Part shown: piece after piece, positions 1-64,000 of the stretch
Numbering within the stretch: position 1 is the first letter of the stretch
How the letters are laid out: each line of letters starts with the position of its first letter
Assembly: GCA_963734845.1 (NCBI GenBank)
Contig: CAVTIS010000012.1
Location: 67,641 to 131,640, forward strand
Direction of reading: 5' to 3'
Length of the DNA stretch: 64,000 nucleotides
DNA from: an uncultured delta proteobacterium
Lineage (GTDB): Bacteria > Desulfobacterota > Binatia > Binatales > Binataceae
Position numbers and translations under genes: made by a program
Notes under the pieces: generated by a model
What the model was told of the DNA's origin: nothing
Databases searched by the model: none
What the model saw: the letters and a program-made list of their open reading frames with translations, nothing else

Positions 1-1
1 A

Positions 2-508
2 GAGCGCGCGTGCATCTTCATGGCCGCGATGACGGTCTTCGAACTGCGCGCTCGCGAGGATTTGACCAAGCTCGCACGGATGCGCGAGGTCGCGCGGTCG
101 CTCGACTTTGCCCCCTTCTTTGCGTTGTTGCGTCCGCCGCTGGAACTGCGGCCGTTCCTGCTTGAATTGAAGCGCCGCTACCGCGTGGCGCTCGCGACCA
201 ACCGCTCGGCCACTACTCACGGATTGATCGAACACCTGGACCTTGGCGGGGTGTTCGACGCAGTGGCAAGTGCATACGACAAGGTTCGCCCCAAGCCCTC
301 CCCGGACATCGTGCGTCTATGCCTGGAACGCGCGGGCGTCGCGCCTGAACGCGCCGTATATGTCGGCGACAGCCAGATTGACGCGGAAGCGGCGCAAGCT
401 GCGAGAGCGCACTTCCTCGGCGTCGGCGAGCGCGTCATCCATCCGCATCGCGTAGCGACTCTGGGCGACGTGCCGGCTGCGCTGGAGCGAATGTTCAAGC
501 AGCCGTAG
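2..508 (+). CDS. HAD-family hydrolase (phosphoglycolate phosphatase-like), 5'-truncated by window edge
   Basis: HAD motifs ALATNR, KPSPD, YVGDS; frame open back to position 2. Confidence 0.85.
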   Translation, partial: ERACIFMAAMTVFELRAREDLTKLARMREVARSLDFAPFFALLRPPLELRPFLLELKRRYRVALATNRSATTHGLIEHLDLGGVFDAVASAYDKVRPKPSPDIVRLCLERAGVAPERAVYVGDSQIDAEAAQAARAHFLGVGERVIHPHRVATLGDVPAALERMFKQP

Positions 509-566
509 CCGCTCAGATCCACCGCTCATCTCCACCTCTCATCCTGTCCGCCTCTCATCCTGACCC
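509..566 (+). repeat. Degenerate 13-16 bp tandem array after stop codon
   Basis: ccgctcagatcca / ccgctcatctcca / cctctcatcctgtccg / cctctcatcctgaccc. Confidence 0.6.
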
Positions 567-832
567 GTTTCCGAGGCATGCGCGCCCTCTCGAATGGCGT
601 CGCAACCGAGCGCTACTGCTTCTATAGCAACCCGCGTTCTCCCAGACGTGGTGCGGCGACCGCCAAACTGTCTCGGATACGGGAAATGCGGCGAACTTCC
701 GAAGGTGGCGCCAGAATAGCCATTGCGGCATACCGATCCTGACAAGGATTAACGACACATCAATCATTATCTGCTCCGCGCTATCAACTAACCATAGCCC
801 CACATTCTTCATCATCGCCAGCAGTGAATACA

Positions 833-854
833 TATGTATCGGAACCGATACATA
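833..854. promoter_or_regulatory. Perfect dyad, candidate transcription-factor operator
   Basis: TATGTATCGG-AA-CCGATACATA in AT-rich region 200 bp upstream of the ice-binding-like gene. Confidence 0.5.
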
Positions 855-1053
855 GTCGCGACTTCGACCTGAGTGGTTCTTTATGTAACCCTAATAGATT
901 GCGAGCAATAGTTTCTGTACCGACAACGGGATAGACTAAAAATTCGACTTGATACCCATCTCGATGAGAGCGAAGTCAAATAACCGGTGCAGGGATGCGC
1001 ACCCCAAGCAGGCGCATCTTAAATTGTAGCCTCGGAACTGGAGAGAGATCCAA

Positions 1054-2781
1054 ATGATGAAACAAGAACCGCGTAGAGTGTGGTTCATCGCGATAATCCT
1101 GGTCGCGTTCATGTCCGCGTGGGCAGTAGTCAGTAGATCGCAGAACGAAGCGCCAGGCTCAATTGTGCCCACGGTGACCGCGACAAATCCGGCTGACAAC
1201 GCGATTGGCGTCGCGGTCAACCAGCCGGTTGCAGTCACCTTTAGCCAGGAGATGTCCGCACCGTCGCTGGATAACTGTCTGGTCGTGCGGAAGCCTAACG
1301 GCGTTGCTGTGAGCGGCACCATCGCCTTATATAATCGAACCGCGATCTTCAGGCCGCTGGTGAACCTGGCGCCCAATACGACGTATACCGCCAGAGTCAG
1401 ACCCGAGGTGTCGGACCTGGCAGGCATCGCGATGGGGGTAGCGTATAAATGGAGCTTTACTACCGGCGCCGCCTCCGATACCACCGCACCGACGGTGACC
1501 TCGACCGATCCGGCAAACCTTCAGATGAGTGTACCCACTAACCAGCGCATCATCGCGACGTTCAGCGAAGACATGGCTCCCGCTTCAATCAACACCAACA
1601 ACTTCAAGGTGACTAAACCGGGCGGCACCGCAATCGCGGGGGCCGTCCACTACGTTTCCGGAACCGCCATATTTGTTCCTACGTACGGGCTCAAGATAAA
1701 CACTCAGTATACCGCGACGATTACGACCGGAGCCAAAGATCTGGCGCGCAATCCACTGGCCGCGGACTATGTATGGGTTTTCTCTACTGGCGCAAATCCG
1801 GATACCGTCAACCCGACTGTGACTTCGACGATTCCCGCCAACAACGCAACGGCTGTGCCGATGGATCAGAGAGTCAGCGCGACCTTCAGCGAAGTGATGA
1901 ACTACGCGACCATTACTACCGGGAATTTTCTCCTGACCTGGTCTGGCGGCAGCGTAGTGGGAACCGTTACTTATTTTTACGATTCGATAAACAACGTCAC
2001 CCAAGCGACCTTTGTGCCGCACGCGAATCTTCTGAACAACACGCTGTACACCGCCACGATTACCACCGATGCGCAGGATCTTGCCGGTAACCCACTGGCG
2101 GTTAACAAGGTATGGCAGTTTACCACCGGCGCATCTTCGGATTTGAGCCCGGTACCGCTTGGCGCGGCCGCCAACTTCGCGGTCCTGGCCGCCGCCGCAG
2201 TCACCAACACCTCGACGCCGACCACGATTACCGGGGATGTAGGCCTCTGGCCGGGCACGTCGATGACTAATTTCCCGCCGGGGATAGTGACTGGAGCGGT
2301 ACATGTGAATGACAGTACTGCTCAGGCTGCCGAGGCAGCCCTTGCGATCGCGTATGGCAACGCTGCGGGCCGCGTTGGACCGTTCACTCCCGCCGAGGGC
2401 AATGTGGGTGGGTTGACCTTCACCCCCGGCCTCTACAGGTCCGGGACCTCAACGGAGATATCGGGAGGCGGTAACCTCACACTAGACGCCAGAGGCGATC
2501 CAAATGCGGTCTTCATCTTTCAGATCGCTTCAACCTTGACCACCTCGTCCGGATTCGGGATTACCCTTGCGGGCGGGGCTAAACCTTCACAGATCTTCTG
2601 GGAAGTGGGTAGTTCGGCGACCATTGGCGTCGGTTCTCAGTTTTTCGGAACCATCCTTGCCAATACCTCAATCACGCTGGTGAGCGGCGCGACGCTGAAT
2701 GGCAGAGCACTGGCTGGAGCCGTCTCCGGCACGGGCGCGGTTACGATGGACGATAATACGGTTGTGCTAGCCACTCCGTAG
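1054..2781 (+). CDS. Secreted/anchored protein: three Ig-like (Big_5/SbsA-type) repeats plus C-terminal DUF3494 ice-binding-like domain
   Basis: Hydrophobic N-terminus; three PTVT..P.....V......TFS..M...W.FTTG repeats; DUF3494 motifs TITGDVG, TFTPGLY, TLDARGDPNAVFIFQ, IFWEVGSSATIG, LNGRALA. Confidence 0.85.
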   Translation: MMKQEPRRVWFIAIILVAFMSAWAVVSRSQNEAPGSIVPTVTATNPADNAIGVAVNQPVAVTFSQEMSAPSLDNCLVVRKPNGVAVSGTIALYNRTAIFRPLVNLAPNTTYTARVRPEVSDLAGIAMGVAYKWSFTTGAASDTTAPTVTSTDPANLQMSVPTNQRIIATFSEDMAPASINTNNFKVTKPGGTAIAGAVHYVSGTAIFVPTYGLKINTQYTATITTGAKDLARNPLAADYVWVFSTGANPDTVNPTVTSTIPANNATAVPMDQRVSATFSEVMNYATITTGNFLLTWSGGSVVGTVTYFYDSINNVTQATFVPHANLLNNTLYTATITTDAQDLAGNPLAVNKVWQFTTGASSDLSPVPLGAAANFAVLAAAAVTNTSTPTTITGDVGLWPGTSMTNFPPGIVTGAVHVNDSTAQAAEAALAIAYGNAAGRVGPFTPAEGNVGGLTFTPGLYRSGTSTEISGGGNLTLDARGDPNAVFIFQIASTLTTSSGFGITLAGGAKPSQIFWEVGSSATIGVGSQFFGTILANTSITLVSGATLNGRALAGAVSGTGAVTMDDNTVVLATP

Positions 2782-2802
2782 AAGAGGACATTCGGTGCAG
2801 AT

Positions 2803-2838
2803 GCGGGGCCGGGCCATGACGGCTCCGCTCCGTTTTTT
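2803..2838 (+). terminator. Intrinsic terminator
   Basis: GCGGGGCCG...CGGCTCCGC stem then tccgTTTTTT. Confidence 0.6.
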
Positions 2839-2886
2839 GTGGCGCCTGGGCCGGCTCCCCGCGCTCGCGATCTCATCGTGTTGCGC

Positions 2887-3624
2887 CTAAATCGGGCGCG
2901 GCGGGCGCGCCGCTTCGGCCTCCGGCGATTGTGCCATCAGCGTTCGATAAAGCGACCCGCCGAGAATTGCGCCCAGGATAGGGGCCACCCAGAACAGCCA
3001 CAGCTGCTCGACCGCCCATCCGCCGACGAACAGCGCCGGTCCCGTGCTGCGAGCGGGGTTAACTGAAGTGTTGGTCACCGGAATGCTGATCAAATGGATA
3101 AGCGTCAGCACCAGGCCGATCGGAATCGGCGCGAAGCCGGCCGGAACGCGCGGGTCGGTCGCGCCCATGATCACGAACAAGAACATCAGGGTCATCACAA
3201 TCTCGCACACGAACGCCGCCAGGAGGTTGTAGCCGCCCGGCGAGTGCGCGCCATAACCGTTGGCCGCGAAGCCCCCGGCCAGGCTGAAGCCCGGCGCGCC
3301 GCTGGCGATTATGTAGAGCACCGCAGCAGCGAAGATTCCGCCGAGCACTTGCGCTGCAATATAGGGTGCGAGTTCTTTACCCGGAAAACGGCCGCCCGCC
3401 CATAATCCAAAGCTCACGGCGGGATTGATGTGGCATCCAGAGATATGCCCAATCGCGTAAGCCATCGTCAGCAGCGTAAGCCCGAACGCCAGCGCCACTC
3501 CGGCGAAGCCGATTCCCAGATGAGGAAAACCGGCGGCCAGCACCGCGCTTCCGCATCCGCCCAGCACCAGCCAAAACGTTCCAATGAATTCCGCTCCAGC
3601 GCGTTGCGGGAGGCTCATGGTCAT
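2887..3624 (-). CDS. aqpZ: Aquaporin Z
   Basis: [38 protein letters not shown] (two NPA motifs); AGGAGA RBS before ATG 3624. Confidence 0.95.
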
Positions 3625-3826
3625 AACAGGTTCTCCTACGGTCCGATTTTGAGACAATCAGAGAGCCTAGTTGTTTGGCAGGGGAATGTCTGCCGCAGAA
3701 TTTTATCAAGATGTGAAGACTTCCAGCGGTAGAATCACCACTAAACGCGGTTGGACGACACAACGCCCTCGAAAGCTACGAATATAGCGATTGTCACGGG
3801 CTGAAATTGTTGGTCCTGACTCACGC

Positions 3827-5161
3827 TCATAATCCGAGTTCGGCGCGCGAGCGAGTCAGCGTATCGATGACCACGTACATGATCGCGCGCGCGGACTTGA
3901 TGAAGTCCTTGATGCTCGCGACGCCCATCCCGCCCAAGCCTTCCTTGTACTCATCCGGGCATCCGTGAGGCGGCCACGGATAACCGATTCGCGCGCAAGG
4001 GATACCGAGGCGGCGGATGAGCGCGCCGTCGGTCTGGCCCCCCATTTTGGGAGCGTCGCCGTGGGGGCGGCCCTCGACGCGCTCCCATCCGCGATAGCTC
4101 GATTGCACGATCCAGTTTTGCGGATCGGTGGCGCCGCCCGGGCAGGCGCCGAACAACTCCCAGTCGAACTCGATGTCCGGATGCCGCTCGTGAATCGAGC
4201 GCATCGCCTCGGCAAACTGCGATTTGACTTCGCCGGGAGAAGTGCGCGGATTGCATCGCAGGTCGAGATAGATTTCCGTCGTGGCTGAGGGAAAGGCCGG
4301 TTTCTCGGGCCATCCCGCGCGCAGCGCTGCAATATGACCCTCCGGAAGCACTGTGCCCGAGGTGTTGCGAGCGGTATATTGCGGAAGCCACGCTTCGATC
4401 TCTTCGACCACTCGAACCGCGGGGACGATCGAACTTCTGTAGCCGGGCGTTCCGCGGGTGATTCCCGCGTAGCCCATCGTGCCGCGCACTGAGACCTTGA
4501 ACCAGCACATCCCGGGCTCCTCGGCGAACACCGCCCACCACGGTTTCATGATCACGGCGAAATCAGGCGCCACTCCTCGCGTGAGCATGTGATACACGCC
4601 GTCGCTCATTCCGTAGTTGTTGCGATATGGCAGGCTTACCGGCATTCCGCCGCCGGCAAAGCCCACCTGCAGGTCGCCCTTGATAGGCACCTTCGCTTCG
4701 CGAAGCGCGGTCGCGATTTCGGTCAGGCTCGCGACCATCCCCTTCGGATTGGCGGCGCCGAGTCCATAGATCAGGTCGCCCTGCGCGAAACCCTTGGGCA
4801 GCATGTCGGCGCGCAACGTCGGGCCGACCCATGGCAGGTCCCGCTCCGGGTCGGCTTCGAGGTGAGTGTCGATTGGAGCGTAGAGCAGCAGCGACGCGCC
4901 GCCGCCGCTTCCGCGGATTTCGCCGATAGCGTTGCCGGTATCTTCGCCGATCGGCTGATACAGGGAATGCTCGCCCAAGTGCTCGCGCATGTAGGCGGCG
5001 ACAAATTCGCTGGCCTGGCGTTCCGCGCCCGTGGGGCTGTGGATGTCGATCAAATGGAGGAGCAGCTTTTTGAGCCGCTCCGGATTGAGCCGGTCACACG
5101 CCTGGCCGTACCATTTCTCCTGCTCGGCTGAGAGCGGAACGATGCTCGTCTTGTCGGCCAT
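3827..5161 (-). CDS. M20/ArgE-fold protein with degenerate metal-binding motifs
   Basis: Fold cues IHSPTGAE, GNAIGEIRGSGGGASLLL, IYGLGA, GGQTDG; start ATG 5161 after AGGAG. Confidence 0.75.
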   Translation of the reverse strand: MADKTSIVPLSAEQEKWYGQACDRLNPERLKKLLLHLIDIHSPTGAERQASEFVAAYMREHLGEHSLYQPIGEDTGNAIGEIRGSGGGASLLLYAPIDTHLEADPERDLPWVGPTLRADMLPKGFAQGDLIYGLGAANPKGMVASLTEIATALREAKVPIKGDLQVGFAGGGMPVSLPYRNNYGMSDGVYHMLTRGVAPDFAVIMKPWWAVFAEEPGMCWFKVSVRGTMGYAGITRGTPGYRSSIVPAVRVVEEIEAWLPQYTARNTSGTVLPEGHIAALRAGWPEKPAFPSATTEIYLDLRCNPRTSPGEVKSQFAEAMRSIHERHPDIEFDWELFGACPGGATDPQNWIVQSSYRGWERVEGRPHGDAPKMGGQTDGALIRRLGIPCARIGYPWPPHGCPDEYKEGLGGMGVASIKDFIKSARAIMYVVIDTLTRSRAELGL

Positions 5162-5202
5162 CGAAGTCACTCCTGCGGCCGCCCGCCGCTCTGCACTTCG
5201 CT

Positions 5203-6447
5203 TCAGCGATGCCCGTTGCTGCCGCCGCCGCCGTTCATCTGACGGGTGGCCGGCCGCTCCTGGATACCGCGGTTGTAACGCGACGCGACCTTGCGCCACG
5301 CCGTCAAGGCGTTGTCCAGTTGGCACAGGACCTCCTTGTTCCAGCCGTCGCCGTGCTCATAGAAATCCTGCATCGCCTCGCGCGCGAAGAGATCGTTGTC
5401 ATTGAAATCGCGCAGCGCGAGCGGTTCGAACACGTTGTTGTATCGATACTCGGCGTCCTTCAGATCCGCCTCGTTGCGGCAATGCGCGACCAGGATTTCC
5501 CAGTACTCATGATGGGTCTCGTCGGTGGGAACGTACCATTCGTATTGCGCCCAACCCGGAATCGGCCAGTGCTCAACCAACAGCACCCCGGGCACGTACA
5601 TCGAGGTGCGCAGGTAGTAAGGCTTGGTGCCGCGCGCCTTCAGCCCGAGGAGCGGATTTTCGAGCACCATGTTCCAGGCCTGGGGCCGGTTGTACATCAT
5701 CATTACGCCCTTCGGACCGTCCTCTTCCTCGACCACGCGGACCGCCTCGTCCGAAACGGGCTGCGCGCCGAGCGGAAACAACACGTCGGCGCTCGCAATA
5801 ATCGTGTTGCCCATGTGCACGAGCCAGTGGCCCGGGTCGTAACCGTTTTCGACCGCCAGGCGCCAGTTGGAATTGCCGGTGCGATGAATCCCGCGGACGA
5901 AGACCTGCTGGTCGAGAATGTAGGCGACGGCGTTGGGGTCTTCGTCGGCGCCGATTCTAAGCGGCAGGTCGGATGACAGCGGTGGCACGGGTTGGTAGTC
6001 CTCGTCGCCGACGAAGACGAAGATCATGCCGTTGTGCTCTTCGACCGGGTAGGTGCGGATCCGCACTTTGCCGAGAATCGGATCGTCGGGCGACGCCACG
6101 ATGGTCCGCAGCACGCCGTCTTCGAGGCCGTAGCTGTAGCCGTGGTACCAGCAACTCATCAGCTCGTCGCTCAGACAGAGCGGCCGGCGCGACATCTTCA
6201 CGCCGCGATGCAGACAGCGGTCCTGCAGCGCGTAAGTCTTGCCCTTGGCGCGGCGGAGCGCGATCTCGTGGCCCGCGATCACTACGCCCTTGACGTCGTT
6301 GTCCTTGAGTTCGTGACTGAACAGCGCCGGGTACCAATGATTCTTGAAGCCGCACGCGGCCTCCAGGTATGGCGCCCATTGCCTGCTCGAGGATGCGCTC
6401 GGCGTGCCTGCACCGGCTGCCCTTCCCGTGGATTCGCCTGCGCCCAT
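5203..6447 (-). CDS. Rieske non-heme iron oxygenase, CarAa/OxoO-like
   Basis: WAPYLEA..GFKNHWYP; Rieske CLH...CWYH; NGYDPGHWLVH Fe site; FNDND. Confidence 0.85.
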   Translation of the reverse strand: MGAGESTGRAAGAGTPSASSSRQWAPYLEAACGFKNHWYPALFSHELKDNDVKGVVIAGHEIALRRAKGKTYALQDRCLHRGVKMSRRPLCLSDELMSCWYHGYSYGLEDGVLRTIVASPDDPILGKVRIRTYPVEEHNGMIFVFVGDEDYQPVPPLSSDLPLRIGADEDPNAVAYILDQQVFVRGIHRTGNSNWRLAVENGYDPGHWLVHMGNTIIASADVLFPLGAQPVSDEAVRVVEEEDGPKGVMMMYNRPQAWNMVLENPLLGLKARGTKPYYLRTSMYVPGVLLVEHWPIPGWAQYEWYVPTDETHHEYWEILVAHCRNEADLKDAEYRYNNVFEPLALRDFNDNDLFAREAMQDFYEHGDGWNKEVLCQLDNALTAWRKVASRYNRGIQERPATRQMNGGGGSNGHR

Positions 6448-6532
6448 CGAAGTTACCTCCTCGAAATTCCCGCCGGACGAGGCCGCGACGGATACATCCC
6501 CGCGCGATCGTCAGGCTTTACGACTATCTCGT

Positions 6533-8083
6533 TTACGACATGAGCATCTCGATCATTTTGGGCCCCGGCTCCTTGAGCGCGCGCTCCAGTTCCTGCGAGA
6601 GCGCCTCGGCCGTTTCGACGCGCACCCCCGGCACACCCATCCCCTTGGCGAGCGCGACCCAGTCGAGGTTCGGATTGCCCAGGCTGGTGAGCGAGCGCGC
6701 CGTGGTGCCGGGCTCCGTGATGCCGGCGCGCGCGAGTTCGACTTGCAGGATTCGGTAGCGACGGTTGTTGCACAGAAGCGTCGTGACGTTGAGCCCTTCG
6801 CGCGCCTGCGTCCATAGCGCCTGCACGGTGTACATCGCGCTGCCGTCGGCCTGAAACGAGATCACGCGGCGGTCAGGACAGGCGACCGCGGCGCCGGTTG
6901 CGCATGGCAGGCCCTGGCCAATGGCGCCGCCGGTCAGCGCGAGATAGGTATGCGCGGGCGCGCTTGACGAGGCGCCGAAGAACGGCAGCCCGGTGGTCGC
7001 AGCCTCGTCCATAACGATCGCGTTCTCGGGCATCGCGGCCGCGATCGCCGCGCCGATCGTGGTCGCGTCGAGCGCCCCTGTCGGCCGCGCGGCAGCGCTT
7101 TTCGCGGCGCGCGCGGGGGCGGTTTTGGGCGCGCCGATAAGGTCGGCCAGTGCTTCGAGCGCGAGCGCGGAGTCTTGTTCCAGCGTCGCCAGCGTGGTGA
7201 CGCTCCGGCCCTCGGGAATCAGGCTGCTCGGCATGTTGGGATAGCCGAAAAACGCGACCGGCGCGCGCGCGCCCGCCAGGATGACCGAAGTCGATTTCGA
7301 CATCGCATCCAGCGCCATTTCGGGAAAGTAGGGCAGCTTTTCGACCGGCGGCATCGCGCCGCCGCGCTCGACGCGCGCGGGAAAGGTCTCGCACATCAGG
7401 CGGCATCCGCTGGCCGCGGCGATTCGCGCCGCGGCCCGCAGGCCGCGCTCGCGAAGCGCCGCTCCGCCCATGAAGAGCACGCTGTTCGGGCCGTCGCGCC
7501 GCAGTACCTCGGCCGCCGCGCGTACGCCGCTATCCGGCGCCGCCGGCGGCGCCGCGACCGGGTGCGGCCCGGCGGCCGCACCCGCCTCGGTCCATTGGCA
7601 ATCGGCGGGCACGATAAGGGTCGACGTATGGCCCGGGAATCGCATTGCCTCCGCGACCGCCTCGGCCGTGTCGACGGCGATTGCGACCGCGCTCGCCGAG
7701 TGGCGCACCCATGAAGAGACCGGGCGAGCCAGGGACTCAATATCGGAGGTGAGCGGCGCGTCGGCCTTCAGATGCCAGGTCGCATGGTCGCCGATCACGT
7801 TGACGATCGGCGAGTGCGCGCGCCGCGCGTTGTGCAGATTGGCGATCCCGTTGGCGAAGCCCGGTCCGAGATGGGTCAGCGTGAGCGCGGGCCGCCCGGC
7901 CATCCGTGCGTAGCCGTCGGCGGCGCCGGTGACGACGCCCTCGAACAGCGCCAGCACGGCGCGCATCCGGGCGGCGCCGTCGAGCGCGGCGACCAACGGC
8001 ATCTCGGTGGTGCCGGGGTTGGCGAAACAGACATCGACGCCGCAATTGAGCGCGGTCAGGATCAGGCTCTCGGCTCCATTCAT
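6533..8083 (-). CDS. ThDP-dependent enzyme, acetolactate synthase large subunit-like
   Basis: [33 protein letters not shown]...N. Confidence 0.9.
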
Positions 8084-8136
8084 CGCTTATCAACTCCGCT
8101 TCGCTGGTGTGTTCGGACGCGGTTCAATGAATAGCC

Positions 8137-9846
8137 TCAAGCGCCGGTTTGCGAAACCGTACGCATCACTTTGCCCGGCAAGCCGCCCTGGTATTGGTCG
8201 TGCGCGAAAAGCACTTCGCCGCCGACGATCGTGTATTCGATTCCCTCCGCGCGCTCGATTAGTCGCGGCTCGCCGCCGGGCAAATCGTTGACCCACTCGG
8301 GCTTGAGCGGTTTTATCGCGGCCGGATCGAAAATCACCAGGTCGGCATCCATCCCCGGCGCCAGCCGTCCCTTGGTGCGCAGCTCGAGAAAATCCGCGAG
8401 TTCAGAGGTTAGCCGCCGCACCGCGTCTTCGAGCGTCAGCACGCCGCGCCGATGCACCCATTCGTGCAGCAGGTACGAAGTCAGGCCGGCGTCGCAATGC
8501 TGCGCGACGTGAGCGCCCGCGTCGCTCAGCCCGATTAGCGTATTGGGCAGTTTGAGGATGCGGCTCACGACGTCGGGATTGACGTTAATCACCGAGAGCG
8601 TTACGCCCAGTTCCATCCGCTCGTCCAGCGCGAGGTCGAGCAGCGCATCGACCGGGTCCTTGCCGGTGGCGGCGGCCAGGTCGGCGACGCTCAGGTTGAG
8701 AAAACGGCGATTGCGCTCGTTCTCCACGCGCGCGATATGTACACGATCCCAGCGGCCGCGAAAAATCGCATTGCCACCGCCGCCTTTGATTTCGTTGCGG
8801 AATACGGCGCGGAAATCGGCCGAGCGTGCGAGCGCCATCTGCTCCTCGGCGCCGCGGTTGAAGATTCCCTTCCACGAATCGAGCGCGGCAAAGATGAACG
8901 GCTCGCGCATCGTGTAATACTGCTGAATCGGACGTGGCGTGACCTGCGGCAGTATCCTGAGCCCGTTTCGGAGCAGCGGCGCGAGACGCTCGACCGTACG
9001 CTGATGCGCGTCGGGCGGCGTGCCGGGCAGGTCGAGCAGCGCGAGCCAGGTCACCGGCCGCGTGCTCTCGCGCGCGAGCATCGTAAGCAGGTCGAAGCCG
9101 CCCTCGTTGGGCACGCTGGTCGAGCCGCGGTTGGGCAGAATCTCGATAACGCCGCGGTTAAGCTCGCGCATCGCGCGGCAGAGCGCGCGCAGCTCATCGT
9201 CGCTCGCCATCCGGCTCGCCAACGGACGGCCCTGAAATCCGATATGCTGGGGCGCGAGGCTCAACGAGAAGCCGGCGGCGCCGGCGCGGAGCGCCTCGCG
9301 ATACAGACGCGCCATCTCGGCCGTCTCGGCCTCGGTTGCGGCGCGCTCCGCTGCTTCCTCACCGATGACGTAGTAGCGCAGCGCCGAAAGCGGCACCAGG
9401 AAGCCGACGTTGAGCGCGACTCCGCGCCGCTCGATCGCCGCCATGTACTGCGGAAAGCTCTCCCAGTCCCACGTCACCCCGCGCATCAGCACGTCATGCG
9501 GCAGCGCCTCGACGTTGACTAGATCCCACGCCATCGTGGACTGCTGCCCGGGGCGGCAGGGCGCGACGCCCACCCCGCAGTTGCCCATCAGCAGCGTGGT
9601 GACGCCGTGCCACGACGAGCAGGTGAGCAGCGGGTCCCACGAAATCTGCGCGTCGTAATGCGTATGGATGTCGATGAAGCCGGGCGCGAGCACCGCGCCG
9701 CCGGCGTCGATTTCGCGCCGCGCCGTGCCGCCCGCCTCGCCGACCGCGGCTATTTTGCCGTCCTTCACCGCGAGCGCGCCGTGACGCACTGGCGCGCCGG
9801 TGCCGTCGCAGATGATGGCGTTGCGGATCAACAGGTCGTAGGCCAT
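8137..9846 (-). CDS. N-acyl-D-amino-acid deacylase family amidohydrolase
   Basis: PGFIDIHTHYD, GNCG, SDAGAH, GRLAPGMDADLVIFDP. Confidence 0.9.
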   Translation of the reverse strand: MAYDLLIRNAIICDGTGAPVRHGALAVKDGKIAAVGEAGGTARREIDAGGAVLAPGFIDIHTHYDAQISWDPLLTCSSWHGVTTLLMGNCGVGVAPCRPGQQSTMAWDLVNVEALPHDVLMRGVTWDWESFPQYMAAIERRGVALNVGFLVPLSALRYYVIGEEAAERAATEAETAEMARLYREALRAGAAGFSLSLAPQHIGFQGRPLASRMASDDELRALCRAMRELNRGVIEILPNRGSTSVPNEGGFDLLTMLARESTRPVTWLALLDLPGTPPDAHQRTVERLAPLLRNGLRILPQVTPRPIQQYYTMREPFIFAALDSWKGIFNRGAEEQMALARSADFRAVFRNEIKGGGGNAIFRGRWDRVHIARVENERNRRFLNLSVADLAAATGKDPVDALLDLALDERMELGVTLSVINVNPDVVSRILKLPNTLIGLSDAGAHVAQHCDAGLTSYLLHEWVHRRGVLTLEDAVRRLTSELADFLELRTKGRLAPGMDADLVIFDPAAIKPLKPEWVNDLPGGEPRLIERAEGIEYTIVGGEVLFAHDQYQGGLPGKVMRTVSQTGA

Positions 9847-10039
9847 CGCGAAATTCCTCCGATACGTGCGGCGGACGAACCACGACGATGGAGGTGGGGC
9901 GCGCGATTGTGGATGCGCCGCGCGGTCACTTCAGCCATCGCGCTACGGCCGCGAAACTCAGGTGAGCTTCGCGCCGGCTCTATGGAGTGTCAAGGTGCGC
10001 GCTCGGAGCGGCGAATTTCATCATTGCGCGGCGACCGAT

Positions 10040-10080
10040 CGAGGAAGCGCCGAAAGGTCTGTTCTCTTCGGCGCTCCCTT
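10040..10080. repeat. Hairpin sharing CGAGGAAGCGCC arm with 45739-45780
   Basis: cgaggaagcgccgaa...ttcggcgctccctt. Confidence 0.45.
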
Positions 10081-10100
10081 CGCTTGCGGTTTACAGATAG

Positions 10101-11165
10101 CTAATAGCGCGGTCCAAAAGTGATTTGGGCCTTGTACAGTGGCAGGTTGGTCAAGGACTTACGCGGCGTAGGCGAGCCGCTGGCGGTCAGCTGGCCCGGG
10201 CCGTATTTCGAAAGCGTGCCCGTCGTGTAATTGGACACCCACAGTCTATTACTCGAGTCGAAGGTCAAGCCCCACGGGGTGGAGAGGCTGCCAGAACCGT
10301 CATCACTGAGCACCACGTTCGGCGTAGGAGCGCCTGACACCGCCAGTTGAGACGGCGTGAAGCTCACCACAGTCGAATTACCGGCATTCGTGACCCAAAG
10401 ATTGCCGGAGCTGTCGAACGCCATTTGTCCCGGCTGATCGAGGGCCGTACTGGAGATAATGACGGAGGGCGTCGGCGAACCGGAGGCGGTGAGGTCAGCG
10501 GCGCTGAATCTCACAAGATGGCCATTGTCCAAGCTCGATACCCAGAGGTTGCCGGCCGAATCGAAGAGCGGAAAGGAAGGTGAGGTCAGATCGGTACTAT
10601 CCGTGATTGTCACTGCGGGAGTGACGGGTCCCGAAGCACCAGCCAACTGCGCATGCGATATCTCATGTATCGCGTCCCCATTGTCGACGATCCAGAGGTT
10701 GAGGTGCGAATCGAAGGTGCAGCCAATACTAACTCCTAAGGCGGCGGTATTGACGAACCTTCTCAGTGGCGTGGGATTTGGGTTAATCGCCAGATTCGAC
10801 AGCTGCCCTGGACTGAACTTCAGGATCCTGTTGTTAAGCGTGCTCACCCACACCGCCCCGCTAGGGGCGAATGCAAGACCGGTCGTATTGTTCAGGGGAG
10901 CGGCCGCGCTGACGAGCTTGACCTGGTGTGGTGCGCCGCTGACCGTTAACCCGAAGGGCCGTATTTCGATCAGGCCACCAACGGTTCCGGCGCCCTGTGA
11001 AGGACTGGCCATCCATAACGCGGGACCCTGCGCTCGAGCGGGGGACGATCCTCCGCCGGCTACGAGCCACAACAGCGCCAATGATGCGGCCAGAAACAGG
11101 CGCAAGGCCGATGAACTCCGCCTGTGGTTGATAAGAGTTTCAGAATGAGAAGTGCAACCCTGCAT
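10101..11165 (-). CDS. Secreted NHL-like beta-propeller repeat protein
   Basis: Signal peptide; five G/Q.xFD..GN.WV repeats; GGAGG RBS before ATG 11165. Confidence 0.75.
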   Translation of the reverse strand: MQGCTSHSETLINHRRSSSALRLFLAASLALLWLVAGGGSSPARAQGPALWMASPSQGAGTVGGLIEIRPFGLTVSGAPHQVKLVSAAAPLNNTTGLAFAPSGAVWVSTLNNRILKFSPGQLSNLAINPNPTPLRRFVNTAALGVSIGCTFDSHLNLWIVDNGDAIHEISHAQLAGASGPVTPAVTITDSTDLTSPSFPLFDSAGNLWVSSLDNGHLVRFSAADLTASGSPTPSVIISSTALDQPGQMAFDSSGNLWVTNAGNSTVVSFTPSQLAVSGAPTPNVVLSDDGSGSLSTPWGLTFDSSNRLWVSNYTTGTLSKYGPGQLTASGSPTPRKSLTNLPLYKAQITFGPRY

Positions 11166-11530
11166 ATTAAGCCTCCATCTCGAGAATGTGGGTAGGTGAC
11201 GATAAGTTAATTCGTGTAACGGCGGACGAACGCAAGATTCATTCCGCACTTTAAAGCTCCGAATAATCCCTCGGAAGCAAGATGAAAGCATCATCGGCGA
11301 AGGATTTCTTTCCGATTGTGTCGGAAAATCTTACAGGATCGGTTTTCTTGCGAGTTGGGATAGACGAGGCGTGAAAGCGCAAACCTCGGCGCATGAGCGC
11401 TGCGAACGCTTCCCAATATTCGGTGGCGGCAATCAGCCCGCTTTCGGCCGATCGACCAAAGGGTGCCCGACGGCGCGCCCGATGCGGTCAGGTGCGACGC
11501 GGGCCGGCTGGCTTTCCCGCCCTCCTGGGG

Positions 11531-12451
11531 CTAGGCGAAGGCCGGCATCACTTCGCGCGCGAACAGCTCGACCGTCTGCGGGGGGCCCATGTCGGCGAAC
11601 ATCATGGTGAACATCGTGATGCCCCACGCGACGCGCTCGCGCAATTGCTTGACCACCTCGTCGGGCGTGCCCTTTATCGCGGTGAACGAAAAGGGCTTGC
11701 GACCCTTTACCATCTCCCACTTCTGATCGACCTCGGCCTTGTTCGCGCCGATACAAACCATCACCTGCTCCGAGACCGTGATTTCCCCAGGGTCGCGCGC
11801 GACCGCGCGGCAGTGCTCGTGCAGTACGCCGAGGGTTCGTTTGAAGTCGCGATAGCCGGCCGGGCAGTTCCAGCGATCGGCGTACTTCGCGACCAGCCGC
11901 AGCATCACCTTTTCCCCTGCGCCGCCGATCATGATCGGCGGATGCGGTTTCTGCACGGGCTTCGGATTGTTGGGCGCATCGGCGACCGAGTAGTAACGGC
12001 CTTTGAAGGTGGCGCGGTTCTCGGTGAACATCGCCTTCAGGATCTGCAGTCCTTCCTCGAGCTGACGCAGGCGGGTGCCAACCGACGGAAACTCGTAACC
12101 GTTGGCGCGGTACTCCTGCTCCATCCAGCCCGCGCCCAAGCCTACTTCGAGCCGGCCGTTGGAGATTTGGTCGATAGTGGTGAGTGACTTGGCCAGCAGC
12201 GCCGGGTTGCGGAAGGAGTTGCACAACACCAGCGTGCCGATCCGCACGCGCTCGGTGCGCGCGGCGATCGCGCTCATCATCGTAATCGCCTCGAGCAGGT
12301 CAACGTCGGGCAGGCCCAGCGTCCAGAAATGGTCAACCAGCCAGAACGAATGATAGCCCAGGCGCTCGGCCAGCTCGGCCCGGTCGAGCAGGATCTTGAC
12401 GGTAGCGCCGGCTTGCGGCGACCAGAACGCGAATTCGATTTTTCCGCTCAT
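11531..12451 (-). CDS. Luciferase-like (LLM) oxidoreductase, probably F420-dependent class
   Basis: WLVDHF, RIGTLV, FRNPALLAK, TIDQISNGRLEVGLGAGW, MIGGAGEK. Confidence 0.88.
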   Translation of the reverse strand: MSGKIEFAFWSPQAGATVKILLDRAELAERLGYHSFWLVDHFWTLGLPDVDLLEAITMMSAIAARTERVRIGTLVLCNSFRNPALLAKSLTTIDQISNGRLEVGLGAGWMEQEYRANGYEFPSVGTRLRQLEEGLQILKAMFTENRATFKGRYYSVADAPNNPKPVQKPHPPIMIGGAGEKVMLRLVAKYADRWNCPAGYRDFKRTLGVLHEHCRAVARDPGEITVSEQVMVCIGANKAEVDQKWEMVKGRKPFSFTAIKGTPDEVVKQLRERVAWGITMFTMMFADMGPPQTVELFAREVMPAFA

Positions 12452-12578
12452 CGCATTAAAACTCCTGGCCCTAAGAATTCTGGCTTCAAAGCTCCCGGCT
12501 AACTTCTGGGACGGTCGCTCGATGATTTAATCAGAGACGATTCTTTTACCGTTTCTCTTTTACTGTTCTACTGCGCGG

Positions 12579-13751
12579 ATGCATATCGAAATGAGAGGAC
12601 GAATCGCGATCGCCTTTGGCGTCGCGCTGATACTCGCGGTCGCGATGGTTCCCGGCAATTGGGGCTACGCATTCGCGGTGCCCGCGCAGCAGGGATTTTC
12701 GCAAGTCGGCGCGCCACTCGCGCTAAAGGGCGCGCCGGGAATTTACCAATGGCATTTTGTCGCGAAGCGCGGGCCGTCGCCGTTCGATCGTATCGGGCTC
12801 CATCGAATCGCGAGCGGTCCGGCTGCGCCCGCGCATCCGGGAATCGTGATGCTCTACCTTCCGGGCACCAATATGAATGGCGAGGTCGCGGTCGATGATC
12901 TTCGCTACTCGATGCCGCTTTATCTGGCGGCGCACGGCGTAGACGTGTGGGCGATGGATTATCGCACCCACTTCATTCCCCCCGGCACGTCGGCGGAAAA
13001 GCTCGCCGTTATGGCCGGATGGACGAGCCGCGTCTTCGACGGCGATGTCGAAGCGGCGGCCGCATTCGTCAGCGCCCGGACGCATGCGGAAAAGGTTTTT
13101 ATCGCAGGGTTCAGCCGCGGCGCGAGCTTCGCCTACCTGTTCGCGGCGATGCATCCGCAGCGCGTGGCGGGACTCGCGATCCTCGACGGCTTCATTCCGC
13201 GCGTTCCCGCGCGCGCGATGCCCGCGGGACGCGTCGCCGACGATATTGGCGGACGCCACCTGACCTATGAGAAGCGCCGCGCGCTGATGGAGGCGGTGAT
13301 TCGCGATCCCGGCGGTCCGGCGCCGCTGCCGAAATACAAAACCGCGGCCGAAAATCTCGAGCACGTAGTATATGACGCGGACGGCCTGTTCGGAGGACAT
13401 GGCGGCCTCGCTAATCCGCAAGGCGGATTTTCGGACCCGTCGGTGCTGGCGCGAGTGCTGATTGGGTACGACCGATGGTGGCCGGCCGTGCAGGACTATG
13501 ACAATCCGTTCGACGCGAGCGCGCTGGCGAGGCTAAGGGCCTCAAAAATTCCTGTGATCGCGTTCGCCAGTACCAACATCTCGGCCAAGTGGCCCGCGAT
13601 GGTCGCCGAGTCGGCGGCAGCGACAGGCAGCACCGAGGTGACCGTCAAACGGCTGGACGGGTGGGGCCATCTCGACGTTATCTGCGGCACGCATGCCGAG
13701 AGCGAAGTTTACGCACCGCTGCTCGCCTGGCTCAGGCGGCATCAGAAGTAG
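12579..13751 (+). CDS. Secreted alpha/beta hydrolase
   Basis: Signal peptide; LPG, MDYR, GFSRG nucleophile elbow, WGHLD. Confidence 0.75.
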   Translation: MHIEMRGRIAIAFGVALILAVAMVPGNWGYAFAVPAQQGFSQVGAPLALKGAPGIYQWHFVAKRGPSPFDRIGLHRIASGPAAPAHPGIVMLYLPGTNMNGEVAVDDLRYSMPLYLAAHGVDVWAMDYRTHFIPPGTSAEKLAVMAGWTSRVFDGDVEAAAAFVSARTHAEKVFIAGFSRGASFAYLFAAMHPQRVAGLAILDGFIPRVPARAMPAGRVADDIGGRHLTYEKRRALMEAVIRDPGGPAPLPKYKTAAENLEHVVYDADGLFGGHGGLANPQGGFSDPSVLARVLIGYDRWWPAVQDYDNPFDASALARLRASKIPVIAFASTNISAKWPAMVAESAAATGSTEVTVKRLDGWGHLDVICGTHAESEVYAPLLAWLRRHQK

Positions 13752-13998
13752 GCGGCGGCACGGCCGCGATGCGCGGACGTATGATCAGAGCCGCCGCGAG
13801 CGCCCACATCCCGAAGGCGAAGCCGAGCAGCGACCAAATCACCAGCGAGCGGCCGCGGCGCGAGGCGATCGTCGCGGTGAGCGGCGCCAACGCCGCGTCG
13901 ATGATCAGCGAGGTCGCGATAATCTCGGCCGCTCCCCCACGATAACGCATCAGGGCGAAGCCGGAGGTCACATTGAGGATGGTCGCAATCGTCAACAT
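13732..13998 (-). CDS. Small membrane protein
   Basis: 88 aa, 2-3 hydrophobic segments (RGRSLVIWSLLGFAFGMWALAA). Confidence 0.55.
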   Translation of the reverse strand: MLTIATILNVTSGFALMRYRGGAAEIIATSLIIDAALAPLTATIASRRGRSLVIWSLLGFAFGMWALAAALIIRPRIAAVPPPTSDAA

Positions 13999-14108
13999 CA
14001 GATCACGCGCAGGTCATTACGTCCATATTTGACGATAGGTTGCACGTTAGCGGTTTCAGGCCGGCCTTGGAGGTTGGCTTGCGGCGCTGTCCGGCGGGAC
14101 TATAGTGG

Positions 14109-14543
14109 TTGGTGATGGCACGCCGAGACGTCGAAAATATCATTTCAAAGCTGCGCCAGATGAGCGAGGAAGGGCTGGGGAGCGTGATGGGCGAGCTGAT
14201 GGCCAACGAACGGATGCGCAAGGGGTTGGGCCGCGCGGGAGAACGATTGATGGCCAACAAGCACGTTTTCGATCGCAACGTCGAGACCGTTCTCGACTTC
14301 GTCAACATCCCGTCCAAACGCGACATCCGCGAACTCAAATCCCGGCTCGATACGCTGTCCAGCCAATTGGTCAACCTTAGCATCAAGATCGACCGGATGC
14401 TGGCGGCGGACGATACGCCTGCGCCGCGCCACGTCCGCGCCGCAGATCCGGTCACTCCGGTTCGGCCAGTTCGGCCGGCGCCCGCCGGGCCGCGTCCGGT
14501 GCCGCGCCGGCGCAAGGGCCGCGGCGGCAGCAATTCCGACTGA
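14109..14543 (+). CDS. Phasin-like (PHA-granule-associated type) coiled-coil protein with Pro/Arg tail
   Basis: LDFVNIPSKRDIRELKSRLDTLS resembles the phasin-type LNLPS..DI..L..R motif. Confidence 0.55.
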   Translation: MVMARRDVENIISKLRQMSEEGLGSVMGELMANERMRKGLGRAGERLMANKHVFDRNVETVLDFVNIPSKRDIRELKSRLDTLSSQLVNLSIKIDRMLAADDTPAPRHVRAADPVTPVRPVRPAPAGPRPVPRRRKGRGGSNSD

Positions 14544-14593
14544 CCCTGCTGGCCCGGCCTGCCTTTAGCAAAATTCGTCCGCTCGCACCGCAT

Positions 14594-15754
14594 TTATAGA
14601 ATTTCCAGACTCTGCCCCAGCCAGGCGAGGTCAGCAAGTTCAACCGGCTCTCGTCCGAGATCGGGCACCGCGGCGACCTCCAGTTGCGGCGATCCGCCGG
14701 CGCGCAGGGAGGCTATCGCCGCGGCCTCGCGCTGACGCAACGCGGCGAACTCTCCTGCCGCGCGGATGAGTTTGCGCCTTACCGCCGGTCCAAGCGGCGC
14801 GCGCCTGATCTGCGCCACCGATGGAATCGCGGGCAGCGTGCGATTGACAATTACCGCCCGCGGCTCGATCCCGGCCGCGCGCAGCGCGTCGAGGAACTCA
14901 TGCGCCTGCGCGATGCGCTCGGGCTCGGCCGTGGTGACGACGACCACCGCGGTGTCGCTGGCAACGAGGAGTCGCTGCGCGCGCCCGGCCCGTTCGGCGA
15001 ATCCCGCATACATCCCGTCGAAGCTGCGCACGAAGGCTTGCACGTCGCCGAGCAGATGCAGTCCCGTCAGCCGGTCGAAGGCAGAGAGCACGGCGCGCGC
15101 GGCGAGGTCGACGACGCTGAACCCGCGGCGCATCCCGCCGCCGAGCAGGGTCACCGCGCGCGAGTTGAGCAGGTCGAGCAGGCGGCGCGGCGCGTCGAGG
15201 AAGTCCAGCGCCTCGCGCGCGGGCGGCGTGTCGAGCACCACCAGGTTGGTCGTCGGCTCCTCGCTAAGTTCGAGCAGCCGCTCCATCGCCATATAATCGC
15301 CGACGCCGGCCAGCGCCTGCGAGAGATTGCGGTAGATGCGGTTTTGCATGATCGCGTCGGCGGCGGCGGGCGAGGGCGCATGGCGCGCGACGATCGCGTC
15401 GAAGGTGCGCTTGGGGTCCAGGCGCAGTGCGCGCAGGCGTCCGGCGCGCCGCGCCGGACGCCTGCGCGCACCTGCCGCATCCGCCGAATCGCCCGCGGCC
15501 TCGTTCATGGCTTGCGTATCTGGCAAACCCTCCAGCGGCACTTCGCGGGGCTCGGCGGCGTCGACGCCGCCGAGCCCCAGCGCGTCGAGCAGGCGCGGCG
15601 CCGGGTCGACGGTCATCACGTCGACCCGCCGCCCGGCCATCGCGGCGCTAAGCGCGAGCGCGGCACTGACGGTGGTCTTGCCGACGCCGCCGGGGCCGAG
15701 GCAGACGAGCAGCCGGCCCGCGAGCAGGCCGTGCGCCGGGTGCGTGGCAGTCAT
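14594..15754 (-). CDS. ArsA/Get3-like ATPase, second of pair
   Basis: GPGGVGKTT, TVDPAPRL, VVLDTPP. Confidence 0.85.
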   Translation of the reverse strand: MTATHPAHGLLAGRLLVCLGPGGVGKTTVSAALALSAAMAGRRVDVMTVDPAPRLLDALGLGGVDAAEPREVPLEGLPDTQAMNEAAGDSADAAGARRRPARRAGRLRALRLDPKRTFDAIVARHAPSPAAADAIMQNRIYRNLSQALAGVGDYMAMERLLELSEEPTTNLVVLDTPPAREALDFLDAPRRLLDLLNSRAVTLLGGGMRRGFSVVDLAARAVLSAFDRLTGLHLLGDVQAFVRSFDGMYAGFAERAGRAQRLLVASDTAVVVVTTAEPERIAQAHEFLDALRAAGIEPRAVIVNRTLPAIPSVAQIRRAPLGPAVRRKLIRAAGEFAALRQREAAAIASLRAGGSPQLEVAAVPDLGREPVELADLAWLGQSLEIL

Positions 15755-16755
15755 CGCGGTTTCGCCGCGCGCGCGGCCCTTGCCGCGCGCGGCGGCTTTC
15801 CCGCTCGACGCGGGGCTGTTCCCGGCGGAGCCGGGAACAGCCCCGCGTCGAGCACCCGGCTCAGCTCTTCGAGTTCAGCCCTGCCGAGCGCCGGGCTGAA
15901 CAGCATCGGCAGTTCGACCACGCCCAGCCCGGCGCGGGACGCATCGCGGCGCATGCGCGCCGCGATGCGTCCCGCGCCGTCGCGCCACTGCGCGAGGCGC
16001 GCGCATCCTGGAGGCGCCTTCGGCGCATCCAGCGCGTCGAGGTCGCTGCGGGTGAACAGCGCGGATGGCACGCAGTTGAGCGCCGCCGCCGCGACGCTCA
16101 CGTTGAGCCGCCCGCGCAGCACGTCGGAGGCCTCGAGCGCCTCGCGCAGCGCCAGCTCCTGCGGCGTCAGCGTCAGTATCACGGCAAAGCGCGTCGCGTC
16201 GGCAAGGAAGCTTTCGACGTTGGCGGCGAGACGGTTAAGCGTTCCGATCGGAGCAAGCTGCTTGAGCGCGCCGGGCACCGCGAGCAGTTCCAGCGCGCTG
16301 CCGGTCGCCGGCGCATCGACCACTGCGTAGCGGTCCTCCAGCGCGGCACGGCCGGCGATAATGCGCAGGCGCTCGAGCATCAGGAACGCTTCCAAGCCCG
16401 GCAGCGCGGCACTGACGTAGCCGAAGGTGCGGCTCTGGAGCATCCGGCGCGCGACGGCTTTGATTGGCACTAGCCTTTCGATGAACGCTTCGAGCTCGGT
16501 GCTTGCGCTGAGCGAGATGGTTTCCAGGTTGGCGATCGGGTCAAGCTTTGGGGCCGCGTCTGCGCCATTGCGCGACCGGGCTTCGTTACCATCGAGCGCC
16601 GCGATCCCGAGCATCCGCGCCGCCCACATCCGCTGGTCCAGATCGACCAGCGTCGTGGGCCGCCGCCGCGCCAGCGAGAGCGCAAGCGCCGCTGCCACCG
16701 CACTTTTGCCGGTGCCGCCCTTGCCGGTGACCAGGATTAGCCGCGCGAGCGCCAT
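15751..16755 (-). CDS. ArsA/Get3-like ATPase, first of pair
   Basis: VTGKGGTGKS, ALPGLEA, VVDAPATG; 4-bp overlap with partner. Confidence 0.85.
   Translation of the reverse strand: MALARLILVTGKGGTGKSAVAAALALSLARRRPTTLVDLDQRMWAARMLGIAALDGNEARSRNGADAAPKLDPIANLETISLSASTELEAFIERLVPIKAVARRMLQSRTFGYVSAALPGLEAFLMLERLRIIAGRAALEDRYAVVDAPATGSALELLAVPGALKQLAPIGTLNRLAANVESFLADATRFAVILTLTPQELALREALEASDVLRGRLNVSVAAAALNCVPSALFTRSDLDALDAPKAPPGCARLAQWRDGAGRIAARMRRDASRAGLGVVELPMLFSPALGRAELEELSRVLDAGLFPAPPGTAPRRAGKPPRAARAARAAKPR
15803..15853. repeat. Perfect inverted repeat, 24-bp arms, 3-nt loop
   Basis: GCTCGACGCGGGGCTGTTCCCGGC-GGA-GCCGGGAACAGCCCCGCGTCGAGC. Confidence 0.95.
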
Positions 16756-16846
16756 CAGCTACAATCTAGAGCCGCGCGAAGCAGCGGTCTATTCATTCAC
16801 CGCACCTGGGAGATTTGCCGCGCGGCGGAGCGTTTGCCATCTGCTC

Positions 16847-17083
16847 ATGACGGAATCGACTGACAAGGCTTCATTTCAATCCGTGCTGCTGGCCATCGAG
16901 CCGGCCGCGATAGCGCGTTTCAAGGCGATCGTCGAATCGTACGACAACCTGGCCACGATGCGCACCGAGGACCCACGCCATCATTATCTGCGATTGTGCT
17001 TCGACGCCGGGTCGGCGGCCGACGTCAATGCGCTACTCGATTCGCTGAGCGCGGCCTTTTCGATCCGCCGTATCGAATCCTGA
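16847..17083 (+). CDS. Small DUF4911-like protein
   Basis: IARFKAIVESYDNLATMRT resembles I..F.FI.E.YD..A..RT. Confidence 0.6.
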   Translation: MTESTDKASFQSVLLAIEPAAIARFKAIVESYDNLATMRTEDPRHHYLRLCFDAGSAADVNALLDSLSAAFSIRRIES

Positions 17084-17167
17084 ACTGTCCGAGGTATTTA
17101 TCCTGGATCTGTTGGAGTCAACAGTCCGATCGACGAAGCGGCCATAAGACTGGGGGCTTTTTTTACC

Positions 17168-17950
17168 GTGTTCGCCGCGATGGCGCTGTCGGAAGCGGCG
17201 GCGCCGCGCCGTCCCCGCTCGTATTCTCGGTTCACGCGATGGCCGGGCAATCTCGCTATCGTGACTCTGAATACGGCACTCATTCGGGTTTTGCTTCCGA
17301 CCACGGCCGTAGCTCTGGCCGTGCTTGGAGCGAAACGAGGCTGGGGACTGTTCAACAACCTGCCGTTTCCATCGTGGGTCGAGGTGGTCGCGTCCGTTGT
17401 CATCCTCGACGCCGCCATCTATCTGCAGCACGTGATGTTCCATGCGGTGCCCGCGCTGTGGCGGGTGCATCGGGTGCATCATGCCGACCTGGATTTCGAC
17501 GTGACTACGGGCGCGCGCTTCCATCCGATCGAGATCGGGCTCTCGATGCTGCTCAAGTTCGGCCTCGTGATGGCGCTGGGAGCGCCGGCGCTCGGCGTGC
17601 TCAGCTTCGAGGTCCTGCTGAACGCGACCTCGATGTTCAACCACGGTAATCTTCGCATCCCGGTTCGGTTCGACCGCTACCTTCGATGGCTGATGGTCAC
17701 GCCGGACATGCACCGGGTGCATCACTCGATCGTCGTTACGGAGACCAACAGCAATTTCGGCTTCAACCTGCCATGGTGGGATCGCCTGCTCGGAACCTAT
17801 CGCGACCAGCCCGCCGCCGGCCATGACGGCATGACCATCGGGATCGAGCAGTTCCGCGACGCGCGCGAATTGCGGATCGATCGGATGCTGCTGCAGCCAT
17901 GGCGCGGCCCCGCGGGCGGATACCCGATTGCAGGGAGGAGCGCGCCATGA
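17168..17950 (+). CDS. Sterol desaturase / fatty-acid hydroxylase family protein; true start probably further upstream
   Basis: His boxes HVMFH, HRVHH, MFNH, MHRVHHS; FGFNLPWWDRLLGTY. Confidence 0.9.
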   Translation: MFAAMALSEAAAPRRPRSYSRFTRWPGNLAIVTLNTALIRVLLPTTAVALAVLGAKRGWGLFNNLPFPSWVEVVASVVILDAAIYLQHVMFHAVPALWRVHRVHHADLDFDVTTGARFHPIEIGLSMLLKFGLVMALGAPALGVLSFEVLLNATSMFNHGNLRIPVRFDRYLRWLMVTPDMHRVHHSIVVTETNSNFGFNLPWWDRLLGTYRDQPAAGHDGMTIGIEQFRDARELRIDRMLLQPWRGPAGGYPIAGRSAP

Positions 17951-18708
17951 ACCATCGCAGTATGGCCGTGCGTCTGATCGTCGTAGCGGCGCTGCTCGCG
18001 GCGATTGTTTACCTGGCGATTCATCGAAGCTTTCTCGAGCCTTCCGTCTTGGACCGTGAACTGCATAGTTTCGGCCGACTGGCGCCGATTCTGTTCGTTC
18101 TGCTCTATGCCGTGGGCACCGTCGTATTCGCGCCCGGATCGATAATGACCGTGGCCGGGGGCGCTCTGTTCGGCCCGGTATGGGGAACCCTGTGGAATCT
18201 CACCGGCGCGGCCCTGGGCGCCGCGTTCGCCTTTGCGATCGCGCGCTACCTCGCGTCGGATTGGGTTTCCAGGCGCGCGGGAGAACGACTGGCCCGGCTG
18301 ATGCGGGGAGTCGAGGAAGAGGGGTGGCGCTTTGTGGCCCTCGTGCGGCTGGTGCCGCTGTTTCCGTTCAATCTGGTCAATTACGCATTCGGACTGACAC
18401 GAATTCGGTTTGCTGAGTATGTGCTCGCATCCTTTATATTCATGGCTCCGGGGACGTTGGCGTTTACCTACCTTGGTTACGCGGGCCGCGAAGCCGCATC
18501 CGGGCAGGCCGGGGCAATCCGCAAGGCTCTGCTTGCCTTGGGGTTGCTTGCGGCCGTTGCTTTCCTGCCGCGGCTGGTGCGCCGGCTCAAGGGTCCGCGC
18601 TTTATCGACGCGGGCACCCTTAGACGCCGGCTCGAGAGCGGCGCTGACCGATCGCGGAGCTACGGGGAAGAATCCGGGAGCTGTCCGAGATCAAGGGAAA
18701 GCCACTGA
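17947..18708 (+). CDS. VTT/TVP38/DedA-family membrane protein; C-terminal rhodanese extension frameshifted
   Basis: GGALFGP, RLVPLFPFNLVNYAFGLT; ATGA overlap with desaturase. Confidence 0.9.
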   Translation: MNHRSMAVRLIVVAALLAAIVYLAIHRSFLEPSVLDRELHSFGRLAPILFVLLYAVGTVVFAPGSIMTVAGGALFGPVWGTLWNLTGAALGAAFAFAIARYLASDWVSRRAGERLARLMRGVEEEGWRFVALVRLVPLFPFNLVNYAFGLTRIRFAEYVLASFIFMAPGTLAFTYLGYAGREAASGQAGAIRKALLALGLLAAVAFLPRLVRRLKGPRFIDAGTLRRRLESGADRSRSYGEESGSCPRSRESH

Positions 18709-18845
18709 TAACCGTTTGACGAAACGAACAGCGCTCGGCGAGCGCTGCGGCAGTGCTTACGAAAGCGGGTTTCGAGCAAGTATTCGTTCTGCGCGGCGGG
18801 ATGGAAGGCTGGAACAAGGCGGGCTGTCCGGTCGAGAGGAATTGA
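18648..18845 (+). pseudogene. Out-of-frame rhodanese half-domain with in-frame TGA at the catalytic Cys position (putative Sec)
   Basis: PIAELRGRIRELSEIKGKPLITV-TGA-RNEQRSASAAAVLTKAGFEQVFVLRGGMEGWNKAGCPVERN-stop. Confidence 0.8.
18729..18747 (+). promoter_or_regulatory. Candidate bacterial SECIS element
   Basis: CAGCGCTC-GGC-GAGCGCTG perfect 8-bp stem, loop starts with G, 17 nt after TGA 18717-18719. Confidence 0.65.
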
Positions 18846-18889
18846 ACTTTGGAACCGGCCATGACGATCGATGCGCGGGCCCCTCTTAC

Positions 18890-21289
18890 TCAGCCCTCGC
18901 GCAATTCGACCGCGTAGTTGCGGCCTTCCCACTGCTCACGCGTCTTCCAATAGAAAGTGAAGCGCACGGGCGCGCGGTCGGCGGTGGTGACTTCGATATC
19001 GACGAAATCGAGTCCCACCGCAGTGTGGGTCGAATGGCTGTCGAAGACGTGATGCCATTCGTCCTTGCTCCAGTGCAGCATGAAGGGTTCGCCGCTGTGG
19101 ATGCGGAGCTTGGACGGGAGTGTGATGGACTCGATTTGCCGGTTGTGCTTCCAAACCTCGATTGGAGCGCGCGGCGCGCCGTCGCGGTAGCGTTCCGCGA
19201 CTTCGGGGATGAGATCGAAGATGACGCCGTCGGCGGCCGAGCGCAGAAGTTTCAGGTACTCCGCGTGCGCCCACATCAGGGGCATCGCAGCCCCGGTCGG
19301 CCCGCCGAAATGCATCAGCGCCGCCGGCAGGTCGGGCCCGTCCCAGACCTGTTCGGGCAACAGCCGCGTCGAGGTGGCGAAGTTTTCGATCGCGCGCAGG
19401 TATGGGATGACGTCGCGGCCCGCTGCGAGTTCGTAATGGCCGCGCTCGCCGCTCAACAGCGGCCACGGCCGCCCGACGCCCCATCCCACGAACGGGCCGC
19501 CGTCGTCGCGCTGGCCGTAGCCGTCATGCGTATAGCGCTTCCAGCACGGCCCGGCCGGGAAGTCGGTCTTGAGCACCGCGTCGACGACCCGCAGCGAATC
19601 CTCGACCAGCGGGTCGCCGGGGCGGCGGATGCCGTAGCGCACCAGTTCCAGGAAACCCGCGTCGACAATTTCGGCCGCCGGAAATAGATAGGGCGCGCCG
19701 GGCGGGCGGTTGCGGATCGGCACCAACCCCTGGTCGGGATCGTCATTGGGCACTGTGAGCGCGGGGTCGGCCGGATTGATTCGTACGTAGTGGCGCTTGA
19801 TGCCCGGCACGAGAAAGCCCTGGTTGGTTACGGTCCAGCGTTCGATATGCGATTCGAGGAAATCGGCGTAGTCGAGCAGAAACTGCGCCGTGGTCGTGTC
19901 GCCGCGCCCGTGCGCCAGGTTCGACGCGCAAACCAGCGCCGCGATATTGCTCGCGAGGGTCGCGGGCGAGTAGCCGCTATTCTCCTCCCATCGCTCCTGC
20001 GGCGTGACCGGGCCTTCGTGAATCAGGTAGCGCGCGGCCGCCAGCACCATCGGGTACGGATCCAGACCCATCGTCGCGCCGGCATGCACCAGCCGGTACG
20101 CCAGCATGATCGGAAAGGCGACTTCGTCGAGCTGGATGCCCTGCCAGTAGGGCGTGCCGTCGATCCAGAAATTCTGCGGGAAACCGCCGTCGGGCCGCTG
20201 CGAGCACGCGAGGTAGATGAGCGCGCGCACCGGAGTCGCAAGGTCGCCGCCGGCGAGCAGCCCGGTCGCGCTGTTGACCATGTCGCGAGTCCATACCAGA
20301 TGATAGCCGCCGAGGTCTTCGTCGCCCTTGACCTCGCCCCACGGGATGCTCAGCGACGCGATGAGCGCGCCGGAGAAGCGCTTGTCCTCGTGCGCGAGCA
20401 GCAATTCGCGGGTTCTGTGGCAGAGATGGCCGCCGTCGCCGGTCCATCGCTCCAGCGGGTACATGTGCAAGCAGGCGCGGGTCCATTGCTCGAGGAAGCG
20501 CGCCGAGTGTTGCGCGAACGGCACCCCGAGCGACTGATAAAGACAGGTAACCGCGCGATGCAGGCCGTTGCCGAAAGCCAGGCCAAGGGTGAAGTGGTAG
20601 TCCTCGGGCAGGGCGATTTCCGCGGTCAGCGCAACGTTGCCGTCGGGGGCCGAGGCGAACTGCCAGTCGAGCTCGAAATTGTGATTGAGGTCCTGCCATC
20701 CGTCGGTCTTGCCGACGTAGCCGCAGGAGCGTCGCACGAACGGCACGTTGGCTCCCAGAGCCAGCCAGGTATTGTCCTTGTGCGCGGTCAGAAACTCGTA
20801 CCCGGCCATCCGCGCGACGTTGGCGCTGTTGCCCCACCCACCGACGTTCAGATGCGGCGAGAGCAGCACGAATAGCCGCAGGCGGCGCAGCAGGTCGGCA
20901 TCGCCTTCGAGCCGCGTGTCCACCAGCAGGCACGGCTGATGCGGGTCAGTGATGATCTCCATCACCACGCAGTAGCGCCCCTCACGGTCGGCATTGATGA
21001 TGCGCACGCCGAGGCCGCGATCGCCGAGGTACTCGATGGAAGTGTCCTGGTTGCGATGGACGTCGTGGAAAAAAGTTTCGCCGTCGGTCACCAGGTACTG
21101 CAGATCGCGGATTTGCGGCCGATCGATCGTCGGATAGTAGATTTCGTTGAGCACGCCGCCCGAGGCGGTGAACCAGATGGGACTCGCGGTGGAGTAGGCG
21201 GTGCCGACGACGTCCTTGGCGCTGTAGGTCCAGCGCGGCTCGATTCCGGGGCCTCCCCAGGCTCGCGGTTCGTTCTCGATGATGGCCAT
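18890..21289 (-). CDS. Glycoside hydrolase family 15 glucoamylase/glucodextranase-like
   Basis: GYHLVWTRD, QLDEVAFP, QERWEENSGYS, LLPEQVWD, PLMWAHAEY. Confidence 0.92.
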   Translation of the reverse strand: MAIIENEPRAWGGPGIEPRWTYSAKDVVGTAYSTASPIWFTASGGVLNEIYYPTIDRPQIRDLQYLVTDGETFFHDVHRNQDTSIEYLGDRGLGVRIINADREGRYCVVMEIITDPHQPCLLVDTRLEGDADLLRRLRLFVLLSPHLNVGGWGNSANVARMAGYEFLTAHKDNTWLALGANVPFVRRSCGYVGKTDGWQDLNHNFELDWQFASAPDGNVALTAEIALPEDYHFTLGLAFGNGLHRAVTCLYQSLGVPFAQHSARFLEQWTRACLHMYPLERWTGDGGHLCHRTRELLLAHEDKRFSGALIASLSIPWGEVKGDEDLGGYHLVWTRDMVNSATGLLAGGDLATPVRALIYLACSQRPDGGFPQNFWIDGTPYWQGIQLDEVAFPIMLAYRLVHAGATMGLDPYPMVLAAARYLIHEGPVTPQERWEENSGYSPATLASNIAALVCASNLAHGRGDTTTAQFLLDYADFLESHIERWTVTNQGFLVPGIKRHYVRINPADPALTVPNDDPDQGLVPIRNRPPGAPYLFPAAEIVDAGFLELVRYGIRRPGDPLVEDSLRVVDAVLKTDFPAGPCWKRYTHDGYGQRDDGGPFVGWGVGRPWPLLSGERGHYELAAGRDVIPYLRAIENFATSTRLLPEQVWDGPDLPAALMHFGGPTGAAMPLMWAHAEYLKLLRSAADGVIFDLIPEVAERYRDGAPRAPIEVWKHNRQIESITLPSKLRIHSGEPFMLHWSKDEWHHVFDSHSTHTAVGLDFVDIEVTTADRAPVRFTFYWKTREQWEGRNYAVELREG

Positions 21290-21333
21290 CAGGGGGCTTT
21301 CCTTTGCACGCGCGCGGTGTGCGGTGAGAGCGC

Positions 21334-22134
21334 TTAGAGCGTGGCAGGAGGCTCGGCCGCCGGATCGCTGAGCTTGGCCTGCGCGCGAAACATGTAGGAA
21401 ACGCCCACGCTCAGCAGGTAGAGCAGCAGCAGCGGAATGGCGAGCAAGAAAATCGAAACCATGTCGGGCGGGGTCAGCGCCGCCGAGACCACGAAGATAC
21501 CGAGCACCGCGTAGCGGAAGTACTGCAGCATCATGCGGTAGTCGATCAGTCCGAGCCGGGTCAGGAAAACCGCGAAAATCGGCATCTCGAACGTCAGCCC
21601 GAACGCCAGCATCAGCTTGGCCGAGAACGCCAGGTATTCGCTGATACGAATCGTCGGCGTAACCCCAATCGAAGCGTACTGCGCGATGAAAAATGCGTAG
21701 CCGACCTTGAACACCACCGCCCAGCAGAAGTAGCCGCCCAAGGCGAAGAACAGGCTCGAGCTGACGACGAACGGCAGCGCCATCCGCCGCTCCGACTCAT
21801 ACAGGCCCGGCGCGATAAATTTCCACACTTCGTAAAATATCGCCGGACTGGAAAGGAACACGCCGGCCACCAGTGAGACCTTGATCTTGGTGAAAAACGC
21901 CTCGCCCACGCCGGTGCCTATTAGCAGCAGCTTGCTCCCGCCGACCTCGCGCAGCGGCAGCGTCAGCCAGGCGAAAAGATGGTCGGCGAAAATGTACGAC
22001 AGCGCGCATCCCACCGCTATCGCGATCACCCCCCGCACCAGCCGTCCGCGCAGCTCGCGCACGTGGTCGAGCAGCGGCATGCGGACCTCCTCCGTCGCGG
22101 CGGGAGGATTGGCGGGAAACTCCTGGATGGCCAC
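21334..22134 (-). CDS. tatC: Twin-arginine translocase subunit TatC
   Basis: MPLLDHVRELRGRL, FIAPGLY, FGLTFEMP, ALTPPD. Confidence 0.95.
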   Translation of the reverse strand: MAIQEFPANPPAATEEVRMPLLDHVRELRGRLVRGVIAIAVGCALSYIFADHLFAWLTLPLREVGGSKLLLIGTGVGEAFFTKIKVSLVAGVFLSSPAIFYEVWKFIAPGLYESERRMALPFVVSSSLFFALGGYFCWAVVFKVGYAFFIAQYASIGVTPTIRISEYLAFSAKLMLAFGLTFEMPIFAVFLTRLGLIDYRMMLQYFRYAVLGIFVVSAALTPPDMVSIFLLAIPLLLLYLLSVGVSYMFRAQAKLSDPAAEPPATL

Positions 22135-22149
22135 GTGGCGCGGCGCGGG

Positions 22150-22878
22150 TTACGGGTTGTCGTCCGGCGGCACCGCGGCCTTGGGGACCTTCGGTTGCCT
22201 CGGGCTGCGGGGGCGGCGCTGACGAGCTGGCGGCTGGGCCCCCGCCGACGGCCGTGGTTCGGTTGAAGTCGCTTGCTTCGTCACCGTCTGTTCCGTTGCC
22301 GCCTGATGCTGCTGCCCGGTAGTCCGCGGCTCGGCGGCCGACGCGAAACCTGATGCGGGCGGCGCCGGCGCCGTTTCGGCAGGCGGCATACTTGCAGCTG
22401 GCGGGCGCGCTTCGGACTCCGGGACGAGGGAAACCGGCGGTGGTGTCGCTGGTGGCTCAGGCGCTTCATGTTCGGCAGGCAGGTGAAGTTCTGCCGTCGA
22501 CCGATGTTGCGCCGGAAGTTCCGCAGTGACGTGGCTGTCGATGGCTGACGCCTCGGCTGAGGCGGGTGGCGCCATGGCCTCGGGCGGCGGTGCGGTTTCA
22601 GCCGGCGGTTCCGATTGGGCCTCCGGTGCGAGAAAAGCGGGCGCGGGCGGCATGGGCGTCGCGGGCGGGGTGGGCGGATGCGGATCGTCGAAGCGCGGCG
22701 GCAAAATATTGAACGGCTCATCGCCGATTGCGCCCGAGATTTCGCGCATCACGGTGTTGCTCGCCAGACGCAACTCGCGCATCACCTTGCCCACCGCGCG
22801 CATCACCTGCGGCAGATCGTCGGGCGGGATCACGATCAAGGCGATTATCAGGAACAGGATTATTTCAAAAATTCCCAA
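22150..22878 (-). CDS. tatB: TatA/B-family translocase subunit with long Pro/Ala-rich tail
   Basis: GIFEIILFLIIALIVIPPDDLPQVMRAVGK; directly upstream of tatC. Confidence 0.8.
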   Translation of the reverse strand: MGIFEIILFLIIALIVIPPDDLPQVMRAVGKVMRELRLASNTVMREISGAIGDEPFNILPPRFDDPHPPTPPATPMPPAPAFLAPEAQSEPPAETAPPPEAMAPPASAEASAIDSHVTAELPAQHRSTAELHLPAEHEAPEPPATPPPVSLVPESEARPPAASMPPAETAPAPPASGFASAAEPRTTGQQHQAATEQTVTKQATSTEPRPSAGAQPPARQRRPRSPRQPKVPKAAVPPDDNP

Positions 22879-22957
22879 GGATATTCCGTCCGCCGAGGTC
22901 TTGGCCCATAGCGCAAGGGCGTGTGGTCTGAGTTAATGATCGTTATCGAAGTTCGGA

Positions 22958-23998
22958 GTGTCAACGATGCTCAGGACCGCATTAATCAGTGACCGCCGTT
23001 TTTTGAAACATTTCGCCGGCCGAAGCCATCCCGAGCGCCCCGAACGCGCCGCGGTGATGATCGAGATGGCCGAACAGCTCCATCGCGACGCAATACTCGC
23101 GCTTAGTCCGCGCGAGGCGAGCATCGCCGAGGTCGAACTGTGTCACGATCCCGCCTACGTGGCCGAGGTCAAACGCAGCGCCTCGATGCCGCGTTATGAT
23201 TTCGACCCCGACACTCACGCCTCGCCCGACTCCTATCAGACCGCGATGCTGGCGGCGGGCGGCGTGCTGACGGCGGTCGAAGCAGTAATGGATGGTGCGG
23301 CGGACAACGCGTTCGCGATCGTCCGTCCGCCGGGCCATCATGCGCTCGCCACGCGCGCGATGGGGTTCTGCCTGTTCAACAACGTGGCGATCGCGGCGCG
23401 CTATTTGACCCGGCATCGCGGGCTCAAACGAGTGCTGGTGGTCGATTGGGACGTCCATCACGGCAACGGCATCCAGGACATCTTTTACGACACGCCCGAG
23501 GTGCTCTACTTTTCAACCCATCAATATCCGTTTTACCCGGGCACCGGCGCGCTCGACGAAATCGGTTATGGAGCCGGCGCCGGATACACCGTCAACGCGC
23601 CGATGCCGGCGACCTTCGGCGACAACGAGTACCTGCGCATCTTCGACGATCTGCTGGCGCCGCTGGTTCGGCAATATCGGCCGGAATTCATCCTCGTATC
23701 GTCGGGCTTCGACGCGCACTTTCGCGATCCGCTCGGCGGGATGCGGGTGACCGAGGGCGGCTTCGCCGCGCTCGCGCGGCGAGTCAAGCGGATGGCGGCC
23801 GAGTGCTGCGGGGGGCGGATGGCCGTGGCGTTGGAGGGCGGCTACGATCTCCAGGCGCTCGCGGATTCGGGACGTAGCGTGATCGAGGAACTGGGGCGCG
23901 AGGCCGACGAGCCGCTCGCGCCCGCCGACGACGGGGCGCGGGTGATTCCTATAATCGAGCGCGCGCAATATTTCCTGTCGCGCTACTGGAAGTTTTAG
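22958..23998 (+). CDS. Histone deacetylase family protein
   Basis: HPERPER, RPPGHHA, MGFCLFNN, DWDVHHGNG, GFDAH, LEGGY. Confidence 0.95.
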   Translation: MSTMLRTALISDRRFLKHFAGRSHPERPERAAVMIEMAEQLHRDAILALSPREASIAEVELCHDPAYVAEVKRSASMPRYDFDPDTHASPDSYQTAMLAAGGVLTAVEAVMDGAADNAFAIVRPPGHHALATRAMGFCLFNNVAIAARYLTRHRGLKRVLVVDWDVHHGNGIQDIFYDTPEVLYFSTHQYPFYPGTGALDEIGYGAGAGYTVNAPMPATFGDNEYLRIFDDLLAPLVRQYRPEFILVSSGFDAHFRDPLGGMRVTEGGFAALARRVKRMAAECCGGRMAVALEGGYDLQALADSGRSVIEELGREADEPLAPADDGARVIPIIERAQYFLSRYWKF

Positions 23999-24000
23999 GG

Positions 24001-25533
24001 TTGAGCGAAAAACGCGCCGACGTGCCCGGCCCCAACTCTCCCAACCAATCTGACACGCTGCGGCTGGTCGCTCTGGGAGCCGCCGCGCCGCGGGTTCTCG
24101 AATTGCGCTCCGCGCGCGTCACGGTCGGCACCGCCGCCAGCAACGATCTGCTCCTGGACGAGCCGACCGCCTCGCGCCGCCATGCCGCGCTCGAGCGACG
24201 CGGCGGCCGATGGCATGTGGCTGATCTCGGCTCGACCAACGGCACCTATATAAATGGACGGCGCGTGACCGCGCCGACGCCGCTTCAGCGCGGCGACGAG
24301 TTGCGGTTCGCCAATGCGCGCTTCGCGTGCGTCGCTCCCGGCGACGACCTTTCCAAGGTCGGCGCCGGGAGCGAGAAGACCGGCGCACGCTCGCGCGGGC
24401 GCGGCGTGCGCCGCGCGAGCGCTATCGCGGCTGTGCTGCTGTGCGCGGTCGGCGGCTTCGCGCTGACCGCGTACCTGCTGCACGCCGAGCGCCGCGGCCC
24501 TGCGGCGGAGGGGCTGGCGGCGCAAGGCGCCGCCCGCCCCTCCGCCGCATCGAGCACCGCGGGGGCGCTGGGCGCCGCCGCCGCTACGCCCGCCGCCATC
24601 GCGGTCGAGCCGGGTGCGCCTCCAGGCGCGACCGCGATGCCCCCTTGGCTCGCACGGCTCAACCACTATCGCTCGCTCGCGGGCTTGCCGCCGGTAGCCG
24701 AGGACCCCGCGCTTAGCGAGGGCGACGCCTTGCATGCGCGCTACCTGGTGAAAAGCTACGCCGAGGCTATCCGGCGCGGCGGTATCGGAGGCGAGGCCCA
24801 TGAAGAGAACCGCGCGAGCCCCTGGTACACGGTAAAAGGCGCGGACGCCGGAAAGGCTAGCGACGTGTCCTACTGGCAGGCAGGCAAGGGACCGCCCGCA
24901 GCCGGGACGGCATCCGATTCGCCCGATTCGCCGGACGCGATGCCGTGGGGCTCGCCCGGATGGAGCATCGACGGATGGGTCGGGATTCCGTTTCATCGCC
25001 TTAGCCTCCTCAGCCCCTATCTGCGGCGGACCGGCTTTGGTCGATATTGCGAGGACTCGGGATGCGCGGCGGCGTTGGACACCTTGAGCGAGCGCAACCG
25101 GCTCCCGGAGTATCGGGTCCCGTTCGCTCATCCGTTGGAATTTCCCCCATCAGGCACGACGATCGGGATACTCTCGCTGGATTCGGAATGGCCTGATCCG
25201 CTAACCGGATGTCCCGGCTATGCGCGCCCGGCCGGCCTTGCTATCACGCTCGAAGTCGGAGCCGAGGTTGACGCCCGCCTTGGCGCCCATAGCCTCACTC
25301 GCGACGGCGCATCGTCAGCAGGCTCGGGGGCAAAGCTGGAGGCCTGCGGCTTCGACGCTTCGAGCTATGTCAATCCTGAGGCCGCCGCGCAGCGGCGCGC
25401 GCGCGACATCTTGCACGGCTTCGGCGGAGTGGTGATGATTCCGCGCGGTCCGCTGGAGCGGGGCGCGAGCTACACGGTCTCGATGACGGTCAACGGGCAG
25501 CAATACAAATGGTCGTTTTCGACCGTGCCGTAG
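24001..25533 (+). CDS. FHA domain, TM helix and CAP/SCP-like extracytoplasmic domain protein
   Basis: SRRHA and DLGSTNGT (FHA); AIAAVLLCAVGGFALTAYLL; RLNHYRSLAGL, HARYL, PFHRLSLL (CAP). Confidence 0.8.
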   Translation: MSEKRADVPGPNSPNQSDTLRLVALGAAAPRVLELRSARVTVGTAASNDLLLDEPTASRRHAALERRGGRWHVADLGSTNGTYINGRRVTAPTPLQRGDELRFANARFACVAPGDDLSKVGAGSEKTGARSRGRGVRRASAIAAVLLCAVGGFALTAYLLHAERRGPAAEGLAAQGAARPSAASSTAGALGAAAATPAAIAVEPGAPPGATAMPPWLARLNHYRSLAGLPPVAEDPALSEGDALHARYLVKSYAEAIRRGGIGGEAHEENRASPWYTVKGADAGKASDVSYWQAGKGPPAAGTASDSPDSPDAMPWGSPGWSIDGWVGIPFHRLSLLSPYLRRTGFGRYCEDSGCAAALDTLSERNRLPEYRVPFAHPLEFPPSGTTIGILSLDSEWPDPLTGCPGYARPAGLAITLEVGAEVDARLGAHSLTRDGASSAGSGAKLEACGFDASSYVNPEAAAQRRARDILHGFGGVVMIPRGPLERGASYTVSMTVNGQQYKWSFSTVP

Positions 25534-25695
25534 GCGCCTGTCGACCGCTCCATAACTGGCTTCGTATGCGGCAGTGTCCCGCGCGTCGCCAGCGCAGTTG
25601 CGTCGCCGGGACAGAGCAACTAATACTCAGGGGAGCAGGCTGCCTGCGGAATGCCGCTGCTGCGGCGCGGAAACCGAAGGCCTAAGGAGAGCACA

Positions 25696-26973
25696 ATGAA
25701 AATTTCGATGTTTCATCTGATGCCTTACCGCGAGCTGCCCGCGGATTTCGAAAAGCGTTACCACTCGGTATGGGTCGACCCGCCCTATCACGAACTCGCC
25801 GATACCGAGAAGATTGCCAAGTATTACAACTGGACCCTCGACGAGCTGACCTACGCAGCCAAGGCCGGGATGGACGGCATCTGCGTCAACGAGCACCATC
25901 AGAACGCTTACGGCTTCATGCCGTCGCCCAATTTGATGGGTTCGGCGCTGGCCCGCGCGACCAACGATCTCGACGTAGCGCTGGTGCAGATGGGCGCGAC
26001 GTTGCCCACCACGATTCCGCCAATCCGGGTGGCCGAAGAGTATGGGATGCTCGATTGCATCAGCGGCGGCCGCCTGGTGGCGGGAATGCCGCTCGGCACG
26101 CCGATGGACGCGAACCTGTGCTACGGAATCACGCCGATGGAGCATCGCGAGCGCTACTACGAGGCGCACGATCTGATCATGAAGGCGTGGCAGTCTAAAG
26201 AAATCTTCGCCTGGAACGGCAAGTACTTCAAATTGCCGATGGTCAATCTGTGGCCGCGCCCGCTGCAGAAGCCGCATCCCCCGGTATGGATTCCGGGCAG
26301 CGGCAGTCTCAGCACCTGGGACTTCACCGCCAAGCATAACCATTGCTATTGCTTCCTCAGCTACTACGGCAACAACCTCGGCAAGCGCGTGATGGACGGC
26401 TTCTGGGAGTTCGTCGCCAAAAGCAACCTAGACGCCAATCCGTATCGCGCGGGCTTCCTGCAGCTCGTGGTGGTGGCCGAGAGCGACGCCAAGGCCGAAG
26501 AGCTCTACTATCCGCACATCCGTTATTTCTACGACAAGTGCCTGCACATCCTGTGGGATTACCAGGCCGTGCCCGGCAACCAGGACCATCGCAGTCTGGT
26601 CAACAGCGTCAAGAATCTGTACCCGATGCAGCTCGACTTGATGTCGAAGGTGCCGAACTGGAAGTACAAGGATTTCGTCGAGAACCAGTTCGTGATCGGC
26701 GGCAGTCCCAAGTCGGTGACCGACCAGCTCAAGGCCGCGGTCAAGAAGCTGCGCGTGGGCAACTTGATGGTGCTGTTGCAAATTGGATCGATGCCGCACG
26801 AGCTGACGCTCAAGAACATCGATATGTTCGCGCGCGAGGTCAAACCGCACTTCCGCGACATGTGGGACGACGAGTGGGAGAACCATTGGTGGCCCGAGCG
26901 GCTGAAGGAAAGGAAGCCCGCAGCCGCGCGTCCGGGCGCCGCGCATCCCACGATGGAGCGTGCGGCGAAGTAG
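25696..26973 (+). CDS. LLM-class flavin-dependent oxidoreductase
   Basis: VNEHHQ, PSPN, RVAEEYGMLDCISGGR; AAGGAG RBS. Confidence 0.9.
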   Translation: MKISMFHLMPYRELPADFEKRYHSVWVDPPYHELADTEKIAKYYNWTLDELTYAAKAGMDGICVNEHHQNAYGFMPSPNLMGSALARATNDLDVALVQMGATLPTTIPPIRVAEEYGMLDCISGGRLVAGMPLGTPMDANLCYGITPMEHRERYYEAHDLIMKAWQSKEIFAWNGKYFKLPMVNLWPRPLQKPHPPVWIPGSGSLSTWDFTAKHNHCYCFLSYYGNNLGKRVMDGFWEFVAKSNLDANPYRAGFLQLVVVAESDAKAEELYYPHIRYFYDKCLHILWDYQAVPGNQDHRSLVNSVKNLYPMQLDLMSKVPNWKYKDFVENQFVIGGSPKSVTDQLKAAVKKLRVGNLMVLLQIGSMPHELTLKNIDMFAREVKPHFRDMWDDEWENHWWPERLKERKPAAARPGAAHPTMERAAK

Positions 26974-26987
26974 ATAGCGCGCGTCGC

Positions 26988-27069
26988 GCGCTCGCGCCGC
27001 CGGCGCGAGCGCAAGCGCACAGCAAGTTCTTCGTAAGCCCGGCGCCGGCTCGACCAGCCGGCGCCGGGC
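26988..27069. repeat. Two adjacent perfect GC-rich hairpins (11-bp and 14-bp stems)
   Basis: GCGCTCGCGCC-gcc-GGCGCGAGCGC; GCCCGGCGCCGGCT-cgacc-AGCCGGCGCCGGGC. Confidence 0.85.
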
Positions 27070-27111
27070 CCTGAATAAGCCGCGGAAATCGACGAAGAGG
27101 CACAGAAGGCC

Positions 27112-27897
27112 ATGGCCGGAGCACAAGAACGCATCGTCAACGTTTGGGACGACAAGATAAAGGCGCACGTAAAGGTCGCGGGCTCAGGGCCGGCGCTGGT
27201 TTTTCTGCATGGCGGATGGGGTCCGCAGTGGACCGAATTCCAAGACACGCTGGCGCGCGATTTTACCGTGTATGCCCCCGACCATCCGGGCACCAGCGAC
27301 GGTGACCCAGAATCCCATCGTGCACTCGATGACATGTGGGACCTCGCGCTCTTTTATGATGAGTTGTTCGACAAGCTCAGCCTCGACAAACCGGCGCTGG
27401 TCGGACATTCATTCGGCGGGATGGTGGCGGGCGACGTCGCGGCGAATTTTCCCAAGCGCGTGGGCAAACTGGTGCTCATCGACTCGCTGGGCATCTGGCT
27501 CGACGATTCGCCGATTCGCAATTACATGGTGACGCCAATCACCGAGCTCCTTCCGATGATCTTCGCCAACCCCAACCATCCGTCAGTCGGAACCTTCGTG
27601 CCCAATCCGACCGACACCGAGGCGATGGTGCGCACGCACTGGGCGCTCGGATGCACCGGCAAGTTTTGCTGGCCGATCCCCGACAAGGGACTCCGCAAAC
27701 GCATCCATCGCGTGAGCGCGCCAACCCTGGTGCTATGGGGCAAGCAGGACCATCTCGTGCCGGCCGCCTATGCCCACGAGTTCGTCAAGCTGATCAAGGG
27801 CGCGAAGGTGGAGCTCATCGACAAAGCCTCGCACATGCTGCCGATAGAGCAGCCGGCGGCGGCGGCCAAGGCGGTGGCGGATTTCGTCAAGCTTTAG
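27112..27897 (+). CDS. Alpha/beta fold hydrolase
   Basis: FLHG, GHSFGG, LWGKQD, ASHM. Confidence 0.9.
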   Translation: MAGAQERIVNVWDDKIKAHVKVAGSGPALVFLHGGWGPQWTEFQDTLARDFTVYAPDHPGTSDGDPESHRALDDMWDLALFYDELFDKLSLDKPALVGHSFGGMVAGDVAANFPKRVGKLVLIDSLGIWLDDSPIRNYMVTPITELLPMIFANPNHPSVGTFVPNPTDTEAMVRTHWALGCTGKFCWPIPDKGLRKRIHRVSAPTLVLWGKQDHLVPAAYAHEFVKLIKGAKVELIDKASHMLPIEQPAAAAKAVADFVKL

Positions 27898-27943
27898 CGC
27901 CTCAGCTCTAACCGATGTGGGGAGAAAGAGGGAGACAGCAGAA

Positions 27944-28507
27944 ATGACAGGACGGATCATCAAATCAACGTGCCTTGTGCTCGTGGCGGCGTTCGTGGCC
28001 GCGGCGACCTGCATGGCCGCAAACCTCGACGGGGTACCCGTGCGCAACACCGGCCATTACGCAATTATCGACACCGATCGCGGCATCGTCGTAATCGAGC
28101 TCTACAATACCGTCGCACCCAAGACGGTTGAAAACTTCGAGACCCTGACCAAGAAGGGGTTCTACAACGGCCTCACTTTCCATCGCGTGGTCCCCGGCTT
28201 CGTAGTTCAGGGCGGCGACCCCAAGGGTGACGGCAGCGGCGGCCCCGGCTACGATGTGCCGGCCGAAATCAGTCCGGCCGAAAAGCATCTGCGCGGCTCG
28301 GTCGCGACGGCGCGCCTGGGCGACGCAGTCAATCCGGATCGCAAGTCCAGCGGCAGCCAGTTCTACATCTGTCTCGAGCCGCAGTCCGGCCTCGACGGCC
28401 AGTACACGGTTTTTGGCGGCGTGATCGAAGGGATGGCCGTGGTCGACAAGATTCAGGTCGGCGATCACATGAAGAAGGTCACGCTCGCCTCCGAGCCGCC
28501 GAAATAA
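27944..28507 (+). CDS. Cyclophilin-type peptidyl-prolyl isomerase with signal peptide
   Basis: FYNGLTFHRVVPGFVVQGGDP, SGSQFYI, YTVFG. Confidence 0.95.
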   Translation: MTGRIIKSTCLVLVAAFVAAATCMAANLDGVPVRNTGHYAIIDTDRGIVVIELYNTVAPKTVENFETLTKKGFYNGLTFHRVVPGFVVQGGDPKGDGSGGPGYDVPAEISPAEKHLRGSVATARLGDAVNPDRKSSGSQFYICLEPQSGLDGQYTVFGGVIEGMAVVDKIQVGDHMKKVTLASEPPK

Positions 28508-28523
28508 GTCCGCGATCGGGATT

Positions 28524-28607
28524 CGGAAATCGGCAGACGGAAATCGGAAGACGGGAAACGGCGGCAACTTGGCGGGATGCGGGATCGTAGCTGGATCTTG
28601 GCGGGAT
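28524..28607 (+). repeat. Short direct repeats after stop codon
   Basis: cggaaatcggcaga/cggaaatcggaaga (14-bp tandem); cttggcgggat twice (28568, 28597). Confidence 0.6.
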
Positions 28608-28624
28608 CTTAGGTTGACGGGCGC

Positions 28625-29353
28625 ATGAGCATCGGCGCGAGCGAGCATCCTGCCGGGTCCTACTTCACCGTCGACGTCCATCTGCACACCAATCGCGGCA
28701 GCGCCGATTCCAATCTTGCGCCGCGCGACCTGGTCGAGCGTGCCCGCGCCATCGGCATTGGCGCCGTCTGCATCACCGAGCACGACACGATGTGGCCGCT
28801 GGCCGAGGTCGGCGAGGCGGCGCGGGAGGCCGGAGTCCTGCTGCTGCGTGGGATGGAAGTGACGACCGACATGGGGCATATCGGGGTCTTCGGCCTGGAT
28901 ACTTATCTCGGCGGAATCTACAAGCTCTCCGAGTTGCGCCGCGTGGCCGATAAGAGCGGCGCGATCCTGATTGCCAACCATCCGTTTCGTTACCGGCTCG
29001 ACGCGCGGATGTCATTTATGAACTCCGACCACGAACCGATCGACCCGGCCCATCCGGACCGCGCGGCCAAGCTCGAGATTTTCCGGATGGTGGACGCGGT
29101 GGAGGCGCTTAACGGCGCATGTTCCGAAGAGGAGAACCTCTTCGCGCTCAAGGTCGCCGAGCACCTGGGGCTGGCCGTGGTGGCCGGCAGCGATTCCCAT
29201 TCGGCGAGCTCAATCGGATGCGTGACGACGCTGTTTCCCGAGCCGGTGCGCACCGAGCGCGACTTGATTGACGCGATTCGCGCGCGCCGCTCGCGCGCCG
29301 GCCGCGGCCTGCTCAAAAACGCAGTCGCCCCATTCGAGCTTGCGGCCGCGTAG
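28625..29353 (+). CDS. PHP-domain metal-dependent phosphoesterase
   Basis: DVHLHT, ITEHD, GHI, NHPFR, GSDSH. Confidence 0.9.
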   Translation: MSIGASEHPAGSYFTVDVHLHTNRGSADSNLAPRDLVERARAIGIGAVCITEHDTMWPLAEVGEAAREAGVLLLRGMEVTTDMGHIGVFGLDTYLGGIYKLSELRRVADKSGAILIANHPFRYRLDARMSFMNSDHEPIDPAHPDRAAKLEIFRMVDAVEALNGACSEEENLFALKVAEHLGLAVVAGSDSHSASSIGCVTTLFPEPVRTERDLIDAIRARRSRAGRGLLKNAVAPFELAAA

Positions 29354-29383
29354 GCCGCCCCGCGCGCCGCTTTCTCCTAATTC

Positions 29384-29415
29384 CCTCCCCCAAGACACGG
29401 GAGGAGGAGTCAGAA
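29384..29415 (+). repeat. Truncated copy of the CCTCCCCCAAGACA hairpin repeat family
   Basis: 14-nt identity plus GGGAGGAGG..GAGTCAGAA shared with 45798-45837. Confidence 0.65.
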
Positions 29416-29532
29416 TGGATCGCGGGTATTCCGATTTCTCAGACCGCCAGGCGCTCATCGCGTTACGATTTCTTTACGATGGTTGTGGAATAAACAGCGC
29501 GCAGGATAAAATCCATCGCAACCCCCGCAACC

Positions 29533-31908
29533 ATGGCAGTCAATCGCGATCGTCTAGCTCTCATCGAGGACATCTCCGCCATCGGCGGCGACGCCGCCAA
29601 TACGCTGCGCGAGACCCTGGACAAAATCGTCGCCGCGATCGCCGCCGGGATGGAGGTCGAGGTCTGCTCGCTCTACCTCTTCGACGCCCAGCGCGAGCGC
29701 CTGGTGCTGCGCGCCACGGTCGGCCTGGAGGAGGAATCGGTTGGCAAGGTCTCGATGCGGGTCAACGAAGGCCTGGTCGGATTGGTGGTCGAGCACGGCC
29801 AGCCGGTAACCGCGGCCGACGCGATCAGCCATCCGCGCTACAAATATTTCCCCGAGACCGGCGAAGAGCGCTATCACGCCTTTTTGGGCGTGCCGGTGCA
29901 GGACGGGCGGCAAAAACCGATCGGCGTGATGGTGGTGCAGACGCTCCGCAGCCGCAAATTCGGCCCCGGCGAAGTGCGCCTGCTCAAGACCGCGGCCAAC
30001 CAGGTCGCGCAAATCCTTTCGCACTTTCGCCTGCGCGAGACTCTTGCGACCAAGGAAAAGGAACGCGACGAGTATCGCCGGCGGATGATCGAGGCCAACC
30101 GCCAGCTCAAGGGCTACGAGAAGATCGGTGGCGAGACCCGGGTCAAGGCGCCGGTCAAACTGCGCCGCCCGCGCCTGGTCGGTCTGGCGGCGGCGCCCGG
30201 CTTTGGCCACGGCAGTGCACACGTGGTCGGCACCTTCCTCAGCACGATCGATCGCAACCTGAAAACGCGCGACATTCGGGCCGAGCACAAGCGGCTGGAA
30301 GAGGCGCTCGTGCGCTCGCTCACCGAACTCGACGCGGTGCGGCATCGGATGGCGTCGCTGATGCCGGAGTCCGAGCTCAAGATTTTTGACGCTCACAAAA
30401 TGATCCTGCAGGACGATGAGTTCGTCGGCCGTATCCGCGACATCGTTGCCTCCGGCTACGCTGCGGAGAGCGCCCTGTTCCGGGTGATCGACGAGTTGAG
30501 CGCGCAACTGCTAGCGGTGGCCGACGGCTACCTGCGTGAGCGCGCCACCGACTTCCGCGACGTCGGTCATCGCCTGCTCCGCCATATGCGCCAGGACGAC
30601 CGGCGCAATCAGTTCAGCAAGTCCACCATCCTGGTCGCCGAGGAACTGACGCTCTCGCAACTGACGCTGGTCTCGCACGAAAACCTGGTCGGTATCGCGC
30701 TTGAGTCGGGCGGCACGACCTCGCACGCCGCGCTGCTGGCGCGCGCCTTCGAGATTCCCACCGTGGTCGGCGTCGACCACCTGATGGAGTCGGTGGCCGA
30801 GGGCGATAACCTGGTGATCGACGGCAACTCGGGCATCGTGTACGTCAATCCGGCGCCCGAGGTCGAACGCGAATACCAGGTGCTGCACAAACGCTACGAC
30901 GCGTTTCGGCGCGACCTGATGGCCGAGGGCGACGAGCCGGCCGCCACTCGCGACGGCAATCGCGTCCAGCTGCTCGCTAATATTGCGCTCTACCACGATA
31001 TCCCGCTGGCGCTTAAGTATGGCGCCGAGGGCGTGGGCCTGATGCGTACGGAGTTCTCGTTTCTGACCTACGAGGACTTCCCCGACGAGAATCAGCAGAT
31101 CGCGCTGTACACGCGGATGCTCGAGGCGGTGGGCAAGCGGCCGGTGACGATTCGCACGCTCGACATCGGCGCCGACAAGTATCCGCCCTACATGCGGGTG
31201 CCGCGCGAGGACAATCCGTTCCTCGGATGGCGCTCGATCCGGATCTCGCTGGAGATGCCGAGCCTGTTCAAGGTCCAGCTCCGCGCCATCCTGCGCGCCG
31301 CCGTGCGCCATGAAGTGAAGATCATGTTTCCCATGATCTCGAGCCTCGAGGAGTTGCGCCGCGCGCGCGAATTGCTGGCCGAGGCGCAGGGCGAGCTGTT
31401 CCGCGAAGGCCTGGAGCACAATCCCGCGGTCAAGGTCGGAATCATGGTCGAGGTGCCCTCGGCGGTATGGCTCGCGCCGCGGCTCATCCGCGAGGTCGAT
31501 TTTTTCTCAATCGGCACCAACGATCTCATCCAGTATCTGCTGGCCGCCGACCGCAACAACCCGCGCGTCGCGCATCTATATGAAGCGCTCCATCCTGCGG
31601 TGCTCTCGGCGATTGCCGAGGTCGTCAACGTGGCGCGCGCCGCGGGCAAGGAAGTCTGCATCTGCGGCGAGATGGCGTCTGACCCGCTTGCCACGCTGCT
31701 GCTGGTCGGGATGGGCCTCGATGAGCTCAGCCTGAGCCCGCTGTTCATCCCGGTGATTCGCAAAATCGTGCGCGAGACCAACTATCGTACTGCCCGGCTC
31801 ATTGCGCACGACACGCTGGAGATGGCGAGCGTGCAGGAAATCAAGGGCTATCTCATCGAGCGCTATCGCGATTTGGGGCTCATCAAACTTGTGGAAATGT
31901 TCCGCTAG
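29533..31908 (+). CDS. ptsP: GAF-domain phosphoenolpyruvate-protein phosphotransferase (EI-Ntr)
   Basis: N-terminal GAF (HPRYKYFPETGEE); GGTTSHAALLAR; EDNPFLGWR; SIGTNDL; ICGEMA. Confidence 0.93.
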   Translation: MAVNRDRLALIEDISAIGGDAANTLRETLDKIVAAIAAGMEVEVCSLYLFDAQRERLVLRATVGLEEESVGKVSMRVNEGLVGLVVEHGQPVTAADAISHPRYKYFPETGEERYHAFLGVPVQDGRQKPIGVMVVQTLRSRKFGPGEVRLLKTAANQVAQILSHFRLRETLATKEKERDEYRRRMIEANRQLKGYEKIGGETRVKAPVKLRRPRLVGLAAAPGFGHGSAHVVGTFLSTIDRNLKTRDIRAEHKRLEEALVRSLTELDAVRHRMASLMPESELKIFDAHKMILQDDEFVGRIRDIVASGYAAESALFRVIDELSAQLLAVADGYLRERATDFRDVGHRLLRHMRQDDRRNQFSKSTILVAEELTLSQLTLVSHENLVGIALESGGTTSHAALLARAFEIPTVVGVDHLMESVAEGDNLVIDGNSGIVYVNPAPEVEREYQVLHKRYDAFRRDLMAEGDEPAATRDGNRVQLLANIALYHDIPLALKYGAEGVGLMRTEFSFLTYEDFPDENQQIALYTRMLEAVGKRPVTIRTLDIGADKYPPYMRVPREDNPFLGWRSIRISLEMPSLFKVQLRAILRAAVRHEVKIMFPMISSLEELRRARELLAEAQGELFREGLEHNPAVKVGIMVEVPSAVWLAPRLIREVDFFSIGTNDLIQYLLAADRNNPRVAHLYEALHPAVLSAIAEVVNVARAAGKEVCICGEMASDPLATLLLVGMGLDELSLSPLFIPVIRKIVRETNYRTARLIAHDTLEMASVQEIKGYLIERYRDLGLIKLVEMFR

Positions 31909-32088
31909 ATGTTGAAGAATGTTGCTTGAATCAAAGGGTTTCGTCGATTAGGGGTTGTGGATGTGCGGCGGGTCTGCAATGTTGACTTCATAGGTCTGGA
32001 TTAGTTAACTCTGACCGTTCGGTTAGAAGCCGTTTCGGCCGGTGCTTTCGATATTGTTCGGCAGCTGGCGGAGAAAAGGATCTGAATA

Positions 32089-33957
32089 ATGGTGCTATTG
32101 GTCTGCCTTGGATGCGTTGCGCTGATCGCCGGCGTCAGCGGCTACCTGGTCATTGGACGCAACCGCTACGGCGGCAAGCGCTCCGGACGTCCGCTCGAAC
32201 TCGGCGCCTCGCAAAGCGCGCTTCGCCAGGATTCGGTATTGCCCGAGCCGTGCCGCACGATAAGGGTGTATTTCATCAAGCCGTCGCGTTACGACGAGAA
32301 CGGCTACGTCCAGTTTTTCCGCTATGGCGTTCAGCCGAACAACACGCTGACCGTTCTGGCGGCGCTCAACGATACTTTTAACAAGCGCTACTCCGCCGCG
32401 CGCAACGTCTATCTGCAGACCGTGCTGTGGGACGAGATTTGCGACGGCGCGGTGTCGCCCGAAACCATCGTGGCGATTAAGGAAAAGGCGCGCGAGGACG
32501 GCGTCGAACTGCTCATCGGACTCTCCGGGGTGCAGTCCAACCAGTACCCGCGCGGCCGCGACCTCGGACTACAGTTCGTGGCCCAGGGCCTGCCCACGAT
32601 GATGGGCGGCTTTCACGTAAGCGGCTATCCCGAGTCGGTCAAGTTCCTCAACAGTTGCGGCATCACCACGATCGTGGGCGAGGCCGAGAACCTGTGGGGC
32701 CAGATCATCGAGGATTTTCTGCGCGGCGAACTGAAGATCCACTACTCGGTTACCGAAGGCATCCGGGCCAAGACCGGCCAGGAAGACATCATCGTGCCGC
32801 TCATCACCGAGGCCCAGTTGCCGGTGATCGACGATCGCTATCTGACCCGCTTCTTCAATGAGGCGATGACCACGATCGATACCTCGCGCGGATGCCCGTT
32901 CACCTGCTCGTACTGCAGCGTGAAGAACGTGATGGGCCGCACGATGCGCTCGCGCGAGCCCGACGCGGTCGTGCACTGGGTCCGCGACGCGATCCGCTTC
33001 CATGGTATCGAATCGCTGTTCCTGGTCGACGACGATTTTTTCCGCAGCCCGCGCTGGGAAGAAATCCTGACTGGCCTGGTCGAGGTCAAAAAGGAGCACC
33101 CGCGGCTCAGCTTCATGATGCAGGTAGACGTCGACGCGTCGTGCTACGCCAACGTCGCGCCGGGAGAGACCGAGGGCGCCAAGCATCGGCGCAGCAAGCG
33201 CTTCGTCGAACTGGCGGCGCGTGCCGGATGTTACCAGGCTTTCGTCGGAATCGAGTCGCTTAACCCGGACAACCTCAACTTCGCGACCAAGTACCAGAAT
33301 ACCGACGACCGCCAGCATCGGATGAAGATCGAGGAGTCGCGCGCGCGCGTGCTCGATAAATACCGCCGCGTGGTCGACAACTGGCATCGCGTCGGCATCT
33401 CCGTGCACGCCGGCTACATGCTGGGTTTTCCCTTCGACGGCCCAGACTGCGGACGAATCGCGGCCAAGACGCTGCGCAAGCTCGGCTTCGACATCGTGTC
33501 GTTCTTCATCATGACGCCGCTCCCGGGTACCGAAGACCAGGTCCGCTACGCCAAGGAAGGCGCGATCATCGATTGGGACTTCAACAATCTCGACTCCCAA
33601 CACGTCACGCTCAAGCACGACCGGCTGGACACCGACTCCTGGATGCGCGCCTATCGCGAAGCCTTTACCGGCTTCTATTCGTTCGCGAGCCTGCTCAAGA
33701 CGATCTTTACCGTGGCGGGCGGGCGCAACCTGGATGCTGAAGCGCGGCGCTCCACGCTGCGTCAGTTCATGTATTATTTTTTCAGCTACCGCCAGGGACG
33801 CCATCCGATGGTCGGCGGAGTGTGGCAGATTCTTCGGCGTGACGTGCGGCGTGCCGCGATCACCGACGACGAGGCCTATCGGCATTACCTCGGCGGGATG
33901 CGCTTCGACGCGATTCTGCGCGGCGATGGCGGCGGTTTCGCAGCGGCGCCCGCCTGA
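32089..33957 (+). CDS. B12-binding-type radical SAM protein with N-terminal membrane anchor
   Basis: SRGCPFTCSYC; MGGFHVS; LVDDDF; GIESLN; TPLPGT. Confidence 0.85.
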   Translation: MVLLVCLGCVALIAGVSGYLVIGRNRYGGKRSGRPLELGASQSALRQDSVLPEPCRTIRVYFIKPSRYDENGYVQFFRYGVQPNNTLTVLAALNDTFNKRYSAARNVYLQTVLWDEICDGAVSPETIVAIKEKAREDGVELLIGLSGVQSNQYPRGRDLGLQFVAQGLPTMMGGFHVSGYPESVKFLNSCGITTIVGEAENLWGQIIEDFLRGELKIHYSVTEGIRAKTGQEDIIVPLITEAQLPVIDDRYLTRFFNEAMTTIDTSRGCPFTCSYCSVKNVMGRTMRSREPDAVVHWVRDAIRFHGIESLFLVDDDFFRSPRWEEILTGLVEVKKEHPRLSFMMQVDVDASCYANVAPGETEGAKHRRSKRFVELAARAGCYQAFVGIESLNPDNLNFATKYQNTDDRQHRMKIEESRARVLDKYRRVVDNWHRVGISVHAGYMLGFPFDGPDCGRIAAKTLRKLGFDIVSFFIMTPLPGTEDQVRYAKEGAIIDWDFNNLDSQHVTLKHDRLDTDSWMRAYREAFTGFYSFASLLKTIFTVAGGRNLDAEARRSTLRQFMYYFFSYRQGRHPMVGGVWQILRRDVRRAAITDDEAYRHYLGGMRFDAILRGDGGGFAAAPA

Positions 33958-34134
33958 AGTAGCGGGCTGAAGCTCAAGTTTCTTAACAGTTATCGCCCGT
34001 GCGCGTTCCTTGCGTGCGAGCCCTTTCAATTCCCGCGCCCGACGGCGTATGAAGAAACGCTGACGGGCGCTTTTCTTTTGCCCAACTCCCCCATATAGCG
34101 GCCGCGCGCTTCGCGTACTAGGATAGCAGCGCCT

Positions 34135-35001
34135 ATGGATACGCAATTATTTGCGCCACTGCAAAGTTTCCTGGTGCCGGGGCCCGAACGCCTTGCCGCG
34201 GAGATTGTGCTCGGCGCGATCGCGCTCATCTTGCTGAGCATCTACGTGCGCGGTCCAATCGGGACGCTTTGCCGAGTCGCGGTCTTCATCGGTGCGATGG
34301 CCGTCATCATCGGGGGCACGGCTATCCTGATGAACAACGTCTCGCTGGCCGGGCCGCCAAACCCAGCTGTGCGGCTGCATCGTTTCCTGACCGTGGACTG
34401 GGCGGCCACCAGCGACAAGGGCGACGGCGCTGCGGCTTGCGCCGATCCGGCTGAACTCGCAGGCCGCCAGCCGGCGGACGCCGAGCATCACGAACGACGT
34501 CATCTGCGGCGCACCGCCGCGCACATGGATCCCGCATCCGCCGCGACTCCGGGGGCCGTCGCGGGCCGTGTGGCTGGCAGTCCGGCGCAGCCCGGCTATC
34601 CCGAGCTGGTGCGGAATTCGTACCCCGGCATCCCGCCCGCGCGGCTGATGCAGGTCGTCGCCTCCACGGTCAGTGGACTGCCGGGATGGGAGATAGTGAG
34701 CTCGGACCCGGCCAAGCTTACCATCAATGCGGTGTACCATACGCGCCTGCTAGGTCTTGCTGACGACGTGAGGATAATCGTGACCCCGCGCAGCGAAGTT
34801 GACGTGTGCTCCCGCTCGCGCGTCGGCGAGCCGGGTTCGCAGTCACCGCTCGCCGCCGCCTTTCATGGAGACTTCGGCGCCAACATCGGCCATATCAAGG
34901 AGCTCGACCTCGCGCTCGCGCCGGCTGCCGATGAGGCGTATCGTCGGGTGGAGATCGAGCAGACGGCTCAGCAGCACGGAGTTAAGATGCCCAGGCCGTA
35001 A
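34135..35001 (+). CDS. DUF1499-like membrane-anchored protein
   Basis: Two N-terminal TMs; TRLLGLADDV, VDVCSRSRVG...GDFGANIGHI. Confidence 0.7.
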   Translation: MDTQLFAPLQSFLVPGPERLAAEIVLGAIALILLSIYVRGPIGTLCRVAVFIGAMAVIIGGTAILMNNVSLAGPPNPAVRLHRFLTVDWAATSDKGDGAAACADPAELAGRQPADAEHHERRHLRRTAAHMDPASAATPGAVAGRVAGSPAQPGYPELVRNSYPGIPPARLMQVVASTVSGLPGWEIVSSDPAKLTINAVYHTRLLGLADDVRIIVTPRSEVDVCSRSRVGEPGSQSPLAAAFHGDFGANIGHIKELDLALAPAADEAYRRVEIEQTAQQHGVKMPRP

Positions 35002-35018
35002 TCCGCGCCTCGAGAACG

Positions 35019-35054
35019 CGGGACTTGACCCGGGATCTGAGCCGGGACTTGACC
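35019..35054 (+). repeat. 12-bp tandem trimer
   Basis: cgggacttgacc / cgggatctgagc / cgggacttgacc. Confidence 0.7.
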
Positions 35055-35161
35055 CGACACCCCCGCGCGCCGGAACATTGTCCTCTGGGTTTGATCTTCA
35101 GGCATCCGTTTTCAGGAATTTTCGGGATCGGAATTTCATTTTCACGAAGCGGTAAATCAAG

Positions 35162-35434
35162 ATGCTGCGCGAAGCGCAAATCGACGCACTGGCGAATCAC
35201 CTGGTGAACGGGCTGGTCTCGCGCGGCATTATTAAGCCGCGCGCCGACGTAAAAGACCTCATTGCCTGCGTGGTCGAGCTGATGTCCCAGAACTTCGAAA
35301 CCGAGGCCCGGATCGATGACGAGGCCGACAAGATGGCCGAGGAGCAGGCGCGGCTCAATCCCGGCGTCGACGCGACCCGGCTGCGCTCGATGATCCGCCA
35401 GCGCCTCGCGCAGAAGCAGAATTTCACTCTTTAG
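35162..35434 (+). CDS. DUF507-like protein
   Basis: EARIDDEA...MIRQRLAQKQNFTL. Confidence 0.7.
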   Translation: MLREAQIDALANHLVNGLVSRGIIKPRADVKDLIACVVELMSQNFETEARIDDEADKMAEEQARLNPGVDATRLRSMIRQRLAQKQNFTL

Positions 35435-35484
35435 ACGGCGAGCGGCGGCGCCGTTCGCGGTGCTAAGCCAGGTGGGGCGATGCG

Positions 35485-35760
35485 ATGAAGCTCAGCGAGG
35501 AACGAATTCTTTACCTGGCGCGCGAGTCGGTCGCACGGCTGCGCGACGAGGGTCTGGCCGAGATGCCCAACTTTGCGCTGGCCTTGCGCCAGGCGCGGGA
35601 CCTTATCGCAGGATGGGAAGAGCAGGGCGACGCCATCGACGAGATCGTGAGGCGCAAAATCATTTCGCTCAAGCGCGGCGTGGTCGAGGGCACCAGCGAA
35701 TGGAACATCCTGTTCCGCCGCTACCGCGACGAAGAATTGCGCAAGAAAGGCCCGCGCTGA
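35485..35760 (+). CDS. DUF507-like protein, second paralogue
   Basis: MKLSEERI; VRRKIISLKRGVVEGTSEWNILF. Confidence 0.7.
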   Translation: MKLSEERILYLARESVARLRDEGLAEMPNFALALRQARDLIAGWEEQGDAIDEIVRRKIISLKRGVVEGTSEWNILFRRYRDEELRKKGPR

Positions 35761-35802
35761 AATCGGCCCGCGCAGAATAACCCGCGGAATAATCTGTCGC
35801 TT

Positions 35803-36129
35803 ATGGACCCCAAGGAATTCGTCGCGCGCTCGGAGGCCTGCATCGACCGCGTGGCCAAATGGCTCGAGGATTTCGACCCCGACGAAGTCGACTACAGCGC
35901 CGGCGACGGCGCCTTGACGATCGAGTTTCCCGACGCCGCCCGCTTCGTGCTGAGCCGTCAAAGCGCGACCCTGCAGATCTGGCTGGCGGCCGGCGCTCAC
36001 GGATGGCATTTCAACTATGACCCGGCGACCGACCGCTGGATTGACGACAAGGACGGCCGCGATCTTTACGAGCGGCTAGCCGAATCGCTCTCCGAAAAGC
36101 TGGAGCGCCCGGTCGAGTTCGACGCCTGA
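35803..36129 (+). CDS. cyaY: Frataxin-like iron donor CyaY
   Basis: GALTIEF, VLSRQ....QIWLA...GWHF. Confidence 0.88.
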   Translation: MDPKEFVARSEACIDRVAKWLEDFDPDEVDYSAGDGALTIEFPDAARFVLSRQSATLQIWLAAGAHGWHFNYDPATDRWIDDKDGRDLYERLAESLSEKLERPVEFDA

Positions 36130-36306
36130 GGCGTGCGAATTGGCGGAAAGCCCGTCGCGCCCGATGCCGCGCGACCATCCAATTGATTCAAATCCAGTTT
36201 TTAATTATCCAATACCCCTTTATATGCGTCTCGTCAGCATTCCCCCGGTATGCCTTTTAGGCTCGGATGCTTTGCGTTTCCGCCGTGACTGGGCTACGTT
36301 TAGGGA

Positions 36307-36333
36307 TTGGCACTCGGGCTTCGCGAGTGCCAA
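36307..36333. promoter_or_regulatory. CIRCE element (HrcA operator)
   Basis: TTGGCACTC-N9-GAGTGCCAA upstream of groES. Confidence 0.92.
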
Positions 36334-36361
36334 TTGACAATTGGTCACCTGTGATTAATTT
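36334..36361 (+). promoter_or_regulatory. Candidate sigma70 promoter of groESL
   Basis: TTGACA 36334-36339; weak -10 TAATTT after 16 nt. Confidence 0.5.
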
Positions 36362-36427
36362 ACTGAGCGCGGAAATTGGTTCCGCTCGACCCACAATAAC
36401 ATCGAGGCAAGGAGGCTGCTGGTCCCC

Positions 36428-36715
36428 ATGAAAATCAGACCGTTGGGAGATCGGATTCTGGTCAAGCGCATCAAGGAAGAAGAAAAAACCAAGGGCGGGA
36501 TCATCATCCCGGACACCGCCAAGGAAAAGCCGCAAGAGGGCAAAGTCGTCGCGGTGGGCAAGGGCAAGATGACCGAGCAAGGCAAGCTGCTGACGCCCGA
36601 CGTGAAGGCTGGCGACAAGATCCTGTTCGGCAAGTATTCCGGCAGCGAAGTGAAGATCGAGGGCGAGGAGCACTTGATCCTGCGCGAGGACGACATCCTG
36701 GGCGTGCTCGAGTAG
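36428..36715 (+). CDS. groES: Co-chaperonin GroES
   Basis: [25 protein letters not shown]. Confidence 0.99.
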
Positions 36716-36725
36716 TCGCCGCGCC

Positions 36726-36761
36726 GGTAACACTCAGCATTCAGGTAACGCTCAGCATTCA
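36726..36761 (+). repeat. 18-bp tandem duplication
   Basis: ggtaacactcagcattca / ggtaacgctcagcattca. Confidence 0.9.
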
Positions 36762-36766
36762 ATTGA

Positions 36767-38440
<1,674 letters not shown>

Positions 38441-38443
<3 letters not shown>

Positions 38444-38473
38444 GGACTGCTTAAGCGGTAAGGACTGCTTAAG
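38441..38473 (+). repeat. 15-bp direct repeat with 18-bp period starting at the groEL stop
   Basis: taaggactgcttaag-cgg-taaggactgcttaag. Confidence 0.9.
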
Positions 38474-38519
38474 ATTGTCCCGCGCGTCAGCCGACGTGCG
38501 GACAAGTATGAACGCAGGC

Positions 38520-38561
38520 GGGCGGCGGTCCCTCACGGGACCGTCGCCCGTTCTTTTTTTT
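38520..38561 (+). terminator. Intrinsic terminator of groESL
   Basis: GGGCGGCGGTCCC-tcac-GGGACCGTCGCCC then gttcTTTTTTTT. Confidence 0.9.
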
Positions 38562-38594
38562 CCCGGGCGGGGGCACGCGTCGCGCGCCCCCGCC

Positions 38595-41500
38595 TCACGT
38601 GGCGCGATGCTGGCCGCTTCGCGGCCAGCATCGCGCCACGTACCCGCAGCCGAGCGCGCGGCACTCGCGCGCCTCGGCCGGCCGCTTCGGATAGCCGGCG
38701 GGCCCGCGCTCCGCGCGGGCCGCGGCTATCGCGCGGCCGAGCGCCAGCAGATGCGCGCGGATCGCGTCGAGCGGCGCCAGCTTGAGTTGGCGCCGCTCGA
38801 CGCGATCGCGCAGATACACGACCTCCGCGCTCACTTCGCGGCCGGGCAGGGCCTCGGCCGCGGCCAGCGCGTAGCATTCCATCTGCACCTGGTAATCGCC
38901 GGCCCCGGCGCGCGAGTATTTGTAGTCGCTCACCACGAGGCGCTTTCCGTCGTCGATTAGCAGATCGATCCGGCCGCGGATGTAAAGCGTGAGGCCGTCG
39001 CCTTCGACACTCATGAAAAAAGGCGTTTCGCGGCGCGTGATGGAACTCGCGGCGGCGCTCGCCCCCGGTGGATCGTCGCGCGCGCTCGCATAGCGGAGGA
39101 GATCGCGGACGAGCGCGCGGCGCGCGGCCAAATCAAGATTGGCGCCCGCGCCATGGATGCCGGCCAGGCGCGCGATTTCCGCTTCGAGAGCCGGCGCGGG
39201 TGTGGCCGGGCTCAGTTGTTCGAGCACCGCGTGCGCGACCGAGCCGAGCGCGGTCGCCCCGCCGCCGTCGAAGGTGAAGGCGGCGCCCGCGCCGCTTTCC
39301 GGCAACTCGAGTTCGCGGCGCAGGAAATACTGGCGCGGACAGCGTTCGAAGTCTTCGAGCGCGCTTGGACTGGTGACCAGTTCGCGGACCGGCGGTGCGA
39401 CGAAGCCGAGGCGCGCTCGCGCGGCCTGCGCCAAGTCGGCGAGCGGCGGTGGCGCGGGGTGCGCGAGCGGCGCGCCGGCTTCCCGCGCGAGCGCGTCCGC
39501 GCGCCGCAGCACAATTTTCACCTCTCCCGCATCGACGATCGTTTCGGTATCCGCGGCGCCGAGAAACGCGTCCACCTTTTCGGGCCCGACTGCGGCGCGG
39601 ACGTGCTTGATCCAGTCAGCGCCCGGCGCGCCTTCGCTCAGGATCAGCCGGTCGCGCGCCCGCGTCATCGCGACGTACAGCACGCGCGCCGCCTCGGCCT
39701 TTTCCTGATCTTTTACAGCCGCGCGATACTCGTTGATCAGCGAATTCGGCAGCGGGTCGTCGCCAGCGCCGACAGTGTCGCACACGAGTAGCCCGTCGCC
39801 TGGCGTCGTCACAATATTTTCGTTATTGGGCGGTGGCCGGCGTCCCAGGTCGCCGACGATCGCCACGGGGAATTCGAGGCCTTTGGCCTGATGGATGGTC
39901 ATCAGGCGCACGACGTTGTCGGCCTCGCCGGCGATCTGCGCCTGCGGCTCGCGCGGCTGTTCTTCTACCAGGCGGCGCAGATGGCGCACGAAATCGCCAA
40001 GCCCGAAGAAGCGATGCGTCTCGAATTCGCGCGCGGTTTCCGTCAGCTTGCGCACGTTGGCAGCGCGCTGCAGGCCGTTGGGCAGACCGAGTAAGACCGC
40101 CTCGAAATGTGTTAGTTCGAGTGCGTGCTCAACGATCGCCGTCAGCGAGGCGCGCTCGCGCATCCTGCGCAAGCTAAGTAGCGCGTCTTTGGCGACGAGC
40201 GCTGCTTTGCGGCCGTCGCGGAGCCACGCGAATTCTTCGCCCGCGTCGCAGAACAACTCCCACCACTTGCGCGGTCCTGTCGGCTCGTTGCTGGGTTCGG
40301 TCCCGCGTTCGGCCTCGTGCTGATGCAGCGCCATTTCGAGCAGGCACTGATCGGAGAGGCCGAACAGCGGCGAGCGCAGCGCCGCGGCAAGTTCGAGCGG
40401 ATTTTGCGGGTCGTCGATCGCCCCCAGCAGCGCGGCAAGGTCGTTTACTTCTTTGCAGCCATAAAAGCCGCGCCCCTTGACGGTATAGAAGGGCACGGCA
40501 GCCCGTGCGAAGGCGTCTTCGTAAATCGCGACGTCGGTGAAAGAGCGCAATAGCAGCGCAATGTCGCCGAATTCTACCCCGCGGCGCTCGCCGCTATGCT
40601 CATCGGTCACCAGAACTGAATCACCAATCATCCGAGCGCAGCGCCGCGCGATGGCGTCCGCCTCGATCCGGCGGAGGTCGCGCGTGCTGAGCTTCGTTCC
40701 GTCGGCGTCCTGCCCCTTCGGACTCACGATCAGTTCGACCGCGGGCGCGTCGTCCGCGGGCCGGATCGCCGCCAGCCGATGCTCCTCGCTCCATTTCACC
40801 TTGTAGGGCTTGTCGTCCGAGTCGTCGCCGGGCTTCATCGAATGTGCGCTCACCGCGTTGACGAACTCGACGATCGCCGGAAGCGAGCGTCGGTTCTCGC
40901 ACAGCGGCCGCGGCAGCATCGCGAGCGGTTCGCGCTCGCGATTGAACACCGTCACGTCGGCGCCGCGGAAGCGGTAGATCGATTGTTTCTCGTCGCCCAC
41001 CACGAAAAGTTCCGGCGCCGGCGCGGCGTATTCGGTCAGAAGACGCACCACGCCGTCCTGGATCGGGTCGGTGTCCTGGTATTCGTCGACCAGCAGAGCA
41101 CCGAGCGCGCGCCGGTAGCGCTCGGCGACCTCTGGATGGTCTTGAAGGAGACGCCTGGTCAGGATCAGCAGATCGTCGAAGGTGACGACGCGCTCGTCGC
41201 GCTTGCGCCGTTCGAGTTCGGCGGCGACATCCGCGGCCAGCGCGGAGATCTCGAGCGTCGCCGGAGCCGCACGATAAGCGCCGTATGCGTCGAGTAACTG
41301 AGCGATGATTCCGGGTTGCTTCTGGGTTTTGTTGCCGCGGATTGCGTAGACGAGGTCCTTGACCTTGTCACTTTGGGCCGCGGGCAGACATTCCTTTAGA
41401 TCGTCGAATACCGTCCACTCCGCAGGCTCCGAATCCGCACTGAACGCTTCAACCGCTGGCTGGAGGATCGGCCATTCGCCGCGCAATTCGTCGAGTTTTT

Positions 41501-42230
41501 CTTTGGCGGTGCCACCGAGATTGCGGACGGCGAGCAATTTGCCGACCAGTTCAACCAGTTGCACGCGGAGCGCGGGAATCGCTGCTCCATACGCGCGCAG
41601 CTTCGCCGCCGTCACCTCAGCGGTTTCGCGAATCCAGTCTCGCGAGCGGCCCAGACGGGCGGCCTCGCCGATCGCCTGCAGCACGACGCCGATCGCGCCG
41701 TTTCGATGAGTGAAACCGTAGAGGCCGCGCGCGCCCGCCAGGCGCATCGCTCCGGGATGCTGCGTGCGCACCGCGTCGGCGATCGACTCGCGGCAGGCGC
41801 TCTCGAGAAACGTGATGCTCTGGTACTCGTCGAGCACCTCGAAGCCCGGATCGACGCCGGCTTCGATCGGATACTCGCGCAGCATTCGCGCGCAAAACGC
41901 ATGGATGGTCGAGATGCGCGCGAGGCCGAGCGTGCGCCGCGCGCGAATCAGCGCCGCGCGACGCGCCGCGTCGCCCTCGCGCGCAATCCGATCGTCGAGA
42001 ACTTCGGCGATACGTCGGCGCATGTCGGCGGTCGCTTTTTCGGTGAACGTGATCGCGGCGATCCGATCGGGCGCGAGCGGCTCGCGCTTCGCGATATCGC
42101 CGGCGAGCAGTGCGACGAAGCGCTGTGCCAGGACCTCGGTCTTGCCCGAGCCTGCGCCGGCGCGCACTAGCACGTTACCCGCCGCGTAAACCGCGTCGCG
42201 CTGTTCGCTCGTGAGTTCGACCCGTGCCAA
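38595..42230 (-). CDS. addA: AddA-type UvrD helicase/nuclease
   Basis: AGAGSGKT, VDEYQD, VGDEKQSIYRFRGA, MTIHQAKGLEF, YVAMTRARD, GRIDL..DYK. Confidence 0.92.
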   Translation of the reverse strand: MARVELTSEQRDAVYAAGNVLVRAGAGSGKTEVLAQRFVALLAGDIAKREPLAPDRIAAITFTEKATADMRRRIAEVLDDRIAREGDAARRAALIRARRTLGLARISTIHAFCARMLREYPIEAGVDPGFEVLDEYQSITFLESACRESIADAVRTQHPGAMRLAGARGLYGFTHRNGAIGVVLQAIGEAARLGRSRDWIRETAEVTAAKLRAYGAAIPALRVQLVELVGKLLAVRNLGGTAKEKLDELRGEWPILQPAVEAFSADSEPAEWTVFDDLKECLPAAQSDKVKDLVYAIRGNKTQKQPGIIAQLLDAYGAYRAAPATLEISALAADVAAELERRKRDERVVTFDDLLILTRRLLQDHPEVAERYRRALGALLVDEYQDTDPIQDGVVRLLTEYAAPAPELFVVGDEKQSIYRFRGADVTVFNREREPLAMLPRPLCENRRSLPAIVEFVNAVSAHSMKPGDDSDDKPYKVKWSEEHRLAAIRPADDAPAVELIVSPKGQDADGTKLSTRDLRRIEADAIARRCARMIGDSVLVTDEHSGERRGVEFGDIALLLRSFTDVAIYEDAFARAAVPFYTVKGRGFYGCKEVNDLAALLGAIDDPQNPLELAAALRSPLFGLSDQCLLEMALHQHEAERGTEPSNEPTGPRKWWELFCDAGEEFAWLRDGRKAALVAKDALLSLRRMRERASLTAIVEHALELTHFEAVLLGLPNGLQRAANVRKLTETAREFETHRFFGLGDFVRHLRRLVEEQPREPQAQIAGEADNVVRLMTIHQAKGLEFPVAIVGDLGRRPPPNNENIVTTPGDGLLVCDTVGAGDDPLPNSLINEYRAAVKDQEKAEAARVLYVAMTRARDRLILSEGAPGADWIKHVRAAVGPEKVDAFLGAADTETIVDAGEVKIVLRRADALAREAGAPLAHPAPPPLADLAQAARARLGFVAPPVRELVTSPSALEDFERCPRQYFLRRELELPESGAGAAFTFDGGGATALGSVAHAVLEQLSPATPAPALEAEIARLAGIHGAGANLDLAARRALVRDLLRYASARDDPPGASAAASSITRRETPFFMSVEGDGLTLYIRGRIDLLIDDGKRLVVSDYKYSRAGAGDYQVQMECYALAAAEALPGREVSAEVVYLRDRVERRQLKLAPLDAIRAHLLALGRAIAAARAERGPAGYPKRPAEARECRALGCGYVARCWPRSGQHRAT
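38597..38641. repeat. Perfect inverted repeat, 21-bp arms, 3-nt loop
   Basis: ACGTGGCGCGATGCTGGCCGC-TTC-GCGGCCAGCATCGCGCCACGT. Confidence 0.95.
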
Positions 42231-42247
42231 TTGATCCAGCTCCGGCG

Positions 42248-45200
42248 CTAGGTTCCGGACTCAGCCGTTTTGTAATAGCGGCAGACCGAGCGATATGGGC
42301 ACCAGTCGTCGCACTGGCGCGGATCGACGTCGAAGCGGCCTGCGAGCGCGTCGTCGACCAGCGCGATCATCCGCTCCGCCACCGGACGTTCGCCCGATTT
42401 TGTCGCGGCCGCGCGCCGTTTCGGATCGGGGTCGATTAAATTGCGCGCGACCTCAGCGATCTGGGCTTTGTCGCGATTTCGCAGCACCAGGTAGCCGGCC
42501 TGAAGCGTTACGTTCGCAGCCAACCGTTCATCGAACTCGCAAAGCGCGCCCATCAGGTAGACCGGCAACTGGAAGTCGGTCCATCCGAACTGTGCGCCCC
42601 CGGCCTCCGCCAACTTGCCATAGCGCTTGGCGCTGCGCGAATTCTTGTAGTCGATCACGCGGATGGTTTTGACCGCGCCCTTGCCCGGATGCAATTCCAG
42701 GCGATCGATTCGGCCCTCCAGCCATAGGCGCACCCGTTTTGGGTCGTTGAGATCGGCGAGCGCGAAGCGGAGTTGATGCTCGGTCAGGATTTCGGCATCG
42801 GGATTCGCCTCGCGGTCGGCGATTTCGATCTCGATGAACTCCTGGACGGTGCGCTCGATCGAGCGCCATCGCAGATCGAAAAAACCCTGGTCGCGTGCGA
42901 GCGCCCGGCGCTCGTCGCGCAGCGCATCGAGGACCTCACCCGCGTTCGCTCGCGCGCTGGACGGGTCACTGAAATCAATATGATCGAGCAGCCGTTTGAG
43001 CACCTCGTGGATCAATTCGCCGCCTTCGAGCGCGCTCAGCTCGTAGTCCTGCTCCTCGTCTTCGCTGAGCGCCAAAACGCGATGCGCGAAGAACTTGAAA
43101 CCGCAGGCCGCGAGCTCGCCCAGCTTCGTGGCGCTCCACGCCCTTGGAGCTTTCGGGTCGCCGCACAGCATCCGCGTCAGACGGGCATCGGGCGCCACCC
43201 GTCCGTCCCATCGCTCCGCTCGCGCGAATTTGTCGGGGTCTGGCCCATAGCGCATCCCCACGTCATCGGGGTCGGGAGATTCCTCGCGCGTCGGCAGCTT
43301 CAGATATTGTTCCCGGTCCCGTTCGATCTGAGAGCGATCGCCAATCGAGTCGAGCGTCGCGCGGCTCTCGATCGTCTCGGCCTCCGCGGATTTCAGGATC
43401 CCATCGGCGGCGGCCCGCGCGAGAAATTCGTCGCGTGACAGACACCCGGCGATGGTGGGGATGACGCTCGAGGCGGGGATACGCCTTACCTCGCCACCCA
43501 ATGCCGGATTGCCGAGCAGGCGCAGGACCTCGTCAACGAATGGCGAGCGGACCATCGGATTGCCGCCTGCCTCGGCCGCCGCGTAGCACAGCACCACGCG
43601 CCGCGACGGCATCGAGAGGGCGAGAAAGAACAACAGAAAATCCTCGCCGTTGCGTTCGTAGCGCGTGCGCAGGATTGCGCCGGCGCGGCTCGGCGCAGCG
43701 GCGCCGAAGCGCCGCCTGAGCGCTTCACCCAGCGGCCGATTGAGTGCGAGCTTTACTTCGTCGGGGAGCAGCGGGTCATCGGGATGGTAGCCAGGGAAGA
43801 TGCCGTCGTTGAGCCCGATTACGAAGACCAGGTCGAAGTCGAGCCCGCGCGCATCGAGCACCGTGAGCGCAACCACTCCTCCCGCAGTTTCACTATCGGC
43901 CGGAGCCGCGGCGCAATCCAATGCGGTCTCGGCCATCGAGGCGAACTCAGCCGCGTCGACGACGCGTTCGCTTCCGGCGAGCGCGGCCCATCGCGAGAGT
44001 CCTTCGAGCGCCGCGCGCACGGGACCCCATGCCCGCGCGGCATCATCGACCACCGCGTCGATTCCATCACTTACACCCGCGGGATCGAAGCCGAGCAAGC
44101 CCAGCGCGTGTTCGAGGCGCTCCAGATGCTCGGCGAGCGTACCGGATTGAGCGAGCGGTTCGAGCGCCGCCATCATACGTTCGAAGCGCGCGCCCGCGCG
44201 CTCGATAGCGATGAGGCGCCGCTCCGTCGGGCGGCGCTCGGCGCTCTGCGCGCCGGTTTTCTCGATCGCGCGGCGCAGCTCTTCGACGTGACGCTCGAGG
44301 CGATCCATCAGCGGCTGCGCGCTGCCGTCAACGTAGCCGATCTGGTCGAGCGTACGCGCCAAGTCAGCATCGATTGCGGTCAGATGCGGCGAGCGGCACA
44401 ACGCAACGATCGCCTCGCGCGGAAACCGTTCGCGCGGCGCGCGCAGAATCTCCACGATCAGCCGTGCGGGCGCGCTCGCGCGCAATGCCGGCGGATGGCC
44501 GATCGCGAGTGGGATGCCGTAGCGATGAAACACGGCGCGCAGATGCTCGGAGTAGGGCGCGAGATCGCGCGCGACGACTGCTATCCGATCTGGCGCGATC
44601 GGCTCCGGCGATTCCATCGCGTGCCGGATCGCGCGGCCGACCTCCTCGATCTCGCCGAGCGGCGTCGGCGCTTCGACTACCTGGAGCGTCTCGTCGGCGG
44701 GCGGTGGCGCGCCGGCGGTCTCCATGAACAGGTGCTCGAGGACAAAGCCGAGCCGTCCGGAGCGCCCGCCGCGGCGCACGAAGTCAGGCAACACTTTGTC
44801 CGCGATCGATTCTTCGGCGACGAAACGGTTCCAGGTCAGCTCGGCGAAGCGTCCCGCGTTGGCCGAATGATCGGCGGCCTGGATGGTGAGCGTGGCGTCG
44901 CCGACAGTCCGGATCAACGCGGTGACGATCATGAACTGGAGCAGGCTGAAATCGTAGATCTCGGCGACCTGCAGATGCCGCACGCCGTCGAGCAGCGCCG
45001 GCCGCGCGCCGCTTTTCTCCAGCGCGAGCAGATGCTCGAGCACCACGCGCTCGCGGTCGTGACGATCGGAAAGCCCGCGCCTGGCGAGCAGGCGCTCGTA
45101 GCGTTCAAACGCATCGGAGAGGCCGGCGATGCGATCGCGGACGCCGCCGGCGTTGTCTCCCGGCGCGAGCGCGCGCGACGCTGCGCGCAGGTCGGAGGGC

Positions 45201-45475
45201 GTCAGCGCCGCGCTCTTGAACTGGCGGATGAGTCCGAGGACGTGATTGGCGCTGCCGAGCGTCGCGCGCGTGCCGCTCATCGCCTCATCGGCGGCGAGCC
45301 GCTCCTGCAACTCGTCGAGCAGCATGCCGCGCGGGCCGAATTCGCGCCATAGTCGATCGACCAGCTGCGGAAAAGTCATGATCGGATAGTCGAGCAATGA
45401 GCGGCCGCGGCTATGCCGCATCAGCCAGTCTTCGACTTTGCGCGCAGTGGGGTAGAGCGCGATTACGTCGTTCAC
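42248..45475 (-). CDS. addB: AddB-like PD-(D/E)XK nuclease with Fe-S cysteines
   Basis: CGFKFF; GRIDRLE..IDYK; QLPVY; CDDWCPYRSVC; adjacent to addA. Confidence 0.88.
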   Translation of the reverse strand: MNDVIALYPTARKVEDWLMRHSRGRSLLDYPIMTFPQLVDRLWREFGPRGMLLDELQERLAADEAMSGTRATLGSANHVLGLIRQFKSAALTPSDLRAASRALAPGDNAGGVRDRIAGLSDAFERYERLLARRGLSDRHDRERVVLEHLLALEKSGARPALLDGVRHLQVAEIYDFSLLQFMIVTALIRTVGDATLTIQAADHSANAGRFAELTWNRFVAEESIADKVLPDFVRRGGRSGRLGFVLEHLFMETAGAPPPADETLQVVEAPTPLGEIEEVGRAIRHAMESPEPIAPDRIAVVARDLAPYSEHLRAVFHRYGIPLAIGHPPALRASAPARLIVEILRAPRERFPREAIVALCRSPHLTAIDADLARTLDQIGYVDGSAQPLMDRLERHVEELRRAIEKTGAQSAERRPTERRLIAIERAGARFERMMAALEPLAQSGTLAEHLERLEHALGLLGFDPAGVSDGIDAVVDDAARAWGPVRAALEGLSRWAALAGSERVVDAAEFASMAETALDCAAAPADSETAGGVVALTVLDARGLDFDLVFVIGLNDGIFPGYHPDDPLLPDEVKLALNRPLGEALRRRFGAAAPSRAGAILRTRYERNGEDFLLFFLALSMPSRRVVLCYAAAEAGGNPMVRSPFVDEVLRLLGNPALGGEVRRIPASSVIPTIAGCLSRDEFLARAAADGILKSAEAETIESRATLDSIGDRSQIERDREQYLKLPTREESPDPDDVGMRYGPDPDKFARAERWDGRVAPDARLTRMLCGDPKAPRAWSATKLGELAACGFKFFAHRVLALSEDEEQDYELSALEGGELIHEVLKRLLDHIDFSDPSSARANAGEVLDALRDERRALARDQGFFDLRWRSIERTVQEFIEIEIADREANPDAEILTEHQLRFALADLNDPKRVRLWLEGRIDRLELHPGKGAVKTIRVIDYKNSRSAKRYGKLAEAGGAQFGWTDFQLPVYLMGALCEFDERLAANVTLQAGYLVLRNRDKAQIAEVARNLIDPDPKRRAAATKSGERPVAERMIALVDDALAGRFDVDPRQCDDWCPYRSVCRYYKTAESGT

Positions 45476-45642
45476 AAGGGCACGTCGTCGAAATGGATTA
45501 CGCCGTCAACGAGGCGAAGGCGGAGCATGCTCAAAATATACTCCGCCGGGCGCCGCACGTATCCGCGCGGGCGCTTAATGGAGAGCAGTTTTTGAACAGG
45601 GCGTGCACGCTGGATTTGGGCCAAAAGGTCAGAGTTAAAAAT

Positions 45643-46142
45643 CCCTCCCCCGGTTGTCTCGGGGGAGGGTTAGGGTGGGGGTCAAGCTGTACCGAATGTC
45701 TGTTGAGAACCCCCTTCTTTAATTTTGAAAAGCCGGAACGAGGAAGCGCCTCGAAAAAACAGGCATCCGGCGCTTCCTCGCTCGACCCCAACCTCGTCCT
45801 CCCCCAAGACAAGTGGGGGAGGAGGTAAGAGTCAGAAGCGCTCGACATTCTTCCGGATCCTTTTCTGCCGAGGCACCGGCGCTGTTTGCCAAGATAAAGG
45901 TTGGGGTCCTTCGACTCCGCTCACAGACTCGTTTCTCTCAGGATGACAGAAGAGGCAGACCGCTTCGGCGAGCTTCCTTTTTCAATCAGCCCCTCTTCAG
46001 TCATCCCGAGCGAAGCCTGCCGAGGTCCAGTGATTTCGCGCGGTCCTCCGCGCGTCAATCCGCAGCGCTACGCTGTCCTCAACCGAAGTAACACTTCGTT
46101 GGAAGCCTTTCTTTTTTGTCATCCTGAGCGAAGCGAAGGATC
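45643..46142. repeat. Cluster of three REP-like palindrome families
   Basis: Inverted CCTCCCCC.AGACA hairpin pair (45643-45683, 45784-45825); CGAGGAAGCGCC stem (45739-45780); GTCATCC(C/T)GAGCGAAGC units (46000-46016, 46118-46134) and an inverse copy (45906-45948). Confidence 0.75.
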
Positions 46143-46182
46143 AACGCGAAGCGGTTCTTCCTGGGCCGGGGGCGCGGCGGGG

Positions 46183-47013
46183 CTACGGCCTGACGGCAAG
46201 GCGCTCGAGGCTCACCGGCTCGCCCGGAACGCATTCGATGAGCGCGACCCATCCGGCGTGGTCGCTCGCGTAGAGCGGCGCCGGCGTGCCGCAGTAGGCC
46301 GCGCGCGTCGCGCCCTGCGAGACGTCGCCGAAGACGTGGATATGGCCGAGCGCGACGTAGTCGTAGGCGCTCGCTTCGATCTCCGCGGGCGTAATCGGCG
46401 AGGAGCGGAATCCGTCCGATTCCTCGGTGAAGAAACCATGCGCCATCGCGATATTCCATCGCCCCGGCGCGGGTGCGGGCACCCCGCCGAGCGGACGATA
46501 CTCCGGCGTATGCTCGACCAGGGCGCGGCCCCAGATGCGCGTCTCGAGTTCGGGAAAATCAATCAGCGTGCCCTCGGGCTCCAGGATCAGATGAAGATTA
46601 TGCGGCAGCAGCTCGCGGCCGAGGTTGGCGTAGAGCGAGCGTTCGTCGTGCGCGTCATGATTGCCGGGGATCATCACGACAGGCATTGCGGCCCGCGCAA
46701 TTTCGGCGAGCGCGAAGCCGATTGCCCCCTCGCTAATCCGGCTTGAGTCGAACAGATCGCCGACGATCAGCAGCATGTCCACGTGGCGCTCATTGGCGAT
46801 CTCGATAACGCCGCTGAACGAGCGCCGCACTCGCTCGCGCAAGGCGTCGCCGGTCGGACCGCTGCCGAAACTGTCGGTTTCGAGATGCACGTCCGAAGTG
46901 TGAACGATGCTGAGCGGTCGCCGGGGTCTAGGGGCCAAACCTCGTCTCCTGCCGGTAGGCGCCATTCGGGTCGCCTCGGCCAAAAGGGCCAACTTGAGGG
47001 CCCATCCATGCAA
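46183..47013 (-). CDS. SbcD/Mre11-like metallophosphoesterase
   Basis: HTSDVHL, VGDLFD, IPGNHD, AMAHG, YVALGHIH. Confidence 0.88.
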   Translation of the reverse strand: MHGWALKLALLAEATRMAPTGRRRGLAPRPRRPLSIVHTSDVHLETDSFGSGPTGDALRERVRRSFSGVIEIANERHVDMLLIVGDLFDSSRISEGAIGFALAEIARAAMPVVMIPGNHDAHDERSLYANLGRELLPHNLHLILEPEGTLIDFPELETRIWGRALVEHTPEYRPLGGVPAPAPGRWNIAMAHGFFTEESDGFRSSPITPAEIEASAYDYVALGHIHVFGDVSQGATRAAYCGTPAPLYASDHAGWVALIECVPGEPVSLERLAVRP

Positions 47014-47106
47014 TACTAGACTTCAGGGGGCGACTATTACAACGCGCGGAGCGTTTACAGGTGGCGCGCGAGAGTCGCGCCGCTAAATGGGGGGTTCGAT
47101 AACACT

Positions 47107-48126
47107 GTGATCGTCGTAATGAAGGCCACCGCCACAGAGGCGGAGATTCAGGCCGTGATCGGAATGGTCGAGAAGCTCGACTACAGCGCCCACGTCATCC
47201 GCGGGGTCGAGCGCACGGTCGTCGCATGCGTGGGCGAGGAGCGCGGTGAGCAGCATCAGCTCGGCCACCTCGAGGCCGTCGCCGGAGTCGACCGCGTGAT
47301 GCCCGTGCTGCGCAGCTTCAAGCTCGCCGCACGCGAGGTTCGCCCCGAAGGCTCGCGGGTCAACGTGCGCGGCGTCGAAATCGGCGGCCGGCGTATCGCC
47401 GTGATCGCGGGGCCCTGCGCGGTCGAGAGCGAAGCGCAGGTCGAGGCGGCGGCGGCGGCGGTCAAGGCGGCCGGCGCAACCCTGCTGCGCGGCGGCGCGT
47501 TCAAGCCGCGCACCTCCCCCTACTCGTTCCAGGGGATGGAAGATGCGGGGCTCGACCTGCTCGAAAACGCGGGGCGCCACGTGGGATTGCCGGTCGTGAC
47601 CGAAATAATGGACCCGCACGACATCGATCTGGTCGCCGAACACGCGGATATGCTGCAGGTCGGCGCGCGCAATGCACAGAATTTTTCGCTGCTGCGCCGC
47701 CTCGGCAAAGTCAAAAAGCCCGTTCTGCTCAAGCGCGGTATGTCGACGCGGCTCGAGGAATTCCTGATGGCGGCCGAATACATACTCTCCGCCGGCAATC
47801 CCAACGTGGTGCTGTGCGAGCGCGGCATCCGTACCTTCGAGACCGCCACCCGCAACACGCTCGATTTGACCGCCGTGCCGCTGCTCAAACAATGGACGCA
47901 TCTGCCGGTGGTGGTCGATCCCAGCCACGGCACCGGCATCTGGTCGCTGGTGATGCCGATGGCGTTGGCGGCGGTCGCGGCGGGCGCCGATGGACTTCTG
48001 ATCGAAGTGCATCCGACGCCCGAGACCGCGCTCAGCGACGGTCCGCAGCAGCTACGGCCCGAGCGCTTTGCCGAATTGATGACGGCGCTTAAGGCGGTGG
48101 CCGAAGCGGTCGGCCGCACGCTGTGA
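47107..48126 (+). CDS. aroF: DAHP synthase, class I-beta with N-terminal regulatory domain
   Basis: [40 protein letters not shown]. Confidence 0.95.
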
Positions 48127-48184
48127 GGCGCGAGTCTCGGAGCCCCAAAGCCGCTGCGCGATCGCAAGCGCCGCCGCACCGCGC

Positions 48185-49189
48185 ATGGTAACCTCGGCGC
48201 GTGAACGAGAGAGCGTGGAAAAATTGGCGTCGCCAACCAAGGTAAGCCATCCCACAGATCAGGTGGGCCATCCGAGAATAAAGCCGCGCGCGCTCAAGCC
48301 CGGCGATACGATCGGAGTCGTCTCGCCCGCGTCCGCAATCGATCGCGAACATCTTGAACGCGGCGTCGCATCGCTCAAGAGCCTCGGCTATCGCGTCAAG
48401 GTTTCCAGCCATGCGCTCGATCGGGCGGCAATCGTAGCGGGCCCCGACGCCACACGCGCCGGCGAGCTTCAGACGTTCTTCGCTGACCCGGAAGTCGACG
48501 CGATCTTCGCGGCCCGCGGCGGTTACGGAGCGGGACGAATCCTGCCGCTGCTCGATTTCGCCGCTATCGCGCGCACGCCGAAAATTTTCATGGGCTTTTC
48601 GGATGCGACTTTCCTCCTGAACGCGCTGGTGGGACGCGCCGGGATGGTATGCTTTCATGGGCCGATGGTCGCGATGGATTTTGCGCGCGGACTCGGTGAG
48701 GAGTCGCTAGATCATATGCGCCGCCTGCTCGCGGGCGAGAACGCGAGTTTCGAGTTGCCGGCGCGCGTGGCACTCAGGCCGGGCATTGCGGAGGGTGAAA
48801 TCGTCGGCGGATGTCTTTCGATGGTGGTCGCGGCGCTTGGTACGCCATACGCGCCGCCCTTCGACGGCGCGGTGCTTTTTTTAGAAGATACCGGTGAGAA
48901 AGCGTATAGAATCGATCGGATGCTGGTGCAGCTGGAGCAGGCGGAGGTGTTGCGGCGCGTTGCGGCGGTGGTGTTCGGCGCGCTGCGCCCGCCCGACGGC
49001 AACGAGGCAGAGCGTCAGTTGATCGGCGAATGCATCGCCGAGCAAGCGGCGCGCCTCGATTGCCCGGTGATCTCCGGGATCGAAGCAGGCCACGGAAGCG
49101 CAAACTTTACGATTCCTTTCGGCGTGCGCGCGCGGGTAGACGCGGGGGCGCGGCGGCTCAGCTTTTTGGAGCCGTCGGTGGCGGTGTAA
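48185..49189 (+). CDS. S66 LD-carboxypeptidase; start uncertain
   Basis: [28 protein letters not shown]. Confidence 0.9.
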
Positions 49190-49205
49190 GCAGGAGCGAT
49201 TCAAA

Positions 49206-50339
49206 TTGGGATGGCATGAAGTCGAGCAGGCGTTTGCCGAAGCCGTCGAGCGCGGAGTGATTCCCGGCGCTACGGTGATCGTGCGCCGGGAGGCCGATGT
49301 CGTTTTCGAGGGTGCATTTGGCCATCGCTCGCTGATACCCGAGCGCTCGCCGATGAAGATGGAGACGGTTTTCGATCTTTCTTCGTTGACCAAGCCGCTC
49401 GCCACCACGGTGGCCGTCATGATGCTTGTACGCGAGAACAAACTCCGCCTCGGCGATCGCGTCACGCGCTTTTTTCACAACTTCGGCGTCCACGACAAGG
49501 GCCACGTGACCTTCCGCCACTTGCTCGCGCACTGTTCCGGGCTCGCCGCGTGGCGCCCATTCTTTCAACAGGTGGTGCAGGTCGAAAAGAGCGGCAAGGT
49601 CAACTTCATGGCTAGCCACGGAGCCAAGGAATGGGTCTACGAAGAAATCCATCGTGAGAAGCTCGAAGCGCCTTCGGCGACCAAGGTCATTTATTCCGAC
49701 CTCAACTTCATGCTGCTGGGCGAGGCGGTCGAGCGTATCGCCGGGATGCCGCTCAATCGCTTTTGCCGCGAGCGCATCCTTCGCCCGCTCGGCATTCGTG
49801 CGACCGACTTCATCGATATTTCGCTGGTGCGATCGCGTCGGCTCGAGCCGGTGGCCGAGATGTTCGCGCCAACCTCGTTCTGCACCTTCCGCAAGCGGTT
49901 GCTGGTCGGCGAAGTGGACGACGAAAACGCCTATGCGATGGGCGGCGTGGCGGGACATGCGGGACTGTTTGCGCCGGTGCGCGACGTCGACCGTATCGCG
50001 CGGGAGTTACTCGCCTGCTACGCAGGGCGTTCTGAGTGGCTGCCGCAGAATGTGGTGCGGGAGTTCTGGACCCGCGACACTACGGTCAACGGATCGACCT
50101 GGGCGCTCGGATGGGACACGCCCTCGGTGCAGTATTCGAGTTCGGGGCGGCATTTCTCTCCCGTCGCCGTGGGCCATCTCGGTTTTACCGGCACTTCGAT
50201 CTGGATTGAGCCCGAACGTGCAATCTCGATCTCGCTGCTGACCAACCGGGTGCATCCGCGGCGCGACAACCAGGCCATCCGCGACTTCCGCCCGCGGATC
50301 CATGATCTCATCATGGAAGCGATCGACGCGGGAAAGTAA
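49206..50339 (+). CDS. Beta-lactamase-family serine hydrolase
   Basis: FDLSSLTK (SxxK), YSDLNF, GHAGLF, GHLGFTGTS, LLTNRVHP. Confidence 0.9.
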   Translation: MGWHEVEQAFAEAVERGVIPGATVIVRREADVVFEGAFGHRSLIPERSPMKMETVFDLSSLTKPLATTVAVMMLVRENKLRLGDRVTRFFHNFGVHDKGHVTFRHLLAHCSGLAAWRPFFQQVVQVEKSGKVNFMASHGAKEWVYEEIHREKLEAPSATKVIYSDLNFMLLGEAVERIAGMPLNRFCRERILRPLGIRATDFIDISLVRSRRLEPVAEMFAPTSFCTFRKRLLVGEVDDENAYAMGGVAGHAGLFAPVRDVDRIARELLACYAGRSEWLPQNVVREFWTRDTTVNGSTWALGWDTPSVQYSSSGRHFSPVAVGHLGFTGTSIWIEPERAISISLLTNRVHPRRDNQAIRDFRPRIHDLIMEAIDAGK

Positions 50340-50363
50340 CCGTGCGTTTGTGCTGATGCGATC

Positions 50364-52943
50364 GTGAGTAAGCGCAGAACAGAAGGAGCGGCGTCGGCGC
50401 CGCCGCATATGCAATCGCATAAGGCCGAACGCGTAAAGACAGACGCGGTGACGACCGATCCGGTGTGCGGGATGAAGGTCGATTCTGCGACCGCGCGGCA
50501 CTCGCACCTTCACGACGGCATTACCTACTACTTCTGTTGCGAAGGATGCCGCGCGAAATTCGTCGCCGCGCCGGCGAAGTATCTCGCCGCCGCGGCGACG
50601 AATGCGCCGGCCGCGTCCGCTGCTCAGGCCGAGCCGCTTTCGCACGAGGCTCACGGCGGCCGCGCGATGCAGGCGGCATCCGCCGCGTCGGGTCGCGCGG
50701 CTCCGTCCGCTGCGTCGGGCAGTTACACCTGTCCGATGGATCCCGAGGTGCATGCGGAGCGGCCCGGCGCGTGTCCGAAATGCGGAATGGCGCTCGAGGC
50801 GCCACTGGTGCCCGTATCGCCCGGCGCGATCGAGTACGTTTGCCCGATGCATCCCGAGGTCGTTCAGGACCATCCTGGCAGTTGCCCGAAATGCGGAATG
50901 GCGCTGGAGCCGCGCGTTGCCACCGTCGAAGAAGCGCCCAACGCCGAACTCGCCGACATGACGCGGCGCTTTTGGGTGAGCACAGCGCTCGCGGTCCCGC
51001 TGCTGTTGATCTCGATGTCCGACCTGCTGCCGGGAAAGCCGCTGATGCGCGCGCTCGGCGCCGGGCCGTTCGTGTGGGTCCAGCTTTTGCTCGCAAGCCC
51101 GGTCGTACTGTGGGGCGCGCTACCGTTTTTCGAGCGCGGCTGGCGCTCGCTGGTGAATCGCCATCTCAACATGTTCACGCTGATTTCGCTCGGCGTCGGG
51201 ATTGCTTACGCCTATAGCGTGGTCGCCGCGATTTTTCCCGGCCTTCTTCCGCCCACGGCAGCGAGCGCGTCCGCAATGGTGCCGGTCTATTTCGAATCCG
51301 CCGCGGTGATCGTGGTGCTGGTATTGCTCGGGCAGGTGCTCGAACTGCGCGCACGCACTCACACCGCTGGCGCTATCCGCGCGTTGCTCGGACTTGCGCC
51401 GAAGAGCGCGCGGCGTCTTGGTGACGACGGCGTCGAAGAAGACGTCGCACTCGCCGAGGTCGCCGTGGGCAATCGGTTGCGCGTGCGTCCCGGCGAGCGC
51501 GTGCCGACCGACGGCGTGGTTGTTGAAGGCGAGAGCGCGGTTGACGAATCGATGCTGACCGGCGAGCCGCTGCCGGTGAGTAAGCGCCCGGGCGACCGTG
51601 TCGCCGGGGGAACCGTCAACACCGCGGGCGCCTTCGTGATGCGCGCCGAGCGAGTTGGCGCTGACACGCTGCTTGCGCAAATAGTGCGGATGGTGGCCGA
51701 CGCACAGCGCAGCCGCGCGCCGATTCAACGCCTGGCCGACGTGGTGGCGGGCTATTTTGTTCCGGCGGTGGTGATTTGCGCGGTGCTCGCGTTCATCGGA
51801 TGGTTCGTCGCCGGGCCGGAGCCGGCGCTCGCGCATGCGATCGTCGCGGCGGTTGCGGTGCTGATCATCGCCTGCCCCTGCGCGCTGGGGCTGGCGACGC
51901 CGATGTCGATCATGGTCGGCACCGGACGCGGCGCGAGCGCCGGCGTACTGGTGCGCGATGCCCAGGCGCTCGAACTGCTCGAGAAAGTCGACACGCTGGT
52001 GATCGACAAGACCGGCACGCTTACGGTCGGCAAGCCGGCGCTGACCGCCGCCGTCGCGCTCGCGCCGTTTGACGAGGCCGAAATGCTGCGGCTCGCGGCG
52101 TCGGTCGAGCGTTCGAGCGAGCATCCGCTCGGCGCGGCGATCGTCGCAGGAGCCACGGCGCGCGCGCTCAAACTTGCCGACGCGGTCGAGTTCCGCGCGC
52201 TCGCAGGCAAGGGGGTGAGCGGTCGCGGCGACGGCCATCAGGTGCTGGCCGGTAACGCCGCGCTGCTTGCCGACAACGGAGTCGACGCGAGCGAGCTTGG
52301 TGCGCGCGCGGAGGATTTGCGTCGCGAGGGCAATACAGTGATGTTCGTGGCGATCGACGGACGCGCGGCGGGGTTGGTCGGTGTGGCCGATCCGGTCAAG
52401 GAAAATGCCGCCGAGGCGCTGAGCGCTCTCCGAGCCGCAAAGGTGCGTATCGTGATGCTGACCGGCGATAGCCGCGTCACCGCCGAGGCGGTCGCCCGGC
52501 GCCTCGGGATTGACGAGGTTCACGCCGAGGTTCTGCCGCAGCGCAAGGCCGAGGTCGTGCGTGAACTGAAACAAGGTGGGCGCGTGGTTGCGATGGCCGG
52601 CGACGGTATCAACGACGCGCCGGCGTTGGCGGCCGCCGACGTAGGAATCGCGATGGGGACCGGCACCGACGTCGCGATGGAGAGCGCGGGCGTGACGCTG
52701 GTGCGGGGCGACTTGAGTGGGATCGTGCGGGCGCTGCACCTTAGCCGCGCGACCATGCGCAACATCCGCCAGAACCTCTTTTTTGCTTTCATCTACAACA
52801 CCATTGGAGTCCCGATCGCTGCCGGCGCGCTCTACCCGTGGTTCGGCCTGATGCTCAATCCGATGATCGCGAGTGCCGCGATGAGCCTCAGTTCGGTTTC
52901 GGTGATCTCGAACGCGCTGCGGTTGCGCACGCTCAGGCTCTAG
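50364..52943 (+). CDS. copA: Cu(I)-type P1B ATPase with YHS and two YxCPMHP-type domains
   Basis: [14 protein letters not shown]; YTCPMDP, YVCPMHP; TGE; ACPCALG; DKTGT; GDGINDAP; YN..MSLSS. Confidence 0.93.
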
Positions 52944-52948
52944 CATCA

Positions 52949-54412
52949 ATGTCTGACACAAACTCCGCCGAGTCGGCGGCGCGGATGGCGCGGGTGCCGC
53001 GCGACGTCCGCCACATCCATCTAATTGGCGTCGCGGGCACCGCGATGGCGGCCCTGGCCGGGATGCTGGCCGAGCGCGGCTATCGCGTTACCGGCTCCGA
53101 TAGCCAGCTTTACGAGCCGACGGCGTCGCTGCTCAAACAGATGCGCGTCGAAGTGCAAAAGGGCTTCGGTCCGCAAAACCTCGCGCCGCCGCCGGACCTG
53201 GTCGTGGTTGGCAACGTCGTCACGCGCGCCAATCCCGAGGCGCAGGCGCTACTCGAAGGCGGATTGCCGTATCTCTCGATGCCCGAAGCGCTGTGGCATT
53301 TCTTTCTCGGCGCGAAGCGCGTGTTGATGGTCGCCGGGACCCACGGTAAAACGACTTCGACCGCGATAATGGCGCACGTGCTCAACGCCGCCGGGCGCGA
53401 CCCTTCGATGCTGGTCGGCGGGGTGGCCAAGGACTTCGGATCGAACTACCGGCTGGGCGCGGGCGGCGATTTCGTAATCGAGGGCGACGAGTACGACACC
53501 GCATTTTTCGACAAGGGTCCGAAGTTTCTCCACTACCGGCCGCAGGGCGCGATCCTGACCGCGGTCGAGTTCGACCACGCGGACATCTATCGCGACCTCG
53601 ACCACGTCAAATCCTCGTTCCGCGCACTCGCGGCGCGGATGGAGCCGGCAGGCGTACTCGTGGTATGCGCCGATTCGCCGGCCGCGCTGGAGGTGACCGA
53701 GCGCTCGCGCGCACGGCGCCTCACGTTCGGCCTGGGCGCGGGCGAGTTTCGCGCCACCGGCTTGCGCGTCGACGCCGACGGCGCGCACTTTTCAATCGAG
53801 CGCGAGGGCAGGGCGGTCGCCGAGGGATTGCGCCTCCCGATCGGCGGCCGGATGAACGTCGCCAACGCGCTTGGCGTGGCGGTGCTGTTGGGCGAGTTCG
53901 GCGTCGGCGCGGATGAGATCGCGCGCGGCCTGGAATCTTTTCGCGGCGTGGTGCGCCGTCAGGAATTAATCGGCGAGGCGCGCGGCGTCGCCGTGGTCGA
54001 CGACTTCGCGCATCATCCGACCGCGATCCGCGTAACGCTCGCGGCAATAGCTGAGCGCTTCGCCGACCGGCGCATCCTGGCCGCTTTCGAACCCCGCTCC
54101 AACACCGCGCGCCGCAACGTCTTTCAGGCCGAGTTTGCCGCCGCCTTCGACCGCGCCGCGCGGGTCTACCTCGCGCCGGTCTACTTCAAGGACAACGATC
54201 CGATTCCCGCCGACGGCCGCCTCTCGATAGAAGAGCTGGCGGCCGAAATTGGACGCCGCGGACCGGCCGCGTTCGCCTGCGCCTCGACCGACGACATCCT
54301 AGCCCGGATGCTGGCCGACGCGCGTCCGGGCGACGTCGCGCTCATCATGTCGAACGGCCCGTTCGACAACTTGAAGGAGCGGTTACTGGCCGCGCTCAAG
54401 ACTTCAAACTAG
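52949..54412 (+). CDS. mpl: Murein peptide ligase Mpl (MurC-like)
   Basis: IGVAGTAM, AGTHGKTTST, IEGDEYDTAFFDKGPKF, VEFDHADIY, DDFAHHPTA, FEPRSNT, MSNG. Confidence 0.92.
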   Translation: MSDTNSAESAARMARVPRDVRHIHLIGVAGTAMAALAGMLAERGYRVTGSDSQLYEPTASLLKQMRVEVQKGFGPQNLAPPPDLVVVGNVVTRANPEAQALLEGGLPYLSMPEALWHFFLGAKRVLMVAGTHGKTTSTAIMAHVLNAAGRDPSMLVGGVAKDFGSNYRLGAGGDFVIEGDEYDTAFFDKGPKFLHYRPQGAILTAVEFDHADIYRDLDHVKSSFRALAARMEPAGVLVVCADSPAALEVTERSRARRLTFGLGAGEFRATGLRVDADGAHFSIEREGRAVAEGLRLPIGGRMNVANALGVAVLLGEFGVGADEIARGLESFRGVVRRQELIGEARGVAVVDDFAHHPTAIRVTLAAIAERFADRRILAAFEPRSNTARRNVFQAEFAAAFDRAARVYLAPVYFKDNDPIPADGRLSIEELAAEIGRRGPAAFACASTDDILARMLADARPGDVALIMSNGPFDNLKERLLAALKTSN

Positions 54413-54449
54413 CGGCGCGTTGCAGGAAGCTTGCGCCATCCTCGTGCGG

Positions 54450-54803
54450 TTACGCAACTTTGCGCAGCACCGCGGGTTTCTCAGCGTTCTCGACCACGAT
54501 GTTGCGGGCAACTTCAGTGTTCGGCGTCTGATGCGATACTTCGACTCGCAGTCCGCCGACCGTGCGCGCGGCGAAGTTGTACAGCGAGCATCCCAGACCG
54601 ACCAGGAAGTATGTCGCCAGCGCATAGAAGAACGGCACGAACAGCAGGATCATGAAATGCTTGCGCGGCAGATGGACCGAGAACGCCCAGGCCGCTCCGG
54701 CCAACGGCCAGGTCGCTGCGAGAACGGCGATAAGCGCCATGATGGCGGCGATTTTGGCCGCCTGCTTTGAGTGAATCGACGTGATCTGCGAGATGACCTG
54801 CAT
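54450..54803 (-). CDS. Small two-TM hypothetical protein
   Basis: GGAG RBS; hydrophobic helices; YNFAARTVGGLRVEV. Confidence 0.6.
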   Translation of the reverse strand: MQVISQITSIHSKQAAKIAAIMALIAVLAATWPLAGAAWAFSVHLPRKHFMILLFVPFFYALATYFLVGLGCSLYNFAARTVGGLRVEVSHQTPNTEVARNIVVENAEKPAVLRKVA

Positions 54804-54953
54804 AATTGTCTCCTGCTCCCCGATTGGCGCGCCCCTTTGCCAAAACAGCCGTAGAAGGGGTCGCTTATGCACGACAGTCTACGCTCTGCGTCGTGCGAAA
54901 CAAGAGCTAAAGCGTCTTAAAGCATGTATAAGTCTCTTAATGAGACATAAAAC

Positions 54954-55640
54954 TTATCGGGAGAGCTCGCGCAGGATCTCGTCCAGGTCGGTCTCAGCCA
55001 GCGAATTGCGGACGATTTTCGCTGCCTTCAGCTCCTCGGGACGGGCGCTATGACATAGCGCGAGTACCGGCATCCCGGCCCGCCGTCCCGCCTCGACACC
55101 TGCGACCGTGTCTTCGATCACGAGACATTGAGCAGGCTCGAGCTGCGGCCGCAAGCGCAGCAGGAAGCCCAACCGGCCCATCGCCTTCTCGAAACCTTCG
55201 GGCGCGGGTTTGCCGTGCTCGACGTCTTCGGCTGCGATAACGTCGACGAAAAGGTCGCGCACGCCGGCGCGCCGCAGAATGAGTTCCGCCTCGACGCGCA
55301 GCGTGCCGGTAGCAACGATGAGCGGGAAGCGCGCGGCACAGAGCCGCACGAAATTGGCAGCGCCGGGGAAGGTAACGTCGCGGCCCGCGATCATCTCCTG
55401 ATAGATAGCCGCCTTGCGCGCGATGAGCGTGGCGAGCACGGCGTCGTCGCCGGCGCGGCCGTTTTCGCGCAGCACCGAGGTGAAGCAGTCGCGATCGTCG
55501 AAGCCGATGAGCCGGGCGTAGTAATCGCTGCGGTCGAGTTCGATTCCCTCGGCGCGGAGCACGCGGGCGAAGGCCTCGAAATGGAGCGGCTCGGTGTCGG
55601 CAAGGGTGCCGTCGAGGTCAAAGATAATTGCGCGAATCAT
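54954..55640 (-). CDS. HAD-family phosphatase
   Basis: FDLDGTLADTE, GKPAPE, IEDT. Confidence 0.92.
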   Translation of the reverse strand: MIRAIIFDLDGTLADTEPLHFEAFARVLRAEGIELDRSDYYARLIGFDDRDCFTSVLRENGRAGDDAVLATLIARKAAIYQEMIAGRDVTFPGAANFVRLCAARFPLIVATGTLRVEAELILRRAGVRDLFVDVIAAEDVEHGKPAPEGFEKAMGRLGFLLRLRPQLEPAQCLVIEDTVAGVEAGRRAGMPVLALCHSARPEELKAAKIVRNSLAETDLDEILRELSR

Positions 55641-55735
55641 CGTGCGGCGTTTTAAACCTGTCAGCGGCTAATTCCTCGAACTGTTTCAGGCTCCGCTTCT
55701 CCACAATCGGTCGTTTTGAAATTCAAAAGGATCGG

Positions 55736-56920
55736 CTACTTAAGCAGGGCCACGATCTCGCACTGCGCGGGCGCGGCGCTCACTTCGGCGCAGCCATCCT
55801 CGATCGTCATGTCGAGTTCGCTGCGTACGCCGAAGCGACCGGGCAAATAGATCCCTGGCTCGACCGAGAAACAGGTGCGATCGATGAGCATGCGATGGTC
55901 GTGGGTTTCGAGCGAGTCGAGGTTGGCGCCGGTGCCATGGACTTCGCGGCCGATCGAATGGCCGGTGCGATGGACGAACTGCTCGGCGAAGCCGGCTCGC
56001 TCGATTACGCCGCGCGCGACGCGGTCGGCCTCCTCGCCGCGCACCGCCTCTCCCGCGTTCACTCGCCCTCGGATGAAATCCACCGCGGCGTCGCGTGCCT
56101 CGGCCACGGTCGCGAAGACGCGCGCGTACTCCTCGGGCACCCGCTCGCCTGCGTACGCCATCCAGGTGAGGTCCGCATAGATGGCGTCGCCGGCGGTCTC
56201 CTTGGCCCAAAGATCGAGCAGCACCAAATCGCCGCGCTGGATTGGCGTATCGGCGGCGGCCGACGGTTCGAAGTGCGGGCGTGCGGCGTTGGCGTTGACC
56301 GCGACGATCGGCGGATCATCGGCTACCAGATTGTGCGCGGCGAAGCGCGCGAGCACGAATTGCTGCGCCGAGTATTCGCTAACCGGCGTTCCCGATGCGA
56401 TCGCGCGCGCAATCTCGGCGATGGTGTCGTCGACCACGCGGCGCACGATCGCCGCGGCGCGCCGATGACTCGCGAGTTGCGCGGGTTCGAGCCGCGCCTC
56501 GAAGCGTTGAATCAGGTCGGCGGCCGACACGACCTCGACGCCGAGTGAACGGACGAGCTCAATCGTTCCGGCATCGACGCGCGCGACGTACGGAATCGCG
56601 CATCGCGGCGAATAATTCATCGCGATCTGCCGCGCGTCGGCCAAAAAATCTTTCAGCGCGGCGAGCATCCCGTCCGCCGAACGATAAACGATGGTCTTGA
56701 TTCCCAACTCGGCCAGGCGCTCGGCCTCGACCGCCGAGACCAGCGCGCGCGCCGCGCCGTGCGCTGGCACATAACAGAACCATCGCCGGGTCGTTATCCC
56801 TGCGCTCGAAAGTCCGAGAATCCGGTAGGCGAGCGGATCGCTATGGCGGAAATCGTAGAAGAGCCATCCGTCGAGCGCGGCGTCGCCGAGCGCGCGGGCG
56901 ATTTCCTCGATCCGTCGCAT
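55736..56920 (-). CDS. M24 Xaa-Pro peptidase family
   Basis: LLDLWAK, YADLT, HRTGHSIG, SVEPGIY, GVRSE. Confidence 0.9.
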   Translation of the reverse strand: MRRIEEIARALGDAALDGWLFYDFRHSDPLAYRILGLSSAGITTRRWFCYVPAHGAARALVSAVEAERLAELGIKTIVYRSADGMLAALKDFLADARQIAMNYSPRCAIPYVARVDAGTIELVRSLGVEVVSAADLIQRFEARLEPAQLASHRRAAAIVRRVVDDTIAEIARAIASGTPVSEYSAQQFVLARFAAHNLVADDPPIVAVNANAARPHFEPSAAADTPIQRGDLVLLDLWAKETAGDAIYADLTWMAYAGERVPEEYARVFATVAEARDAAVDFIRGRVNAGEAVRGEEADRVARGVIERAGFAEQFVHRTGHSIGREVHGTGANLDSLETHDHRMLIDRTCFSVEPGIYLPGRFGVRSELDMTIEDGCAEVSAAPAQCEIVALLK

Positions 56921-56941
56921 TGCCGAAAGCGGCCGCCGCCC

Positions 56942-57433
56942 CTATCCGGATTGGGCGCGCACGGCGCCCGGCGCGGTGGGCTTGAAACGCTCGCCCCATA
57001 CGTGGACCCGCATCGGGTCGATACGCACGACCGGATTGTTCTCGATACTGAGCGCCATCGCGCGGTACTGCGGATACTTGTCGCGCAGGCTGCGCAGCGC
57101 GAGCACGTATTCCTCGCGATCGTCGACCACGGCGGCGTGCCCGTGTACCAGCACGTACGCGAGATTGCCCCAATGCTCTTCGTAATGGTCGACGACCAGC
57201 GCGACGTTGGGGTTAGCCGCGATATTGCGCATTCGGCGCAGCGCCAGCGCGCGTCCGCGTTTGGGCTTCTCGTCGATCGCGAAGTAAAAGTGCGTGCCGT
57301 TAAACCAGTAGCAGAGCGGCACGTTATGCGGCGCACCCTCGGCGTCGGCGGTCGCCAGATGTCCGATGCGCTCGAAGGCTAGAAAATCACGCACTGCTGG
57401 CAACGTCAGCAGTTCTATCGAATCGGTCGGCAT
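56942..57433 (-). CDS. Pyridoxamine-5'-phosphate oxidase-like (PPOX) protein, probably F420-dependent class
   Basis: GHLATAD, AIDEKPK, RNIAANPNVALVVDHY, LRDKYPQY; TGATG overlap with lptG stop. Confidence 0.85.
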   Translation of the reverse strand: MPTDSIELLTLPAVRDFLAFERIGHLATADAEGAPHNVPLCYWFNGTHFYFAIDEKPKRGRALALRRMRNIAANPNVALVVDHYEEHWGNLAYVLVHGHAAVVDDREEYVLALRSLRDKYPQYRAMALSIENNPVVRIDPMRVHVWGERFKPTAPGAVRAQSG

Positions 57434-58533
57434 CAGCGTTCCTCCCCGAACAGGAAGAGCGAAGCGGCCAGAATAGTGAACGTCATGTTGGGAATCCATG
57501 CGGCGAGCCACGGCGCCAACAGGCCCGCGCGCCCGAGCGACGAGGTCAGGCCGAACATCAGCCAGTAGCCGAAGCCGATCGCGATCGCAAGCGTGAAGCT
57601 GCGCCCGATGCTGAGGCTGCGCGGCAGCGGGTCGAGACTCAGCGCCAGGCCGAGCGCCGCCATGATTACGCACGCGAGCGGCATCGCGTACTTAAGATCG
57701 CGGTCGACGAAATATCCTCCCGGGTCCAGGCCCTTGTGCCGCAGGTTGTGGATGTACGAATCGAGTTGCCAGAGGCTGAATTCGTCGGGGTCCATCCGCA
57801 ACAGGTTGAAGTCGGCCGGATCGACGTCGATCCGGAACGGACCCGGAGCGGTCGCCGAGACCACGCCCCCGGGCGCCAGCTTGAGCGCGGTCAAGTCGAT
57901 CGGCCGCCAACTCTTTCCGTTCCATTCGGCCGAAAGCGCGTGCTCGACCTGGGTGAGGTTGTAGTCGCGGCCGACGCGATAGAGCGTGACCCCGTGGAGC
58001 ATCTTCTTATGGCCGTCGTAGTCGTCGGCGCTCATGAAGCCGTCGGTCACGCGCACCCAGATGCGGCGGTTGAAGAAGATGCCGTAGATTTTGCGGCGCT
58101 GTAGTTGCACCTGGTAAAGATGCTTCGCTTCGCGCGTGGCCACCGGCACCACCGTCTCGCTAATCGCAAAATCGGCGATCGAAATCAGCGCCGCCAGCAG
58201 CAGCACCGGCACCGCCATTTCGAGCCGGCTGATACCGAGTTGCTGGCAGGCGAGGACCTCGCCCGTGCGGTTGAGCAGCGCAAACCCGAGCAGCACGCCG
58301 GCGAGCGAAGCGACCGGGAGCAATTGCGAAATGATCAGCGGGAGCTTCAGCGCGAAGTACTCAAGCCCCAGCAGGCCGAAACCGCCATAACGCATCAGAT
58401 CGTCGAAGCGGTCGAAGATGTCGCCCAGCAGATAGGCTGCGGTGAAGGCCGCCAGGCAAACCACGAACGGACCGAGAAAGTGGCCGCCGAGAAATCGGTC
58501 GAGCGTGGGCGAGAGCCGCGGGCGCAGTTTCAT
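57433..58533 (-). CDS. lptG: LPS export permease LptG
   Basis: LDRFLG, PVASLAG, GEVLACQQLGISRL, AWIPN. Confidence 0.85.
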   Translation of the reverse strand: MKLRPRLSPTLDRFLGGHFLGPFVVCLAAFTAAYLLGDIFDRFDDLMRYGGFGLLGLEYFALKLPLIISQLLPVASLAGVLLGFALLNRTGEVLACQQLGISRLEMAVPVLLLAALISIADFAISETVVPVATREAKHLYQVQLQRRKIYGIFFNRRIWVRVTDGFMSADDYDGHKKMLHGVTLYRVGRDYNLTQVEHALSAEWNGKSWRPIDLTALKLAPGGVVSATAPGPFRIDVDPADFNLLRMDPDEFSLWQLDSYIHNLRHKGLDPGGYFVDRDLKYAMPLACVIMAALGLALSLDPLPRSLSIGRSFTLAIAIGFGYWLMFGLTSSLGRAGLLAPWLAAWIPNMTFTILAASLFLFGEER

Positions 58534-59705
58534 GCGGCCTCCTTGTGACCGAAGCGCTCGATGAGATCCCAGATGAGATCGCCCGGGCCGCGACCCTGGT
58601 CGGCGCGGTCGGTCGCGCTGCGGTAGAACATCCATACCGCGAGTGCCAGGAACACCACGTCAGGAATCGCCATCGCGGCCCACGGGTTCAGCATCCCGCG
58701 CTCGGCCAACGTCCGTCCCAGGCGCATCAGCATGTAGTATAAAAAGAACAGCGTGATCGCGACGCCGAAACGCTCCGACTGGCCTCCGCGCGCCGGCTTC
58801 ATTCCCAGCGGCACGCCGAGCAGCGCGAACAACAGCGTCGCCAGCGGCACCGTGAACTTGCCCGCCATCTCGGCCTCCGCCATGTGGTCGGGCCGATGCG
58901 CCGCGCGGGCGCTGGCGATTACCCCGCTCAGCTCGCGGTATGTCATCTCTTCGGGCTCGTGGGTGTTGTCGGCCAATCCGCCCTGCGGCTCCACGTTGAG
59001 ATCGTAGATAAGGAAGCTGGTGATGTGGCTCTGATGGGAGGAGGGGTCGACGCCGAAGACCGATCCGTCGAACAGGCGCAGCGTGATGTTCTCGTTGTGT
59101 TCGTCGGGCACGACGATCCCGCGTTGTGCGATAATCGTGTTCTGCTGCTGAGCGCTGCGCGCGTCGGAAATAAGCACGCCCTGCAGCGAATTGTTGTCGT
59201 TCGAGATGTGGTCGACGTAGAGCACCAGGCCGGGAAAGCTGTTGTCGAAGATTTTTTCCTTCAAGCCGGCGGTCGAGCGCGTGCGGGTGAGCCGGTAGAG
59301 CTCAGCCTGGAGATTGGAGTTGGCCCACGGGCGGACCGAGAACGCGAACCAGCTCGCCATCGCGTACACCACCAGCGCTACCGCGATGACCGGGATCGCA
59401 AGCCGGTACAGGCTGATGCCGCAGGCGCGCGCGGCGATAAGCTCGCGGTCACCCGACATCCGGCCGAAACCGAGCAGCACGCCCAGCAACACCGCCATCG
59501 GAAACGTCAACTCGAGAAAGGCCGGCATGATGTAGCCGATGAGACTCATCACCTGGCCCAGTCCGACGCCGTGATTCACCACCATCTCGGTCAGCTTGAG
59601 CAGCTTGCCGGTGACCAGCGCGAAAGTGAGCAGACCGACGCCCATCACGAATGGTCCGATGACCTCGGCGGCGATATAGCGGTCGATGGTTCGCGGCTTG
59701 AGCAT
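58530..59705 (-). CDS. lptF: LPS export permease LptF
   Basis: IDRYIAAE, FGRMSGDRELIAARACGIS, LFALLGVPLG. Confidence 0.88.
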   Translation of the reverse strand: MLKPRTIDRYIAAEVIGPFVMGVGLLTFALVTGKLLKLTEMVVNHGVGLGQVMSLIGYIMPAFLELTFPMAVLLGVLLGFGRMSGDRELIAARACGISLYRLAIPVIAVALVVYAMASWFAFSVRPWANSNLQAELYRLTRTRSTAGLKEKIFDNSFPGLVLYVDHISNDNNSLQGVLISDARSAQQQNTIIAQRGIVVPDEHNENITLRLFDGSVFGVDPSSHQSHITSFLIYDLNVEPQGGLADNTHEPEEMTYRELSGVIASARAAHRPDHMAEAEMAGKFTVPLATLLFALLGVPLGMKPARGGQSERFGVAITLFFLYYMLMRLGRTLAERGMLNPWAAMAIPDVVFLALAVWMFYRSATDRADQGRGPGDLIWDLIERFGHKEAA

Positions 59706-59792
59706 CTTTAGACGCAGACGCACCGGCGAGGATCGCAGGGCGCGCAATCAGTGTAGACCGATGCGGCGCGCGATCAAAGAAAGCCGCGGGGG

Positions 59793-59836
59793 GCGCAGCC
59801 GATACGCGCGCCCGCGGGCGCGCGTATCGGCTGCGC
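59793..59836. repeat. 44-bp perfect palindrome with no spacer
   Basis: GCGCAGCCGATACGCGCGCCCG|CGGGCGCGCGTATCGGCTGCGC. Confidence 0.95.
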
Positions 59837-59897
59837 GGAAGCCGGCCCGCGCGCGCGGCGACAATATTTACACTGTCGCCGCACGCGCAGGCCGACT

Positions 59898-60785
59898 ATG
59901 ATGCGGGCGACGATGAAGCATCGACGCCCGCATCCGCCGGGCGGTCTGCGGCGCGCCCGCCCGCAGGGCGGGCGCGCCGCAGAACCGCCGCGGCCGTATA
60001 ATGCATCCGCCACGGCGGCGCCCGACGCGTCGGCACGCGACCTGGTGTTCGGCGCGGAACCGGTGCACGAGCTTATCGCCGCCGCGCCGGGCGCGGTGCG
60101 GACTCTCTATGTTCGCGCCGACCTGCAGGCGCGCTTCGCCGGCGATATCGAGCGCGTGCGCGCCGCCGGCGGCCACGTGGTGGCTGCGGAGGCGGCGGCG
60201 CTGGTGCGGATGGCGGGAGCGGAGTCGCGTCATCAGGGTGTGGTAGCCCTGATTCGCGAGTACAGCTACGCGGCGTTTGAGGATGTCGTAGCGGCCGCAC
60301 CCGATCCGCTTCTGCTGGTCGACGGGGTGACGGACCCACGCAACCTGGGAGCGCTCTTACGGTCGGCCGACGGGGCGGGGGTGAGCACAGTGGTGCTCGC
60401 GCGCGACCGCACCGCGGCGGTCACGCCGGCGGCAATCAAGTCGTCGTCGGGCGCGTGGGTTCATCTGAAGATCGCGCGGTGCGGCAACGTGGCGCGCGCT
60501 ATGGAGGATCTCAAACAGGCCGGCTACTGGATCGCGGCGCTGGCGCCCGAGGGCGAAAGGGAAATCTACGAACTGGATACGACGCGCCGGCTCGCTCTGG
60601 TGGTGGGTTCCGAGGGGCGCGGGGTGCGCGAGATCGTCAGGAAGAACTCGGATTTCGTGGTGCGGATTCCGATGTACGGAAAGGTTGGATCGCTCAACGT
60701 CTCGGTGGCGGCGGCGGTTGCGTTGTTCGAGATCGCGCGCCGGCGCGCGGCCGCGCAAACGGCGGCGGCCGGCAAGCCCGAATGA
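59898..60785 (+). CDS. rlmB: 23S rRNA Gm2251 2'-O-methyltransferase (SpoU/TrmH family)
   Basis: HQGVVA, DGVTDPRNLGA, GSEGRG, IPMYGKVGSLNVSVA. Confidence 0.93.
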   Translation: MMRATMKHRRPHPPGGLRRARPQGGRAAEPPRPYNASATAAPDASARDLVFGAEPVHELIAAAPGAVRTLYVRADLQARFAGDIERVRAAGGHVVAAEAAALVRMAGAESRHQGVVALIREYSYAAFEDVVAAAPDPLLLVDGVTDPRNLGALLRSADGAGVSTVVLARDRTAAVTPAAIKSSSGAWVHLKIARCGNVARAMEDLKQAGYWIAALAPEGEREIYELDTTRRLALVVGSEGRGVREIVRKNSDFVVRIPMYGKVGSLNVSVAAAVALFEIARRRAAAQTAAAGKPE

Positions 60786-60810
60786 TTTAGTGTCAAGCGC
60801 GGGATCGCGC

Positions 60811-61503
60811 TTAGCGGCGTTCGTGCTGCTTGGCGCCGTAGAGGATTGCCCGCTCCTCTTCGGTGAGCGGCTTCTGCGGCTGATCGGCCATCACAGCCAT
60901 CCCCTTTTGCACCGCCGGCCGCGCCGCGAGCGCGTCGATCCAGCGCTTGAGATGCGGCCGCGTGTCCAACTGCTCCGGCTGCGCCTTGAGCGCGGCGACG
61001 ACCCATGGATAGGTTGCGATGTCGGCGATCGAATAGTCGCCCGCAAGGTAGGGATTCGCGGCCAGTCGCTTGTCGAGCACATTGAACAGCCGGCGCGACT
61101 CATTGGTGTAGCGTTCAATCGCGTAGGGAATTTTCTCGGGCGCGGCGTTGCGGAAATGGCCCGCCTGCCCGAGCATCGGCCCGACGTTGGCCATCTGGAA
61201 CATCAGCCACTCGACTACCCGGTAACGCGCGCCCATTTCGGCCGGCATCAACTTCCCGGTCTTCTCCGCGAGATAGAGCAAAATTGCTCCCGACTCGAAA
61301 AGCGAGTACGGCTTGCCCCCGGGGCCGTCGCTATCGACGATCGCCGGCATCCGGTTGTTCGGGCTGATTTTCAAGAACTCAGGCGCGAACTGTTCGCCCT
61401 TGCGGATATTGATCGGCACGACCCTGTATTCAAGGCCCGTCTCTTCGAGAAAAATGGTGACTTTATGCCCGTTGGGCGTAGGCCAGTAATAGAGGTCGAT
61501 CAT
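60811..61503 (-). CDS. Glutathione S-transferase, YfcG-like
   Basis: MIDLYYWPTPNGHK, SPNNRMP, FESGAIL, SIADIA. Confidence 0.93.
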   Translation of the reverse strand: MIDLYYWPTPNGHKVTIFLEETGLEYRVVPINIRKGEQFAPEFLKISPNNRMPAIVDSDGPGGKPYSLFESGAILLYLAEKTGKLMPAEMGARYRVVEWLMFQMANVGPMLGQAGHFRNAAPEKIPYAIERYTNESRRLFNVLDKRLAANPYLAGDYSIADIATYPWVVAALKAQPEQLDTRPHLKRWIDALAARPAVQKGMAVMADQPQKPLTEEERAILYGAKQHERR

Positions 61504-61710
61504 TTTGCTGCTCCTGTTCTCGCTTTGCCCTTTCCCAATATCGCTGAAGAGTTTTCCTTCTCGCATGTCAGCACGGTCGGTGACGGATCGTCAACGCGAG
61601 AACGTCCCGGCCTCCGTTCTTTTGAATAATCTTCGATAATCTTCGCGGACAATGTTCGCGCCGCAGACTCTTTAGGGGCGAGCACAATTAGGCTAGTTTA
61701 CGATCCGTGA

Positions 61711-61785
61711 GCCGATGTAGCTCAACGGTAGAGCAACTGATTTGTAATCAGTAGGTTGACGGTTCAAATCCGCCCATCGGCTCCA
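61711..61785 (+). tRNA. tRNA-Thr (anticodon TGT), CCA encoded
   Basis: Acceptor GCCGATG/CATCGGC; D arm GCTC/GAGC; ACTGA-TTTGTAA-TCAGT; TTCAAAT loop. Confidence 0.95.
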
Positions 61786-61849
61786 AAAAACTCTCTCGCA
61801 CAATGAGTTTGTGTGTCGAGCGCGATTAGCACTCTGAGTCTCGATTGAA

Positions 61850-62698
61850 TTGCAACCACGATGCAACCATCAACCGAGAGCAAAAATAGTGAGTTCAAAA
61901 AAAAGATCATTTGAGGCGCGCTTTGATATTGAGGTGCCGTTCGATGAGGCCAAGCGCCGCTTCGTCAATAGGGCGCACAACTACATTGACGACCTCTACT
62001 GGGAGCAACTTGATAGAAATGATCGCGCCATACTGGCATTCGAGGTTTTCAAAGTTCTTGGGAAGCGTCAGCCGAGATCCGGCTTGAACAGTCTCGCTGA
62101 GGAAATCGGACACGAGTTCTTGCAGACCTTGAAGGTGATTGAGGCGATGTACCGATCCAACGTATTCATGCACCGTTGGCAGGATAGGGTCGATAGCTTC
62201 GTCTCAGATATTTTGGAAGAGGCCGAAACCGACCTCGGCATCGCGTGGCGAGAAGGGGAGTTCATCAGGCGAGGAGCGGCGCTTCTAGACGAGGCGCTCG
62301 TGGACGGACCGCTGCACTGGTTACGACAAAAGGGCTATAAGGCGGTTCTCGATCCATTTGAAAAAGGTCTGCAAATTTTGCTCGAGGTCCACTTGCAAGA
62401 TCAGCCGCAGGGTCTATCCGATGTCGTGACGGACATGTACGAAGCTCTTGAGGCAATGGCGAAGATAGTCACCGGCCGTTCGGAGTTGACGCTTGACGCC
62501 AATCGTGAGGCGCTTGTCCAAAAGGTCGGGGCTTCCCAAGAGTACAGACGCATGCTCAAGGAGTACGTCGAATACGCGCATCGCTTTCGGCACGCACCTT
62601 CCGACAAGCGCCCGCGGCCGCAGCTTTCCTATCCGGAAGTAGAGTCATTCGTCTATCTGACGGGGGTCTTTCTCAGGCTAGCAATGTCTGCAAGTTAG
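61850..62698 (+). CDS. Hypothetical protein resembling AbiJ-related/HEPN-like abortive-infection proteins
   Basis: ILEEAETDLGIAWREGEF..LDE; YEALEAMAKIVTG; YAHRFRHA; EVESFVYLTGVFLR. Confidence 0.55.
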   Translation: MQPRCNHQPRAKIVSSKKRSFEARFDIEVPFDEAKRRFVNRAHNYIDDLYWEQLDRNDRAILAFEVFKVLGKRQPRSGLNSLAEEIGHEFLQTLKVIEAMYRSNVFMHRWQDRVDSFVSDILEEAETDLGIAWREGEFIRRGAALLDEALVDGPLHWLRQKGYKAVLDPFEKGLQILLEVHLQDQPQGLSDVVTDMYEALEAMAKIVTGRSELTLDANREALVQKVGASQEYRRMLKEYVEYAHRFRHAPSDKRPRPQLSYPEVESFVYLTGVFLRLAMSAS

Positions 62699-62852
62699 CC
62701 GTACTCCCAAGGCGGGCGAAGCGGACGAACGGATGCGGGCGCGCGATCTCGAAGGATAGAAAGGGAGCAGCGCGGCCCGCGGCCGGCCGAGTGCGGAACC
62801 CGTTTAGCAAGCGAGTACATGAGGGCGAATAGTCAAATGAAATATATCCTTT

Positions 62853-63374
62853 ATGTTGTGTCTCTTACGTTCGCGTTGCTCGAATACTCGGGGCTTATAT
62901 GGCGAGCAACGACCGAGCCCGTGCCCGTTGCGACTGGCGGCTATGCGCCTCAATAAATGCGGCGCTCTTAGTTCTCGCCGACCGGATCAAGCCGCCTCAC
63001 GATCATTGAAACTCTGCCGCATCGCCGCGCTTGTTGTCGCTGTTACACGGCTGGTCGTCGCCTCGCCGGCATGGGCGGGTCCGATATGCGCCGCCGAGGC
63101 AGACATTTCTCGTGCCGCCGCCGAGGCGCAACGGCGAGGGGTGCCACTTCGCACGGTCAAAAGCGTGATCGAGGCACAAACGCGCGCATCCGAAGGTGCG
63201 CGCAATTATGCGAAAGGCTCCATATCAATAGATTACTCATTTTCGACACTGAGTCCCGACGTACATGCTGATATTGCTTATCGATCCTGCTTGGAATACG
63301 AGGGCGACGATCAGTATCAGAACTACCTACGCACGTTGCCAATCATCGCGGCGGCTCTGCGTGCGAAATATTGA
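62853..63374 (+). CDS. Hypothetical secreted protein; start probably internal
   Basis: RIAALVVAVTRLVVASPAWA signal-like segment, two Cys in mature part. Confidence 0.5.
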   Translation: MLCLLRSRCSNTRGLYGEQRPSPCPLRLAAMRLNKCGALSSRRPDQAASRSLKLCRIAALVVAVTRLVVASPAWAGPICAAEADISRAAAEAQRRGVPLRTVKSVIEAQTRASEGARNYAKGSISIDYSFSTLSPDVHADIAYRSCLEYEGDDQYQNYLRTLPIIAAALRAKY

Positions 63375-63783
63375 GCGGTCCGCAAGCGGACAAAGAAACG
63401 GCGCGGCGCGCGACCGGGGGATATGGTCACGCCCGCGCCGTTGTGCCGAGGGGCGGCGGATAATCCACCGAAGTCAAGCGGACCTCTCTACTCGACCTCG
63501 CCGCTGCGCGCCGTTTGGAACCGGGGACAACGGCGCCCGGACCCTCAACGATTTTCAGGGAACAACCCGCGCCGGGCTTGGCTGGCTCAATAGCGGGGTG
63601 TTTTCAGCTTCGCCCCGCACACGACGTTGGTTAGGGAGCGCCGACGCCTAGGGTTCACGGTCCCATTTGTGCGTGCGCGAGTTGTTCCCATGCCTCGAAG
63701 ATGTACCGCGCCCCGCGGCGCCGGCCAAGTGAGGGGCCGCTTCTCAACCGTGCCGCGGGGAGCGGGTACGCGGTGCTTTTACC

Positions 63784-63999
63784 TCAGCGCCCGACGCCGG
63801 TTATCGTGCAGAGATGCGACGCGCGCAACAGCGCAACATCGATCCGGCACCAACAGCGGATCCCGACTCCGAGTGCGGCGAAGTTATCACCGTGGCGCGA
63901 GACGTCCACCGTCACGTCTCGTCTCATCCCGAGGGCGACCTGTCCGAAGTCGCCGACGTACGCCGTACTTTCCTGAGCCGGCGTGCCGCGACCCGCGTC
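63784..63999 (-). CDS. C-terminus of an HK97-family phage major capsid protein, 5' part outside window
   Basis: Manual translation: AYVGDFGQVALGMRRDVTVDVSRHGDNFAALGVGIRCWCRIDVALLRASHLCTITGVGR-stop (TGA 63786-63784). Confidence 0.7.
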   Translation of the reverse strand, partial: DAGRGTPAQESTAYVGDFGQVALGMRRDVTVDVSRHGDNFAALGVGIRCWCRIDVALLRASHLCTITGVGR

Positions 64000-64000
64000 G

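Follow-up and report, generated by a model that had tools for sequence, protein, structure and literature searches.

In E. coli, the membrane-anchored rhodanese YgaP is encoded together with the ArsR-type repressor YgaV. The gene described here shares with YgaP the pairing of a (predicted) inner-membrane-tethered rhodanese with a regulator of the ArsR/SmtB family, but the sequence similarity is weak (PDB 2moi/5hbl, E 1.4e-5) and YgaP is built differently, with an N-terminal rhodanese domain and two C-terminal helices, and with neither a DedA domain nor selenocysteine (Sec). Among the closest solved relatives is the rhodanese domain of BpPRF (5ve3 and 5ve4, E 2.7e-16), although the thiosulfate sulfurtransferase 1yt8 scores higher. 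The BpPRF loop (...PIVTVCRAGGRSAQA) aligns residue for residue with the loop described below, and its Cys column, occupied by Cys in 5ve3 and by Ser in 5ve4, coincides with the column in which we find TGA; however, BpPRF is a soluble protein with a dioxygenase as its fusion partner, and it uses Cys and carries Gly at loop position +3. The two-domain architecture found here, in which a DedA/VTT domain (PF09335) is joined to a rhodanese domain (PF00581), has been noted as a Cys form for the COG0586 subfamily, where the link between the domains was called 'unclear' and a Sec form is not mentioned (Todor et al., 2023, PMC10127716). Rhodanese-like selenoproteins are known in five forms (forms 1-5 in the 2026 review of the prokaryotic selenoproteome, PMC13188914), which include the NCBIfam families NF041203 (rhodanese_LYCAU) and NF045694 (TsoB). 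As in the present case, these proteins have a PF00581 domain and a bacterial SECIS after the UGA codon, and the motifs of forms 1, 2 and 4 likewise start with Sec (UxxS, UxxG). However, the motifs of the review (UxxS, UxxG, CxU, UxxxxU) differ from the U-R-[TSN]-E-[KQ]-R-S loop of the Sec forms analysed here, and the scores against NF041203 (52.7 bits) and TsoB (26.3 bits) lie far below the respective cut-offs of 115 and 805. A VTT/DedA membrane fusion appears in no review form or NCBIfam description, a separation that is drawn from descriptions and that a generic 'rhodanese-related sulfurtransferase' entry may overlap. Our literature searches found no paper linking Binatia with selenocysteine, TVP38/VTT/TMEM64 with selenocysteine, or arsenosugars with rhodanese. 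The rhodanese selenoproteins would gain a membrane-integral, DedA-fused member, and the use of selenocysteine by the Binataceae, an abundant uncultured soil lineage, would be implied.

Positions 17947-18845 of the window (the whole 64-kb stretch of DNA that was analysed) hold what we take, with a probability of about 0.85, to be a disrupted copy of a Binataceae VTT-rhodanese gene whose intact form carries a UGA-encoded Sec. The locus is made up of the following parts.

17168-17950, forward strand: FA_hydroxylase-superfamily gene (membrane di-iron enzyme), the operon partner (Pfam FA_hydroxylase, 4.7e-26)
17947-18647, forward strand: part of the VTT/DedA gene that is colinear with intact homologues and near-identical to P0001 and L001
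about 18133-18480, forward strand: VTT/DedA membrane domain (Pfam VTT_dom, 1.6e-27)
within 17947-18647, after the VTT domain, forward strand: basic linker, then the first rhodanese residues, FIDAGTLRRRLESGA
18647-18648, no strand: deletion junction with 76 bp lost and a frame shift of +1 (pairwise alignment to L001)
18648-18708, forward strand: out-of-frame tail of the present-day ORF, RSRSYGEESGSCPRSRESH, with its stop TGA at 18706-18708 (translation)
18648-18716, forward strand: central rhodanese remnant in the original frame, PIAELRGRIRELSEIKGKPLITV (translation, Pfam, L001 alignment)
18717-18719, forward strand: UGA in the catalytic Cys column of the rhodanese, the predicted Sec codon of the intact gene (homologue alignment)
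18729-18747, forward strand: SECIS-like hairpin CAGCGCTC-GGC-GAGCGCTG, 8 bp in the window
18720-18845, forward strand: C-terminal rhodanese remnant, RNEQRSASAAAVLTKAGFEQVFVLRGGMEGWNKAGCPVERN, with the true stop TGA at 18843-18845 (Pfam Rhodanese)

The VTT reading frame opens at ATG 17947 (MNHRS), proceeds to ...FIDAGTLRRRLESGAD and then passes into the out-of-frame tail. A first-pass annotation of this DNA had placed the loss of frame at about 18648, and the exact junction lies between 18647 and 18648. It had also described a second frame with a rhodanese active-site loop and C-terminus and a TGA at 18717; this frame is indeed present, and Pfam recognises in it the C-terminal half of Rhodanese (1.7e-10; 41.6 bits against a cut-off of 22.2; profile positions 52-101 of 102), while the VTT domain of the window scores 96.8 bits against a cut-off of 33.9 (positions 2-122 of 123). 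As to the cause, the same annotation had postulated the deletion of the DVR...GHI strand region, roughly 25 codons in length. A related contig (L001, ~99% identical) has 76 additional bases at precisely this junction, that is, 25 codons plus 1 nt, indicating that the window copy carries a frameshifting deletion. By alignment to L001 the missing 76 bp encode ESVLLDVRTSDEFRGPLGHIAGAINI, a segment that is also intact in the homologues P0001-P0004, and the undeleted form would be recognised in reads by the marker GTCGGTGCTGCTAGACG...ATCAACATT. The intact L001 protein matches VTT (2.5e-27) and nearly the entire Rhodanese profile (1.7e-19, 70.6 bits, positions 3-101 of 102). The deletion takes out the opening strand and helix of the rhodanese and also shifts the frame, such that translation begun at the VTT start ends at 18708; the UGA, together with the SECIS and the C-terminal half, is left behind as an untranslated remnant. 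The central rhodanese remnant lies beyond the reach of such translation, and the window offers no uninterrupted frame that begins at the VTT start, passes the UGA and reaches the true stop. Overall, the first-pass interpretation of the locus is supported.

The case for Sec comes from the homologues. At the catalytic column, 161 related loci have TGA (20), a Cys codon (140) or a Ser codon (1), making the window copy the 21st TGA form, and the frame is open on both sides of the TGA in all 20 loci. The proposals that this TGA occupies the position of the catalytic Cys and that homologues would share both TGA and hairpin are thereby borne out, by the 140 Cys homologues and BpPRF 5ve3 for the former and by 20 independent loci for the latter. 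The TGA forms constitute one Binataceae clade whose sister lineages have Cys; the 140 Cys orthologues belong to Alpha- and Gammaproteobacteria and to Binatia relatives. Among the Binataceae assemblies with a TGA form are those of contigs DATJID010000007, CAWCMA010000001, CAVQAG010000011 and DATGIT010000003 and that of ENA ERZ25039467 (contig_18720). Nested in the TGA clade is one locus (L004) with TGT that retains a 10-bp stem. It appears to be a Cys revertant that has kept the stem as a fossil, and would offer a clean natural example of SECIS gain and loss. The 38 codons downstream of the TGA are under purifying selection in the Sec clade (pN 0.18 versus pS 0.51, dN/dS about 0.2, 17 distinct sequences), and the true stop follows 40-42 codons 3' of the TGA in most TGA forms. 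We predict that SelB and tRNA-Sec decode the UGA as Sec. Among the best 120 related protein clusters, ~96 stop exactly before the TGA position. Because they are cut at the Sec codon, the catalytic rhodanese half is absent from databases, in which these clusters bear the names 'VTT domain-containing protein' or 'YdjX'; the JGI annotation of the family is YdjX (TVP38/TMEM64).

The hairpin had been reported to start 9 nt past the TGA with its loop 17 nt away, and both distances are correct (18729-18747). Its invariant core consists of GCGCUC (18731-18736), the loop GGC (18737-18739) and GAGCGC (18740-18745), with the core stem beginning 11 nt and the loop 17 nt after the UGA. A bacterial SECIS is expected to have a loop of 3-9 nt, a stem of 4-16 bp, a G in the first two loop positions, a distance of 16-37 nt from the UGA and a minimum free energy of at most -7.5 kcal/mol (PMC13188914). 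The hairpin of the Sec forms falls within all of these published limits, with a stem of 6-9 bp, a 3-nt loop of the type G[G/U][C/U] and a spacing of 17 nt, and the RNAalifold consensus of 17 Sec-form sequences is the 6-bp stem alone, at -9.4 kcal/mol. The suggestion of a bacterial SECIS with a G early in the loop thus holds in the form of a G-first triloop. Single-sequence folds also display a longer lower stem (CGAAC/GUUCG), which lacks conservation. The first-pass annotation had looked to UGA and Cys homologues for retention of the hairpin and for covariation: the hairpin is kept in the TGA forms, but RNAalifold found no covariation in the stem among the 17 Sec-form sequences, as the stem is invariant. 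All 21 TGA forms pair over 6 bp or more, against no more than 3 bp in 122 of the 124 Cys forms; since all Sec forms belong to a single clade, this contrast amounts to essentially one evolutionary event. Within the window alone the hairpin is statistically unremarkable: the 64 kb contain 61 perfect hairpins of 8 bp, a 6-bp hairpin lies 9-15 nt downstream of 3.5% of all TGA trinucleotides, and the folding z-score is -0.59. Its significance derives only from the comparison with homologues. An Rfam scan of the whole window at gathering thresholds and a permissive scan of 18500-18950 returned only a tRNA-Thr and chance snoRNA-like matches; a match to Rfam is not expected for a bacterial SECIS.

Synonymous codon choice shows that an RNA-level constraint acts on the stem. 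Arg+5, Ser+6 and Ser+8 are each encoded by a single codon in 16/16 distinct sequences, while every other invariant residue with four- to six-fold degeneracy uses 2-4 codons, and the third base of Ala+9, just beyond the stem, is free. Three six-fold-degenerate codons are thus frozen only inside the stem. The proposed SECIS is minimal, with a GC-rich stem of 6 bp and a triloop that begins with G; it is made of the active-site loop codons themselves (Arg CGC, Ser UCG, x NNG, Ser AGC, Ala GCN) and would direct the decoding of the UGA. Every Sec form has Ser(AGC) at residue +8, where Cys forms mostly have Lys, suggesting that the RNA requirement shaped the protein and not the reverse: this unusually small SECIS appears to have forced a Lys-to-Ser change.

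Could the hairpin nevertheless simply follow from the coding of a conserved R-S-A-S-A loop, or from a codon usage rich in GC, rather than being a functional RNA element? It lies wholly inside the codons of the conserved active-site loop, its stem does not covary and comparable hairpins abound in the window, all of which would fit. However, in three Cys forms the identical RSASA peptide is encoded by codons that do not pair at all (0 bp), and this, together with the frozen codons and the Ser/Lys contrast at +8, renders a by-product hardly credible. Least credible of all is that the TGA is a plain stop, whether through a nonsense mutation in a pseudogene undergoing decay or as the genuine end of a protein of 282 residues, with the rhodanese-like 3' part untranslated. 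Gene callers and the NCBI and JGI annotations do end the protein at the TGA. Yet TGA recurs in the same column of 20 loci whose downstream peptides are just 60-100% identical to that of L001, it is not followed by a start codon, termination at this point would cut the rhodanese domain precisely at the catalytic residue, and neither the constraint on the next 38 codons, with the true stop 40-42 codons on in most forms, nor the frozen synonymous codons of the stem would be expected. It is also very unlikely, if somewhat easier to imagine, that the UGA is read through by another route, such as a near-cognate tRNA for Trp or Cys or a recoding peculiar to the lineage, with the hairpin as a generic stimulator of read-through. 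In 12/16 distinct sequences a C directly follows the UGA, which is a weak termination context in E. coli. However, TGA is the terminator of 11/17 of these genes and also of the upstream gene; as an ordinary terminator in the same genes and their neighbours, it speaks against a global reassignment. Moreover, the site is a catalytic Cys, the classic position of Cys/Sec exchange, the hairpin geometry matches the SelB-type bSECIS model, and the nested revertant encodes Cys rather than Trp. Both the plain stop and the non-Sec read-through would also fit the outcome of the search for the Sec machinery: neither the 64-kb window nor any of the Binataceae loci examined contains selA, selB, selC or selD, and Pfam, NCBIfam and precomputed annotation of about 40 window genes revealed no sel genes. 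ARAGORN detected one tRNA-Sec across the window and all loci, in a gammaproteobacterial Cys locus (L061), and the SelD fragment of that locus had no tblastn match in the Binataceae loci. The window and 150 kb of Binataceae loci held no further genes with an in-frame TGA; the candidates that came up were artefacts of adjacent genes or shadow ORFs on the strand opposite the ArsR-rhodanese gene.

A different question is whether the copy in the window is a disrupted remnant or a mis-assembly. The near-identity of the remnant to the intact allele indicates that the lesion is either very recent or an assembly error. It is conceivable, though we consider it unlikely, that the organism has an intact selenoprotein gene and that the 76-bp gap arose as an artefact of assembly or consensus calling, or from a variant of a minority strain that the assembler took up. 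Only few base differences over 360 nt distinguish the remnant from intact L001, indicating no decay since the lesion, and the deletion was seen in no other assembly; the records contain neither the truncated product nor the GH15 protein encoded nearby in the window. Other frameshifts in otherwise perfect genes occur in ~4 of the best 120 related protein clusters and in an NCBI MAG (L164), and such scattered frameshifts are typical of metagenome assembly noise. However, a clean loss of 76 bp, the ends of which show no microhomology and no flanking repeats, would be an atypical assembler error, and the remainder of the window is colinear with L001. For the window itself the result is a modest one, a recently broken or mis-assembled copy.

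The product of the intact selenoprotein gene would be an inner-membrane protein of roughly 324 residues, in which an N-terminal VTT/DedA domain of the TVP38/YdjX type is fused to a C-terminal rhodanese domain and the catalytic Cys of the C-R-x-x-x-R-S loop is replaced, in this clade, by the UGA-encoded Sec. The rhodanese domain is predicted to be probably cytoplasmic, given the five Arg/Lys residues right after the last hydrophobic segment. An AlphaFold2 model of a Cys homologue (P0005, 33-sequence alignment) is of low confidence, with a mean pLDDT of 62 and values below 50 for the VTT domain.

A lead on the role of DedA-rhodanese fusions that can be tested comes from their conserved neighbourhood, in which genes for ArsS, ArsM and an arsenosugar glycosyltransferase join those for a lipid hydroxylase and an ArsR-rhodanese regulator. 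The stop codon of the hydroxylase gene overlaps the VTT start (ATGA), and in 143/162 sources the hydroxylase immediately precedes the VTT-rhodanese gene, for Sec and Cys forms alike; its nearest NCBIfam model is OlsE, at a score far under the cut-off. A divergently oriented ArsR-rhodanese regulator is found upstream in 89 loci. From this neighbourhood only, the protein is predicted most likely to be a membrane-tethered thiol/selenol transferase or reductase, which would work together with the co-transcribed lipid hydroxylase and be controlled by the ArsR-type regulator, possibly in sulfur or metalloid (arsenosugar/arsenolipid) metabolism. More speculatively, and with more doubt than belief on our part, this may be an undescribed family and the first membrane selenoprotein of the DedA/VTT superfamily, one that is widespread among soil Binataceae and that annotation systematically presents as a truncated protein of 282 residues. 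It would form a module with the co-translated lipid hydroxylase and the ArsR-rhodanese regulator for organo-metalloid lipid chemistry (arsenosugar/arsenolipid synthesis, As(III)/As(V) or Se handling), with the selenol as a metalloid-binding or metalloid-reducing group at the membrane. In at least 32 loci, arsenosugar genes lie directly downstream of the hydroxylase/VTT-rhodanese pair on the same strand; they are seen beside Cys forms and not in the window's own subclade. This cassette, which is linked to the present genes by association only, comprises a TIGR04283 glycosyltransferase, an ArsM-type methyltransferase and the radical SAM (seleno)protein ArsS (TIGR04167), a family that, according to its NCBIfam name, itself has Sec variants.

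By translation and Pfam search, the VTT/DedA gene of the window stands in the following setting.

14594-16755, minus strand: two adjacent ArsA/Get3-family ATPase genes, then a DUF4911 gene, divergently upstream of the operon
17168-17950, plus strand: fatty-acid-hydroxylase-superfamily gene, its stop overlapping the VTT start codon (ATGA)
17947 (ATG) to 18706-18708 (stop), plus strand: VTT/DedA membrane-protein gene

The VTT frame runs through ...LVRRLKGPRFIDAGTLRRRLESGAD and then continues for 19 residues unmatched among homologues before its stop. A second plus-strand frame, open from 18648, reads PIAELRGRIRELSEIKGKPLITV, TGA (18717-18719), RNEQRSASAAAVLTKAGFEQVFVLRGGMEGWNKAGCPVERN and a stop at 18843-18845; with the TGA read as Cys, it matches the C-terminal half of a rhodanese domain (Pfam E 1.7e-10, profile positions 52-101 of 102). 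An inverted repeat, CAGCGCTC-GGC-GAGCGCTG, lies at 18729-18747. Frame switch, TGA and hairpin are all located where the first-pass annotation had placed them.

That annotation had attributed the frame switch to loss of the DVR...GHI segment, roughly 25 codons, and comparison with an intact relative bears this out. A protein search found near-identical 282-residue proteins that contain ...LESGAESVLLDVRTSDEFRGPLGHIAGAINIPIAELRG... and end ...KPLITV, one of them encoded on L001, an ENA contig of 747 kb that shares the gene order of the window and whose flanking proteins are ~99% identical. Aligned to L001, the window is without 76 bp (25 codons plus one base) between 18647 and 18648. Since the missing bases encode DVR...GHI.GA.NI, a conserved portion of the rhodanese fold that every homologue has, the window carries a deletion rather than the others an insertion. 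We consider a biological deletion the fairly probable explanation; it is also possible that the gap is an assembly artefact and not a real allele. The 360 nt around the junction differ from L001 at few positions only, neither repeat nor microhomology is found at 18647|18648, and the truncated product has no record in any other assembly. The window copy is either disrupted or mis-assembled. Frameshifted copies of otherwise perfect genes also occur in public assemblies (L164 and protein clusters P0030, P0076 and P0112): at L164:2001-3069 (GCA_049279035.1, contig JBAPNH010000352), the linker carries a 1-nt frameshift (…RRLKG|…) that leaves an annotated protein of 236 residues; apart from this, the rhodanese part is intact and retains UGA and hairpin.

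The case for selenocysteine comes from the intact relatives. The active-site codon was located in 161 homologous loci from species-representative genomes and metagenomes, and is TGA in 20, TGC or TGT (Cys) in 140 and AGC (Ser) in one. In all 20 TGA loci the reading frame continues across the TGA, from the upstream rhodanese sequence into a downstream peptide 60-100% identical to that of L001. Over the 38 codons that follow the TGA, the 17 distinct TGA-form sequences have pN 0.18 against pS 0.51 (median dN/dS 0.21), and the true stop follows 40-42 codons after the TGA in most. The low dN/dS and the downstream stop together indicate, at the level of sequence, that the region 3' of the TGA is translated in the TGA forms. 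TGA still serves as an ordinary stop in the genomes concerned, ending 11 of the 17 TGA-form genes as well as the upstream hydroxylase gene, which rules a global reassignment out. The first-pass claim that the TGA occupies the catalytic Cys position is upheld by alignment: it shares its column with the catalytic Cys of every Cys homologue and, among solved structures, with that of the BpPRF rhodanese domain, which has Cys in 5ve3 (Ser in the variant 5ve4) where the Binataceae Sec clade has TGA. A neighbour-joining tree built from 145 proteins groups every TGA form in a single clade of Candidatus Binataceae (phylum Binatota), whose sole other member, L004, has TGT and whose sisters are Cys forms. 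About 96 of the best 120 protein clusters end exactly before the Sec position and about 19 continue with Cys. The single Ser form, the proteobacterial L108:2344 (…LAVVSRTDRRS…), is presumably either catalytically inactive or a sequencing error.

Taken alone, the window hairpin is not unusual for a window of 64% G+C. Perfect 8-bp hairpins with 3-8-nt loops number 61 in the 64 kb versus 10-21 in first-order Markov shuffles, short inverted repeats being in general excess across the window; 3.5% of all window TGA trinucleotides are followed by a 6-bp hairpin at 9-15 nt, and the fold z-score is -0.59. A stem of at least 6 bp is found in the same register in 21 of 21 TGA sequences, that is, in the 20 homologous loci as well as the window. 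It reads GCGCUC, loop G[G/U][C/U], GAGCGC, the stem beginning at 11 nt and the loop at 17 nt from the UGA, and it falls within every constraint of the published bacterial SECIS model (loop 3-9 nt, stem 4-16 bp, G in the first two loop positions, spacing 16-37 nt, MFE <=-7.5 kcal/mol; PMC13188914). Among the Cys forms, 124 were scored: 97 show no pairing at this register and 122 at most 3 bp; three encode the same RSASA peptide, but in codons unable to pair. L004:3844-3880 (Candidatus Binataceae MAG, contig CAVWAA010000009), the TGT form nested in the Sec clade, is one exception: it keeps a perfect 10-bp stem and seems to have reverted recently from Sec to Cys, its SECIS surviving as a fossil.

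Covariation, proposed earlier as a check on the hairpin, gave no support: RNAalifold returns this stem only (-9.4 kcal/mol) and no covariation, because the stem never varies. A seventh pair is A-U in most sequences and G-C in L010 and L089; other sequences have a mismatch. Synonymous sites provide a stronger test, and within the stem the codons are frozen. The six-fold degenerate Arg+5 (CGC), Ser+6 (UCG) and Ser+8 (AGC) use a single codon each in 16 of 16 distinct sequences; other invariant four- or six-fold residues (Pro-5, Ala+9, Leu+13, Ala+16, Val+21, Leu+24, Gly+26, Gly+27) use 2-4. The constraint ends at the stem edge, any of the four bases occurring at the third position of Ala+9. Every Sec form has Ser at residue +8, where the Cys forms mostly have Lys (48 of 124 read RSAKA), and it seems that an RNA requirement has shaped the protein here. 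The Cys-column alignment, the 20 TGA loci and the universal stem support the proposed VTT/DedA-(Sec)rhodanese, and we rate it about 0.85-0.9 probable that the intact family truly encodes a selenoprotein. No sel genes are present in the 64-kb window, whose one tRNA gene is for Thr, or in the Binataceae loci examined. L061:5728-6975 (gammaproteobacterial MAG FW104_bin.7) contains a selD 3' end, a thioredoxin-like gene and tRNA-Sec, a Cys-type VTT-rhodanese gene lying 2-3 kb upstream of them, and a weak SelD-like fragment (L154:1-198) sits just upstream of another such gene; two cases in 161 may be chance.

Five 'forms' of rhodanese selenoprotein are known (PMC13188914), as are Cys-type DedA-rhodanese fusions at the domain level (PMC10127716). 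The Sec form of the fusion does not appear under that description in the reviews' tables (PMC13188914 among them), nor does the BSepDB paper mention it in its main text; no NCBIfam selenoprotein model covers it (52.7 bits against a cut-off of 115, 26.3 against 805), and literature searches found no paper combining selenocysteine with TVP38, VTT or TMEM64, or connecting Binatia with selenocysteine. We therefore file it as a rhodanese-family bacterial selenoprotein with new features, namely an unrecognised membrane architecture and a lead from gene context.

The intact L001 protein is 324 residues long and combines a VTT domain (2.5e-27) with a complete rhodanese domain (1.7e-19). Five Arg/Lys lie in PRLVRRLKGPRF, the stretch that immediately follows the last hydrophobic segment; by the positive-inside rule this predicts a cytoplasmic rhodanese domain. 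Its active-site loop, C/U-R-x-x-x-R-S, has the six residues of a sulfurtransferase-type rhodanese, not the seven of the Cdc25/Acr2 type. The surroundings of the gene are strongly conserved, as follows.

Neighbours of the VTT-rhodanese gene at homologous loci
Lipid hydroxylase-superfamily gene: immediately upstream in 143 of 162 sources, whether of Sec or Cys form
ArsR/SmtB-family regulator with a fused rhodanese domain of its own: upstream and divergent at 89 loci, 11 of them Sec-type
Small DsrE/TusD-like protein: 30 loci, in most cases immediately downstream
ArsS radical SAM (seleno)protein (TIGR04167, 463 bits, cut-off 300): 24 loci, in most cases downstream on the same strand
Arsenosugar glycosyltransferase (TIGR04283, 272, cut-off 182): 15 loci, in most cases downstream on the same strand
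ArsM-like methyltransferase (below cut-off): 11 loci, in most cases downstream on the same strand

The hydroxylase-VTT-rhodanese pair has one or more of these last three genes beside it at 32 loci; among Cys-type loci whose downstream sequence reaches 1.5 kb or more, the figure is 20 of 64. A literature search found no paper linking arsenosugar with rhodanese. From this context, our preferred reading is that the protein would be a membrane-tethered thiol/selenol transferase or reductase, acting jointly with its partner hydroxylase on a membrane lipid, or on a lipid-linked metalloid or sulfur compound. The lipid would be handled by the DedA-type domain; COG0398 DedA proteins are proposed phospholipid scramblases (PMC10127716). 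The main alternative to such a transferase or reductase is persulfide handling, as in the YgaVP or BigR systems. The ArsR-rhodanese regulator (e.g. L003:1444-2115 and L079:851-1657, both minus strand) is absent from the subclade of the window, L001 and L002, which has DUF4911 and two ArsA/BagAB-like ATPase genes upstream and a convergent GH15 gene downstream.

The pair is translationally coupled (ATGA), and its conservation extends from Binatia to the Alpha- and Gammaproteobacteria. For the window hydroxylase, the closest named model is ornithine lipid hydroxylase OlsE, far under cut-off, and the best NCBIfam matches of the two ATPases are BagB and BagA, below cut-offs. Examples of arsenosugar-biosynthesis neighbours are L135:1756-2733, L021:2784-3857 and L055:5009-5758. 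Two further loci of the window are ordinary housekeeping or metal-resistance genes.

38595-45475, minus strand: AddAB-like helicase-nuclease pair (UvrD and PD-(D/E)XK)
50364-52943, plus strand: heavy-metal P-type ATPase with YHS and HMBD domains

Follow-up and report, generated by a model that had tools for sequence, protein, structure and literature searches.

A 10.8-kb island at a tRNA-Thr gene of Candidatus Binataceae carries an HK97-family capsid gene and is probably a PICI-type phage satellite

A capsid gene end at the window edge

The window (the whole 64,000-nucleotide stretch of DNA analysed) ends in the 3′ part of an HK97-family major capsid gene, comprising 71 codons and a stop on the minus strand (63784–64000), identified by Pfam, PHROG, NCBIfam and PDB matches. 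The frame of 71 codons at 63784–63999 (minus strand) is open and reads DAGRGTPAQESTAYVGDFGQVALGMRRDVTVDVSRHGDNFAALGVGIRCWCRIDVALLRASHLCTITGVGR-stop, its stop codon lies at 63784–63786 behind the C-terminal residues ...YVGDFGQVALGMRRDVTVDVSRHGDNFAALGVGIRCWCRIDVALLRASHLCTITGVGR, and the remaining two minus-strand frames of the same interval are interrupted by stops. Taken alone, the 71-aa fragment matched PF05065 (Phage_capsid) with an e-value of 4.9e-7 and 29.9 bits, above the curated cut-off of 24.2 bits for this family, it aligned to profile positions 221–278 of 280, which is the C-terminus, and it also matched phrog_10 ‘major head protein’ (1.1e-6). The gene runs past the window edge to window-equivalent position 65091, and the full protein (P0001, 435 aa), taken from contig L001 (see below) and flagged as encoded by the 420,894-bp source contig of the window itself, matched PF05065 at 6e-29 (101.7 bits) and TIGR01554 major_cap_HK97 at 3e-33 (115.4 bits, residues 9–430), together with solved HK97-family capsid proteins, including PDB chains of HK97 gp5 at ~1e-9. 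As the TIGR01554 alignment begins at residue 9, whilst solved mature capsid chains begin at approximately residue 160, the first ~160 residues correspond to a delta/scaffolding-type domain. The fragment at the window edge is the end of an HK97-family major capsid gene, with matches well above chance. Exact scans of genome and metagenome contig collections with a 72-mer taken from this end of the gene returned no match.

A sequence-only reading of the window had placed a capsid-gene end on the minus strand at this edge and had proposed a search against PF05065 as the check, in which the fragment (29.9 bits against 24.2) and the full-length protein both score above the curated cut-off; the frame and stop of the C-terminal sequence it quoted are real, but the final two residues (GR) had been left off. 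It had also described about 400 bp without a convincing ORF, then convergent accessory genes and a tRNA-Thr, and all three are present: the interval without an ORF with a family match measures 409 bp (63375–63783), the two ORFs beyond it (61889–62698 and 62853–63374) are both on the plus strand, and a tRNA-Thr(tgt) lies at 61711–61785. Of the two accessory ORFs, that at 62853–63374 (plus strand) encodes 173 aa with a possible signal peptide, judged from its sequence, and that at 61889–62698 (plus strand) encodes 269 aa, has a lower GC content (0.54), and returned no Pfam, PHROG or NCBIfam match and only a weak PADLOC match.

Within the interval just 3′ of the capsid stop lies a conserved, structured non-coding block of ~150 nt (63540–63691, no strand assigned), recognised by comparison with contig L004 and by folding. 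The block shares ~80% identity with L004, although the capsid proteins of the two are only 47% identical, and it is better conserved against L004 than the adjoining coding DNA. A closing stem of 15 bp (63557–63571 with 63675–63689) surrounds internal hairpins in a multi-stem fold, in which the comparison of these two sequences gave 4–5 compensatory pairs, and folding z-scores were −1.9 and −2.7 on the two strands. Rfam held no family for the block, and a search with its 20-mer core returned two chance matches and no additional copies. Candidate roles are a packaging site, a terminator/3′UTR RNA or a regulatory site. Two other non-coding blocks, near-identical to each other, were observed 40–130 nt upstream of the small terminase gene (TerS) in contigs L002 (~6255–6375) and L003 (~8690–8810); these are ~25 and ~50 nt long and read CGGGGTAT(G)CGCTGGAAATGGCCCG and CTTCGCCRTTGGTTCGCCCTSATGGCCGAKGGTCAGRCATGATG, and they are candidates for a cos/pac (packaging) site or a late promoter. 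A scan for promoters and terminators gave matches at or below chance.

Integration site and gene content of the island

An exact-protein look-up of the 173-aa ORF retrieved L001, a 10,824-bp contig which differs from window 61756–64000 by one mismatch in 2245 overlapping bases, and window positions are given by adding 61755 to the L001 position. The sole difference is at window 61786 (A in the window, T in L001), which is the first base 3′ of the tRNA and the exact junction between repeat and element. The capsid gene end belongs to a mobile island of ~10.8 kb which abuts the tRNA-Thr(UGU) 3′ end in a Candidatus Binataceae genome. Seven housekeeping proteins of the window fall into 90%-identity clusters, and among the members listed each name that gives an organism reads ‘Candidatus Binataceae bacterium’ (phylum Binatota). 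The tRNA gene (61711–61785, plus strand; ARAGORN and L001 alignment) provides the attL core repeat in its 3′ part, which is exact from 61739, or carries one mismatch from 61733, and runs to 61785. L001 begins within this tRNA gene and closes with a 33-base copy of the tRNA that starts at the anticodon stem: 27 of these bases are exact (L001 10798–10824, identical to window 61739–61765), and the full 33 (L001 10792–10824) match at 32/33, or 97% identity. This second copy of the tRNA 3′ end sits ~110 bases past the integrase start at the far end of the island, where L001 ends within attR, which is therefore known in part. That the integrase would lie at the far end and that the tRNA 3′ end would be duplicated had both been anticipated from the window alone, and both exist, as a 407-aa tyrosine integrase 10.8 kb away with the tRNA-Thr 3′ copy beside it.

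A motif count located two TGCAACC repeats, 11 nt apart, inside the tRNA-proximal end of the island (61851–61868, plus strand), and a matching pair adjoins attR at L001 10673–10690. TGCAACC occurs five times in L001 against 1.0 expected, a count reached in 0/200 shuffles, and four of the five occurrences are the two terminal pairs. As the integrase carries an Arm-DNA-bind_3 domain, we read the pairs as candidate arm-type integrase sites (the pair in the window being that of the P′ arm), and their placement is the pattern expected for an arm-binding integrase.

Eight other assemblies carrying an identical GST gene provided the empty-site comparison. These sister genomes share 98.5–99.3% identity with the window flank (one at 96–97%), the similarity stops at 61785–61795, the 3′ end of the tRNA, and past the tRNA none of the eight showed any similarity to the element, which is absent in 8/8. 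This breakpoint, together with the absence from the sister genomes, indicates that the ~10.8-kb segment is a precise, strain-specific insertion, and its absence at such high flank identity indicates that it was gained recently. In most of the eight the tRNA is followed by a methyltransferase gene, a tRNA cluster and secE-nusG-rplKAJL-rpoB, and four (L044, L045, L047 and L049) have this methyltransferase-tRNA-cluster flank in common. Different insertions occupy the tRNA-Thr in L042 (around 9700; a cation ATPase and a sigma-70-like gene) and in L046 (around 9700; TetR, DUF1326 and PpoB2), and tRNA-Thr(UGU) is thus an integration hotspot in these Binataceae genomes. Reads for the window stretch came from one soil metagenome run, were thin, and contained no informative joints, and a circular form of the island itself was not observed.

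The element holds 13 ORFs, all intact, with the genes from integrase through capsid on one strand and a two-gene cargo on the opposite one, in the order integrase, 170-aa ORF, HTH_17 protein, Rep, ORFs of 102 and 146 aa, cargo pair, TerS, a protein which we refer to as X, and capsid; the 173- and 269-aa cargo ORFs then face the capsid gene and precede the tRNA. The integrase is a P4-type tyrosine integrase with Arm-DNA-bind_3, Phage_int_SAM_3 and Phage_integrase domains, and is followed by the 170-aa ORFan. The excisionase/regulator-like protein (97 aa) matched HTH_17 at 2e-11 and phrog_66 ‘excisionase and transcriptional regulator’, scored below the cut-off of TIGR01764, and did not match the Pfam AlpA family. 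The Rep initiator (397 aa) is lambda-O-like, matching HTH_36 (27.9 bits) and phrog_270/391 (replication initiation; PHROG ‘replication initiation O-like’), and its gene holds six 12-bp iterons, AATGTCCGGGGT, at L001 7776–7898 (window-equivalent 69531–69653), spaced 21–24 bp apart (~22 bp), a number reached in 0/200 shuffles. The iterons encode a repeated TPDI motif and, as in lambda O, place the origin within the coding sequence of the initiator. The ORFs of 102 and 146 aa after rep are ORFans, and TerS is a P27-family small terminase of 158 aa, matching PF05119 (1e-17, 64.8 bits), phrog_83 and TIGR01558 sm_term_P27 (53.2 bits, cut-off 45.6).

The cargo pair lies between the replication and packaging modules in opposite orientation (L001 4740–6353, window-equivalent 66495–68108). 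One member (168 aa) has a hydrophobic N-terminus, the other (324 aa) has a Cys-rich, zinc-ribbon-like N-terminal region and a C-terminal TIR-like/nucleoside 2-deoxyribosyltransferase-like domain, matching phrog_16139 (3e-41) and a PADLOC TIR effector (1.7e-7). The two genes are candidate anti-phage defence cargo.

Searches of the 13 ORFs with Pfam, PHROGs and NCBIfam detected no portal, prohead protease, large terminase (TerL), HNH, connector, tail or lysis gene, in accordance with the earlier expectation that no head-completion or tail genes would follow the capsid gene. As a positive control, the same searches detected portal, S78 protease, TerL and HNH in four distant relatives (L012, L013, L016 and L018, see below), so the absence of these families from the island is not a problem of sensitivity. 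The protease, portal, terminase, primase and integrase for which the adjoining DNA was to be searched are thus partly there: integrase, TerS and Rep are encoded beyond the window, and portal, protease and TerL are not.

These absences bear on whether the island could be a strict cf-PICI, building a complete head of its own and stealing tails alone. It does possess TerS and an HK97-type capsid protein that is full-length and includes a delta domain, as such an element would, however, portal, protease, TerL, HNH and head-tail adaptor/connector genes were not found, the largest other ORFs are the integrase, Rep and the TIR-like cargo, leaving no space for the missing genes, and a portal or TerL is too big for the small ORFans (X and those of 102, 146 and 170 aa). 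The small ORFans may be connectors. We consider a strict cf-PICI highly improbable, and the ‘capsid-forming satellite’ proposed from the window does not stand in this sense, with portal, protease, TerL, HNH and head-tail adaptors all absent. On gene content, the cf-PICI, P4-like and autonomous-phage readings were ruled out.

Relatives and the TerS-X-capsid module

The capsid lineage is rare: a word-indexed search of 5.8 billion proteins returned four proteins at E<1e-10, even with a profile, and the best match in the phage collection shared 27% identity. The closest relative (P0002, 71% identity) is encoded in another Binataceae genome (L003), on a 9.8-kb island bounded by a 33/34-nt tRNA-Arg repeat and laid out as in the window, with the tRNA beside the capsid end and the integrase at the far end. 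Its replicase differs, being a D5-type primase-helicase, and the integrase is only 30–36% identical. The L003 integrase is called as two ORFs (279 and 121 aa, L003 3155–4350), which reflects a pseudogene with a frameshift or else an error in the assembly. The next relative (P0003, 47% identity) lies on an 11,043-bp contig (JGI) with genes for HTH_17, a DUF3631 protein, TerS, X, capsid and integrase. As TerS, X and the capsid gene are kept together in islands with different integration and replication genes, they form a conserved module that is shuffled among them. The capsid and TerS genes have dN/dS values of 0.22–0.45, with synonymous sites near saturation, so that the reduced module recurs under purifying selection.

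Protein X (P0007, L001 3475–3930), encoded between TerS and the capsid gene, is an ORFan of 151 aa. HMMER, run exhaustively against 1.84 billion representative proteins, gave a family of 16 matches at E≤1e-3, the word-indexed protein search gave only four relatives, and an X-based scan of viral contigs found nothing. An AlphaFold model from a 12-sequence alignment (pLDDT 91.8, pTM 0.82) confidently predicts an all-alpha protein, built of four long helices and a pair of very short strands, for which no significant structural neighbour was found in PDB or BFVD, and dN/dS for the gene is 0.4–0.9, again with synonymous sites near saturation. X is a candidate assembly, size-determination or packaging-specificity factor, a role that would suit both its constant position, with TerS on one side and the capsid gene on the other, and its rapid evolution.

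A more distant capsid protein (P0004, 31% identity) comes from an element in which TerS accompanies the capsid gene and no recognisable portal or TerL was detected. This element was found integrated (L006), between 57-nt tRNA-Leu repeats at a distance of 10,378 bp, and also in circular form, on a contig (L007) whose unit measures exactly 10,378 bp. Since the assembler worked with a k-mer (141, as the k141 in the contig name shows) longer than the repeat, reads probably support the junction of the circle. In this element a 475-aa ORF of no known family (phrog_8610, unknown function) follows TerS.

Four further relatives (L012, L013, L016 and L018), on IMG/VR contigs and in one Planctomycetota MAG, encode capsid proteins of 30–35% identity together with TerL, S78 protease, portal, HNH, primase-helicase and integrase on contigs of less than ~10 kb, a layout which is cf-PICI-like. 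Since these relatives carry the full head set, the window lineage probably arose by reduction. Another contig (L039, 35–2304) holds a truncated X gene (112 aa) followed by a 74% identical homologue of the 269-aa accessory protein, with no capsid gene between them, and is a deleted or recombined relative.

Reduction raises the question of whether the island is a decaying remnant of a cf-PICI-like satellite or prophage, which would have lost portal, protease and TerL and would no longer be transferred in particles, though it might still be excisable. The portal, S78 protease and TerL kept by the 30–35% relatives, the truncated X without a capsid gene in L039 and the split integrase of L003 all fit such decay. 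They have to be set against the reduced TerS-X-capsid set retained by three elements with capsid proteins of only 47–71% identity, at dN/dS of 0.2–0.45, against the 13 intact ORFs with preserved att and arm repeats, and against the recent gain implied by the absence of the element from eight sister genomes at 98.5–99.3% flank identity. On balance we regard a decaying remnant as unlikely. The sequence-only reading had left the choice between a small capsid-encoding satellite and a truncated prophage; the former is supported, whilst the latter is disfavoured by the presence of both att ends (attR in part), intact ORFs, a recurrent architecture and eight sister genomes without the element. Broken genes, degraded att sites and a lack of conserved architecture, as in a defective prophage remnant, were not observed.

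A PICI-type reading and comparison with known satellites

We interpret the island as an integrative phage satellite, ~10.8 kb long and of the PICI type, with a capsid homologue like Ccm and that of PmCI172, and put the probability of this reading at roughly 0.7. SatelliteFinder defines PICIs by an integrase, a regulator, a primase-replicase, a capsid-morphogenesis gene and TerS, and cf-PICIs by the addition of portal, head-tail adaptor and connector, TerL, HNH and protease (PMC10085698). For each of the five PICI components the island carries a functional counterpart, that of the regulator being a candidate, and it lacks every component specific to cf-PICIs, an assignment that rests on its architecture and on Pfam/PHROG analogues of the component families. 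In particular, it combines a 407-aa integrase with tRNA-Thr repeats and eight empty sites, its own replicase with an iteron origin (the iterons lying inside rep), a small terminase (PF05119, TIGR01558), a 435-aa HK97-type protein which, by homology, would serve as the capsid-morphogenesis gene product, and no tail, lysis, portal or connector genes among the 13 ORFs searched. The regulator matches HTH_17 (2e-11), AlpA was not matched, and the genes from integrase to capsid lie on one strand; unidirectional transcription is described for Gram-negative PICIs (PMC6092414). The att and arm repeats, the exact breakpoint at the tRNA, the integrase, the Rep iterons, TerS, the capsid gene, the recurrence of the module and the distant capsid and TerS element found both integrated and circular count in favour of a PICI. 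Against it we count the great rarity of the lineage (four capsid relatives at E<1e-10), the regulator that matches HTH_17 and leaves the AlpA family unmatched, the iterons within rep, and the fast-evolving X without a known fold.

If the PICI reading is correct, an HK97-like helper phage (probably of cos/HNH type) would infect or be induced, upon which the island would excise through the integrase and HTH_17 protein, replicate from its own iteron origin, and then express TerS, X and the capsid protein. The island TerS would direct the helper TerL onto satellite DNA. The island capsid protein would co-assemble with that of the helper, as does SaPIbov5 Ccm in pentamers, or may alternatively replace it and form the whole shell on a helper portal. 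The resulting small capsids (about T=4) would hold 10.8 kb and exclude the helper genome, and, to judge by P4, a T=4-like head would suit the 9.8–11.0-kb size class of these elements. Removal of the delta domain would fall to the helper protease, and the portal, connectors, tail and lysis functions would likewise come from the helper.

Capsid interference could also be the end in itself. The island may be a defence island which is not packaged, its capsid homologue and TerS acting only as decoys that poison the assembly and packaging of HK97-like phages: Ccm blocks its helper 10^3- to 10^7-fold by capsid interference (PMC5052747), and the cargo here includes a TIR-like/nucleoside-deoxyribosyltransferase-like effector domain. 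We consider this quite improbable, as the island's own replicon with iterons and its int/xis pair are hard to reconcile with a decoy, the conserved sizes of the relatives (9.8, 10.4, 10.8 and 11.0 kb) fit a small capsid, and interference and self-packaging coincide in known cases.

A more speculative proposal, which we hold only tentatively and think rather less likely to be true than false, is that TerS-X-capsid islands constitute a ‘half capsid-forming’ family reduced from cf-PICI-like ancestors, which would build a delta-domain shell of their own on a stolen portal with a stolen protease, X being an adaptor or size determinant. If true, such islands would be intermediate between PICIs, which steal the whole head, and cf-PICIs, which steal only tails.

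As a PICI-type satellite the island would extend a group known mostly from Proteobacteria and Firmicutes to the uncultured soil phylum Binatota, for which our literature search found no paper on a link to phages or satellites. It would provide a compact natural case of a satellite retaining only the capsid protein, TerS and one unknown protein of the head module, which could help to tell the head functions that a satellite has to encode itself from those that it can take from elsewhere. The insertion also identifies tRNA-Thr(UGU) as an integration hotspot of variable content and points to an unseen HK97-like helper phage.

Amongst known satellites, P4 (a satellite of P2) is an element of ~11 kb which integrates at a tRNA gene, carries a P4-type integrase and a replicon of its own, and has small T=4 capsids. 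The island resembles it as an ~11-kb tRNA-integrated element with a P4-type integrase and its own replicon, but P4 uses the external scaffold Sid together with Psu/Delta and has neither a capsid homologue nor TerS, both of which the island has, and no island protein matched the P4 core families. The cf-PICIs, such as EcCIEDL933 (10.1101/2022.09.08.507074, PMC10085698), share the left arm of integrase, regulator and replicase, the HK97-type capsid and TerS, but carry a portal, protease, adaptor, connector, TerL and HNH, all of which the island lacks.

Lone capsid homologues are known from PICIs, namely SaPIbov5 Ccm, PmCI172 and EcCICFT073 c1499 (PMC5052747, PMC6092414). Ccm alters the size of the helper capsid (to T=4) by occupying pentamers (PMC8569155), and like the island capsid protein it is an HK97-fold homologue with a helical, delta-like N-terminus (PMC5052747, PMC8569155); SaPIbov5 and the island are also alike in having no portal, TerL or protease of their own. 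They differ in that SaPIbov5 uses the cos site of its helper and has no TerS, whilst the island encodes its own, in that Ccm has a shorter delta domain than its helper's, whilst that of the island capsid protein is long (~160 aa), and in the Gram-positive host and divergent transcription layout of SaPIbov5.

PmCI172, described with PmCI86 as a PICI of Pasteurella multocida by Fillol-Salom et al. 2018 (PMC6092414), is like the island small and integrase-bearing, with homologues of a major capsid protein and of terS, and is packaged in capsids of small size (about 38 nm) that bear helper tails (PMC6092414). The likeness is one of description, between elements of a Gammaproteobacterium and of a member of the Binatota. 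Described PICIs have their iterons 3′ of rep, whereas those of the island lie within it, a feature which, like the X gene, is undescribed for PmCI172. We read the island as a divergent new representative of the PICI type, not as a new kind of satellite.
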